Below are positions 1-64,000 of a stretch of 64,000 nt of DNA, one piece after another. The DNA is from Eledone cirrhosa (lineage: Eukaryota). The notes beneath the pieces were generated by a model. It was not told where the DNA came from, did not search any database, and was given only the letters and a program-made list of their open reading frames with translations. The position numbers were made by a program, and so were the translations under genes. Positions within the stretch are counted from its first letter, which is position 1; the number at the start of each line of letters is the position of its first letter. The stretch spans positions 432,202,001 to 432,266,000 of the forward strand of contig OZ024740.1 of assembly GCA_964016885.1 (NCBI GenBank), given 5' to 3'.

Positions 1-3000
1 AACTTGGTTCTAACTGTTGCTACAGCTTGGGCAGGTCCACTGAAATAGAACTTGGTTCTAACAGTTGCTACAGCTTGGGCACGGCAACTGAAATAGAACT
101 TGGTTCTAACAGTTGCTAGAGCTTGGGCACGTCCACTGAAATAGAACTTGGTTCTAACAGTTGCTACAGCTTGGGCACGTCCACTGAAATAGAACATGGT
201 TCTAACAGTTGCTACAGCTTGGGCACGGCAACTGAAATAGAACTTGGTTCTAACAGTTGCTACAGCTTGGGCACGTCCACTGAAATAGAACTTGGTTCTA
301 ACAGTTGCTACAGCTTGGGTAGGTCCACTGAAATAGAACTTGGTTCTAACAGTTGCTACAGCTTGGGCACGGCCACTGAAATTGAACTTGGTTCTAACAG
401 TTGCTACAGCTTGGGCACGTCCACTGAAATAGAACTTGGTTCTAACAGTTGCTACAGCTTGGGCACGTCCACTGAAATAGAACATGGTTCTAACAGTTGC
501 TACAGCTTGGGCACGTCCACTGAAATAGAACTTGCTTCTAACAGTTGCTACAGCTTGGGCAGGTCCACTGAAATAGAACTTGGTTCTAACAGTTGCTACA
601 TCTTGGGCACGTCCACTGAAATAGAACTTGGTTCTAACAGTTGCTACAGCTTGGGCACGTCCACTGAAATAGAACTTGGTTCTAACAGTTGCTACAGCTT
701 GGGCAGGTCCATTGAAATAGAACTTGGTTCTAACAGTTGCTACAGCTTGGGCACGTCCACTGAAATAGAACTTGGTTCTAACAGTTGCTACACCTTGGGC
801 AGGTCCACTGAAATAGAACTTGGTTCTAACAGTTGCTACAGCTTGGGCACGTCCACTGAAATAGAACTTGGTTCTAACAGTTGCTACAGCTTGGGCACGT
901 CCACTGAAATAGAACTTGGTTCTAACAGTTGCTACAGCTTGGGCACGTCCACTGAAATAGAACTTGTTTCTAACAGTTGCTACAGCTTGGGCAGGTCCGC
1001 TGATATAGAACTTGGTTCTAACGGTTGCTACAGCTTGGGCAGGTCCACTGAAATAGAACTTGGTTCTAACAGTTGCTACAGCTTGGGCACGGCCACTGAA
1101 ATAGAACTTGGTTCTAACAGTTGCTACAGCTTGGGCACGGCCACTGAAATAGAACTTGGTTCTAACAGTTGCTACAGCTTGGGCACGTCCACTGAAATAG
1201 AACTTGGTTCTAACAGTTGCTACAGCTTGGGCAGGTCCACTGAAATAGAACTTGGTTCTAACAGTTGCTACAGCTTGGGCACGTCCACTGAAATAGAACT
1301 TGGTTCTAACAGTTGCTACAGCTTGGGTAGGTCCACTGAAATAGAACTTGGTTCTAACAGTTGCTACAGCTTGGGCACGGCCACTGAAATAGAACTTGGT
1401 TCTAACAGTTGCTACAGCTTGGGCACGTCCACTGAAATAGAACTTGGTTCTAACAGTTGCTACAGCTTGGGTAGGTCCACTGAAATAGAACTTGGTTCTA
1501 ACAGTTGCTACAGCTTGGGCAGGTGCACTGAAATAGAACTTAGTTCTAACGGTTGCTACAGCTTGGGCAGGTCCACTGAAATAGAACTTGGTTCTAACAG
1601 TTGCTACAGCTTGGGCACGTCCACTGAAATAGAACTTGGTTCTAACAGTTGCTACAGCTTGGGCAGGTCCATTGAAATAGAACTTGGTTCTAACAGTTGC
1701 TACAGCTTGGGCACGTCCACTGAAATAGAACTTGGTTCTAACAGTTGCTACACCTTGGGCACGTCCACTGAAATAGAACTTGGTTCTAACAGTTGCTACA
1801 GCTTGGGCACGTCCACTGAAATAGAACTTGGTTCTAACAGTTGCTACAGCTTGGGCACGTCCACTGAAATAGAACTTGGTTCTAACAGTTGCTACAGCTT
1901 GGGCACGTCCACTGAAATAGAACTTGGTTCTAACAGTTGCTACAGTTTGGGCACGTCCACTGAAATAGAACTTGGTTCTAACAGTTGCTACAGCTTGGGC
2001 AGGTCCACTGAAATAGAACTTGGTTCTAACAGTTGCTACAGCTTGGGCAGGTCCACTGAAATAGAACTTGGTTCTAACAGTTGCTACAGCTTGGGCACGT
2101 CCACTGAAATAGAACTTAGTTCTAACAGTTGCTACAGCTTGGGCAGGTCCATTGAAATAGAACTTGGTTCTAACAGTTGCTACAGCTTGGGCACGTCCAC
2201 TGAAATAGAACTTGGTTCTAACAGTTGCTACAGCTTGGGCACGTCCACTGAAATAGAACTTGGTTCTAACAGTTGCTACAGCTCGGGCAGGTTCACTGAA
2301 ATAGAACTTGGTTCTAACAGTTGCTACAGCTTGGGCACGTCCACTGAAATAGAACTTGGTTCTAACAGTTGCTACAGCTTGGGCACGTCCACTGAAATAG
2401 AACTTGGTTCTAACAGTTGCTACAGCTTGGGCACGTCCACTGAAATAGAACTTGGTTCTAACAGTTGCTACAGCTTGGGCACGTCCACTGAAATAGAACT
2501 TGGTTCTAACAGTTGCTACAGCTTGGGCACGTCCACTGAAATAGAACTTGGTTCTAACAGTTGCTACAGCTTGGGCACGTCCACTGAAATAGAACTTGGT
2601 TCTAACAGTTGCTACAGTTTGGGCACGTCCACTGAAATAGAACTTGGTTCTAACAGTTGCTACAGCTTGGGCAGGTCCACTGAAATAGAACTTGGTTCTA
2701 ACAGTTGCTACAGCTTGGGCAGGTCCACTGAAATAGAACTTGGTTCTAACAGTTGCTACAGCTTGGGCACGTCCACTGAAATAGAACTTGGTTCTAACAG
2801 TTGCTACAGCTTGGGCAGGTCCATTGAAATAGAACTTGGTTCTAACAGTTGCTACAGCTTGGGCACGTCCACTGAAATAGAACTTGGTTCTAACCGTTGC
2901 TACAGCTTGGGCACGTCCACTGAAATAGAACTTGGTTCTAACAGTTGCTACAGCTCGGGCAGGTTCACTGAAATAGAACTTGGTTCTAACAGTTGCTACA

Positions 3001-6000
3001 GCTTGGGCACGTCCACTGAAATAGAACTTGGTTCTAACAGTTGCTACAGCTTGGGCACGTCCACTGAAATAGAACTTGGTTCTAACAGTTGCTACAGCTT
3101 GGGCACGTCCACTGAAATAGAACTTGGTTCTAACAGTTGCTACAGCTTGGGCACGTCCACTGAAATAGAACTTGGTTCTAACAGTTGCTACAGCTTGGGC
3201 ACGTCCACTGAAATAGAACTTGGTTCTAACAGTTGCTACAGCTTGGGCACGTCCACTGAAATAGAACTTGGTTCTAACAGTTGCTACAGCTTGGGCACGT
3301 CCACTGAAATAGAACTTGGTTCTAACAGTTGCTACAGCTTGGGCACGTCCACTGAAATAGAACTTGGTTCTAACAGTTGCTACAGTTTGGGCACGTCCAC
3401 TGAAAAAGAACTTGGTTCTAACAGTTGCTACAGCTCGGGCACGTCCACTGAAATAGAACTTGTTTCTAACAGTTGCTACAGCTTGGGCAGGTCCACTGAA
3501 ATAGAACTTGGTTCTAACAGTTGCTACAGCTTGGGCACGTCCACTGAAATAGAACTTGGTTCTAACAGTTGCTACAGCTTGGGCACGTCCACTGAAATAG
3601 AACTTGGTTCTAACAGTTGCTACAGCTTGGGCACGGCCACTGAAATAGAACTTGGTTCTAACAGTTGCTACAGCTTGGGCACGGCCACTGAAATAGAACT
3701 TGGTTCTAACAGTTGCTACAGCTTGGGCACGTCCACTGAAATAGAACTTGGTTCTAACAGTTGCTACAGCTTGGGCACGTCCACTGAAATAGAACTTGGT
3801 TATAACAGTTGCTACAGCTTGGGCAGGTCCACTGAAATAGAACTTGGTTCTAAGAGTTGCTACAGCTTGGGCACGTCCACTGAAATAGAACTTGGTTCTA
3901 ACAGTTGCTACAGCTTGGGCAGGTCCACTGAAATAGAACTTGGTTTTAACAGTTGCTACAGCTTGGGCAGGTCCACTGAAATAGAACTTGGTTCTAACAG
4001 TTGCTACAGCTCGGGCAGGTCCACAGAAATAGAACTTGGTTCTAACAGTTGCTACAGCTTGGGCACGTCCACTGAAATAGAACTTGGTTCTAACAGTTGC
4101 TACAGCTCGGGCAGGTCCACAGAAATAGAACTTGGTTCTAACACTTGCTACAGCTCGGGCAGGTCCACTGAAATAGAACTTGGTTCTAACAGTTGCTACA
4201 GCTTGGGCACGTCCACTGAAATAGAACTTGGTTCTAACAGTTGCTACAGCTTGGGCACGTCCACTGAAATAGAACTTGGTTCTAACAGTTGCTACAGCTT
4301 GGGCACGTCCACTGAAATAGAACTTGGTTCTAACAGTTGCTACAGCTTGGGCACGTCCACTGAAATAGAACTTGGTTCTAACAGTTGCTACAGCTTGGGC
4401 ACGTCCACTGAAATAGAACTTGGTTCTAACAGTTGCTACAGCTTGGGCACGTCCACTGAAATAGAACTTGGTTCTAACAGTTGCTACAGCTTGGGCACGT
4501 CCACTGAAATAGAACTTGGTTCTAACAGTTGCTACAGCTCGGGCAGGTCCACTGAAATAGAACTTGGTTCTAACAGTTGCTACAGCTTGGGCACGTCCAC
4601 TGAAATAGAACTTGGTTCTAACAGTTGCTACAGCTTGGGCACGTCCACTGAAATAGAACTTGGTTCTAACAGTTGCTACAGCTTGGGCACGTCCACTGAA
4701 ATAGAACTTGGTTCTAACAGTTGCTACAGCTTGGGCAGGTCCACTGAAATAGAACTTGGTTCTAACAGTTGCTACAGCTCGGGCACGTCCACTGAAATAG
4801 AACTTGTTTCTAACAGTTGCTACAGCTTGGGCAGGTCCACTGAAATAGAACTTGGTTCTAACAGTTGCTACAGCTTGGGCACGTCCACTGAAAAAGAACT
4901 TGGTTCTAACAGTTGCTACAGCTTGGGCACGTCCACTGAAATAGAACTTGGTTCTAACAGTTGCTACAGCTTGGGCACGTCCACTGAAATAGAACTTGGT
5001 TCTAACAGTTGCTACAGCTCGGGCAGGTCCACTGAAATAGAACTTGGTTCTAACAGTTGCTACAGCTTGGGCAGGTCCGCTGATATAGAACTTGGTTCTA
5101 ACAGTTGCTACAGCTTGGGCATGGCCTCTGAAATAGAACTTGGTTCTAACAGTTGCTACAGCTTGGGCACGTCCACTGAAATAGAACATGGTTCTAACAG
5201 TTGCTACAGCTTGGGCACGGCAACTGAAATAGAACTTGGTTCTAACAGTTGCTACAGCTTGGGCACGTCCACTGAAATAGAACTTGGTTCTAACAGTTGC
5301 TACAGCTTGGGTAGGTCCACTGAAATAGAACTTGGTTCTAACAGTTGCTACAGCTTGGGCACGGCCACTGAAATTGAACTTGGTTCTAACAGTTGCTACA
5401 GCTTGGGCACGTCCACTGAAATAGAACTTGGTTCTAACAGTTGCTACAGCTTGGGCACGTCCACTGAAATAGAACATGGTTCTAACAGTTGCTACAGCTT
5501 GGGCACGTCCACTGAAATAGAACTTGCTTCTAACAGTTGCTACAGCTTGGGCAGGTCCACTGAAATAGAACTTGGTTCTAACAGGTGCTACATCTTGGGC
5601 ACGTCCACTGAAATAGAACTTGGTTCTAACAGTTGCTACAGCTTGGGCACGTCCACTGAAATAGAACTTGGTTCTAACAGTTGCTACAGCTTGGGCAGGT
5701 CCATTGAAATAGAACTTGGTTCTAACAGTTGCTACAGCTTGGGCACGTCCACTGAAATAGAACTTGGTTCTAACAGTTGCTACACCTTGGGCAGGTCCAC
5801 TGAAATAGAACTTGGTTCTAACAGTTGCTACAGCTTGGGCACGTCCACTGAAATAGAACTTGGTTCTAACAGTTGCTACAGCTTGGGCACGTCCACTGAA
5901 ATAGAACTTGGTTCTAACAGTTGCTACAGCTTGGGCACGTCCACTGAAATAGAACTTGTTTCTAACAGTTGCTACAGCTTGGGCAGGTCCGCTGATATAG

Positions 6001-9000
6001 AACTTGGTTCTAACGGTTGCTACAGCTTGGGCAGGTCCACTGAAATAGAACTTGGTTCTAACAGTTGCTACAGCTTGGGCACGGCCACTGAAATAGAACT
6101 TGGTTCTAACAGTTGCTACAGCTTGGGCACGGCCACTGAAATAGAACTTGGTTCTAACAGTTGCTACAGCTTGGGCACGTCCACTGAAATAGAACTTGGT
6201 TCTAACAGTTGCTACAGCTTGGGCAGGTCCACTGAAATAGAACTTGGTTCTAACAGTTGCTACAGCTTGGGCACGTCCACTGAAATAGAACTTGGTTCTA
6301 ACAGTTGCTACAGCTTGGGTAGGTCCACTGAAATAGAACTTGGTTCTAACAGTTGCTACAGCTTGGGCACGGCCACTGAAATAGAACTTGGTTCTAACAG
6401 TTGCTACAGCTTGGGCACGTCCACTGAAATAGAACTTGGTTCTAACAGTTGCTACAGCTTGGGTAGGTCCACTGAAATAGAACTTGGTTCTAACAGTTGC
6501 TACAGCTTGGGCAGGTGCACTGAAATAGAACTTAGTTCTAACGGTTGCTACAGCTTGGGCAGGTCCACTGAAATAGAACTTGGTTCTAACAGTTGCTACA
6601 GCTTGGGCACGTCCACTGAAATAGAACTTGGTTCTAACAGTTGCTACAGCTTGGGCAGGTCCATTGAAATAGAACTTGGTTCTAACAGTTGCTACAGCTT
6701 GGGCACGTCCACTGAAATAGAACTTGGTTCTAACAGTTGCTACACCTTGGGCACGTCCACTGAAATAGAACTTGGTTCTAACAGTTGCTACAGCTTGGGC
6801 ACGTCCACTGAAATAGAACTTGGTTCTAACAGTTGCTACAGCTTGGGCACGTCCACTGAAATAGAACTTGGTTCTAACAGTTGCTACAGCTTGGGCACGT
6901 CCACTGAAATAGAACTTGGTTCTAACAGTTGCTACAGCTTGGGCACGTCCACTGAAATAGAACTTGGTTCTAACAGTTGCTACAGTTTGGGCACGTCCAC
7001 TGAAATAGAACTTGGTTCTAACAGTTGCTACAGCTTGGGCAGGTCCACTGAAATAGAACTTGGTTCTAACAGTTGCTACAGCTTGGGCACGTCCACTGAA
7101 ATAGAACTTGGTTCTAACAGTTGCTACAGCTTGGGCACGTCCACTGAAATAGAACTTGGTTCTAACAGTTGCTACAGCTTGGGCAGGTCCATTGAAATAG
7201 AACTTGGTTCTAACAGTTGCTACAGCTTGGGCACGTCCACTGAAATAGAACTTGGTTCTAACAGTTGCTACAGCTTGGGCACGTCCACTGAAATAGAACT
7301 TGGTTCTAACAGTTGCTACAGCTCGGGCAGGTTCACTGAAATAGAACTTGGTTCTAACAGTTGCTACAGCTTGGGCACGTCCACTGAAATAGAACTTGGT
7401 TCTAACAGTTGCTACAGCTTGGGCACGTCCACTGAAATAGAACTTGGTTCTAACAGTTGCTACAGCTTGGGCACGTCCACTGAAATAGAGCTTGGTTCTA
7501 ACAGTTGCTACAGCTTGGGCACGTCCACTGAAATAGAACTTGGTTCTAACAGTTGCTACAGCTTGGGCACGTCCACTGAAATAGAACTTGGTTCTAACAG
7601 TTGCTACAGCTTGGGCACGTCCACTGAAATAGAACTTGGTTCTAACAGTTGCTACAGCTTGGGCACGTCCACTGAAATAGAACTTGGTTCTAACAGTTGC
7701 TACAGCTTGGGCACGTCCACTGAAATAGAACTTGGTTCTAACAGTTGCTACAGTTTGAGCACGTCCACTGAAAAAGAACTTGGTTCTAACAGTTGCTACA
7801 GCTCGGGCACGTCCACTGAAATAGAACTTGTTTCTAACAGTTGCTACAGCTTGGGCAGGTCCACTGAAATAGAACTTGGTTCTAACAGTTGCTACAGCTT
7901 GGGCACGTCCACTGAAATAGAACTTGGTTCTAACAGTTGCTACAGCTTGGGCACGTCCACTGAAATAGAACTTGGTTCTAACAGTTGCTACAGCTTGGGC
8001 ACGTCCACTGAAATAGAACTTGGTTCTAACAGTTGCTACAGCTTGGGCACGTCCACTGAAATAGAACTTGGTTCTAACAGTTGCTACAGCTTGGGCACGT
8101 CCACTGAAATAGAACTTGGTTCTAACAGTTGCTACAGCTTGGGCACGTCCACTGAAATAGAACTTGGTTCTAACAGTTGCTACAGCTTGGGCACGTCCAC
8201 TGAAATAGAACTTGGTTCTAACAGTTGCTACAGCTTGGGCACGTCCACTGAAATAGAACTTGGTTCTAACAGTTGCTACAGTTTGGGCACGTCCACTGAA
8301 AAAGAACTTGGTTCTAACAGTTGCTACAGCTCGGGCACGTCCACTGAAATAGAACTTGTTTCTAACAGTTGCTACAGCTTGGGCAGGTCCACTGAAATAG
8401 AACTTGGTTCTAACAGTTGCTACAGCTTGGACACGTCCACTGAAATAGAACTTGGTTCTAACAGTTGCTACAGCTTGGGCACGTCCACTGAAATAGAACT
8501 TGGTTCTAACAGTTGCTACAGCTTGGGCACGGCCACTGAAATAGAACTTGGTTCTAACAGTTGCTACAGCTTGGGCACGTCCACTGAAATAGAACTTGGT
8601 TCTAACAGTTGCTACAGCTTGGGCACGTCCACTGAAATAGAACTTGGTTATAACAGTTGCTACAGCTTGGGCAGGTCCACTGAAATAGAACTTGGTTCTA
8701 AGAGTTGCTACAGCTTGGGCACGTCCACTGAAATAGAACTTGGTTCTAACAGTTGCTACAGCTTGGGCAGGTCCACTGAAATAGAACTTGGTTCTAACAG
8801 TTGCTACAGCTTGGGCAGGTCCACTGAAATAGAACTTGGTTCTAACAGTTGCTACAGCTCGGGCAGGTCCACAGAAATAGAACTTGGTTCTAACAGTTGC
8901 TACAGCTTGGGCACGTCCACTGAAATAGAACTTGGTTCTAACAGTTGCTACAGCTCGGGCAGGTCCACAGAAATAGAACTTGGTTCTAACACTTGCTACA

Positions 9001-11683
9001 GCTCGGGCAGGTCCACTGAAATAGAACTTGGTTCTAACAGTTGCTACAGCTTGGGCACGTCCACTGAAATAGAACTTGGTTCTAACAGTTGCTACAGCTT
9101 GGGCACGTCCACTGAAATAGAACTTGGTTCTAACAGTTGCTACAGCTTGGGCACGTCCACTGAAATAGAACTTGGTTCTAACAGTTGCTACAGCTTGGGC
9201 ACGTCCACTGAAATAGAACTTGGTTCTAACAGTTGCTACAGCTTGGGCACGTCCACTGAAATAGAACTTGGTTCTAACAGTTGCTACAGCTTGGGCACGT
9301 CCACTGAAATAGAACTTGGTTCTAACAGTTGCTACAGCTTGGGCACGTCCACTGAAATAGAACTTGGTTCTAACAGTTGCTACAGCTCGGGCAGGTCCAC
9401 TGAAATAGAACTTGGTTCTAACAGTTGCTACAGCTTGGGCACGTCCACTGAAATAGAACTTGGTTCTAACAGTTGCTACAGCTTGGGCACGTCCACTGAA
9501 ATAGAACTTGGTTCTAACAGTTGCTACAGCTTGGGCACGTCCACTGAAATAGAACTTGGTTCTAACAGTTGCTACAGCTTGGGTAGGTCCACTGAAATAG
9601 AACTTGGTTCTAACAGTTGCTACAGCTCGGGCACGTCCACTGAAATAGAACTTGTTTCTAACAGTTGCTACAGCTTGGGCAGGTCCACTGAAATAGAACT
9701 TGGTTCTAACAGTTGCTACAGCTTGGGCACGTCCACTGAAAAAGAACTTGGTTCTAACAGTTGCTACAGCTTGGGCACGTCCACTGAAATAGAACTTGGT
9801 TCTAACAGTTGCTACAGCTTGGGCACGTCCACTGAAATAGAACTTGGTTCTAACAGTTGCTACAGCTCGGGCAGGTCCACTGAAATAGAACTTGGTTCTA
9901 ACAGTTGCTACAGCTTGGGCAGGTCCGCTGATATAGAACTTGGTTCTAACAGTTGCTACAGCTTGGGCATGGCCACTGAAATAGAACTTGGTTCTAACAG
10001 TTGCTACAGCTTGGGCACGTCCACTGAAATAGAACTTGGTTCTAACAGTTGCTACAGCTTGGGCACGTCCACTGAAATAGAACTTGGTTCTAACAGTTGC
10101 TACAGCTTGGGCACGTCCACTGAAATAGAACTTGGTTCTAACAGTTGCTACAGCTTGGGCACGTCCACTGAAATAGAACTTGGTTCTAACAGTTGCTACA
10201 GCTTGGGCACGTCCACTGAAATAGAACTTGGTTCTAACAGTTGCTACAGCTTGGGCACGTCCACTGAAATAGAACTTGGTTCTAACAGTTGCTACAGCTT
10301 GGGCACGTCCACTGAAATAGAACTTGGTTCTAACAGTTGCTACAGCTTGGGCACGTCCACTGAAATAGAACTTGGTTCTAACAGTTGCTACAGCTTGGGC
10401 ACGTCCACTGAAATAGAACTTGGTTCTAACAGTTGCTACAGCTTGGGCAGGTCCACTGAAATAGAACTTGGTTCTAACAGTTGCTACAGCTTGGGCACGT
10501 CCACTGAAATAGAACTTGGTTCTAACAGTTGCTACAGCTTGGGCAGGTCGACTGAAATAGAACTTGGTTCTAACAGTTGCTACAGCTTGGGCAGGTCTAC
10601 TGAAATAGAACTTGGTTCTAACAGTTGCTACAGCTTGGGCAGGTCCACTGAAATAGAACTTGGTTCTAACAGTTGCTACAGCTTGGGCACGTCCACTGAA
10701 ATAGAACTTGGTTCTAACAGTTGCTACAGCTTGGGCAGGTCCACTGAAATAGAACTTGGTTCTAACAGTTGCTACAGCTTGGGCAGGTCCACTGAAATAG
10801 AACTTGGTTCTAACAGTTGCTACAGCTTGGGCAGGTCCACTGAAATAGAACTTGGTTCTAACAGTTGCTACAGCTTGGGCACGTCCACTGAAATAGAACT
10901 TGGTTCTAACAGTTGCTACAGCTTGGGCAGGTCCACTGAAATAGAACTTGCTTCTAACAGTTGCTACAGCTTGGGCAGGTCCACTGAAATAGAACTTGGT
11001 TCTAACAGTTGCTACAGCTTGGGCACGTCCACTGAAATAGAACTTGGTTCTAACAGTTGCTACAGCTTGGGCACGTCCACTGAAATAGAACTTGGTTCTA
11101 ACAGTTGCTACAGCTTGGGCACATCCACTGAAATAGAACTTGGTTCTAACAGTTGCTACAGCTTGGGCACGTCCACTGAAATAGAACTTGGTTCTAACAG
11201 TTGCTACAGCTTGGGCAGGTCCACTGAAATAGAACTTGGTTCTAACAGTTGCTACAGCTTGGGCAGGTCCACTGAAATAGAACTTGGTTCTAACAGTTGC
11301 TACAGCTCGGGCACGTCCACTGAAATAGAACTTGGTTCTAACAGTTGCTACAGCTTGGGCACGTCCACTGAAATAGAACTTGGTTCTAACATTTGCTACA
11401 GCTTGGGCAGGTCCACTGAAATAGAACTTGGGTCTAACAGTTGCTACAGCTTGGGCAGGTCCATTGAAATAGAACTTGGTTCTAACAGTTGCTACAGCTT
11501 GGGCAGGTCCACTGAAATAGAACTTGGTTCTAACAGTTGCTACAGCTTGGGCAGGTCCGCTGATATAGAACTTGGTTCTAACAGTTGCTACAGCTTGGGC
11601 AGGTCCACTGAAATAGAACTTGGTTCTAACAGTTGCTACAGCTTGGGCAGGTCCGCTGAAATAGAACTTGGTTCTAACAGTTG
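1..11683. repeat. 48-bp satellite, ~243 copies in window (runs off left edge), inside a PIGQ intron
   Basis: Unit CCACTGAAATAGAACTTGGTTCTAACAGTTGCTACAGCTTGGGCA(C/G)GT repeated with point variants and no visible indels; lies 3' of the PIGQ donor at 12337. Confidence 0.98.
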
Positions 11684-11756
11684 TGAAGAATTGTTAGTTC
11701 CCAACAACAATTATTACTCTGAACAAAATCCAACTTCACCCAACTATAGAGTAGCG

Positions 11757-12213
11757 TGGATGGTGGTGGTGGTGGTGTGATGGTGATGGTGGTGGTGGTG
11801 GTGGTGGTGGTGTGATGGTGATGGTGGTGGTGGTGGTGGTGTGATGGTGATGGTGGTGGTGGTGGTGGTGGTGTGATGGTGATGGTGGTGGTGGTGGTGG
11901 TGGTGGTGGTGGTGGTGTGATGGTGATGGTGGTGGTGGTGGTGGTGGTGTGATGGTGGTGGTGGTGGTGGTGGTGATGGTGATGGGGGTGATGGTGGTGG
12001 TGATGGTGATGGTGGTGATGATGATGATGATGATGATGGTGGTGGTGATGGTGGTGGTGGTGGTGGTGGTGGTGATGGTGGTGGTGGTGGTGGTGGTGGT
12101 GATGATGGTGATGATGTTGCTGATGATGATGATGGTGGTGGTGGTGGCGATGATGATGCTGATGCTGATGATGGTGGTGGTGGTGGTGATGGCGATGCTG
12201 ATGATGATGATGA
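11757..12213. repeat. Compound (TGG)n/(TGA)n microsatellite
   Basis: TGG runs interrupted by a recurring GTGTGATGGTGAT motif, grading into (TGA)n; source of the poly-H/T/P/V/M ORFs. Confidence 0.95.
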
Positions 12214-12337
12214 CAACTAGAGCAATCAACATTGTGACAAGGTATTCATGTCACAATGTTGATATCAATTGATTTCCTTCAAATATATTTTACTTCCATC
12301 AAAAATGAAAGAAATGAAAATATAATTCATTACTTAC

Positions 12338-12464
12338 TGGTCCATACATAAATGTTGTACTTGAAGAAAGACCCTAGAAATCCATTAAGTTGTTCATTAA
12401 GCTTCAGACCAGCTGGAGCACCCATCAACCATTGCAGAATGTTCGACAAACTTATCACAGTCAT
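12338..12464 (-). CDS. PIGQ: PIGQ/GPI1 (GPI-GlcNAc transferase subunit) coding exon 5
   Basis: tag|ATG ACT GTG...TGG ACC A|gtaagt; 127 nt; [42 protein letters not shown] carries the Gpi1 hallmark [12 protein letters not shown]. Downstream exons lie beyond the left edge. Confidence 0.93.
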
Positions 12465-12559
12465 CTACAGGTAACCCAGAGAATAAAAGATATTTTAATT
12501 TTTTTTTTTTTAAACTGAAAATTAATTTAGTAATAAAAAAAAAATGTGGTGCAGTGAAA

Positions 12560-12645
12560 AACTGACCTTGCTCACTTACACCTCTCTAATACAATGTCAC
12601 TGGATCGAGATCTTTGGCGCTATGCAGTTATACAGAAGACTCGCC
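12560..12645 (+). mobile_element. Short degraded fragment resembling an RTE-LINE 3' end
   Basis: GATCGAGATCTTTGGCGCTATGCAGTTATACAGAAGACTCG reads DRDLWRYAVIQKTR, like RTE ORF C-termini (from recall). Confidence 0.35.
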
Positions 12646-12742
12646 TTACCTTACATACAAATTTAAACCTAGTCAGTAGGCACCTCTTAACCCAATAAAC
12701 ACACACCCACTACCCCTACTCCTTCCTCCCACTTCCACCCAG

Positions 12743-13881
12743 TGTAAAGTGGTCATGTAGGTGACACGACAAAAAGCTCCCAGTCCACACTGTAAAGTGG
12801 TCATGTAGGTGACACGACAAAAAGCTCCCAGTCCACACTGTAAGGTGGTCATGTAGGTGACACGACAAAAAGCTCCTAGTCCACACTGTCAGGTGGTCAT
12901 GTAGGTGACACGACAAAAAGCTCCCAGTCCACACTGTAAGGTGGTCATGTAGGTGACACGACAAAAAGCTCCCAGTCCACACTGTAAAGTGGTCATGTAG
13001 GTGACACGACAAAAAGCTCCCAGTCCACACTGTAAGGTGGTCATGTAGGTGACACGACAAAAAGCTCCTAGTCCACACTGTCAGGTGGTCATGTAGGTGA
13101 CACGACAAAAAGCTCCCAGTCCACACTGTAAAGTGGTCATGTAGGTGACACGACAAAAAGCTCCCAGTCCACACTGTAAGGTGGTCATGTAGGTGACACG
13201 ACAAAAAGCTCCCAGTCCACACTGTAAGGTGGTCATGTAGGTGACACGACAAAAAGCTCCCAGTCCACACTGTAAGGTGGTCATGTAGGTGACACGACAA
13301 AAAGCTCCCAGTCCACACTGTAAAGTGGTCATGTAGGTGACACGACAAAAAGCTCCCAGTCCACACTGTAAGGTGGTCATGTAGGTGACACGACAAAAAG
13401 CTCCTAGTCCACACTGTCAGGTGGTCATGTAGGTGACACGACAAAAAGCTCCCAGTCCACACTGTAAGGTGGTCATGTAGGTGACACAACAAAAAGCTCC
13501 CAGTCCACACTGTAAGGTGGTCATGTAGGTGACACAACAAAAAGCTCCCAGTCCACACTGTAAGGTGGTCATGTAGGTGACACGACAAAAAGCTCCCAGT
13601 CCACACTGTAAAGTGGTCATGTAGGTGACACGACAAAAAGCTCCCAGTCCACACTGTAAGGTGGTCATGTAGGTGACACGACAAAAAGCTCCTAGTCCAC
13701 ACTGTCAGGTGGTCATGTAGGTGACACAACAAAAAGCTCCCAGTCCACACTGTAAGGTGGTCATGTAGGTGACACAACAAAAAGCTCCCAGTCCACACTG
13801 TAAGGTGGTCATGTAGGTGACACAACAAAAAGCTCCCAGTCCACACTGTAAGGTGGTCATGTAGATGACACGACTAAAAGC
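12743..13881. repeat. 48-bp minisatellite (~24 copies) expanded inside a SINE-like element
   Basis: Unit AGTCCACACTGTAAGGTGGTCATGTAGGTGACACGACAAAAAGCTCCC; runs directly into the dispersed-repeat tail at 13882-14055. Confidence 0.95.
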
Positions 13882-14055
13882 ACACTATAAATGTGGTTGG
13901 TGTTAGGAAGGGTATCCAGCCGTAGAAAACCTGCCAGAAACAGTTCTGTACGAGCGAGACATGGTCACCTGACCAATTTTGCCTCAAGTGGGACAAACTC
14001 ATCCAACCCATGCTAGCATGGAGATGGATGTTAAACGATGATGATGATGATGATA
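13882..14055 (+). mobile_element. 3' part of an abundant SINE-like retroposon with (GAT)n tail
   Basis: GTGGTTGGTGTTAGGAAGGG..CCAGCCGTAGAAA...CCAACCCATGCTAGCATGG..GTTAAACGATGATGAT; homologous pieces at ~15860-16020, 21840-22020 and 40920-41070, and reversed at ~22910-23060, 33820-33950 and 34580-34680. Confidence 0.75.
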
Positions 14056-14739
14056 TTTATCTATTAAGTCTGAACATAATAGAATCAAATTCCTATTGTC
14101 ACTGCTTCCGTCTCTCTCGCACTCCCCATCTCTCACAAATGGGGGCCCAGACACTGGCGGCGCTGGCAGACAGAATAGAGAAGGTGTTTCCCCAGAGGAT
14201 GGTGAGGGAAATGTATCATGTGATAAATTCATAGAAAGGCCCATGCTGGGGGTTCAGTGAGAAATTGCATTTTTTCCCCAAAGTTTTTTCATGTTTTCAA
14301 CTAATCTGACCTCCAACTCACTCACAATCAACTTTTTTTTCCCAAAAATGGAGGGGGAGTTGAAGGTGGAGACCCTCAGAGTTTTCTTTGGTGGAATTAC
14401 AACCAGAAATATTTTAAATTATGGTAAGCACTAGATTATAAGAAATTTCTGCTGAGTTATTTCTACAATGTGGTTGTCATATTTGTTGAAGTAATTTCAT
14501 TTTATTTAAACAGTGAAGGGAAACTAATAATCACCACAAGTTCCCCTAGGGCAGAGATGGGGAACCTGTGGCCTTCTATACCATTCTGTGTGGCCTTTTG
14601 AATGAATCATAAATTTCCTACAAGAAAAAGAGTTACAAGAAGAAAAAGAGTTAGAAAATAAGATTTTCATTTTCTTAGATAAAATAAAATGGTCAGTCCT
14701 GAACATTTAAAGATTTGTTTTAAGAAAGTATTGAGATAC

Positions 14740-14860
14740 CTTTGTCCAGTATAGTATATGAGATGCAATGTCTTGGGGTGACATCAACCAAGACAGTATC
14801 AAGAGAAATAAAATTCCTAATAATGAATCCATAATTTGACGAAATCCAAGGTCCCGGTAA
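14740..14860 (-). CDS. PIGQ: PIGQ coding exon 4
   Basis: ttttcag|T TAC CGG...ACA AAG|gtatct; 121 nt, phase 2->0; (C)YRDLGFRQIMDSLLGILFLLILSWLMSPQDIASHILYWTK aligns with the PIGQ 'LLDVALGLMLLSWL' segment. Confidence 0.85.
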
Positions 14861-15649
14861 CTGAAAATTAAAGAGGAGAAAAACCATTAACCATTTCCAA
14901 TACGTCATCTGTACATGGTCACCTCATTTCTTCTACATTTAAGGCCCATGTTGTCTCATGTAACATTGAACTTCATCAAACAATCTGATTTTTACTCCCA
15001 AAAGGGAAACCTTTTGTTGTCAAAAGAAATACAACCCCCTCAACTTTTTCCACTCAATTCTCACTCGGGTATATTCCTCACTCGGGTATATTCCACCCTT
15101 TTGGTATATTCCTCACTCGGGTATATTCCTCCCTTTTGGTATATTCCTCACTCTGGTATATTCCTCCCTTCTCATAACTAGCTTACCTAAGTAGTAAAAA
15201 CTTAATGACTTCTACTGAACTTTCCAAACATTTGGGGGAAATTATTTTGTATGTATTCTTACTGTTAATTCCTCCTGTACATTTTCCACAACAAAACTTG
15301 TCTTCTCTGTTAGTCTACCTGTGATCTTGCTACACCTTATATTGAGTACACTGTATAGAATATCTACCAAGTCGCTGTGTATCAAGTATAGCCATTTCTC
15401 TGATGGTACCAGAGTGTTGTTGACTTACTAAACATAAGTTGAAAGTGTTTGAGGTGATATGAGAACAACCAGTTCCATTAAACAGAGATCTTTCTAGTAT
15501 GAGGAGAAAACACAGACTATGACAGCAAACACTCCAATTTTAACTAAAGATTTAATAAGTAGGATTTAATAAAATAAGTAAAACTAGGAAATATTGATTC
15601 CTGTTTCACATTGAAAAGTTAATAGATTTGTAGTTGTCTTGTTGACAAT

Positions 15650-16020
15650 AAAAAATACCTGGTCTACTGTGTAAGGTGGTCATGCTGGTGACTTGACAAA
15701 AAGCACCCAGTTCACCCTGTAAAGTGGCTGTGTTGGTGACACAACAAAACCTATCTTGTCCACCCTGTAAAGTGATTGTTTTGGTGACAATGAAAAAGTA
15801 CCCAGTGCAACCTGTCAGTTGGTCATGCTGGTAACATAACAAAAAGCACCCAGTCCATACTGTAGATGTGGTTGGTATTAGGAAGGGCATCTGGCTGTAG
15901 AAACCAAGCCAGAAACAGTTCTGAATGAGCAAGACATGGTCATCTGATTTAACTTGTCTCACAACAGAAGAACTCATCTAACCCATGCTAATGTGTAAAT
16001 ATAGACATTAAATAATGTCA
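15650..16020 (+). mobile_element. Same SINE-like family carrying ~5 diverged 48-bp units
   Basis: Repeats of CTGTAA(A/G)GTGGTCATGCTGGTGACA..AAAAAGCACCCAGT followed by the same tail as 13882-14055. Confidence 0.75.
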
Positions 16021-16139
16021 ATTGAATCTACTCTCTCAGTAAATAACACCAATACTTTAACTTATTTATGTAGAGAAGATAGAAAATGAAATTAATGTTT
16101 CAACTGAAAGTATAATAGATAAAGTGTACTCCAATCAAA

Positions 16140-16404
16140 CCCGGAGACTCATCAGGCCAGTGTTTATCCTGGTTTCTGTGGCCTGAAGTGGCTGAGAGTA
16201 CAAGACTTCCCCTGGACAGGACACTAGTCCATTACAGGGTTAAACCGCCAGCTATTACTGGTACTCATTTTCAGCTGAGTACATTGGAGCAACATGAAAT
16301 GAAGTGTTTTGCTCAAGAACACAACACACAACCCAGTCCAGGAATTGAACCCACAAAATTATGATCGTACATCTAACACCCTTACCACTAGGCCATGCAC
16401 TTCC
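16140..16404 (-). mobile_element. tRNA-derived SINE with CORE-like central domain
   Basis: Minus strand has A-box TGGCCTAGTGG and B-box GGTTCAATTCC, then GTGTTCTTGAGCAAAACACTT; partial copy at ~32885-33022. Confidence 0.75.
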
Positions 16405-16407
16405 ACT

Positions 16408-18030
16408 TAGATATACCTCTAATAGACATACCCCTAATAGACATACCTCTAATAGACATACCCCTAATAGATATACCTCTAATAGATATACCTCTAATAG
16501 ACATACCCCTAATAGAGATACCTCTAATAAACATACCCCTAATAGATATACCTCTAATAGATTACCTCTAATAGACATACCTCTAATAGACATACCCCTA
16601 ATAGATATACCTCTAATAGACATACCCCTAATAGATATACCCCTAATAGATATACCCCTAATAGATATACCTCTAATAGATATACCTCTAATAGATATAC
16701 CTCTAATAGATATACCTCTAATAGATATACCCCTAATAGATATACCCCTAATAGATATACCTCTAATAGACATACCCCTAATAGACATACCCCTAATAGA
16801 TATACCTCTAATAGATATACCTCTAATAGATATACCTCTAATAGATATACCCCTAATAGATTACCTCTAATAGATATACCTCTAATAGATATACCTCTAA
16901 TAGATATACCCCTAATAGATATACCTCTAATAGATATACCTCTAATAGATATACCTCTAATAGATATACCCCTAATAGATATACCTCTAATAGATATACC
17001 TCTAATAGATATACCCCTAATAGATTACCTCTAATAGACATACCCCTAATAGATATACCTCTAATAGATATACCTCTAATAGACATACCCCTAACAGATA
17101 TACCCTTAATAGATTACCTCTAATAGACATACCCCTAATAGATATACCTCTAATAGATATACCTCTAATAGACATACCCCTAATAGATATACCTCTAATA
17201 GATATACCCCTAATAGATTACCTCTAATAGACATACCCCTAATAGATATACCCCTAAAAGATATACCTCTAATAGACATACCTCTAATAGATATACCCCT
17301 AATAGATATACCTCTAATAGATATACCTCTAATAGATATACATCTAATAGATATACCTCTAATAGATATAACCCTAATAGATTACCTCTAATAGATATAC
17401 CTCTAATAGATATACCCCTAATAGATTACCTCTAATAGACATACCCCTAATAGATATACCTCTAATAGATATACCCCTAATAGATATACCCCTAATAGAT
17501 ATACCTCTAATAGATATACCTCTAATAGATATACCTCTAATAGATATACCTCTAATAGACATACCCCTAATAGATATACCCCTAATAGATTACCTCTAAT
17601 AGACATACCCCTAATAGATATACCTCTAATAGATATACCTCTAATAGACATACCCCTAATAGATATACCTCTAATAGATATTAGAGGTATATCTATTAGA
17701 GGTAATCTATTAGGGGTATGTCTATTAGGGGTATATCTATTAGAGGTATATCTATTAGGGGTATATCTATTAGGGGTATATCTATTAGAGGTATATCTAT
17801 TAGGGGTATGTCTATTAGAGGTAATCTATTAGGGGTATATCTAATAGATATACCTCTAATAGATTACCTCTAATAGATATACCTCTAATAGACATACCCC
17901 TAAAAGATATACCCCTAATAGATATACCTCTAATAGATATACCTCTAATAGATATACCTCTAATAGACATACCCCTAAAAGATATACCTCTAATAGATAT
18001 ACCCCTAATAGACATACCCCTAAAAGATAT
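16408..18030. repeat. 15-bp minisatellite (~108 units) with an internal inverted block at 17679-17843
   Basis: Unit TAGA(T/C)ATACC(T/C)CTAA; the reverse-complement units TTAGAGGTATATCTA occupy 17679-17843. Confidence 0.96.
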
Positions 18031-18258
18031 AGCCTTAATTGAGATTAAACAAGTGAAGATTAAGAAGAGGGTTTCTGAAAATACTAAAATATTTGTCTAT
18101 AAGGTATTCCTTATCATTCAACACCCATCTCCCCCGCTAGCAAGGAATGAACAGGTCCTCACAGACCAAGTCAGTATTAAAGCAAGGCTACAGGCTTCTT
18201 CGATGGCAATTTTACAACAATTAATATGACTGAAATAAGGGATTAAATATGAACAAAC

Positions 18259-18384
18259 CAGAGTTTTTTCAGAGGAGATTCTGTATTTGTCTTTGTGTGT
18301 AATTTAATCTGGGAATATTTCATCTCCATAACTCGTACAAACGCCGAAGTAAACAAGGCCTTATTGATGTAACAATTGGTAGTT
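18259..18384 (-). CDS. PIGQ: PIGQ coding exon 3
   Basis: tttgtttctag|A ACT ACC...CTC TG|gtttgt; 126 nt, phase 2->2, open in the required frame: (Q)TTNCYINKALFTSAFVRVMEMKYSQIKLHTKTNTESPLKKL. Confidence 0.75.
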
Positions 18385-18412
18385 CTAGAAACAAACAGAA
18401 GTAACATTTTAA

Positions 18413-18621
18413 CCCTTTAGCAATTAAACCGGCCAGAATTCTCTCACCTCTTTCTATTCAAACCAGCTGTAACCAGCCGCTCATACTGATGTTAAGGTAT
18501 CTTTCTCAAAATAAATAATATCAAAATCATAGATTCAATACTATGTGAGATAGTTATGTGAGGTAAAGCCTTTACTGTGAAAATACAATAGTAAGTTTAG
18601 AGTAATGTAAATGCTAAAGGG
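18413..18621. mobile_element. piggyBac-type MITE
   Basis: TTAA|CCCTTTAGCA...TGCTAAAGGG|TTAA: TTAA target duplication, CCC/GGG termini and short TIRs. Confidence 0.8.
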
Positions 18622-19614
18622 TTAATAAATACAACATAATGTTTTAGATGGGTTATTATGAAAGTAGTTTTATTTCTGCACAACAACACTTATCTTTTTC
18701 TGACTTTTTTCTATACTTTGGTCAATATATTCTGATTGTTTTGTGGTAGATTTATTTATTTTTTTACTTTCTATGTCTGGACGAAGGGTAGGGCCCATGG
18801 CGCTTGCAAACCCTCGGAGAGAACATAAACTTTTGTAAGTCAGCACCTGCAGGAAAGACATGAATGGGGAGCGGGTATTCTGGAGGGCTGACATCCAGAA
18901 TGGGGAGCGGGTATTCTGGAGGGCTGACATCCAGGGTATAGTGTTTAATGTCAAGTCCTGGACTGGGGGACACACAACATGGATGAGAAGATGAGGACAG
19001 ACAAGTAAATCAAGAGTGCTTCGATGGAGGTAATAAAAGACAAACCAGCTCCAAGAAGGAGAGACCTCTGTAGAAGAGACAGAAAGCAAAGACAGCACAT
19101 TTACAGAGCCTGTCTGTGAGTGACTAGATACTAATTAGTCTAGTAACTTATCTACCATTTATAGAGCCTGTCTGTGAGTGACTTGATACTAATTAGTCTA
19201 GCAACTTATCTACAGATGCAATCTAGGATATCTGTGTATCTAAGATGTCTTTGATTAACCTTGAAATTAAAGCTTGCATATAAAATCTCTGGGTCTAAAC
19301 TCCATCTAGGATCTTGAAACATCCAGAACTCAGGAATATAAATTAATTTAAATGTTGACAATATAGAAAAAGAATGGGGTTTGTTGTCTGATATAACTAA
19401 ATTCCTTTAATATGATACAGTAATCACAATGTTTAGAAATTAAATTCAATTCTATTTAGATTGAAAAATTTGAGCCACTTTTAAAAGTTTACAAAACAAA
19501 AACAAAATAACGTTAAATTTGTTCTGAATTAAACAAGGAAAAATCTTCAACTGTTTTGTATTATTCTAATTCAATGAATACATTTGAATAAATAAATAAA
19601 ATGTTCTTACTTAC

Positions 19615-20113
19615 TGAAATACAAATAAGGACGTTATGTACAAGAGAGGTGACATGAATATTGATAAAATAATGTCAAGGAAGGAATTTTCTAAACAAGG
19701 AGATTTCAGAAAGTAACTTTTCATTCTGTGTTTTTCTTTCCAGTGTAGGATATCAGAAGTATTTTGACAAACATTTTGTACAATCTTCAACACAGGATAA
19801 GGAATAAGATCTGATTGACAATATTCACTACCATTATCATGAACAGTGGTGCTCTCTTGAATAAAGTAAGACTTCTGGAGATCATCTGGGTTAAAAAGTA
19901 CACATGTGCAACGTATGAACTTATTTTGAGAACTTGTATAGACTTGGGCAGATAGTGACTTGTTGGGTAACATCTTCAGTTCCAGCCAGCCTGTTTGGCA
20001 ATAAAGATGGTTAAATGTCTCTTGTTCAACTCTTGAATTCAACAAACCAATAATTCTTAATGATGCTGAACTTCTTTGGTTGTCAACAATGGTAGAGCAA
20101 GAATTGCAATTAT
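19615..20113 (-). CDS. PIGQ: PIGQ coding exon 2
   Basis: gatttctttag|AT AAT TGC...TTT CA|gtaagt; 499 nt, phase 1->2, open throughout (internal to ORF 19611..20165). Divergent N-terminal region ending in a hydrophobic segment, as in PIGQ. Confidence 0.78.
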
Positions 20114-20682
20114 CTAAAGAAATCAAAGAATATATTTTAGCAACAATCTTAGAAGTGTCAGACATAAGTTAATATTTCAGTTTAAATAAAAATATTTACA
20201 TAATCTAGTGAAAAATAGATTACATATCGCAATGAATATAAAAGAAATATCTAAGCTAGTTCTAGTATTGAAGTATATTGTCATCACATCATCATCATCA
20301 TCATCATCACAATAGCTGGCAAATAGTTAATTGTTTATCATCCGACCAAACAATTGTCTCCAAGGCCAAGATATTTACCAGTTCTCAGCAGTACAGTTCT
20401 TGGCATTAAGAAAGTCATCCAGCCATAGAAACTATGACAAAATGGAATGTATGAGTAAGACGTGGCCATTTGACTTGTCTAATCTAACCTAAGGCAGGCA
20501 GATAATGACAATGATGTCATCCATATATCTCTGACCTGACCATTACCATCTTCACCTACTTCAGTATCTTAACTGACCAAATTGACAACAAAGTTGCAAC
20601 TATTTCAATCATTTTTTTTTAAACTAGAAAAACTAGAACAAAGAAATGTACATAAAAAATATGAAACTATGTTTCATTATGA

Positions 20683-21053
20683 CAACACTGCCATAATATA
20701 TAATTCCTATAACTGTTGTAATGAATCTCACAACACTGCCATAATATATAATTCCTATAACTGTTGTAATGAATCTCACAACACTGCCATAATATATAAT
20801 TCCTATAACTGTTGTAATGAATCTCACAACACTGCCATAATATATAATTCCTATAACTGTTGTAATGAATCTCACAACACTACCATGATATATAATTCCT
20901 ATAACTGTTGTAATGAATCTCACAACACTACCATGATATATAAAAGCTAACAACACTACCATGATATATAATTCCTATAACTGTTGTAATGAATCTAACA
21001 ACACTACCATGATATATAAAAGCTAACAACACTACCATGATATATAATTCCTA
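20683..21053. repeat. 48-bp minisatellite (~5.5 full units plus truncated units)
   Basis: Unit CAACACTGCCATAATATATAATTCCTATAACTGTTGTAATGAATCTCA. Confidence 0.93.
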
Positions 21054-21218
21054 TTATAAGTAGAGAGATGAATCAAGACAACATTCTCAACATTTTTGTG
21101 TTTTTTTTATTTTTTTTTTTACTAAAAAATGTATTTAAAACCATTAAAACAAATGATATGGCCAAAAGCCATTAAAACAAAGACCATTAAAATAAAAGAT
21201 ATGGTCAAAATAATAAAC

Positions 21219-21357
21219 CTTTATCATTGAAGTCTTTAGGACATATAATGCCAGCAACATAAATTAGTTGTTCATGGCACCAGACATGACCAACTAAATA
21301 ACCTTCTTTATGATAGGTTAAGTTATAAGGTAGAAATATTCTCCAAGTGTTCTCCAT
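21219..21357 (-). CDS. PIGQ: PIGQ first coding exon (start codon; exon acceptor at ~21417)
   Basis: ACA ATG GAG...GAT AAA G|gtttat; MENTWRIFLPYNLTYHKEGYLVGHVWCHEQLIYVAGIICPKDFNDK matches the PIGQ N-terminal pattern 'xFFP....GLLVG'; phase 1 joins the exon starting at 20113. Confidence 0.8.
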
Positions 21358-22191
21358 TGTGGTAGAAATGGTCAAGAATTGCCACCAAGTATTTCAGACA
21401 ATCACAGCAATTATTTCCTATAAGAATAAAAATAATCATATTTGGAGGTTAGAAAGTATTTAAAACAAAAGAGAAACATTCAGACAACTGCAAGAAAAAG
21501 AGAAGTAGTTTTTTATGGCTTAATCTGTGGCAGAAGATCAACCCTTATCACTTTTTAGTGGGTCTCAAAGACTGTGGGAGTAGAAACAAGTGCAACATAT
21601 TAAAATATCAAATTATCCTAAAGTTCATCATCATCATCGTTTTTACATCTACTTTTCTACATTTGCATGGGTTGGATAGGTCCTTCTCAGCATGTCATTT
21701 CTCCACTGGTCGCATTCCTTCGTCATCTCCTCTGCCAGTTTTAGCAATTGGAGGTCTGCTCTCACCACCTCTATCCAGGTTTTTCTTATGGTGTTAAATT
21801 ACAGATTAAGTCTACTTCTAAAGAACATGAAAACCTCCCTAGTGCTGGTGCTAGGATTAAATGCACCAGGTGCACTCTGTAAAGTGTGGGAATGTACGTC
21901 AGCAAGAAGCATGCTCTAGGCTCATCTAAGAAGTCTGTAGCTCCAATTAACTGTTAATTTGGTCTATGATGACCCATCTAACCCTTGCTGGCAGGAAAAA
22001 CAAACATTAAATGATGATGTACAAAGCATCGGGCTTCTGTATAGTCCCTCAAGCCAATTTCACTTCCATGGCTTGGCTCAACCCAAAGTAGAAGATACAT
22101 GTTTACAATGTGATCAAACATGGAACAATGTAATTATGAAATAAACTTTTATAACCAGAAGGCATATATTACTGTTGTGTATATAACTTAC

Positions 22192-22276
22192 TCCAAGATC
22201 CAGCCTTAGGAACTACAAATATCCATTTGGAAGATCTTCAGTAAACCTCTTCCTCGCTCTCACTGATGACCAAAGT
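22192..22276 (-). other. PIGQ: Probable non-coding 5'UTR exon of PIGQ
   Basis: Strong acceptor ttttgcttttcag| and donor |gtaagt bracket 85 nt with stops in all three frames. Confidence 0.5.
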
Positions 22277-23216
22277 CTGAAAAGCAAAATAAAATTGAAA
22301 ACTACCAACAGAACAAACTAAATTTTATAAATTATATAGGAAGGAATTGATCGACAAGATTACTGAGTGGAGGGGAACTTGTCAAAATGGACCAAGGAAA
22401 CAATGTTTCCATCGGTGATATTATCTGCTGGTTGCCAAAAGAAGTAGAGAAAGAAGTTAAATAACTGATCCATTGTCTATATTGGGTTCAATATTTAGAT
22501 GTAACTCCCCTTTATTGAAGGACCAGTCATGCCACACACAAACATCATCAGTAATCTAATCCACATGCCACCACCATAAATGAAACAAGGGATAGTCCAT
22601 CTTGTGGTCCCAGCCGTCAGGATGGAGAATACATTGCTAGGAGGATGGCAAGGGAGATGTGCTGGAACAGCCACTCCAACCCCCTGTAGGGCTCACACTT
22701 GCAGGTATCCAAAACCACTCCAATAGCAGTGAGTATGGATGTGGTCCAGGAGTAACACCACAAGTCACCATTGTGACTACCACAAACCTAGGCTGATACT
22801 TTAACACTTTATACTCTTCAGATAAACTAACTTTCCATCTACATCCACTGTCTGCCACGGCTAGTTATACATATAGGTACTAAATTCAAAAAAACCTAAC
22901 CAACCTCATTTTAAGTCCACTTTCCACACTGGCATGTGTTGGAGAGGTTGTCACAGTCTGAAACTAGACATTTGGGAGTGACCTCATCTTGCTCATACAT
23001 TACATATTTAGCATGGTTTCTATGGCTGGATGCCCTTCCTAACAGAACCACTTTACAGTGTTTACTGGATAGATTATTTTTGCAAAGCCAGCACAACCTC
23101 TTTACACAGCAACATCAAATATTTTTTAGTAGAATGTTATTCTGATAACAACTTTATGTCTCTAAAGTTGAGGAAATTTGATGACTTTTGCCACAGTAAG
23201 GACATTAAATACTTTG

Positions 23217-25162
23217 GGGTTATTCCATATCAAATCACTCATTTTCAGAAAAATTTCCCAAGTAACCCCCTCAGATCCCCCTGAAAAAATTAATACTAGC
23301 TCCTGTACCTATATGATGGAAAAATATCAAATATTAGGTCAATATCTTTGATAGTTTTAAAATTGGAGACCTTTAAAATATTAATTAATTATACATTTTT
23401 TTCTGAACAAGCCTCTTGGACCAACTTGAGACAGCCATTTCTCCTCTAATAAGGCAAGCACAACTAACTTTGAAATCATGTGCTGTCAAATTCAAATTGG
23501 CTAAAGTTTGATGCTTGCAAAACAATAGCTGGAGTTATGTGGCATCACAGTTTCATTCCGTATCCAGGAAATAAGCTTCAGATGAGAAGAGTAACCCTAG
23601 ATGATATGTACACTGTTGTGTAGGGGATGATATGGAGGACTAAGCTAGTGTAAACTGGGTTAACTATCAACCAGGTAAGTATGTAGCTTGTCTGTATGAT
23701 TCCAACTGCTATGTGGGAAACATTATTGAACACTCATTTCAACATTCTCATGTTCTTGTTTCCTTTATGAAAGGATCGAAAAACAATGTATTTCTTGGCC
23801 AACAGCATCCTGTAAGGGTGAATGTTGGGTTCATTTACAGGTGTGTAATCAGTTCACCAATCGTTCAAGGTAGAAGTACCCACACCTACACAATTAGTTC
23901 AAGTGACCTGAACAACATTCTCACTCTATTCCCACAATTTGTGCAGAATTAATAGGATTCACATTAGTGTTTGACCTAAATATGTTTTATAATTATTTAA
24001 TACAAGTTATTGAGTTGGGCACTGAAAGTTATTAATATTTACTTTTCTTGTATATAAATCATTTTGTGTCATGCTGTCTTGTCACTTTGGTACTATGTAC
24101 TAATTCCAGTGTGACTCTGCAGCTCTATGTAAAAAGTGCTCATGGATATGCATTGTTTGTCATCAATGAATCAATAGGTACTGTATTGAATAATTCAATG
24201 AAGGGCAATATAGTACTCTATCTCTGATTAAAATATATTTATGTTGAATTTTTGTTAATTCTAGCTGTTTAACATTTGTGTCTTATGTGTGTCTCTGTAC
24301 ACTATCATGTATAATGTGGTTATCGATATACACGTAGTAGTTTGCCATTTGTTGAATAAATACCCATTAATTTAAAAGATCTTTATTTATACTATATTGA
24401 ATAAATCACTGATGGATGATATACTGTTTTATATCCAGGCTTTATGAATAAGTTCATCCTGTACAAAACGCTGACAACTGAATTTCTAAAAATTCACAAC
24501 TCTGAAAGGAAGCTCAGCAACAAAATCAAATTTCTGTCACATCATCTTCAGAAGTATAAGAATGCATGATAAAAATTTGAAAATGATATTGAACTGCCCA
24601 CATGGTCAACTAAGGGCATCAAAATGTGCATTTTTTGAGAAATTTTGAAATTGCACATATTTCAAAAAATTATTCTGACACTCCCATAATAGTAACTAAC
24701 ATGGTTACTGCTCAGAAATGGTCTCCTATATGCTAAGTTACAGGAAAACAATTATGGTTGCTTTATCTAGTGTACCTATTGAGATAACAATACCTAAAAG
24801 AGGCATACATTTGCTGTACGTTTAATTCAGAGGCCTGTATATGGAAAAATATACAAGATACACTTGATTTAATAAGATATTTGAACTCTACAAAAAAGGT
24901 TAGCCTCAAACCCATGATTTCAAAGTTGTGCTTGCCATATTAGAGGAGAAATGGCTGTCTCAAGTTGGTCTGAGAGACTCGTTCGGAAAAAATGTAAACT
25001 TAATTAATATTTTAAAGGCCTACAATTTCAAAACTATCAAAGATATTGACCTAATACTTGATATTTTTCCATCATATAGGTACAGGAGCTAGTATGAATT
25101 TTTTCAGGGGGATCTGAGGAGGTGACTTGGGACCCTCTGGGTGATTTGACATGGAATGACCC
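23217..25162 (+). mobile_element. Internally deleted DNA transposon with ~265-bp terminal inverted repeats (Sola2-like)
   Basis: 23217-23480 is the diverged reverse complement of 24912-25162; termini GGG...CCC, flanks TTTG/TTTT. A frameshifted remnant at ~23490-23950 (TIAG..HHSFIP; GKYVACLYDSNCYVGNII; SWP...ECWV) resembles transposase C-termini. The superfamily call is from recall. Confidence 0.7.
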
Positions 25163-25345
25163 TTTTTGTTAAAAATATAGTTCTTGTTGATAATGCTAAA
25201 AATATCAGCAGAGGGCACAAATAAATTGCTACGGCCATGCCAAACAACAACCTGAGTACCTTTTTGATTTCCATGTGTCTAACACACGTGGGCATGCCAA
25301 CAAAGTCAGAAAACGGCACAGCTCCCATAACTTTCGAAAATATTT

Positions 25346-25605
25346 TTTTCACGCTCAGAGTTACTGAAGCATGGAACAAACTACCTGCATCAGTTGTTAG
25401 CTGTCGAGACTCTGCATACTTTCAAAACTCCATGCTTCCTGAGATTCGCCAACACTACACCTAATGTTCCCCCCTCCACACACATATATCAATGACTCAT
25501 ACACTGTTCACTGACATTTGTATATTATTCTATGTACTATACATGCACCTTTGACGAGTTGTAGTGCACCTGAGCACTGTACACAATAATTTCATTATTA
25601 TTATT
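25346..25605 (+). mobile_element. CR1-group LINE 3' end
   Basis: Encodes FFTLRVTEAWNKLPASVV (the CR1/L2 'FFxxRVxxxWNxLP' motif), then a stop, a short 3'UTR and an (ATT)n tail. Confidence 0.7.
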
Positions 25606-25682
25606 ATAACTGGTGGGCCTCCCTCCCCCTGCGGGGACCGTGGACAATCCCCCCCCCCCTCTATTAAATCTGTATATACAAT

Positions 25683-25860
25683 AATTGTTTCTACTTTTAG
25701 CACAAGGCCAGCAATTACCCAGTGCATTACTGGTACATTATTTTATCGACCCCGTAAGGATGAAAGGCAAAGTCAACCTCGGCGGGATTTGAACTCAGAT
25801 CATAAAGGGACGTAACTATGCTGGAAAGCATGTCCGACCCTCTACCGATACAGCCAATTC
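25683..25860 (-). mobile_element. tRNA-derived SINE family 2 (copies also ~33046-33225 and 38802-38985; related copies ~26335-26500 and 33520-33705)
   Basis: Minus strand has B-box GAGTTCAAATCC followed by GCCTTTCATCCTT..GGGTCGATAAAAT..GTACCAG and an (ATT)-type tail; several dispersed copies in the window. Confidence 0.75.
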
Positions 25861-27025
25861 TACAATAATATATACATTACATATACACTCTCTATATTAT
25901 ACACTATATGTGACGCTGTCCAAGGGGAAGGTAATGGCCTATATAATGACGTTACAACTCATTTCTACAGCTGAATAAACTGGAGTAACATGAAATAATT
26001 GTTATATTAAATTACTTTTTAATGTAATCAATCTTATTTCAAATACTCTCTTCATTATTCCGGAAGACAGCAGTGTCGGTCTGATTGCCTAACATTAAAT
26101 GTTTTCTATCTACAGCTGTTTACCTGTTGTTTCTGTCCTTCTACCAAGGTACATGATGTTACACTAACAAGAATATATCTTCGTAAATGGATTAATTCGT
26201 GTATTTTGAAGATCATTATATGAATAAATTACACTAAAACATTGCGTGTTAGTCTTAGCTACGACTAAAGTCATGTATCTGGTTCGGTAACTCCTGAGTG
26301 GTAGGGGCACTGTAGTGACATAGGGCCTTGCTTGGACACTTTAAAACCTGACAGAACCCATCTCCTCTACAGGTCTGAATACAGCAGATTTCTTGGTGAA
26401 GAATAGAGTGAGAGGAAGTAAGAAATATATATCGACCAGAACTTGACTGGTACTTTTTTTATCGACCTCGAACGGATGATAGGCAAAGTTGACTAAGGTC
26501 ATACTGGATTAATAAACATATCTTTTTAACATTCTCGATATCTCATTAGTAATAACAAATAGACTGAAATCTTGTTAAACTATAAATTATTACAAGAGTG
26601 GCGATGATGTTTATATATATATATATTATTATTATTATTACTGAATAAGCTATATAATAGGTCGGGGATTAACGACAGTGATAAATATTTAAATAGAAAC
26701 AAAATAACATTGTTAAAATATGTATGAACTAAACTGAAAGTTAAAAGAATATATTACAATATAAAAGTTTAACATTAAAACCTGGAAATAAACAAACGGT
26801 GTAGACATTAATATTGAGACAGAAATAGTTACAGGGATTTGTCTCGTTTACACACTTATCAGGCTTATACACAGAGTGTTACTGAAATTTATACTTACAA
26901 TATATATAAATATTTTGTATATTTTTACTTCAAGTTATTTGAGTTCCAACAAATATCACTTTAATATGAAACAGTTGGAGACATCACAACTGACCGTTTA
27001 AAGGAAACTTTTAAGACTGACTTAC

Positions 27026-27270
27026 CTCCCCTTTTTTTCACAATTTAAAGTTTTTAATATTTTCGTCAGATATCCGTCAAAGGACAGAGGAACTCAGGAG
27101 AGTCAACGGCCATCCAATAAAGGTTGTTTTGTTTTTTTCGCGAAGCGAGAGACTCCTAGTCTTCATTAAGACATCTCTCAAGAAGGTCACCGATATAAAA
27201 CATGCAATTTCGTTTGTATCTAATGATGTAGCGTAGTTCTTCTTTTGGGGTAAATGCATTCGATGTTCAG
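27026..27270 (-). other. PIGQ: Possible first (non-coding) exon of PIGQ; 5' boundary unknown
   Basis: Consensus donor GAG|gtaagt at 27025 in unique sequence with locally elevated CpG; no frame stays open from an ATG to the donor. Confidence 0.4.
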
Positions 27271-27417
27271 AGAGTGGGATTGGATGGATTCTTCCTCCAT
27301 ATTTCCTTCTCACTTTCATTCTCTGACTTTCTCTATCTTTCACTGGAAGATGAATATATATATATATACATTGTCATAGTTTTACATCCTTTCTTCCATG
27401 CTTGCATGGGTTGGATG

Positions 27418-28349
27418 TATAGCGAAGAACTCGGTGTGTATGAATGTAACAAAGAGACATGGTTTGTGTGTATAATATTTAATCAACAATTTAACAGTAT
27501 AGTTGACATGTCAATGAATAAACGAAAGAATGAAACAAAGTTAGTAGTTACCGTTTTGATTGCCAGGCAAACGCGGCTGGCAGAAGACGCCTGGCGAAGG
27601 CCAGGCGCCGGAAGGGCCAATGAGAGAGTGAGAACTTAAAGTTGTTAGTTTTATAGGGTTCTGACTACACCGAATACGCTCACTCAGCGAGACAACAGCA
27701 GCAGCAACAGCAATACAGCAGCAGCAACACCAACAGCAATATAACAGCAACAGCAATACAGCAGCAGCAGCAGCAACAGCAGCAGCAATACATCAACACA
27801 GCTTCACCAACAACCAAAGCCAGAGAATTTATTTTTGCAGCACTCTTCCTGTGAGAAAATCCATTCGGAGGTTGGAAATTTCACGATATACCACAGAACA
27901 GAAACCACCTGCATTCATTCTCTGGAACACACTTTCTTTCCTGCTGTCATGTGATTGCACACCAGTGAACATATTTCATTCGATTTTTATATTCTAAAAT
28001 TCTGGCGGGAGGTTATGTAGCAGTTGCCTCCCTTGTTTTCAACGGCAAATTTACGTGGTAAATTTTTAAACCGGCGAATAGGAGAATATAGCTTAAGGCT
28101 GAAGAATCCTTGGCGAGAAACGTTATCTCTGTGAGTCGAGAATTTGTGCTGCCTACACGTGCCAATACAAGGTTAAGTTAGGTTTAAAAAATAATATTTC
28201 TAACGCGCGAGAAAATGATAGTGCAAGTGTGAAAGTGACAATGATGAAAAAGAAAGGCTTCACTCAGCATAATTATTGGTGTGAACTTTGGAAAAAAAAC
28301 TTGAACGATGAAGAAAACGATGAAAAAAAAAAAAAAAATGGTTCATCGA
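27418..28349 (-). mobile_element. Truncated, internally inverted sister copy of the LTR element at 29534-31538
   Basis: 27418-27665 matches the LTR (direct); 27666-28037 is the reverse complement of ~30330->29838; ~28036-28349 is a direct match to ~30488-30868 with deletions. Confidence 0.88.
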
Positions 28350-28930
28350 GCAGTTTTCTTTCACATATCGCGGACCTTCATCATCTGAATTGTCAGCTCT
28401 TACCATCTCCGGCCAGATCTTCCTTGGTCTTTCTCTACTGCTGCTACCTTCCACTGAGATTTCTTGGCATTTCTCCACCCAGCAACCATCATCCATGTCC
28501 ATACCAGCTCAGTCTTCTCTCCTACACACTACATCTAATTCCTCTTACACCCAGCTATTCTCTCAGCTTATCCATATTTTCCCTTCGTTTCTCTCCCACC
28601 ATTTCTCTCTGCATGCACTACTCATGCTTCACTACCATGTAACATCATGCATTGCACACAACTATCTTACAACCAGCCTTTTATAGTCAACAGAAGTTGT
28701 AGCTCCTTGAACTTTTTTCTATCCTGTTCTTACTCTAGTTACTATGCTTTCAGACCAACCTCCTTCACTGCTAATTAGATCACAGACCTTCTCCAGTTCA
28801 AGGAGCACCGGATAACAGATGTGGAATTCTATTATAGACCTTCTCCAGATCAATAAAATCAAGATATAGCAGCTTACCATTCATGGTCTCCTCCACTATT
28901 GATTCTTAGCAACAATTCTCACCATTGCTG
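28350..28930 (-). mobile_element. Degraded RTE-clade LINE, ORF C-terminal region
   Basis: Minus-strand RRLSWYGH..MDDGCWVEKCQEISVEGSSSRERPRKIW matches the RTE 'RRLRWFGH...GRPRKTW' motif; frameshifted. Confidence 0.75.
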
Positions 28931-28999
28931 TACACTCCCCAACTCCATACAGGATCGATTGTAAACACTCCAAGTCTTGGTTGGTACATTTGGACACAT

Positions 29000-29530
29000 T
29001 TCATGATCTTCACCACTCCTTCTTCAGATCAAATTTATTGTCCTGAAGGGTTTTTAATTGATTCCCAGAATGGTTTGCCTGATTTCAAGTGCATGTTTGG
29101 AAGGCCAGGCTTGGACTTGATAAGAGGTGCTGCCTTGTGGATCATCTCCTGACACGGTATGAGAAGGAGCTGTATGAGAAAGGGTTGGCAGCCACTGAAT
29201 AGGTGTAGATTTCAGTGTGTCAGATACTTATTGCCAAGTTGAGGATGGTGTCAACTTACTTGGTATGGCAGCTCCCTGTACAGACTGGTCAACAGTACTC
29301 TGAAACTGAGTATTCAAGTGCTAAGCACACAGTTTGGAATTTGTAAGCATCAGGCCCTAGCTGTTTCCTGCCAACTTGCAGATGGTATTAATCCTGGTCT
29401 TGAGTTTTTCAGAAACCCTCTTTATGTGCTCTTGATAAGACAGGTTGTAATCCAATGTTACACTAAAATATTTGGGATGTGGTTCATTCTTGACAGGTCT
29501 ACCACAGAAGGAGACCTTGGGTTCTGTCCT
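29000..29530 (-). mobile_element. Degraded non-LTR retrotransposon RT region (Ingi/Vingi- or I-group-like); continues at 31539-31597
   Basis: HPKYFSVTLDYNLSYQEHIKRVSEKLKTRINTICKLAG is the 'PKYLGVTLD..L' thumb motif; the upstream motif SKTTVTAFHL lies on the other side of the LTR element. Confidence 0.72.
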
Positions 29531-29904
29531 CAATATAGTGAGATACTGGGTTGTATGATTTGTAACAAGGAGACATGGTTTGTGTGTATAATATTTAATC
29601 AACAATTTAACAGTATAGTTGACATGTCAATGAATAAACGAAAGAATGAAACAAAGTTAGTAGTTACCGTTTTGATTGCCAGGCAAACGCGGGACGCCTG
29701 GCGAAGGCCAGGCGCCGGAAGGGCAAATGAGAGGGTGAGAACTTAAAGTTGTTAGTTTTATAGGGTTCTGACCGGAAGTTACAGAAAGGGTTCTACTTCC
29801 CGTCTAGATGTTGTTAATCTATTGGGGTTGTGAGTCACAACAAGGGAGGCAACTGCTACATAACCTCCCGCCAGAATTTTAGAATATAAAAATCGAATGA
29901 AATA

Positions 29905-30091
29905 TGTAGCAAGTTGGCGAGAATGTTGTAACAGGCATGAACATTACGACAAAAGAATGTTTGCAAAAATCAATGATAGATGTCAAGGTAGCCAACCGCT
30001 CTTGGCCAGAGAACGACTGGACATCTATCTATCCATCACCCAAAGATACAATGTAATAAAGTAAGAGAAGAGCTCAAAGTTCAAATGTACA
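29905..30091 (+). mobile_element. 187-bp solo LTR of a second family nested in the LTR element
   Basis: TGTA...TACA termini, 5-bp duplication AAATA (29900-29904 and 30092-30096), AATAAA at 30055; the segment is absent from the sister copy at ~27965-27977 (empty site). Confidence 0.75.
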
Positions 30092-31178
30092 AAATATAGT
30101 TCACAGGTGTGCAATCACATGACAGCAGGAAAGAAAGTGTGTTCCAGAGAATGAATGCAGGTGGTTTCTGTTCTGTGGTATATCGTGAAATTTCCAACCT
30201 CCGAATGGATTTTCTCACAGGAAGAGTGCTGCAAAAATAAATTCTCTGGCTTGTTCTGCTGGTTTTGGTTGTTGGTGAAGCTGTGTTGCTGTTGATGTTG
30301 TTGTCTCGCGGAGTGAGCGTATTCGGTGTTTAAATTCACAGTAAAAAAAAAATTTTCAGAAAAAATGAGTTGCGCAAAGTGCTAGAAATAACAGCCGAAG
30401 TTGATGGTCGATGTTGAGAATGCGTTGACCTGGAAGGGTCAAGAGGCCAGCGACCAAAGAAATAAGCATTCTGAATAAATGCGCAGTTTTCAACGGCAAA
30501 TTTACGTGGTAAATTTTTAAACCGGCGAATAGGAGAATATAGCTTAAGGCTGAAGAATCCTTGGCGAGAAACGTTATCTCTGGCGTGCGGCTATCTCTGT
30601 GAGTCGAGATATCTCTGTGAGTCGAGAATTTGTGCTGCCTACGTGCCAATACAAGGTTAAGTTAGGTTTAAAAAATAATATTTCTAACGCGCGTGAAAAT
30701 GAAAGTGCAACAGGTCGTTGGCAGCAATTTTGAAAAAAATGTGTGTGAAAGTGACAATTATGAAAAAGAAAGGCTTCACTTAGCATAATTATTGGTGTGA
30801 ACTTTGAAAAAAAACTTGAACGATGAAGGAAACGATGAAAAAAAAAAAAAAAGGCAATGGTTCATCGAAAATAAATATTCCTGTTGAAATGTTTCAAAAA
30901 AAAAAAAATATCAAATTTTTTTTTTTTTTTTTTTTTTTGTTGAAAGTGTTCGTTGTAGGAAACGAGAAACATATATATCGTGAAATGCGACAGTTAGTTG
31001 ATGCGTGAGAGAAAAAGTCTGTCTGAACGCGAATTTCACATGTGCGTGTGTGCGTTTCTTTGACTGAGTATTTTCATAGTTTGTCAATAAATTTGCTGTG
31101 TATTCGTAATGTTACTAACACAACACCAGATTCTGCTATTTTTTTCTTTTTTCGGGGTGACCACTTATAACAATGAAC

Positions 31179-31210
31179 GGCTGCGTGTTCGTATCACGTC
31201 GGTGTTACCA
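31179..31210 (-). other. Extended tRNA-Trp primer-binding site
   Basis: Plus strand GGCTGCGTGTTCGTATCACGTCGGTGTTACCA versus the metazoan tRNA-Trp 3' end as recalled, GGCTGCGTGTTCGAATCACGTCGGGGTCACCA: 29/32, including CCA. Confidence 0.85.
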
Positions 31211-31603
31211 ATATAGTGAGATACTGGGTTGTATGATTTGTAACAAGGAGACATGGTTTGTGTGTATAATATTTAATCAACAATTTAACAGTATAGTTGA
31301 CATGTCAATGAATAAACGAAAGAATGAAACAAAGTTTGTAGTTACCGTTTTGATTGCCAGGCAAACGCGGGACGCCTGGCGAAGGCCAGGCGCCGGAAGG
31401 GCAAATGAGAGGGTGAGAACTTAAAGTTGTTAGTTTTATAGGGTTCTGACCGGAAGTTACAGAAAGGGTTCTACTTCCCGTCTAGATGTTGTTAATCTAT
31501 TGGGGTTGTGAGTCACAACAAGGGAGGCAACTGCTACACTAGCTTGTCAGGTGCTGAGATGGAAGGCTGTCACAGTGGTCTTGCTATGGTCGGACTGTAT
31601 ATA

Positions 31604-32077
31604 TCTATATACATAAATGGCAATTTCTGTCTGTTTGTTTGTGAACCTAAAACTCAAAAACTACCAAACCGATCTTGATGAAACTTGACACATGTGTGGG
31701 GCTCATGCCCATTTGATTTCTTACGTATATTTTATTTTAATCAAAGGGTTCCCCGGGGGTTCGAACCCCCACTTAATTTTTTCCCTTCGATTTATATGAG
31801 ATTTAAACCATAGGTAAATGACAAGATATGATGCCTATTCACAACATTTCAGCAATGAAACACCCTAATGTGGGTTCTATTCTTTTCCTTATAGCAACAC
31901 TCAACTTCTCTAACAAACATTTTTTCACCTGACCAATGCAATCAACAATTTTTGTTTGTATTATTGTTTCGTAAATGAAATCTGTCCTATATTTTGATTT
32001 CATTTTTGGTCTGAGAGGCATTGGGCATTTTAATGGGAATACCCCCGCTCCCGGGTATTACTGGGTACCTCAGCTAG
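31604..32077 (+). mobile_element. Non-autonomous Helitron
   Basis: A|TCTATATACATAAA...CCCGGGTATTACTGGG-TACCTCAG-CTAG|T: 5' TC, subterminal GC-rich hairpin, 3' CTAG, A/T insertion site, no TSD. Confidence 0.8.
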
Positions 32078-32245
32078 TGTATATATATATGTGTGTATTT
32101 ATGTAATCTTTTAAATGTTGACTATATAAAGTCTTTGAGTTATGTTCATTATAATTTATGTATATATATATAGTAATAATAATAAATTTGAAGACTAAAA
32201 TCCAGAGGGCTCGATAAGGATAACTGTAGAGCAAATATTTATTAA

Positions 32246-32622
32246 AGTTTAAGCAAAGAATCGCTGCTTTCACCTTTAATGGGATCTTCTGAAACTAAAA
32301 AAAATCAATCTGTGAACGCAGAAGTAAATATTTTGAAAAACATTGCAAACGAAGGAAGAATATTAATCTACGACTTCATTTATACCATAAACATGGTTTT
32401 GTCTTTGCATGTAATTGTCTTCATCGCTCCAAATAATGATGTATTATCTTCGTTTTTTTTCCGTTCTTTGCCAGGGAACGTTTCCACGAACCAAAGTTTC
32501 GTCTTCCTGTCTTCCTTCGGTTGCAACGTTTTTCGAAATATTCACTTCTGCGTTCACAGATAGATTTTTTTAGTTTCAGAAGATCCCGTTAAGGGTGAAA
32601 GCAGCGATTCTTTGCTTAAACT
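32246..32622. mobile_element. Kolobok-like MITE with ~115-bp TIRs
   Basis: TTAA|AGTTTAAGCAAAGAATCGCTGC...GCAGCGATTCTTTGCTTAAACT|TTAA: TTAA duplication with AG..CT termini. Confidence 0.8.
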
Positions 32623-33226
32623 TTAATCTATTATTTTAATAAATATATATATATCATCATTTTGCGTCCGCCTTTCTCTGCTTGCAAGGGAGGGAACTGA
32701 TTCTGGCTTGATTTCTACAGCTGGATGCCCTTGCTAACACCAACCTCATTTACAGTGAGTGCTGGGTGCTTTTTTTCCATGGCGCCTACACGTCCACTTT
32801 TCAGTGTGGGCTGGGTGCTTTTTTTTGCCGTGGCACCTCCACAACCACTTTTGCAGTGGAATGATAGGGACCTCAGTCCCTATCATCTCATTTCTACAGC
32901 TGAGTAAACTGGAGCAATGTGAAATAAAGTGCCTTGCTCAAGGAAACAACACATCACCCGGTCTGAGAATTGAACTCACAACCTTCCGATTGTAAGCTCT
33001 AACCACTAAGCCATGTGCCTCCATATATATATATATATAATAAAAATAATTGTTTCTACTTTTGGCACAAGGCCAGTGTATTACTGGTACTTTATTTTAT
33101 CGACCCCATAAGGATGAAAGGCAAAGTTAACCTTGGCGGGATTTGAACTCAGACCAGAAAGGGTTGTAACTCTTTGCTGCAAAGCATGGCACCCAACCTT
33201 CTACCGATACTGCCAATCCACTGCCC

Positions 33227-33268
<42 letters not shown>

Positions 33269-34414
33269 GGGATCAGTATTGCATCATAAACATATTTAAT
33301 TACATATTACATATGTTTCACTGCTGATTAGCTCAAGGAACGATTGAATAATATTCGTTCTTGACTGGAATCGGAAGTTCCTCAGATATGTGTTCTCACG
33401 TGTATTTCATGATTTCCTTCTTTTTAAACATTCTTGAATTATTTCTAAAATATGTATGTATGGTCCCATAACTTCTGAGGGAGTTGCAAGGCACCATTTT
33501 GACATACAGCATTTCTAGAGCATTTTAAAACCTGGTGGAGCCCATCTCCTCTCCAGGTCTGAATACAGTAGCTTTCTTCCAGAGAAGGATAGAGAGAGTG
33601 AGAAAGAGATATAGAGGAAGAATCGACCCAGTACTAAACTGGTACTTTTTTTATCGACCTTGAATGGATGAAAGGCAAAGTTGACCTCAGCAGGATTTGA
33701 ACTTAGAGAATAGAGTTGAAACAAAGCTTTCTATCTGACGTTCTAATGACTGTCAATTCACTGTCTATCTTTAAAATAACCAGATGCAAAAGATGTTTTC
33801 TGATATGTCTACAATGGTCATGGTCAGGTGACAGGTTAAGCGAGGTGTTATCTACTGAGGTAAGGCTGGTCAGGTGACTACATATGTTCATTTAGTTTGG
33901 TTTCTATGGCTGGATGCTCTTCCTAATGCCAACCGTTTTACAGGCTGTATTCAGAGTATTTTATAACACTGCCACTACTATTGTAGTATGAACTGGAAAC
34001 AATTTATCATGACCCCAGCACTACCACAGTACAGGATGCTTTTCATTGTGGTACCATCACTGACCCATTACAGTGTAGGCTGAGTTTTATATAATGTTTT
34101 CAAATACTGCCAGTCCCCTAAACTGTTAAATATTGGTCATTTTCCTTTTTAATCTAGTGGTAAGAACTCTCAGGAGAAATCGTCAGCAGAAGGTCTTCAG
34201 AGAAGAAACTCTCAGTCAGGAGAGCTGGTCAGCAGGTTTTCAGAGAAGACCCCCCCCCCCTCCCTCAAGTGAAGGCTTCAGTCCTTAACTTCTATATTTT
34301 AAGCTGTTTATGAATAATAACTACTTTCATATCTTGTCTGATGTGAAGGAAAAACAAATTATCATCTGAAAAGATATCACAGCATGTGGGCCTTCATTTG
34401 CTAATGAATGAGAT

Positions 34415-34545
34415 GGGGAGAGATGGAGAGACAGAGACAGTGACAGTGGGGGAGAGTGAGTGGGGTAGTGACAGTGGGGGAGAGAGAGTGGGACAGTGAG
34501 AGTGGGGCGGTGACAGTGGGGGAGAGGGGGGGGGCAGTGGGAGTT
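34415..34545 (+). repeat. G-rich low-complexity tract (GTGACAGTGGGGGAGAG repeats)
   Basis: Several G4-G8 runs; G-quadruplex potential is inferred only. Confidence 0.6.
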
Positions 34546-35185
34546 TGGTTCCAATGTCGACCTGGTGTATCACCCTCATCACTGTCCATGTTTCCACACT
34601 AGCATGGGTTAGACGAGTTATCCTGTTGTGAGCAATGCCAGGTCAGGTGACCATGTCTTGCTCATACAGAACCGATTTATTTACCACACCACATAAGTAT
34701 GATTACTTTTGCTTTTATTAACAATCACAGACATTTCATAGAACATTGTAAACAAGACTAAAATAGTTTATTTCTTCAATTTTTAATTTTCTTCTTTAAA
34801 CAACTCTACATAAATGTTAAAATATCTTTTTTCCTAAACATGTCAATGTAGGCAGCTCGTCCTTTCATTGGGTCCATACTCATTAACAGTTATTAATATT
34901 TAAACAAATAGTTTCACAACGAAATCGTTTTATTCTGTTGTATTTTTGCAATAGAGTTGTATAACCATCTTTAAATAACCATTTATCAAATAGTACAATA
35001 TAACTTTTCAATAGCTTTATTTGAAAATCTCAACAATTTGTAAGAATTTTTGGGGTTTTTCTTTTGGATTTTCAATCAGAATTCTGGAGAAACCTAATGT
35101 AACAAAAGAATCAAAATCTTTAAATTATATCAAGATATTTCTTGTCATAAAAGTTACCTAGATATTTACATGACCCCTAAAAATT

Positions 35186-35390
35186 CCCTTTAGCATTTAC
35201 ATCACTCTATATATACTATTGTATTTTCACAGTAAAGGCTTTATCTCATATAATATCAAATCTATGAGATTTTGATATATATTTTGAGAACAATACCTAA
35301 CGTCGGTATGGGTGGCTGGTTATAGCCAGTTCGAACAGAAAGGGGTGAGAGAATTTTAGCCAGATAAGGACCAGTTTACATGCTAAAGAG
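35186..35390. mobile_element. Second copy (opposite orientation) of the piggyBac-type MITE at 18413
   Basis: CCCTTTAGCATTTACAT...TGCTAAAGAG|TTAA; the interior is a diverged reverse complement of 18413-18621. Confidence 0.72.
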
Positions 35391-36401
35391 TTAAACATTT
35401 AGATAAAACCCGAAAAGTTACCAAGGTATTTAGATAAAACCCTAAAAGTTACCAAGGTATTTAGATAAAACCCTAAAAGTTACCAAGGTGTTTAGATATT
35501 TATATAATACCCTAAAAATTACCTAGGTATTAAATATTTTATTAAAGGTTTAATGCATATTTAACTTTCTAAGATTAGGTGACATTTCGGACTTATGGTA
35601 TTTAAACACCTGTTCCACCTAGCTTAATTATTTCTTTAAAGAAATCTTTCACCATCATCTTAGCTTTATAAAAAAAAAATACTTTGGTATGTGTGGATGT
35701 ATGTGTATGTGGTGCATGTGTGTGTATGCATGTGTGGTGGGGAGCTTGTGTGTAGTAATGTTTCTTTAAATTTATAATATAACTGCTATAATGTTACAGA
35801 ATTATTCTCTTACAATAACTTTTTTAAATATTCTTTGATTAGAACAAAGAATAACCAAATTTAAAAAAAATATTTTAACTGTAAAATAAACAAATAATAT
35901 CTCTTGTTACAGAAAAACAATTTCTTTAGCTTTTTTTTTTTTGCCACATTTCTGGCAACAATCTTTTACATTCCCTCAAGGCCTTTCATTATTTACAGTT
36001 AGACCTTATAAAGTAAAACAGACTGCCAGAATTTCCAGACATTCCAACATAGTTGAACTATCTCAAGCAACCAATTATGATAGCACAATAGTATTTATAA
36101 TATATCTACAATAAACTACTGAAAAATGATTACATTTTAGAAAAGGTAAATATATTTACTAGTGTGTAACTATAAAATCTTTCAGTAAAGTATAGAGCTA
36201 GTTGTATAAAATCTGATGTAATATTACAATATTTGAGGCTGGAGGAGAAATTTAGATTCTATAGATTATTTCTTTATATTTTGACTGTTTTTCTTTCTTC
36301 CATAACAATTTTTGAATTATTATCTTAGCATTTTACCTTGGCAAGAACATGGGAAAATCTTTCCAGAAATGTTGAAAATACTAGCATTTGACTTCAACAT
36401 T

Positions 36402-36715
36402 GTCTACAAAAACTGACTTAGACAATGTCTTTGACTCTCTACAAAAACTGACTTAGACAATGTCTTTGACTGTCTACAAAAAACTGACTTAGACAATGTC
36501 TTTGACTCTCTACAAAAACTGACTTAGACAATGTCTTTGACTCTCTACAAAAACTGACTTAGACAATGTCTTTGACTGTCTACAAAAACTGACTTAGACA
36601 ATGTCTTTGACTCTCTACAAAAACTGACTTAGACAATGTCTTTGACTGTCTACAAAAACTGACTTAGACAATGTCTTTGACTGTCTACAAAAACTGAGAC
36701 ATTGACTTAGACATT
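36402..36715. repeat. 35-bp minisatellite (~8.5 copies) 3' of the SEC24 stop codon
   Basis: Unit TCTACAAAAACTGACTTAGACAATGTCTTTGACT(C/G). Confidence 0.93.
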
Positions 36716-37438
36716 GTTTACAATGAAAAACAGGTTTATATATGGAAGACGTTTTAGATTTTTAATATCACCAGTTGGAAAATTTATCAAAAATGGAAAA
36801 TTTGCCTCCAAAATAATATATCAATCACTTGATATACATATATGAACAATTACATAAGGAATAAAAGATAGGGAAACTAAACAAATAGCAAGGCATTTTC
36901 TTTTTATTCAGTAATATTGTTAAATTTATACTAGTAGCCAGAAAACAAGTTTTCTTTAGGGAAAAAAAAAGAGAAAAAAATCTGTTTCACCTGAACAAAG
37001 TTTTCTTTTTTTTTGGGATGCTCAAATGTATACATGATCATATGTCTGTACTGGCTTTTATGTTGAATTATATGAAGCTAACTTAGCATTAGAAGAAGCA
37101 ATGTACATATGTGCCATATATCTAACATTTGCAACTTTTGTCTCAAGTCTGTGTCAGTATTAATGTCAAGTGTATGCATGCATGCGTGTGTGTGTGTGTG
37201 CACGTGTGTGTATGTATATGTGTGTACACCAGTTAAGAATTATAGCAGTCGTGTGGTCATCACACACAATCTGTTGTTAATATAAAACATTACATTTATT
37301 AAAGTCTTCCATTTCATGGAATGGTAAATTCCTAAATGGAAATATTTCTTTCTTTTTGGTTTGTTTCCTTATTTTTTGTTGCCAACATGCAATATATATT
37401 TTTAGTGTTGATTAGAAGAGGAGAAAGACTGCTTTCTG

Positions 37439-37579
37439 TTAGCTGAGAAGGTTTCGGATTTCTTTATGAATGTGGCAGAGGAAGTCAACATAAGATGCTG
37501 AACCATTCAAACCTTTGTCTTCCACAAGGAAGTGATTGAACCACGGTTCCAACTTGTCTCGTTGTCGAACTATAATCAA
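37439..37579 (-). CDS. SEC24C: SEC24C/D-type COPII cargo adaptor, last coding exon
   Basis: ttttcag|TTG ATT...AGC TAA; [46 protein letters not shown] has the SEC24C/D C-terminal signature FLVEDK...[13 protein letters not shown]. Confidence 0.95.
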
Positions 37580-38185
37580 CTGAAAAACAAAATTACAGAT
37601 ACGTTAAAATTAGAAATGATATCAGTCAAATGAGAGACAAATTTACTTCGTTTTCACCCATTCTTGAGATATACTCTATATAATCTAATATAAGCCAATA
37701 AATTGACCCCACTATTTATGTCTGAAAATCCAAACTTTATTTTCGTAGAATTTGAAGTTGGTGAAAATCCTTAAAATATTCATCCTGAATAAAAGCCACC
37801 CAGCTCTACTACTATCGATTTTTTTGGCTACATATACTTCGGCTTATATACAGTATATTTTCCCATTATGTCAAATTAAAAAAGGAGATGATTTCCTTAA
37901 GAGATATAGCACTTTTGTTCTCTAGCTTTTTTAAACATATCATCATCATTAACGTCTGTTTTCCTCACTAGCATGGCTGAGACTATCAAACAACAAACAG
38001 AACTCAAATTCAGAAAAGTTAATAACAAAAATAAATGCTTCAATTCTTTGATAATCTATTATTTGTGCAGCCAAAGATCACCAGAAATATGAAATCACAA
38101 GAAAGATGAATCTATCTAAACAGAATGAATCCACATCAATTTTACACTGCAAAAGACAATTTAAAACATCAGCGAAACTACTAAC

Positions 38186-38275
38186 CTTCATTTGTCGGTT
38201 CCGTTCCTGTTGTACTATCCTAATTATTGAGCGTATTCGCTGCGATAAAGGATTATCCAATTCTATCAACTTGCA
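38186..38275 (-). CDS. SEC24C: SEC24C/D exon
   Basis: ctttcag|TGC AAG...ATG AAG|gttagt; 90 nt, phase 0; CKLIELDNPLSQRIRSIIRIVQQERNRQMK (LDNPLS motif). Confidence 0.93.
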
Positions 38276-39282
38276 CTGAAAGAAAAAATACAACATTTAT
38301 TATAAGTTATTGATATATTAAACAGTAGAGAGTTAATAACTATATTTCACAAAGAAGTTCATCTTTGAAGTGGAGTGGAGTGAGATGGGGATAAAAGACA
38401 GAAACAGCTAGGACTTGTTATTACAAAGAATTTAACTTATTATTTCAAAGAATTTAACTTATTACAAAGTATTTAACTTATTATTTCAAAGTATTTAACT
38501 TATTTCAAAATTACAAATATTTGAAGTTTAATTTTTCTTTTGAAAAATCTGAAAAAGAATTACTCAGAATTTCAAAATGTAAAATATTATGCAGAAAAAA
38601 TAAAGATAAATACATAAGAATAATAACAGTAATGATAATTTAAAGTTATTATAAGTTATAAGAGGAGAACTGGGCAGTTCTGTTAGACAAGTCTTTCCCA
38701 GATGTACTGGTAGAATTTATAAACTATTTTAATGGCAAAACAACACTAAACAGCAGATTACATTCATCAAGAGCTGTCACACCATATTCACCCTATCAAT
38801 AATAATTGTTTCTACTTTTGGTACAAGGCCAGCAATTAACCAGTGCATTACTGGTACTTTATTTTATCGACCCCGTAAGGATGAAAGCAAAATTAACCTC
38901 GCCGGGATTTGAACTCAGAATGGCAAAGGCCGTAACTCTATGCGTCAAAGCATGGCGTCTGACCCTCTACCGATACTGCCAATGGTAGTCAAACATTTAC
39001 AGAGATCCTCTATACAGTTGACTGACTTGCTGAAAATAGCAGCTAAATTTCCCTCAAATCACATGCCACAGTCTGTAAATATTAAAGGAGACATTGGACA
39101 ATGTAATGAGAGATGGGATGGTCATACTGAAACAGGTTTGAACATGATCTGAGCTGACCTGGGGCTAAACAACAATATAATCACCTCATAATCAGTGATG
39201 GCCTGCATCAATAGAAACAACTAAGCCGTGATATCAAGGACATTTCTTCAGAGAAAGAAGAAATGTTTCAGAAATATTTCCC

Positions 39283-39520
39283 TTCTCATAACATGGTACC
39301 CTGCCATTCCTCATAACATGGTACCCTGCCATTCCTTATAACATGGTACCCTGCCATTCCTTATAACATGGTACCCTGCTATTACTCACCTTTCTCATAA
39401 CATGGTACCCTGCCATTCCTTATAAAATGGTACCCTGCCATTCCTCATAACATGGTACCCTGCTATTCCTCACCTTTCTCATAACATGGTACCCTGCCAT
39501 TTCTCACCTTTCTCATAATA
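39283..39520. repeat. 25-bp minisatellite (~8 copies)
   Basis: Unit CATAACATGGTACCCTGCCATTCCT, some copies with CACCTTT insertions. Confidence 0.9.
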
Positions 39521-40047
39521 AACTAACTGAAAGCTTTGCCCGCCTATTCTTATGAGAACCGAAACCCTCACAATTCACTATCTGCCCACATTTTCCCCTA
39601 CAGGCGCCAGCCCATAAAAGATTAAACTATCAATCTCACCATTCTGAGAGGGTTTTAAAAAATCATGGGCTCTGTCCCTTCTTTTACCACTCAGAATAAA
39701 AGAGAGGTGGGTGAGACTGTCAAGACATCTGTATATAATTCTTTTATCAAAGTTGTTAGTAAAAAGCTATTTAAAATAAAACATTGATGATATTTTTTGT
39801 TCTTTCAATAAATTCATAAACTTAATATGCCTAAAATAAATTTAAAACCAAGTCTGTTAGTAAGAAAGAAGAGCCTAAGCTTGGCATTATAAAACTACCT
39901 AAAACTAGCACATACACACTTTCTTACATATACACACTTTCTTATATAGACACACTTTCTTACATATACCCACTTTCTTACATACAAACACAGTTTTCCA
40001 AAGCATCTGAAAAGAGAAAAGTGATTAGAGTGAAACTGTAGAAGTAC

Positions 40048-40151
40048 TTTGTCAATATCGATCTGGGCAGCACTTTGTACTCCAAATACCATTTGAACCC
40101 ATTCAGGACTTACGTTGTGGCCAAGCCACAAGTACATTGTTAATCCATTTT
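40048..40151 (-). CDS. SEC24C: SEC24C/D exon (gelsolin-like domain)
   Basis: ttcacag|AA AAT GGA...GAC AAA|gtactt; 104 nt, phase 1->0; (E)NGLTMYLWLGHNVSPEWVQMVFGVQSAAQIDIDK. Confidence 0.93.
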
Positions 40152-40255
40152 CTGTGAACAAAACAGAAAGAAATATAAAATAAAACTCTTAAAAACACAA
40201 ACATATATTATTTCAAAACGGATGACTCTGCTATCTTGCTTCTATTTATTCATCA

Positions 40256-40707
40256 TATAAACAGATAAAGGCATGGATATCACACAAACAAAACAGATAA
40301 AGACATGGATATAACACAAACAAAACAGATAAAGGCATGGATATAACACAAACAAAACAGATAAAGGCATGGATATAACACAAACAAAACAGATAAAGGC
40401 ATGGATATAACACAAACAAAACAGATAAAGGCATGGATATCACACAAACAAAACAGATAAAGGCATGGATATCACACTAACAAAACAGATAAAGACAGAT
40501 ATAACACAAACAAAACAGATAAAGACATGGAATCCCACTAACAAAACAGATAAAGACATGGATATCACACTAACAAAACAGATAAAGACATGGATATCAC
40601 ACTAACAAAACAGATAAAGACATGGATATCACACTAACAAAACAGATAAAGACATGGATATCACACTAACAAAACAGATAAAGACATGGATATCACACTA
40701 ACAAAAC
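40256..40707. repeat. 32-bp minisatellite (~14 copies)
   Basis: Unit ACAAAACAGATAAAG(G/A)CATGGATAT(C/A)ACAC(A/T)A, about 100 bp upstream of the SEC24 acceptor. Confidence 0.93.
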
Positions 40708-40801
40708 ATAATTATTAGCTTTAAATAAATAAATATAGATTTATGGAGGTATTTCTCCTGAATTTCTACACCCAATTGTATATAGATATATGTGAGATGT
40801 G

Positions 40802-40834
<33 letters not shown>

Positions 40835-41246
40835 GTGTGTGTGTGTACTGGTGACATGTGAAAAAAGAACTCAGTCCACCCTGTAAAGTGGTCATGCTGG
40901 AAACATGATAAAAAGCAGCCAGTCCACATTGTAATGTAGAAACTAAGCCAAAATACAGATCTGTATGAGCAAGATGTGGTCATCTGACCTGACTTGTTTC
41001 ATAATGTGACAACATGTTTAGCCATGCAGTCAAGGAAAATGGATCTAAATGTTGTTGATGGTGATGATTATATATATAATCATTCTCGTTTTACGTCCAT
41101 TTTTCCAAGCTAGCATGGGTTAGACGAGTTGTCCTGTAGTGAGCAATACTAGGTCACTTGTTTTGTCCCCATCTACCCGACCTCCACAAATTAAGAAATT
41201 TACATGATAATACAGCCAACCTTATGATGAAATATATCTCATATGG

Positions 41247-41354
41247 CCCACGACTATTATAGATAATAATGGGAATTATCATCATCATCATAATTGTAAT
41301 TATTCATTGTCATGATGATGATGAATACCCATTATTATCTATAATAGTCATGGG
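41247..41354. repeat. Fold-back inverted repeat (~40-bp arms)
   Basis: CCCACGACTATTATAGATAATAATGGG...CCCATTATTATCTATAATAGTCATGGG (26/27), extended inward by (CAT)n/(ATG)n pairing. Confidence 0.85.
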
Positions 41355-41461
41355 TAACGTATGTTGAGCAGTGAGCCTCATCAGATATGGTTCATCATTA
41401 AATGAACCGTATTACGAAAAAACATTGAAGGTAAATTTTTGTTAGGCCTGCCATTCCGATG

Positions 41462-42122
41462 GCCAAACAGGACACAATTTGATCACGTCAGATCTATATT
41501 ATTCTGTCAATCAGATAGCCAAACAGGACACAATTTGATCACGTCAGATCTATATTATTCTGTCAATCAGATAGCCAAACAGGACACAATTTGATCACGT
41601 CAGATCTATATTATTCTGTCAATCAGATAGCCAAACAGGACACAATTTGATCACGTCAGATCTATATTATTCTGTCAATCAGATAGCCAAACAGGACACA
41701 ATTTGATCACGTCAGATCTATATTATTCTGTCAATCAGATAGCCAAACAGGACACAATTTGATCACATCAGATCTATATTATTCTGTCAATCAGATAGCC
41801 AAACAGGACACAATTTGATCACGTCAGATCTATATTATTCTGTCAATCAGATAGCCAAACAGGACACAATTTGATCACGTCAGATCTATATTATTCTGTC
41901 AATCAGATAGCCAAACAGGACACAATTTGATCACGTCAGATCTATATTATTCTGTCAATCAGATAGCCAAACAGGACACAATTTGATCACGTCAGATCTA
42001 TATTATTCTGTCAATCAGATAGCCAAACAGGACACAATTTGATCACGTCAGATCTATATTATTCTGTCAATCAGATAGCCAAACAGGACACAATTTGATC
42101 ACGTCAGATCTATATTATTCTG
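41462..42122. repeat. 56-bp minisatellite (~12 near-identical copies)
   Basis: Unit GCCAAACAGGACACAATTTGATCACGTCAGATCTATATTATTCTGTCAATCAGATA. Confidence 0.96.
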
Positions 42123-43040
42123 CTACCATTTAAACATACAACACTATAATTATGGAATGAAATCAAAAACATGTTCCAATATAGAGAAAACTATATTGTT
42201 CGTAAGAAGTGAACTGATAAACTAGTAAATAAAATCTGACGTTTATAAACAAAACATTTCTTGCAAGACAATAACAATTAATTGATAAACTTTGGAATGA
42301 AACTGGAGACATAATCTATTATAGATAGAAAATATTTATATTATTTATAAGATATGGAACTGAGAAATAGTTTAAATTAAATGTAATATATACATATATA
42401 TATGATGGACTCTCCCATCGATATCTGACGTATCAGTGTCCAACAAAGGTTGATGTGAGAAAGTGAACTGATGTTGAACTATCCACACAAAGTTTTAAGT
42501 GGTGAAGGCTTGTGTTGGACCAACCACACTTTTTTGAACTGATGACATATCTTCGGTGTAAATATTTTCCACGAAAAATACGACAGTCCTCAGCTTTTTA
42601 TGCCTCAGAGTTTAACCTCTCCGTATAAAAGAAAAAAAAACAAAACAATTCCAGTTATGTGCACTATTCTCAGATATTAAAATAAAGATGTAGTACAATA
42701 CATTAAAATTTGTTAAAGTATTACCAAAATAGTCATATATGTATCAGAATAATGTCTTGAGCAATGTTTAAACTGTTTGTTATGTACATTATTTTCAGTA
42801 ATCTTAATAACAGAGTAAATTACAGTTTTATGTAACTCTTTCTAGAGCACATTTAACTCATGACATAAATTTATCATTATTTTCTCATGGATAGTTTACC
42901 TCTTGACATAAACTTAAAAGATGATAACCCTCAAGATAGGAGAGTTGACAGATATATAACAAATCATCATCATCATCATCATCGTTTAATGTCTATCTTC
43001 CACGCTAACATGGGTTTAGAATAATATAATTGACAATAAT

Positions 43041-43077
<37 letters not shown>

Positions 43078-43308
43078 CTCTCTCTCTTTCAAGACTTCAG
43101 TAATATCCATGTAGATTTTATACTCAATAATCAAACACTTCAGAAAAGAAATTATCATTCTATAAACTTGCAACAATCTTAGAGTCTTCAAAATAACTAT
43201 GAATATTTCACAACCGCTGACTAGTAATTATTATTTTGTTGTTGTGTCAGCAAAGTCTGTCTCCATGTCATATTCCTGGAATATAAACTAGGTTTATTTC
43301 AGATTTTG

Positions 43309-46300
43309 ATGTGGTATTGTAAAGTGGTCAAGAGAGCCATGTGGTATTGTAAAGTGGTCAAGGTAGAGACATGTGGTATTGTAAAGTAGTCAAGGTAGAG
43401 CCATGTGGTATTGTAAAGTGGTCGAGATAGATCCATGTGGTATTGTAAAGTGGTCAAGAGAGAGCCATGTGGTATGGTAAAGTGGTCAAGGTAGAGCCAG
43501 GTGGTATTGTAAAGTGGTCAAGATAGAGCCAGGTGGTATTGTAAAGTGGTCGAGAGAGAGACATGTGGTATTGTAAATTGGTCAAGGTAGAGACGTGGTA
43601 TTGTAAAGTGGTCAAAGTAGAGCCATGTGGTATTGTAAAGTGGTCAAGAGAGAGCCATGTGGTATTGTAAAGTGGTCAAGGTAGAGCCATGTGGTATTGT
43701 AAAGTGGTCGAGAGAGAGACATGTGGTATTGTAACGTGGTCGAGAGAGAGAGAGCCATGTGGTATTGTAAAGTAGTCGAGATAGAGACGTGGTATTGTAA
43801 AGTGGTCAAGGTAGATCCATGTGGTATTGTAAAGTGGTCAAGAGAGAGCCATGTGGTATTGTAAAATGGTCAAGAGAGAACCATGTGGTATTGCAAAGTG
43901 GTCGAGAGAGAGCCATGTGGTATTGTAAAGTGGTCGAGATAGAGACGTGGTATTGTAAAGTGGTCAAGGTAGATCCATGTGGTATTGTAAAGTGGTCAAG
44001 ATAGAGCCATGTGGTATTGTAAAGTGGTCGAGAGAGAGAGATAGACATGTGGTATTGTAAAGTGGTCAAGAGAGCCATGTGGTCGAGATAGAGATATGTG
44101 GTATTGTAAAGTGGTCAAGGTAGAGACATGTGGTATTGTAAAGTGGTCAAGAGAGAACCATGTGGTATTGTAAAGTGGTCGAGGTACAGACGTGGTATTG
44201 TAAAGTGGTCGAGGTAGAGACGTGGTATTGTAAAGTGGTCAAGAGACAGCCATGTGGTACTGTAAAGTGGTCGAGGTAGAGCCATGTGGTATTGTAAAGT
44301 GGTCAAGATAGAGCCATGTGGTATTGTAAAGTAGTCGAGAGAGAGACATGTGGTATTGTAAAGTGGTCGAGAGAGATCCATGTGGTATTGTAAAATGGTC
44401 GAGGTAGAGACCTGATATTGTAAAGTGGTCAAGAGAGCCATATGGTATTGTAAAGTGGTCAAGGTAGAGCCATGTGGTATTGTAAAGTGGTCAAGGTAGA
44501 GCCATGTGGTATTGTAAAGTGGTCAAGAGAGAACCATGTGGTATTGTAAAGTGGTCAAGGTAGAGACGTGGTATTGTAAAGTGGTCAAGAGAGCCATATG
44601 GTATTGTAAAGTGGTCAAGGTAGAGCCATGTGGTACTGTAAAGTGGTGAAGATAGAGCCATGTGGTATTGTAAAGTGGACAAGAGAGCCATGTGGTATTG
44701 TAAAATGGTCAAGAGAGTGCCGTGTGGTATTGTAAAGTGGTCGAGGTAGAGCCATGTGGTATTGTAAAGTGGTCAAGGTAGAGCCATATGGTATTGTAAA
44801 GTGGTCAAGGTAGAGCCATGTGGTATTGTAAAGTGGCCGAGATAGAGACATGTGGTATTGTAAAGTGGTCAAGGTAGAGCCATGTGGTATTGTAAAGTGG
44901 ACAAGGTAGATCCATATGGTATTGTAAAGTGGTCGAGATAGAGACATGTGGTATTGTAAAGTGGTAAAGGTAGAGCCATGTGGTATTGTAAAGTGGTCAA
45001 GGTAGACCCATGTGGTATTGTAAAGTGGTCAAGATAGAGCCAGGTGGTATTGTAAAGTGGTCGAGAGAGAGACATGTGGTATTGTAAAGTGGTCAAGGTA
45101 GAGCCGTGGTATTGTAAAGTGGTCAAGGTAGAGCCATGTGGTATTGTAGAGTGGTCAAGTTAGAGCCATGTGGTATTGTAAAGTGGTCAAGAGAGAGCCA
45201 TGTGGTATTGTAAAGTGGTCAAGGTAGAGCCATGTGGTATTGTAAAGTGGTCAAGAGAGAGCCATGTGGTATTGTAAAATGGTCGAGGTAGAGACATGTG
45301 GTATTGTAAAGTGGTCGAGGTAGCGCCATATGGTAATGTAAAGTGGTCGAGATAGAGACATGTGGTATTGTAAAGTGGTCAAGGTAGAGCCATGTGGTAT
45401 TGTAAAGTATTCAAGGTAGACCCATGTGGTATTGTAAAGTGGTCAAGATAGAGCCAGGTGGTATTGTAAAGTGGTCGAGAGAGAGCCATGTGGTATTGTA
45501 AAGTGGTCAAGGTAGACGTGGTATTGTAAAGTGGTCAAGGTAGAGCCATGTGGTATTGTAAAGTGGTCAAGGTAGATCCATGTGGTATTGTAAAGTGGTC
45601 AAGAGAGAGCCATGTGGTATTGTAAAGTGGTCAAGGTAGAGCCATGTGGTATTGTAAAGTGGTCAAGAGAGAGCCATGTGGTATTGTAAAGTGGTCGAGG
45701 TAGAGACGTGGTATTGTAAAGTGGTCGAGGTAGGGCCATATGGTAATGTAAAGTGGTCAAGGTAGAGCCATGTGGTATTGTAAAGTGGTCGAGAGAGAGA
45801 CATGTGGTATTGTAAAGTGGTCGAAAGAGAGACATGTGGTATTGTAAAGTGGTCGAGGTAGAGCCATTTGGTATTGTAAAGTGGTCAAGGTAGAGCCATA
45901 TGGTATTGTAAAGTGGTCAAGGTAGAGCCATATGGTATTGTAAAGTGGTCAAGGTAGAGCCATGTGGTCGAGATAGAGACATGTGGTATTGTAAAGTGGT
46001 CAAGGTAGAGCCATGTGGTATTGTAAAGTGGACAAGGTAGAGCCATATGGTATTGTAAAGTGGTCTAGATAGAGACATGTGGTATTGTAAAGTGGTCAAG
46101 GTAGAGCCATGCGGTATTGTAAAGTGGTATAGTAAAGTGGTAGAGCCATGAGGTATAGTAAAGTGGTCGAGATAGAGATATGTGGTATTGTAAAGTGGTG
46201 AAAGGTAGAGCCATGTGGTACTGTAAAGTGGTGAAAGGTAGAGCCATGTGGTATTGTAAAGTGGTCAAGAGAGAACCATGTGGTATTGTAAAGTGGTCGA

Positions 46301-48878
46301 GGTAGAGACGTGGTATTGTAAAGTGGTCGAGGTAGAGACGTGGTATTGTAGTGGTCAAGAGAGAGCCATGTGGTATTGTAAAGTGGTCAAGGTAGAGCCA
46401 TGTGGTATTGTAAAGTGGTCAAGGTAGAGCCATGTGGTATTGTAAAGTGGTCAAGAGAGAGCCATGTGGTATTGTAAAGTGGTCAAGAGAGAGCCATGTG
46501 GTATTGTAAAGTGGTCAAGAGAGAGCCATGTGGTATTGTAAAGTGGTCAAGAGAGAGCCATGTGGTATTGTAAAGTGGTCAAGAGAGAGCCATGTGGTAT
46601 TGTAAAGTGGTCGAGGTAGGGCCATATGGTAATGTAAAGTGGTCAAGGTAGAGCCATGTGGTATTGTAAAGTGGTTGAGAGAGAGACATGTGGTATTGTA
46701 AAGTGGTCGAAAGAGAGACATGTGGTATTGTAAAGTGGTCGAGGTAGAGCCATTTGGTATTGTAAAGTGGTCAAGGTAGAGCCATATGGTATTGTAAAGT
46801 GGTCAAGGTAGAGCCATGTGGTCGAGATAGAGACATGTGGTATTGTAAAGTGGTCAAGGTAGAGCCATCTGGTATTGTAAAGTGGACAAGGTAGAGCCAT
46901 ATGGTATTGTAAAGTGGTCTAGATAGAGACATGTGGTATTGTAAAGTGGTCAAGGTAGAGCCATGTGGTATTGTAAAGTGGTAGAGCCATGTGGTATTGT
47001 AAAGTGGTAGATCCATGTGGTATAGTAAAGTGGTAGAGCCATGAGGTATAGTAAAGTGGTCGAGATAGAGATATGTGGTATTGTAAAGTGGTGAAAGGTA
47101 GAGCCATGTGGTATTGTAAAGTGGTGAAAGGTAGAGCCATGTGGTATTGTAAAGTGGTCAAGAGAGAACCATGTGGTATTGTAAAGTGGTCGAGGTAGAC
47201 GTGGTATTGTAAAGTGGTCGAGGTAGAGACGTGGTATTGTAAAGTGGTCAAGAGAGAACCATGTGGTATTGTAAAGTGGTCAAGGTAGAGCCATGTGGTA
47301 TTGTAAAGTGGTCAAGATAGAGCCATGTGGTATTGTAAAGTGGTCAAGAGAGCCATGTGGTATTGTAAAGTGGTCAAGAAAGAGCCATGTGGTATTGTAA
47401 AGTGGTCGAGGTAGAGCCATTTGGTATTGTAAAGTGGTCAAGGTAGAGCCATATGGTATTGTAAAGTGGTCTAGATAGAGACATGTGGTATTGTAAAGTG
47501 GTCAAGGTAGAGCCATGTGGTATTGTAAAGTGGTCGAGGTAGAGCCATATGGTATTGTAAAGTGGTCAAGGTAGATCCATGTGGTATTGTAAAGTGGTCG
47601 AGAGAGAACCATGTGGTATTGTAAAGTGGTCAAGAGAGAGACATGTGGTATTGTAAAGTGGTCGAGAGAGAGACATGTGGTATTGTAAAGTCGTTGAGGT
47701 AGAGACATGTGGTATTGTAAAGTGGTCGAGGTAGAGCCATATGGTATTGTAAAGTGGTCAAGGTAGATCCATGTGGTATTGTAAAGTGGTCGAGAGAGAA
47801 CCATGTGGTATTGTAAAGTGGTCAAGAGAGAGGGAGATCCATGTGGTATTGTAAAGTGGTCGAGATAGAGACATGTGGTATTGTAAAGTGGTCAAGGTAG
47901 ACCCATGTGGTATTGTAAAGTGGTCGAGAGAGAGACATGTGGTATTGTAAAGTGGTCGAGAGAGAGACATGTGGTATTGTAAAGTGGTCGAGAGAGAGAC
48001 ATGTGGTATTGTAAAGTGGTCGAGAGAGAGAGATAGAGACATGTGGTATTGTAAAGTGGTCAAAAGAGTTCCATGTGGTATTGTAAAGTTGTCGAGATAG
48101 AGACGTGGTATTGTAAAGTGGTCAAGGTAGAGACGTGCTATTGTAAAGTGGTCGAGGTAGAGACATGTGGTATTGTAAAGTGGTCGAGGTAGAGCCATGT
48201 GGTACTGTAAAGTGGTCAAGATAGAGCCATGTGGTATTGTAAAATGGTCGAGATAGAGCCATGTGGTAGTGTAAAGTGGCCGAGATAGAGACGTGGTATT
48301 GTAAAGTGGTCAAGAGAGACCCATGTGGTATTGTAAAGTGGTCAAGATAGAGCCATGTGGTATTGTAAAGTGGTCAAGATAGAGCCATGTGGTATCGTAA
48401 AGTGGTCGAGAGACATGTGGTATTGTAAAGTGGTCATGGTAGAGACATGTGGTATTGTAAACTGGTCGAGGTAGAGCAATATGGTATTGTAAAGTGGTCG
48501 AGGTAGAGCCATGTGGTATTGTAAAGTGGTCAAGATAGATCCATGTGGTATTGTAAATTGGTCAAGATAGAGCCATGTGGTATTGTAAAGTGGTCAAGAG
48601 AGAGCCATGTGGCATTGTAAGTGGTCGAGGTAGAGACATGTGGTATTGTAAAGTGGTCGAGGTAGAGCCATGTGGGATTGTAAAGTGGTTAAGATAGAGC
48701 CATGTGGTATTGTAAAGTGGTTGAGATAGAGACATGTGGTATTGTAAAGTGGTCAAGAGAGAGCCATGTGGTATTGTAAAGTGGTCAAGAGAGCCATGTG
48801 GTATTGTAAAGTGATCGAGATAGAACCATGAGGTATTGTAAAGTGGTCAAGAGAGTCATGTGGTATTGTAAAGTGATC
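43309..48878. repeat. ~32-bp satellite (~175 copies) in a SEC24 intron
   Basis: Constant CATGTGGTATTGTAAAGTGGTC plus a variable purine linker (AAGGTAGAGC, GAGAGAGAGA, etc.). Confidence 0.97.
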
Positions 48879-49014
48879 AGTTGTGTTATTGTAGAATTTC
48901 TATCAATTTCTCAATCTGAGAAGACAGGGCCATGCTGTGACATTGTAGAGACATTAGGGTAATAAAGAGAAGACAAGTTGTTTTAGGGGGAGATGGCTTT
49001 AGTTGGTGACATAC

Positions 49015-49120
49015 CAAGGAAATATATTCCATTATCATCAAGCCTTTCTAGAGAACACCGCACAGCTTTTGGTAAATAATCTTCAACCAACTCGTCTGAT
49101 ATTGATTCATCAATATGATG
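49015..49120 (-). CDS. SEC24C: SEC24C/D exon
   Basis: ttttccag|CAT CAT...CTT G|gtatgt; 106 nt, phase 0->1; HHIDESISDELVEDYLPKAVRCSLERLDDNGIYFL (P.AVR.S.ERL...GIY motif). Confidence 0.93.
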
Positions 49121-49848
49121 CTGGAAAACAAAATAGAATTTATTGGAATCTGGTGAAAAAATGAAATGAAATGAACCAACAGACAAACTAAATAAAACAA
49201 TCACAATATTATTTACAATCAAAGAGAATTGTATTTCAGGATGAATTGATTGAGGTTTTACGTAGAGAACTATAAAATAAAAATGACTACTTTCAAAAGA
49301 GAATTGAAAGTTCAGAATTTACTGAACAAAAAAAATAAAAACCTTCAATCACAGAAATTTGAGATATCAATTCATTTTTATATTTTTTCAGTTTTTTTTT
49401 AATTTTTACTTTGACATTCATTTCATTAGCAAAGTAAACTCGTTAATAATACAGCCAGGTGTGCACTATATTTACATATAGAGGAGTATTGTCCTTAGAC
49501 ACTCATATCTTTTTCTCTTTTGTTGAGAAACTTTACCTTTCCATGTTTGATGTCTGTCTGTGTCTTTTTTTTGTATCAACTTTTTATCATTTGTTTTGAA
49601 AATTGAATTTTTCAAAGATGGTAAGCAAGTAGTATGAGTTAGATTTGGTCAGTAATTCTTGCAAGTCAAGAGAACAAAGAAGAGTATAGCTTGTTGGCTC
49701 AATCTAGAAGATATGTATAATGTATAATTGATGACTAGCAATTTAAAGTGAGAGGAAGGTTAGTCCAGACTATGAAATGACTAAGAATGATTAATAAAAT
49801 AATATAGTAAACTGAATAAAGAGATCAAATAAATTAGAATAAACTTAC

Positions 49849-49952
49849 GAGAGGAAGAAGTCGGGGATAGAAAAATACATTAGTTGATTTAACATCCATT
49901 GCATTTAACATCAAGAGGCAGTAACTTCTATCATCTGTAGGGACTTCAGAGC
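49849..49952 (-). CDS. SEC24C: SEC24C/D exon (end of helical domain); upstream exons lie beyond the right edge
   Basis: tttacag|GC TCT GAA...CCT CTC|gtaagt; 104 nt; SEVPTDDRSYCLLMLNAMDVKSTNVFFYPRLLPL matches the SEC24C motif TDDR...MDV..TNVFFYPRLLPL. Confidence 0.95.
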
Positions 49953-50001
49953 CTGTAAATAAACATATTTATAAAATGTTGCATTCATAATAATGGTTCA
50001 A

Positions 50002-50227
50002 CCCTTTCATCACTGCATTTCTAATAAAATACACTGTTTCAATTAATTAATGAAGAATTATGAGAGATTTATCAAAATTATTATTTCATTACTAAGATAG
50101 TAACTTAATGTAAGGTTTTTATATAAATTTATGTCAGAAGATTTTAATCTAAATTGGAAACCTTTAAAATGGGTGGTTTAATTTCATAGAACCAGAGCTG
50201 GTTTTGGTCAGGTTGGTAACTAAAGGG
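50002..50227. mobile_element. Probable piggyBac-type MITE (different family)
   Basis: TCAA|CCCTTT...AAAGGG|TTGA; degenerate TTAA flanks. Confidence 0.5.
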
Positions 50228-50711
50228 TTGACTGAAAGGAAAACATCTGTATATGACTTTTCATACTTCTGTGAACATCAGCACAAGACAATGTTTCATG
50301 TTATTGTGTTCAGTATCTCAAAATTCTGATTTCAAATTCTGGTGGAGTTGATCTTCCCTGGCTTGAGGTTGCTAAAATAACTACAGTTTAAATCCTAAAG
50401 GACCAGTCATAACTCCTTAGAAACTGTTCATATCATCATTGAAATGTCTGTATATATACGATCACGCCGCCTTCTCCCTCACATCACCTTGTCAAATCCC
50501 ACCACACCTATCATACACCCATAACATATATTCTCACCCCTTCTCAGAGAGATAGAAGACAGAAGAACAACTTGGTGACAGGGAGACAGAGCTATGTGAT
50601 CCCAGGAAGACAGAGGTACAACTTGGTGACAGAACTTTGTATTCCCAGGAAGACAGAGGTACAACCTGATCCGATTAAGATTAAAGTTAGGAATTTGAGA
50701 TTCATTCCCCA

Positions 50712-53700
50712 ACAATCCACCAACTTCCACTGTGACTGCTACCACTGTAACAATTCTGCTACCACAATCCATCAACTACCACTGAGACAATCCATCAACT
50801 ACCACTGTGACAATCCTGCTACCACTATGACAATCCATCAACTACCACTGTGACCATCCATCAACTACCACTGTGACAATCCTGCTACCACTATGACAAT
50901 CCATCAACTACCACTGTGACCATCCATCAACTACCACTGTGACAATCCATCAACTACCACTGTGACCATCCATCAACTACCACGGTGACAATCAATCAAC
51001 TACCACTGTGACCATCCATCAACTACCACTGTGACAATCCATCAACTACCACTGTGACAATCCATCAACTACCACTGTGACCATCCATCAACTACCACTG
51101 TGACAATCCATCAACTACCACTGTGACCATCCATCAACTACCACTGTGACCATCCATCAACTACCACTGTGACAATCCATCAACTACCACTGTGACAATC
51201 CATCAACTACCACTGTGACAATCCATCAACTACCACTGTGACCATCCATCAACTACCACTGTGACCATCCATCAACTACCACTGTGACCATCCATCAACT
51301 ACCACTATGACAATCCATCAACTACCACTGTGACCATCCATCAACTACCACTGTGACAATCCATCAACTACCACTGTGACAATCCATCAACTACCACTGT
51401 GACAATCCATCAACTACCACTGCGACCATCCATCAACTACCACTGCGACAATCCATCAACTACCACTGCGACAATCCATCAACTACCACTGCGACAATCC
51501 ATCAACTACCACTGCGACAATCCATCAACTACCACTGTGACAATCCATCAACTACCACTGTGACAATCCATCAACTACCACTGTGACAATCCATCAACTA
51601 CCACTGTGACAATCCATCAACTACCACTGTGACCATCCATCAACTACCACTGTGACAATCCATCAACTACCACTGTGACAATCCATCAACTACCACTGTG
51701 ACCATCCATCAACTACCACTGTGACCATCCATCAACTACCACTGTGACCATCCATCAACTACCACTGTGACCATCCATCAACTACCACTGTGACCATCCA
51801 TCAACTACCACTGTGACCCTCCATCAACTACCACTGTGACAATCCATCAACTACCACTGTGACCATCCATCAACTACCACTGTGACAATCCATCAACTAC
51901 CACTGTGACAATCCATCAACTACCACTGTGACAATCCTGCTACCACTATGACAATCCATCAACTTCCACTGTGACCATCCATCAACTACCACTGTGACAA
52001 TCAATCAACTACCACTGTGACAATCCATCAACTACCACTGTGACAATCCATCAACTACCACTGTGACCATCCATCAACTACCACTGTGACAATCCATCAA
52101 CTACCACTGTGACCATCCATCAACTACCACTGTGACAATCCATCAACTACCACTGTGACCATCCATCAACTACCACTGTGACAATCCATCAACTACCACT
52201 GTGACAATCCATCAACTACCACTGTGACAATCCATCAACTACCACTGTGACCATCCATCAACTACCACTGCGACAATCCATCAACTACCACTGCGACAAT
52301 CCATCAACTACCACTGCGACAATCCATCAACTACCACTGTGACAATCCATCAACTACCACTGTGACAATCCATCAACTACCACTGTGACAATCCATCAAC
52401 TACCACTGTGACCATCCATCAACTACCACTGTGACAATCCATCAACTACCAGTGTGACAATCCATCAACTACCACTGTGACCATCCATCAACGACCACTG
52501 TGACAATCCATCAACTACCACTGTGACAATCCATCAACTACCACTGTGACAATCCATCAACTACCACTGTGACCATCCATCAACAACCACTGTGACCATC
52601 CATCAACTACCACTGTGACCATCCATCAACTACCACTGTGACCATCCATCAACTACCACTGTGACCATCCATCAACTACCACTGTGACCATCCATCAACT
52701 ACCACTGTGACAATCCATCAACTACCACTGTGACAATCCATCAACTACCACTGTGACAATCCATCAACTACCACTGTGACCATCCATCAACTACCACTGT
52801 GACCATCCATCAACTACCACTGTGACCATCCATCAACTACCACTGCGACAATCCATCAACTACCACTGCGACAATCCATCAACTACCACTGCGACAATCC
52901 ATCAACTACCACTGTGACAATCCATCAACTACCACTGTGACAATCCATCAACTACCACTGTGACAATCCATCAACTACCACTGTGACAATCCATCAACTA
53001 CCACTGTGACAATCCATCAACTACCACTGTGACCATCCATCAACTACCACTGTGACCATCCATCAACTACCACTGTGACAATCCATCAACTACCACTGTG
53101 ACCATCCATCAACTACCACTGTGACAATCCATCAACTACCACTGTGACAATCCATCAACTACCACTGTGACAATCCATCAACTACCACTGTGACCATCCA
53201 TCAACTACCACTGTGACCATCCATCAACTACCACTGTGACCATCCATCAACTACCACTGTGACCATCCATCAACTACCACTGTGACCATCCATCAACTAC
53301 CACTGTGACCATCCATCAACTACCACTGTGACAATCCATCAACTACCACTGTGACAATCCATCAACTACCACTGTGACAATCCATCAACTACCACTGTGA
53401 CCATCCATCAACTACCACTGTGACAATCCATCAACTACCACTGTGACAATCCATCAACTACCACTGTGACAATCCATCAACTACCACTGTGACAATCCAT
53501 CAACTACCACTGTGACAATCCATCAACTACCACGGTGACAATCCTGCTACCACTGTGACAATCCATCAACTACCACTGTGACAATCCATCAACTACCACT
53601 GTGACAATCCATCAACTACCACTGTGACAATCCATCAACTACCACTGTGACAATCCATCAACTACCACTGTGACAATCCATCAACTACCACTGTGACAAT

Positions 53701-56700
53701 CCATCAACTACCACTGTGACAATCCATCAACTACCACTGTGACAATCCATCAACTACCACTGTGACAATCCATCAACTACCACTGTGACAATCCATCAAC
53801 TACCACTGTGACAATCTATCAACTACCACTGTGACAATCCATCAACTACCACTGTGACAATCCATCAACTACCACTGTGACAATCCATCAACTACCACTA
53901 TGACAATCCATCAACTACCACTGTGACCATCCATCAACTACCACTGTGACAATCCATCAACTACCACTATGACAATCCATCAACTACCACTATGACAATC
54001 CATCAACTACCACTGTGACAATCCATCAACTACCACTGTGACAATCCATCAACTACCACTGTGACAATCCATCAACTACCACTGTGACAATCCATCAACT
54101 ACCACTGTGACAATCCATCAACTACCACTGTGACAATCCATCAACTACCACTGTGACAATCCATCAACTACCACTATGACAATCCATCAACTACCACTGT
54201 GACAATCCATCAACTACCACTGTGACAATCCATCAACTACCACTGTGACAATCCATCAACTACCACTGTGACAATCCATCAACTACCACTGTGACAATCC
54301 ATCAACTACCACTGTGACAATCCATCAACTACCACTATGACAATCCATCAACTACCACTGTGACAATCCATCAACTACCACTGTGACAATCCATCAACTA
54401 CCACTGTGACAATCCATCAACTACCACTGTGACAATCCATCAAATACCACTATGACAATCCATCAACTACCACTATGACAATCCATCAACTACCACTGTG
54501 ACCATCCATCAACTACCACTGTGACAATCCATCAACTACCACTGTGACAATCCATCAACTACCACTGTGACAATCCATCAACTACCACTGTGACAATCCT
54601 GCTACCACTGTGACCATCCATCAACTACCACTGTGACAATCCATCAACTACCACTGTGACCATCCATCAACTACCACTGTGACAATCCATCAACTACCAC
54701 TGTGACAATCCATCAACTACCACGGTGACAATCCATCAACTACCACTGTGACCATCCATCAACTACCACTGTGACAATCCATCAACTACCACTGTGACAA
54801 TCCATCAACTACCATGGTGACAATCCTGCTACCACTGTGACAATCCATCAACTACCACTGTGACAATCCATCAACTACCACTGTGACAATCCATCAACTA
54901 CCACTGTGACAATCCATCAACTACCACTGTGACAATCCATCAACTACCACTGTGACAATCAATCAACTACCACGGTGACAATCCATCAACTACCATGGTG
55001 ACAATCCTGCTACCACTATGACAATCCATCAACTACCACTGTGACAATCCATCAACTACCACTGTGACCATCCATCAACTACCACTGTGACAATCCATCA
55101 ACTACCACTGTGACAATCCATCAACTACCACTGTGACAATCCATCAACTACCATGGTGACAATCCTGCTACCACTGTGACAATCCATCAACTACCACTGT
55201 GACAATCCATCAACTACCACTGTGACAATCCATCAACTACCACTGTGACAATCCATCAACTACCACTGTGACAATCCATCAACTACCACTGTGACAATCC
55301 TGCTACCACTGTGACAATCCATCAACTACCACTGTGACAATCCATCAACTACCACTGTGACAATCCATCAACTACCACTGTGACAATCCATCAACTACCA
55401 CTGTGACAATCCATCAACTACCACTGTGACAATCCATCAACTACCACTGTGACAATCAATCAACTACCACGGTGACAATCCATCAACTACCACGGTGACA
55501 ATCCATCAACTACCACTATGACAATCCTGCTACCACTGTGACAATCCATCAACTACCACTGTGACAATAAATCAACTACCACTGTGACAATCCATCAACT
55601 ACCACTGTGACAATCCATCAACTACCACTGTGACAATCCATCAACTACCACTGTGACAATCCATCAACTACCATGGTGACAATCCTGCTACCACTGTGAC
55701 CATCCATCAACTACCACTGTGACAATCCATCAACTACCACTGTGACAATCCATCAACTACCACTGTGACAATCCATCAACTACCACTATGACAATCCATC
55801 AACTACCACTGTGACCATCCATCAACTACCACTGTGACAATCCATCAACTACCACTATGACAATCCATCAACTACCACTGTGACAATCCATCAACTACCA
55901 CTGTGACAATCCATCAACTACCACTGTGACAATCCATCAACTACCACTGTGGCAATCCATCAACTACCACTATGACAATCCATCAACTACCACTGTGACC
56001 ATCCATCAACTACCACTGTGACAATCCATCAACTACCACTGTCACAATCCATCAACTACCACTGTGACAATCCATCAACTACCACTGTGACAATCCATCA
56101 ACTACCACTGTGACAATCCATCAACTACCACTGTGACAATCCATCAACTACCACTGTGACAATCCATCAACTACCACTGTGACAATGCATCAACTAGCAC
56201 TGTGACAATCCATCAACTACCACTATGACAATCCATCAACTACCACTGTGACAATCCATCAACTACCACTGTGACCATCCATCAACTACCACTGTGACAA
56301 TCCATCAACTACCACTGTGACAATCCATCAACTACCACTGTGACAATGCATCAACTAGCACTGTGACAATCCATCAACTACCACTATGACAATCCATCAA
56401 CTACCACTGTGACAATCCATCAACTACCACTGTCACAATCCATCAACTACCACTGTGACAATCCATCAACTACCACTGTGACAATCCATCAACTACCACT
56501 GTGACAATCCATCAACTACCACTGTGACAATCCATCAACTACCACTATGACAATCCATCAACTACCACTGTGACAATCCATCAACTACCACTGTGACCAT
56601 CCATCAACTACCACTGTGACAATCCATCAACTACCACTGTGACAATCCATCAACTACCACTGTGACAATCCATCAACTACCACTGTGACCATCCATCAAC

Positions 56701-59700
56701 TACCACGGTGACAATCCATCAACTACCACTGTGACAATCCATCAACTACCACTGTGACCATCCATCAACTACCACAGTGACAATCCAACTACCACGGTGA
56801 CAATCCATCAACTACCACTGTGACAATCCATCAACTACCACTGTGACCATCCATCAACTACCACGGTGACAATCCATCAACTACCACGGTGACAATCCAT
56901 CAACTACCACTGTGACAATCCATCAACTACCACTGTGACCATCCATCAACTACCACGGTGACAATCCATCAACTACCACTGTGACAATCCATCAACTACC
57001 ACTGTGACAATCCATCAACTACCACTGTGACAATCCATCAACTACCACTGTGACCATCCATCAACTACCACGGTGACAATCCATCAACTACCACGGTGAC
57101 AATCCATCAACTACCACTGTGACAATCCATCAACTACCACGGTGACAATCCATCAACTACCACTGTGACAATCCATCAACTACCACTGTGACAATCCATC
57201 AACTACCACTGTGACCATCCATCAACTACCACGGTGACAATCCATCAACTACCACGGTGACAATCCATCAACTACCACTGTGACAATCCATCAACTACCA
57301 CTGTGACAATCCATCAACTACCACTGTGACAATGCATCAACTAGCACTGTGACAATCCATCAACTACCACTATGACAATCCATCAACTACCACTGTGACA
57401 ATCCATCAACTACCACTGTGACCATCCATCAACTACCACTGTGACAATCCATCAACTACCACTGTGACAATCCATCAACTACCACTGTGACCATCCATCA
57501 ACTACCACGGTGACAATCCATCAACTACCACTGTGACAATCCATCAACTACCACTGTGACAATCCATCAACTACCACTGTGACAATCCATCAACTACCAC
57601 TGTGACAATCCATCAACTACCACTGTGACCATCCATCAACTACCACTGTGACAATCCATCAACTACCACTGTGACAATCCATCAACTACCACTGTGACCA
57701 TCCATCAACTACCACTGTGACAATCCATCAACTACCACTGTGACAATCCATCAACTACCACTGTGACCATCCATCAACTACCACTGTGACAATCCATCAA
57801 CTACCACTGTGACAATCCATCAACTACCACTGTGACCATCCATCAACTACCACTGTGACAATCCATCAACTACCACTGTGACAATCCATCAACTACCACT
57901 GTGACAATCCATCAACTACCACTGTGACCATCCATCAACTACCACTGTGACAATCCATCAACTACCACTGTGACAATCCATCAACTACCACTGTGACAAT
58001 GCATCAACTAGCACTGTGACAATCCATCAACTACCACTATGACAATCCATCAACTACCACTGTGACAATCCATCAACTACCACTGTCACAATCCATCAAC
58101 TACCACTGTGACAATCCATCAACTACCACTGTGACAATCCATCAACTACCACTGTGACAATCCATCAACTACCACTGTGACAATCCATCAACTACCACTG
58201 TGACAATCCATCAACTACCACTGTGACAATGCATCAACTAGCACTGTGACAATCCATCAACTACCACTATGACAATCCATCAACTACCACTGTGACAATC
58301 CATCAACTACCACTGTGACCATCCATCAACTACCACTGTGACAATCCATCAACTACCACTGTGACAATCCATCAACTACCACTGTGACAATCCATCAACT
58401 ACCACTGTGACCATCCATCAACTACCACGGTGACAATCCATCAACTACCACTGTGACAATCCATCAACTACCACTGTGACCATCCATCAACTACCACAGT
58501 GACAATCCAACTACCACGGTGACAATCCATCAACTACCACTGTGACAATCCATCAACTACCACTGTGACCATCCATCAACTACCACGGTGACAATCCATC
58601 AACTACCACGGTGACAATCCATCAACTACCACTGTGACAATCCATCAACTACCACTGTGACCATCCATCAACTACCACGGTGACAATCCATCAACTACCA
58701 CTGTGACAATCCATCAACTACCACTGTGACAATCCATCAACTACCACTGTGACAATCCATCAACTACCACTGTGACCATCCATCAACTACCACGGTGACA
58801 ATCCATCAACTACCACGGTGACAATCCATCAACTACCACTGTGACAATCCATCAACTACCACGGTGACAATCCATCAACTACCACTGTGACAATCCATCA
58901 ACTACCACTGTGACCATCCATCAACTACCACGGTGACAATCCATCAACTACCACGGTGACAATCCATCAACTACCACTGTGACAATCCATCAACTACCAC
59001 TGTGACAATCCATCAACTACCACTGTGACCATCCATCAACTACCACGGTGACAATCCATCAACTACCACTGTGACAATCCATCAACTACCACTGTGACAA
59101 TGCATCAACTACCACTGTGACAATCCATCAACTACCACTGTGACCATCCATCAACTACCACGGTGACAATCCATCAACTACCACTGTGACCATCCATCAA
59201 CTACCACTGTGACAATCCATCAACTCCCACTGTGACAATCCATCAACTACCACTGTGACAATGCATCAACTAGCACTGTGACAATCCATCAACTACCACT
59301 ATGACAATCCATCAACTACCACTGTGACAATCCATCAACTACCACTGTGACCATCCATCAACTACCACTGTGACAATCCATCAACTACCACTGTGACAAT
59401 CCATCAACTACCACTGTGACCATCCATCAACTACCACGGTGACAATCCATCAACTACCACTGTGACAATCCATCAACTACCACTGTGACAATCCATCAAC
59501 TACCACTGTGACAATCCATCAACTACCACTGTGACAATCCATCAACTACCACTGTGACCATCCATCAACTACCACTGTGACAATCCATCAACTACCACTG
59601 TGACAATCCATCAACTACCACTGTGACCATCCATCAACTACCACTGTGACAATCCATCAACTACCACTGTGACAATCCATCAACTACCACTGTGACCATC

Positions 59701-62700
59701 CATCAACTACTACTATCACAATCCTGCTACCACTGTGACAATCCATCAACTACCACTGTGACAATCCATCAACTACCACTGTGACCATCCATCAACTACC
59801 ACTGTGACAATCCATCAACTACCACTGTGACAATCCATCAACTACCACTATGACAATCCTGCTACCACTGTGACAATCCATCAACTACCACTGTGACCAT
59901 CCATCAACTACCACTGTGACAATCCATCAACTACCACTGTGACAATCCATCAACTACCACTGTGACAATCCTGCTACCACTGTGACAATCCATCAACTAC
60001 CACTGTGACAATCCATCAACTACCACTGTGACAATCCATCAACTACCACTGTGACAATCCATCAACTACCACTGTGACAATCCATCAACTACCACTGTCA
60101 CCATCCATCAACTACCACTGTGACAATCCATCAACTACCACTATGACAATCCTGCTACCACTGTGACAACCCATCAACTACCACTGTGACCATCCATCAA
60201 CTACCACTGTGACAATCCATCAACTACCACTGTGACAATCCTGCTACCACTGTGACAATCCATCAACTACCACTGTGACAATCCATCAACTACCACTGTG
60301 ACAATCCATCAACTACCACTGTGGCAATCCATCAACTACCACTGTGACAATCCATCAACTACCACTGTGACCATCCATCAACTACCACTGTGACAATCCA
60401 TCAACTACCACTGTGACAATCCATCAACTACCACTGTGACAATCCATCAACTACCACTGTGACAATCCATCAACTACCACTGTGACAATCCATCAACTAC
60501 CACTATGACAATCCATCAACTACCACTGTGACAATCCATCAACTACCACTGTGACAATCCATCAACTACCACTGTGACAATCCATCAACTACCACTGTGA
60601 CAATCCATCAACTACCACTGAGACAATCCATCAACTACCACTATGACAATCCATCAACTACCACTGTGACCATCCATCAACTACCACTGTGACAATCCAT
60701 CAACTACCACGGTGACAATCCATCAACTACCACTATGACAATCCTGCTACCACTGTGACAATACATCAACTACCACTGTGACAATCCATCAACTACCACT
60801 GTGACAATCCATCAACTACCACTGTGACAATCCATCAACTACCACTGTGACCATCCATCAACTACCACTGTGACAATCCATCAACTACCACTGTGACCAT
60901 CCATCAACTACCACTGTGACCATCCATCAACTACCACTGTGACAATCGATCAACTACCACTGTGACCATCCATCAACTACCACTGTGACAATCCATCAAC
61001 TACCACTGTGACAATCCATCAACTACCACTGTGACAATCCATCAACTACCACGGTGACAATCCATCAACTACCACGGTGACAATCCATCAACTACCACTG
61101 TGACAATCCATCAACTACCACTGTGACCATCCATCAACTACCACTGTGACAATCCATCAACTACCACTGTGACCATCCATCAACTACCACTGTGACCATC
61201 CATCAACTACCACTGTGACCATCCATCAACTACCACTGTGACCATCCATCAACTACCACTGTGACCATCCATCAACTACCACTGTGACAATCGATCAACT
61301 ACCACTGTGACCATCCATCAACTACCACTGTGACAATCCATCAACTACCACTGTGACAATCCATCAACTACCACTGTGACAATCCATCAACTACCACGGT
61401 GACAATCCATCAACTACCACGGTGACAATCCATCAACTACCACTGTGACAATCCATCAACTACCACTGTGACCATCCATCAACTACCACTGTGACAATCC
61501 ATCAACTACCACTGTGACCATCCATCAACTACCACTGTGACCATCCATCAACTACCACTGTGACCATCCATCAACTACCACTGTGACCATCCATCAACTA
61601 CCACTGTGACAATCCATCAACTACCACTGTGACCATCCATCAACTACCACTGTGACAATCCATCAACTACCACTGTGACCATCCATCAACTACCACTGTG
61701 ACAATCCATCAACTACCACTGTGACAATCCATCAACTACCACTGTGACAATCCATCAACTACCACTGTGACCATCCATCAACTACCACTGTGACCATCCA
61801 TCAACTACCACTGTGACAATCCATCAACTACCACGGTGACTATCCATCAACTACCACTATGACAATCCTGCTACCACTGTCACAATCCATCAACTACCAC
61901 TGTGACCATCCATCAACTACCACTGTGACAATCCACCAACTACCACTGTGACAATCCATCAACTACCACTGTGACAATCCATCAACTACCACTGTGACAA
62001 TCCATCAACTACCACTGTGACAATCCATCAACTACCACTATGACAATCCATCAACTACCACTGTGATCATCCATCAACTACCACTGTGACAATCCAACAA
62101 CTACCACTATGACAATCCATCAACTACCACTGTGACAATCCATCAACTACCACTGTGACAATCCATCAACTACCACTGTGACAATCCATCAACTACCACT
62201 GTGGCAATCCATCAACTACCACTATGACAATCCATCAACTACCACTGTGACCATCCATCAACTACCACTGTGACAATCCATCAACTACCACTGTGACAAT
62301 CCATCAACTACCACTGTGACAATCCATCAACTACGACTGTGACAATCCATCAACTACCACTGTGACAATCCATCAACTACCACTATGACAATCCATCAAC
62401 TACCACTGTGACAATCCATCAACTACCACTATGACAATCCTGCTACCACTGTGACAATCCATCAACTACCACTGTGACAATCCATCAACTACCACTGTGA
62501 CAATCCATCAACTACCACTGTGACAATCCATCAACTACCACTGTGACAATCCATCAACTACCACTGTGACCATCCATCAACTACAACTGTGACAATCCAT
62601 CAACTACCACTGTGACAATCCATCAACTACCACTCTGACAATCCATCAACTACCACTCTGACAATCCATCAACTACCACTGTGACAATCCATCAACTACC

Positions 62701-64000
62701 ACTATGACAATCCTGCTACCACTGTGACAATCCATCAACTACCACTGTGACAATCCATCAACTACCACTGTGACCATCCATCAACTACCACTGTGACAAT
62801 CCATCAACTACCACTGTGACAATCCATCAACTACCACTGTGACAATCCATCAACTACCACTATGACAATCCTGCTACCACTGTGACAATCCATCAACTAC
62901 CACTGTGACAATCCATCAACTACCACTGTGACCATCCATCAACTACCACTGTGACAATCCATCAACTACCACTGTGACAATCCATCAACTACCACTGTGA
63001 CAATCCATCAACTACCACTGTGACAATCCATCAACTACCACTGTGACCATCCATCAACTACCACTCTGACAATCCATCAACTACCACTCTGACAATCCAT
63101 CAACTACCACTGTGACAATCCATCAACTACCACTGTGACAATCCATCAACTACCACTGTGACAATCCATCAACTACCACTGTGACAATCCATCAACTACC
63201 ACTATGACAATCCTGCTACCACTGTGACAATCCATCAACTACCACTGTGACAATCCATCAACTACCACTGTGACCATCCATCAACTACCACTGTGACAAT
63301 CCATCAACTACCACTGTGACAATCCATCAACTACCACTGTGACAATCCATCAACTACCACTGTGACAATCCATCAACTACCACTGTGACCATCCATCAAC
63401 TACCACTCTGACAATCCATCAACTACCACTCTGACAATCCATCAACTACCACTGTGACAATCCATCAACTACCACTGTGACAATCCATCAACTACCACTG
63501 TGACAATCCATCAACTACCACTGTGACCATCCATCAACTACCACTGTGACAATCCATCAACTACCACTGTGACAATCCATCAACTACCACTGTGACAATC
63601 CATCAACTACCACTATGACAATCCTGCTACCACTGTGACAATCCATCAACTACCACTGTGACAATCCATCAACTACCACTATGACAATCCTGCTACCACT
63701 GTGACAATCCATCAACTACCACTGTGACCATCCATCAACTACCACTGTGACCATCCATCAACTACCACTGTGACCATCCATCAACTACCACTGTGACCAT
63801 CCATCAACTACCACTGTGACCATCCATCAACTACCACTGTGACAATCCATCAACTACCACTGTGACCATCCATCAACTACCACTGTGACAATCCATCAAC
63901 TACCACTGTGACAATCCATCAACTACCACTGTGACCATCCATCAACTACCACTGTGACAATCCTGCTACCACTATGACAATCCATCAACTACCACTGTGA
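50712..64000. repeat. 23-bp satellite, ~575 copies in window (runs off right edge), inside a SEC24 intron
   Basis: Unit CCATCAACTACCACTGTGAC(A/C)AT with interspersed 21-bp CCTGCTACCACT variants. Confidence 0.98.

What the first reader, a model, noticed from the sequence alone, without database searches (positions are those of the whole stretch)
31179..31210. PBS extends 32 nt into tRNA-Trp with a substitution exactly at position 58: possible fossil of RT read-through of m1A58
Seen: GGCTGCGTGTTCGTATCACGTCGGTGTTACCA abuts the LTR. Established: PBS copying normally stops after 18 nt at m1A58, RTs that bypass m1A often misincorporate, and CCA is added post-transcriptionally. Against the recalled tRNA-Trp sequence the match continues 14 nt past that limit, through the T-loop to about position 45. 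The only mismatch in the extension is A->T at the 19th base from the 3' end (31192 = position 58). Inference: mature modified tRNA was copied past m1A58 and fixed in the element, giving an oversized PBS that could unwind the whole T-arm, pair with 3' tRNA halves, or outcompete the autonomous partner for primer.
Basis: partly seen in the sequence, partly recalled or inferred. Interest (0 to 1): 0.72.

Follow-up and report, generated by a model that had tools for sequence, protein, structure and literature searches.

The report
Retrotransposon with frozen over-copied tRNA primer
A jumping-gene family with over 500 copies in this animal genome carries a 32-base match to the tRNA that primes its copying, almost twice the usual length, with one wrong letter where tRNAs usually bear a methyl mark; it is likely a frozen copying accident rather than a needed part, and similar over-copies elsewhere likely record where this tRNA is chemically modified.

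Summary
Observation confirmed. Window 31179-31210 matches host tRNA-Trp positions 45-76, with T for A at 58. It lies one base from the 5' LTR of a 2.0-kb non-coding element of CsRn1 type (minus strand, LTRs 99.7% alike). At least 570 copies carry T58; none carries A58.

The read-through origin is well supported:
- The long site sits in a 46-base insert bounded by a duplicated LTR end and short primer site.
- A multi-copy sister family lacks the insert and has a 12-base site.
- Among 28 one-off tRNA copies beside LTR ends, 6 have T, C or G at 58.
- Their ends cluster near positions 37 and 28, and unrelated metagenome contigs show the same anatomy.

The functional claims are not supported:
- The sister family spreads with 12 bases.
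- Coding families have equally long or longer sites.
- The 18-base core reverts to host sequence repeatedly while 58 never does, so copying still stops at 58.

One host gene copy does carry T58. The closest known case is the lentiviral primer over-extension sequence, which runs to about tRNA position 54-55. The scan noted this family before on another piece of this genome (e1-10321918).

The parts
31212..31538 (-). 5' LTR (327 bp) of a non-autonomous CsRn1-type Ty3/gypsy element
   Evidence: direct repeat of 29534-29860, 329 of 330 identical; ends mapped
31211..31211 (-). one-base spacer between LTR end and primer binding site
31193..31210 (-). 18-base core primer binding site, complementary to tRNA-Trp 59-76; two mismatches in this copy (tRNA 69 at 31203, tRNA 72 at 31206)
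   Evidence: host genes; family variants
31179..31192 (-). 14-base over-extension complementary to tRNA-Trp 45-58, with the substitution at position 58 (31192)
31152..31178 (-). duplication scar: second copy of the LTR's last 13 bases, a 2-base spacer and the old 12-base primer site
   Evidence: 22-base direct repeat in copy L300; aligns with the LTR end and 12-base site of the sister family
29876..31151 (-). non-coding internal region (longest stop-free frame in the element 101 codons; no similarity to gag or pol of coding families)
   Evidence: tblastn of 96 frames from 8 loci: no hit
29861..29875 (-). polypurine-tract-like site before the 3' LTR
29534..29860 (-). 3' LTR; followed by three more bases equal to spacer plus primer-site start; no target-site duplication at this copy

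Best explanation
The 32-base site is likely a frozen product of one plus-strand strong-stop DNA that ran past the (inferred) m1A58 of its tRNA-Trp primer, and it is now inherited from the element's RNA rather than re-copied from tRNA. Steps: (1) an ancestor with a 12-base primer site was primed by tRNA-Trp (shown: sister family; direction inferred). (2) Reverse transcriptase copied the primer past 58, put in a wrong base there and stopped at 45, near the base of the anticodon stem (inferred from 28 independent one-off over-copies). (3) The over-long 3' end re-annealed out of register at the LTR end, which duplicated the LTR end and old site and inserted 46 bases (scar shown; mechanism inferred). 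(4) That copy founded a family of at least 570 (shown). (5) Today primer copying still stops at or before 58: the core is now and then corrected to host sequence, position 58 never (shown by counts and tree). The extra pairing is likely dispensable; it may have let mismatches build up in the core (predicted).
For: Family: 570 copies with T58, 8 with C58, 0 with A or G. Scar: 22-base direct repeat in L300, which has a host-like core and already T58. Sister family: 27 of 30 loci show a roughly 12-base site and no extension, 3 not read; the window aligns to it with one 45-base gap. One sister copy has an 18-base tRNA copy after its 3' LTR that stops at 59. One-off over-copies: 6 of 28 have T, C or G at 58, against 8 mismatches over the other 29 scored sites (p about 1e-4 after x30) and 0 of 112 at four other A sites. 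Dropping the two that could come from the T58 gene copy leaves 4 (p 0.015). Their ends: 16 at 35-40, 8 at 41-45, 4 at 28-29, none at 30-34. G37 is replaced in 2 of 6 genome copies that pass it and reach position 30 or below. Two one-offs show the same re-entry into the LTR end (L148, L117). Metagenome contigs: 16 of 114 sites extend to 54 or beyond (2 are tRNA-Arg genes), 5 with G at 58, and five loci carry the same scar. Core correction: 11 of the first 100 cores are fully host-like and 20 are host-like at 72, scattered over the tree (13 changes for 15 rows, as for shuffled labels). Arrest plus misincorporation is the known m1A signature (PMC4787781, passages).
Against: m1A58 was not measured in this organism; no RNA data were at hand. 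Most read-through copies keep A at 58 (22 of 28), so T58 could be a later point mutation in the founder. One host gene copy has T58 (L082). The sister family could have lost the 46 bases by deletion between the repeats instead of never having had them. No coding partner of this family was identified. The one-off set required a match to position 45 with at most one mismatch, so shorter or more damaged copies are missing. Grouping into independent events was by eye from flanks, and L083/L090 share a flank (collapsed: p 0.001).
Confidence: 0.72

Rival explanations
1. The extension was captured by read-through, but T58 is an ordinary later mutation in the founder, or was copied from a rare tRNA gene variant with T58.
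For: 22 of 28 one-off over-copies keep A58. The family later fixed two other changes, at 67 and 72. One host gene copy has T58.
Against: Copies with a host-like core and an intact scar (L300; also L321) already have T58. The T58 gene copy has A57, the family G57. It is 1 gene copy against 23 read with A58. C and G at 58 in other over-copies cannot come from it.
Confidence: 0.15
2. The extension is kept by selection as a working part: either a long primer over-extension sequence that rescues read-through strong-stop DNA, as in lentiviruses, or an extended anchor that opens the T arm and offsets mismatches in the core.
For: Predicted duplex with the tRNA is -51.0 kcal/mol over 32 bases against -22.8 over 18 for this copy, and -36.3 for a perfect 18. 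Long sites are fixed in at least three coding families here (to positions 45 and 37) and in coding elements in metagenome contigs. In one coding family 1 of 4 copies differs at 47 and 58 together (L086), and two copies of another family differ at 58 (L083 G, L090 T), as re-copying would give.
Against: In this family A58 never returns (0 of 578); the upper bound on use of read-through product is about 0.7% of copies. The sister family multiplies with 12 bases. 21 of the first 30 of 410 perfect 18-base sites in the genome stop at 58-59, as do 98 of 114 metagenome sites at 57-59. The two subfamilies are too close for a test of constraint. This rival can be true together with the best explanation of origin.
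Confidence: 0.3
3. The piece is an independent tRNA-derived SINE or pseudogene insertion, or a chance match.
For: None found.
Against: Fixed position one base from the LTR in all copies read. Only the 3' part of the tRNA is present, in primer-site orientation. No tRNA or Rfam hit. Reversed-pattern controls give 0.
Confidence: 0.02

Closest known systems
Primer over-extension sequence of lentiviruses and spumaviruses (PMC13191261, passages; PMC8599865, Discussion read in full plus passages)
   Same: Complementarity to the primer tRNA continues downstream of the 18-base site, past m1A58. Read-through strong-stop DNA with stops at 58, 55, 54 and 37 is described for HIV-1.
   Different: There the extra match reaches only to about position 54-55 and is said to rescue transfer. 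Here it reaches 45 (37 in other families), carries a mismatch at 58, sits in a duplication scar, and shows no sign of being re-copied. Those papers say products running past 54 cannot integrate; this genome holds many integrated ones.
CsRn1 clade of Ty3/gypsy elements (PMC2582038 and PMC3630058, passages)
   Same: tRNA-Trp primer site and 4-bp target duplication. [quoted passage not shown]
   Different: The window family is non-coding. The passages read do not mention sites longer than 18 bases. The primer-site alignment of PMC2582038 is a picture supplement that I did not see.
Dead-end plus-strand strong-stop DNA and non-inherited primer sequence of yeast Ty1/Ty3 (PMC5371799, section 2.2 read)
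   Same: The primer copy is mostly not inherited, and tRNA-tailed strong-stop DNA accumulates as a by-product.
   Different: Here the core is corrected in about 11-20% of copies, and tRNA-tailed products were integrated and in one case founded a family.
Mismatched primer sites of mouse ETn/MusD/IAP (PMC7472051, section 4.3 read)
   Same: The commonest site has two mismatches to the tRNA, with scattered reversions on the tree.
   Different: There the mismatches do not fall on modified positions and the site is 18 bases; here one mismatch falls on 58.
RT signature of base methylation in tRNA sequencing (PMC4787781, PMC5066629, passages)
   Same: Stops and wrong bases at m1A58, m1G37 and m2,2G26.
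   Different: Here the pattern would have been written in vivo by a retrotransposon enzyme and kept in chromosomal DNA.

Membership tests
CsRn1 clade (non-autonomous derivative) | Primer site complementary to tRNA-Trp | tested here: met
CsRn1 clade (non-autonomous derivative) | 4-bp target-site duplication | tested here: met
   14 of 16 complete family copies, 4 of 20 incomplete; the window copy itself has none
CsRn1 clade (non-autonomous derivative) | CHCC gag motif, GPY motif and RT placement | tested here: inconclusive
   The window family has no coding sequence. The motifs occur in other tRNA-Trp-primed families of this genome (L094, L325, L104, L111), which are not shown to mobilise it. 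No RT tree was built.
Primer over-extension sequence | tRNA complementarity directly downstream of the 18-base site | tested here: met
   13 of 14 bases, positions 58-45
Primer over-extension sequence | Read-through strong-stop DNA is used in strand transfer | tested here: not met
   Indirect test in this family: 0 of 578 copies show A58 while the core reverts in 11-20 of 100
Fossil m1A58 misincorporation | Host gene has A at 58 | tested here: met
   23 of 23 gene copies read; one further copy has T58 (L082)
Fossil m1A58 misincorporation | Mixed wrong bases concentrated at 58 in independent copies | tested here: met
   6 of 28, with T, C and G
Fossil m1A58 misincorporation | A58 is methylated in this tRNA in this organism | not testable with these tools
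   needs tRNA sequencing or mass spectrometry
tRNA-derived SINE or tRNA pseudogene | tRNA 5' part with A and B boxes, own tail and target duplication | tested here: not met
   only positions 45-76 present, in primer-site context

The most novel reading that the evidence does not exclude
CsRn1-type reverse transcriptases often run past m1A58, and their dead-end strong-stop DNAs get integrated. A genome assembly would then hold an in vivo 'fossil tRNA-seq' of the primer, with stops and wrong bases at 58, 37 and near 26. Capture of such products would be a recurrent, clade-wide way to rebuild a worn short primer site into a 23- to 40-base one that some coding families use as a long over-extension sequence.
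Probability: 0.45. Interest if true: 0.7.

Novelty: new variant of a known kind. Interest (0 to 1): 0.52.

Why it matters
The stop at m1A58 is treated as a requirement for productive reverse transcription, and the HIV papers read here state that products running past position 54 cannot integrate. This genome shows such products integrated many times, fixed in coding families and founding a family of over 500 copies. If the signature holds, tRNA modifications and the error spectrum of a retrotransposon enzyme in the germ line could be read from assemblies alone. The trio of 12-, 18- and 32-base sites in close relatives also makes the question of how much primer pairing an LTR element needs directly testable.

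Tried and rejected
- Search for the autonomous partner: no nucleotide or protein link between the window element and the coding families sampled. The only hit (L094, about 9770-9840) lies outside that element. A DNA search with the internal region returned its 40 best candidates at 82-100% identity, not fetched.
- A hammerhead-like motif at 30520-30600 does not fold better than shuffles (z 0.68): rejected.
- Re-copying in the larger coding family, tested through the isodecoder site 57 (5 of 39 with A57): cannot be told from CpG decay.
- Constraint on the extension: the two subfamilies differ by only about 5%, so the test has no power.
- The Calliphora supplement search found no primer-site passage in the 2 files held as text; its CsRn1 figure is an old .doc that was not among them.
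- Ten paper searches listed no report of fixed 32-40-base sites, or of a position-58 change, in LTR retrotransposons. Most listed papers were seen only as titles and abstract starts, and the library lacks most subscription journals and Repbase.

Full report
1. Observation. The quoted 32 bases lie at 31179-31210. Read on the minus strand they follow, after one spacer base, a 327-bp LTR (31538-31212). A second LTR at 29860-29534 is identical at 329 of 330 bases and is preceded by a purine-rich tract. The 2.0-kb element has no coding capacity: the longest stop-free frame is 101 codons, and there is no tblastn hit from 96 frames of other elements. Host tRNA-Trp(CCA) genes were read from the genome (a subset of loci confirmed by ARAGORN). 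All 23 gene copies printed have A58. A pattern open at 58 gave 67 matches, of which 63 have A, 2 C and 2 T. Three of the four non-A matches are CCA-ended pieces beside LTR ends; one is a gene copy in a tandem cluster (L082), with A57-T58 and a D-arm change. The window matches the main gene at 29 of 32 bases, with mismatches at 58, 69 and 72.

2. The family. A DNA search found 2323 candidates, of which 40 were scored; all 30 loci fetched carry the extension with T58. Patterns count 570 copies with T58, and 8 with C58 and none with A or G. Of 20 copies taken along one chromosome, 16 were complete and 14 of these have a 4-bp target duplication. The paired LTRs of most are 96-100% alike, so the family is young. 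The window copy has no target duplication.

3. The scar and the sister family. Directly behind the extension lies a second copy of the LTR's last 13 bases, a spacer and a 12-base primer site (31152-31178). In copy L300 this is an exact 22-base direct repeat. An unbiased look at perfect 18-base sites turned up L338, a relative 81% alike over 529 internal bases. Its LTR is followed by only a 12-base site and then the same A-rich leader. A search with it found 780 candidates; 27 of 30 loci show the short site and no extension, and 3 were not read. The window aligns to it with one 45-base gap. So the long site belongs to an insert of core, extension and LTR end. Loss by deletion in the sister family is not excluded, but the tRNA-derived bases must have entered at some time, and the repeat structure fits an out-of-register transfer (inference). 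The 3' LTR of L338 is followed by a perfect 18-base tRNA copy ending at 59. This shows both that a 12-base site is primed by tRNA-Trp and that the usual stop is at 58.

4. Independent over-copies. A pattern for CCA-ended positions 45-76 outside the family, allowing one mismatch, gave 72 places. They comprise 39 of a coding family type, all A58 (30 read in flank, 9 assigned from the matched letters), 4 of a second coding family, 1 of the window family and 28 one-offs with their own flanks beside the LTR ends of several different families. In the 28 one-offs, position 58 is T twice, C twice and G twice. The other 29 scored sites have 8 mismatches in all (p about 1e-4 after correction; 0 of 112 at four other A sites, Fisher p 4e-5). 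Collapsing two loci that share a flank gives p 0.001. Dropping the two A57-T58 loci that might derive from the T58 gene copy gives p 0.015. End points: 8 at 41-45, 16 at 35-40, none at 30-34, 4 at 28-29. Of six genome copies that pass 37 and reach 30 or below, two have a wrong base at 37. This is the pattern that m1A58, m1G37 and m2,2G26 leave in tRNA sequencing (PMC5066629, PMC4787781; passages). That this tRNA bears these marks here is assumed from general knowledge, not shown. Two one-offs re-enter their own LTR end after the tRNA copy (24 and 12 bases), the same anatomy as the family scar.

5. How common is it? Of the first 30 of 410 perfect 18-base sites in the genome, 21 stop at 58-59 and 9 extend. 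Two of the 16 are tRNA-Arg genes; five have G at 58. Two further sites look like a skipped base at 58 (by eye), one extended site has T at 37, and five loci carry the LTR-end scar. Three of the extended sites are flagged with a gag-like frame downstream. In this genome the coding families have RT, RNase H, integrase and protease domains, CHCC and GPY motifs and a 4-bp target duplication. These are the features given for the CsRn1 clade (PMC3630058, PMC2582038; passages). Their sites reach position 45 or 37.

6. Is the extension in use? Of the first 100 of 499 family cores, 76 share two mismatches to the host tRNA (67, 72), 11 are fully host-like, 9 are host-like at 72 only, and 4 are other (hand count). 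No host gene with the two-mismatch form appeared. A tree was built from the internal regions of 50 copies (of 70 loci given; the rest lacked enough sequence, and host-like copies were over-sampled on purpose). On it the host-like state at 72 needs 13 changes for 15 rows, like shuffled labels, at least 7 of them forced by well-supported branches. So the core is corrected from the tRNA again and again, while 58 never returns to A (11 of 100 against 0 of 578, p 4e-10). Read-through mostly gives A, so its product is used in at most about 0.7% of copies. The extension is therefore inherited from the template. Predicted pairing rises from -22.8 to -51.0 kcal/mol for this copy (perfect 18 bases: -36.3; modifications not modelled). 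This could buffer the core mismatches, but the 12-base sister family shows that it is not required. Hints of re-copying exist only in small coding or other families (L086; L083 against L090).

7. Comparison. The nearest described thing is the lentiviral primer over-extension sequence (PMC13191261, passages; PMC8599865, Discussion). It is shorter and is thought to be used. Ty1 and Ty3 make dead-end tRNA-tailed strong-stop DNA and do not inherit the primer (PMC5371799, section 2.2). Mouse ETn, MusD and IAP show mismatched sites with reversions, not at modified positions (PMC7472051, section 4.3). Ten searches listed no report of the present case. The primer-site figure of PMC2582038 and the CsRn1 figure of PMC3630058 were not seen and may bear on it. 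Earlier notes of this scan, read only, reached a similar reading on another copy; they are leads, not support.

8. Verdict. Real and well explained as a fixed read-through product (0.72). T58 is likely the misincorporation. A function is unproven and, as rescue of read-through DNA, disfavoured in this family. New variant of a known kind; interest 0.52.

Noticed in passing
window 27418-28349: A second, partial and rearranged relative of the element: an LTR piece, then an inverted stretch of internal sequence, tract and LTR start, then internal sequence in the first orientation again.
   Followed up: no
window 31212-31240 and family copies L001-L030, L163-L182: The last 10-25 bases of the LTR beside the primer site vary far more between copies than the primer site next to them.
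   Followed up: no
L076, L297, L299: Tandem 46-base repeats of the whole insert, likely from slippage between the LTR end and the scar. In L297 one further copy ends at the scar's LTR-end copy.
   Followed up: partly
L031, L327: A miniature derivative in which only the long primer site and the purine tract lie between LTRs, with C58.
   Followed up: no
L037, L048, L060, L067, L068, L104: A coding family whose primer site reaches to about position 37 and carries a fixed 2-base insertion inside the 18-base core in all copies seen.
   Followed up: partly
L087, L071, L072: Fold-back or inverted joins in which the tRNA over-copy is joined to a reversed copy of itself or of the LTR end.
   Followed up: no
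L315, L326: A coding family with an 18-base site followed by a duplicated LTR end and short site, without a clear tRNA extension.
   Followed up: no
L173: The 3' LTR is followed by a host-like start of the primer site although the copy's own 5' site is mismatched, likely an unremoved primer copy.
   Followed up: no
window 1-11800: A 48-base tandem array of about 241 copies with a stop-free frame of 3886 codons at 120-11780.
   Followed up: no
window 43000-64000: Two long strongly skewed blocks (GC skew about +0.6, then about -0.6), probably satellite arrays in opposite orientation.
   Followed up: no
G000:C4:353393500-353490500 and C4:277407000-277445000: Two tandem clusters holding most tRNA-Trp genes; one copy (L082) has T58.
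   Followed up: partly
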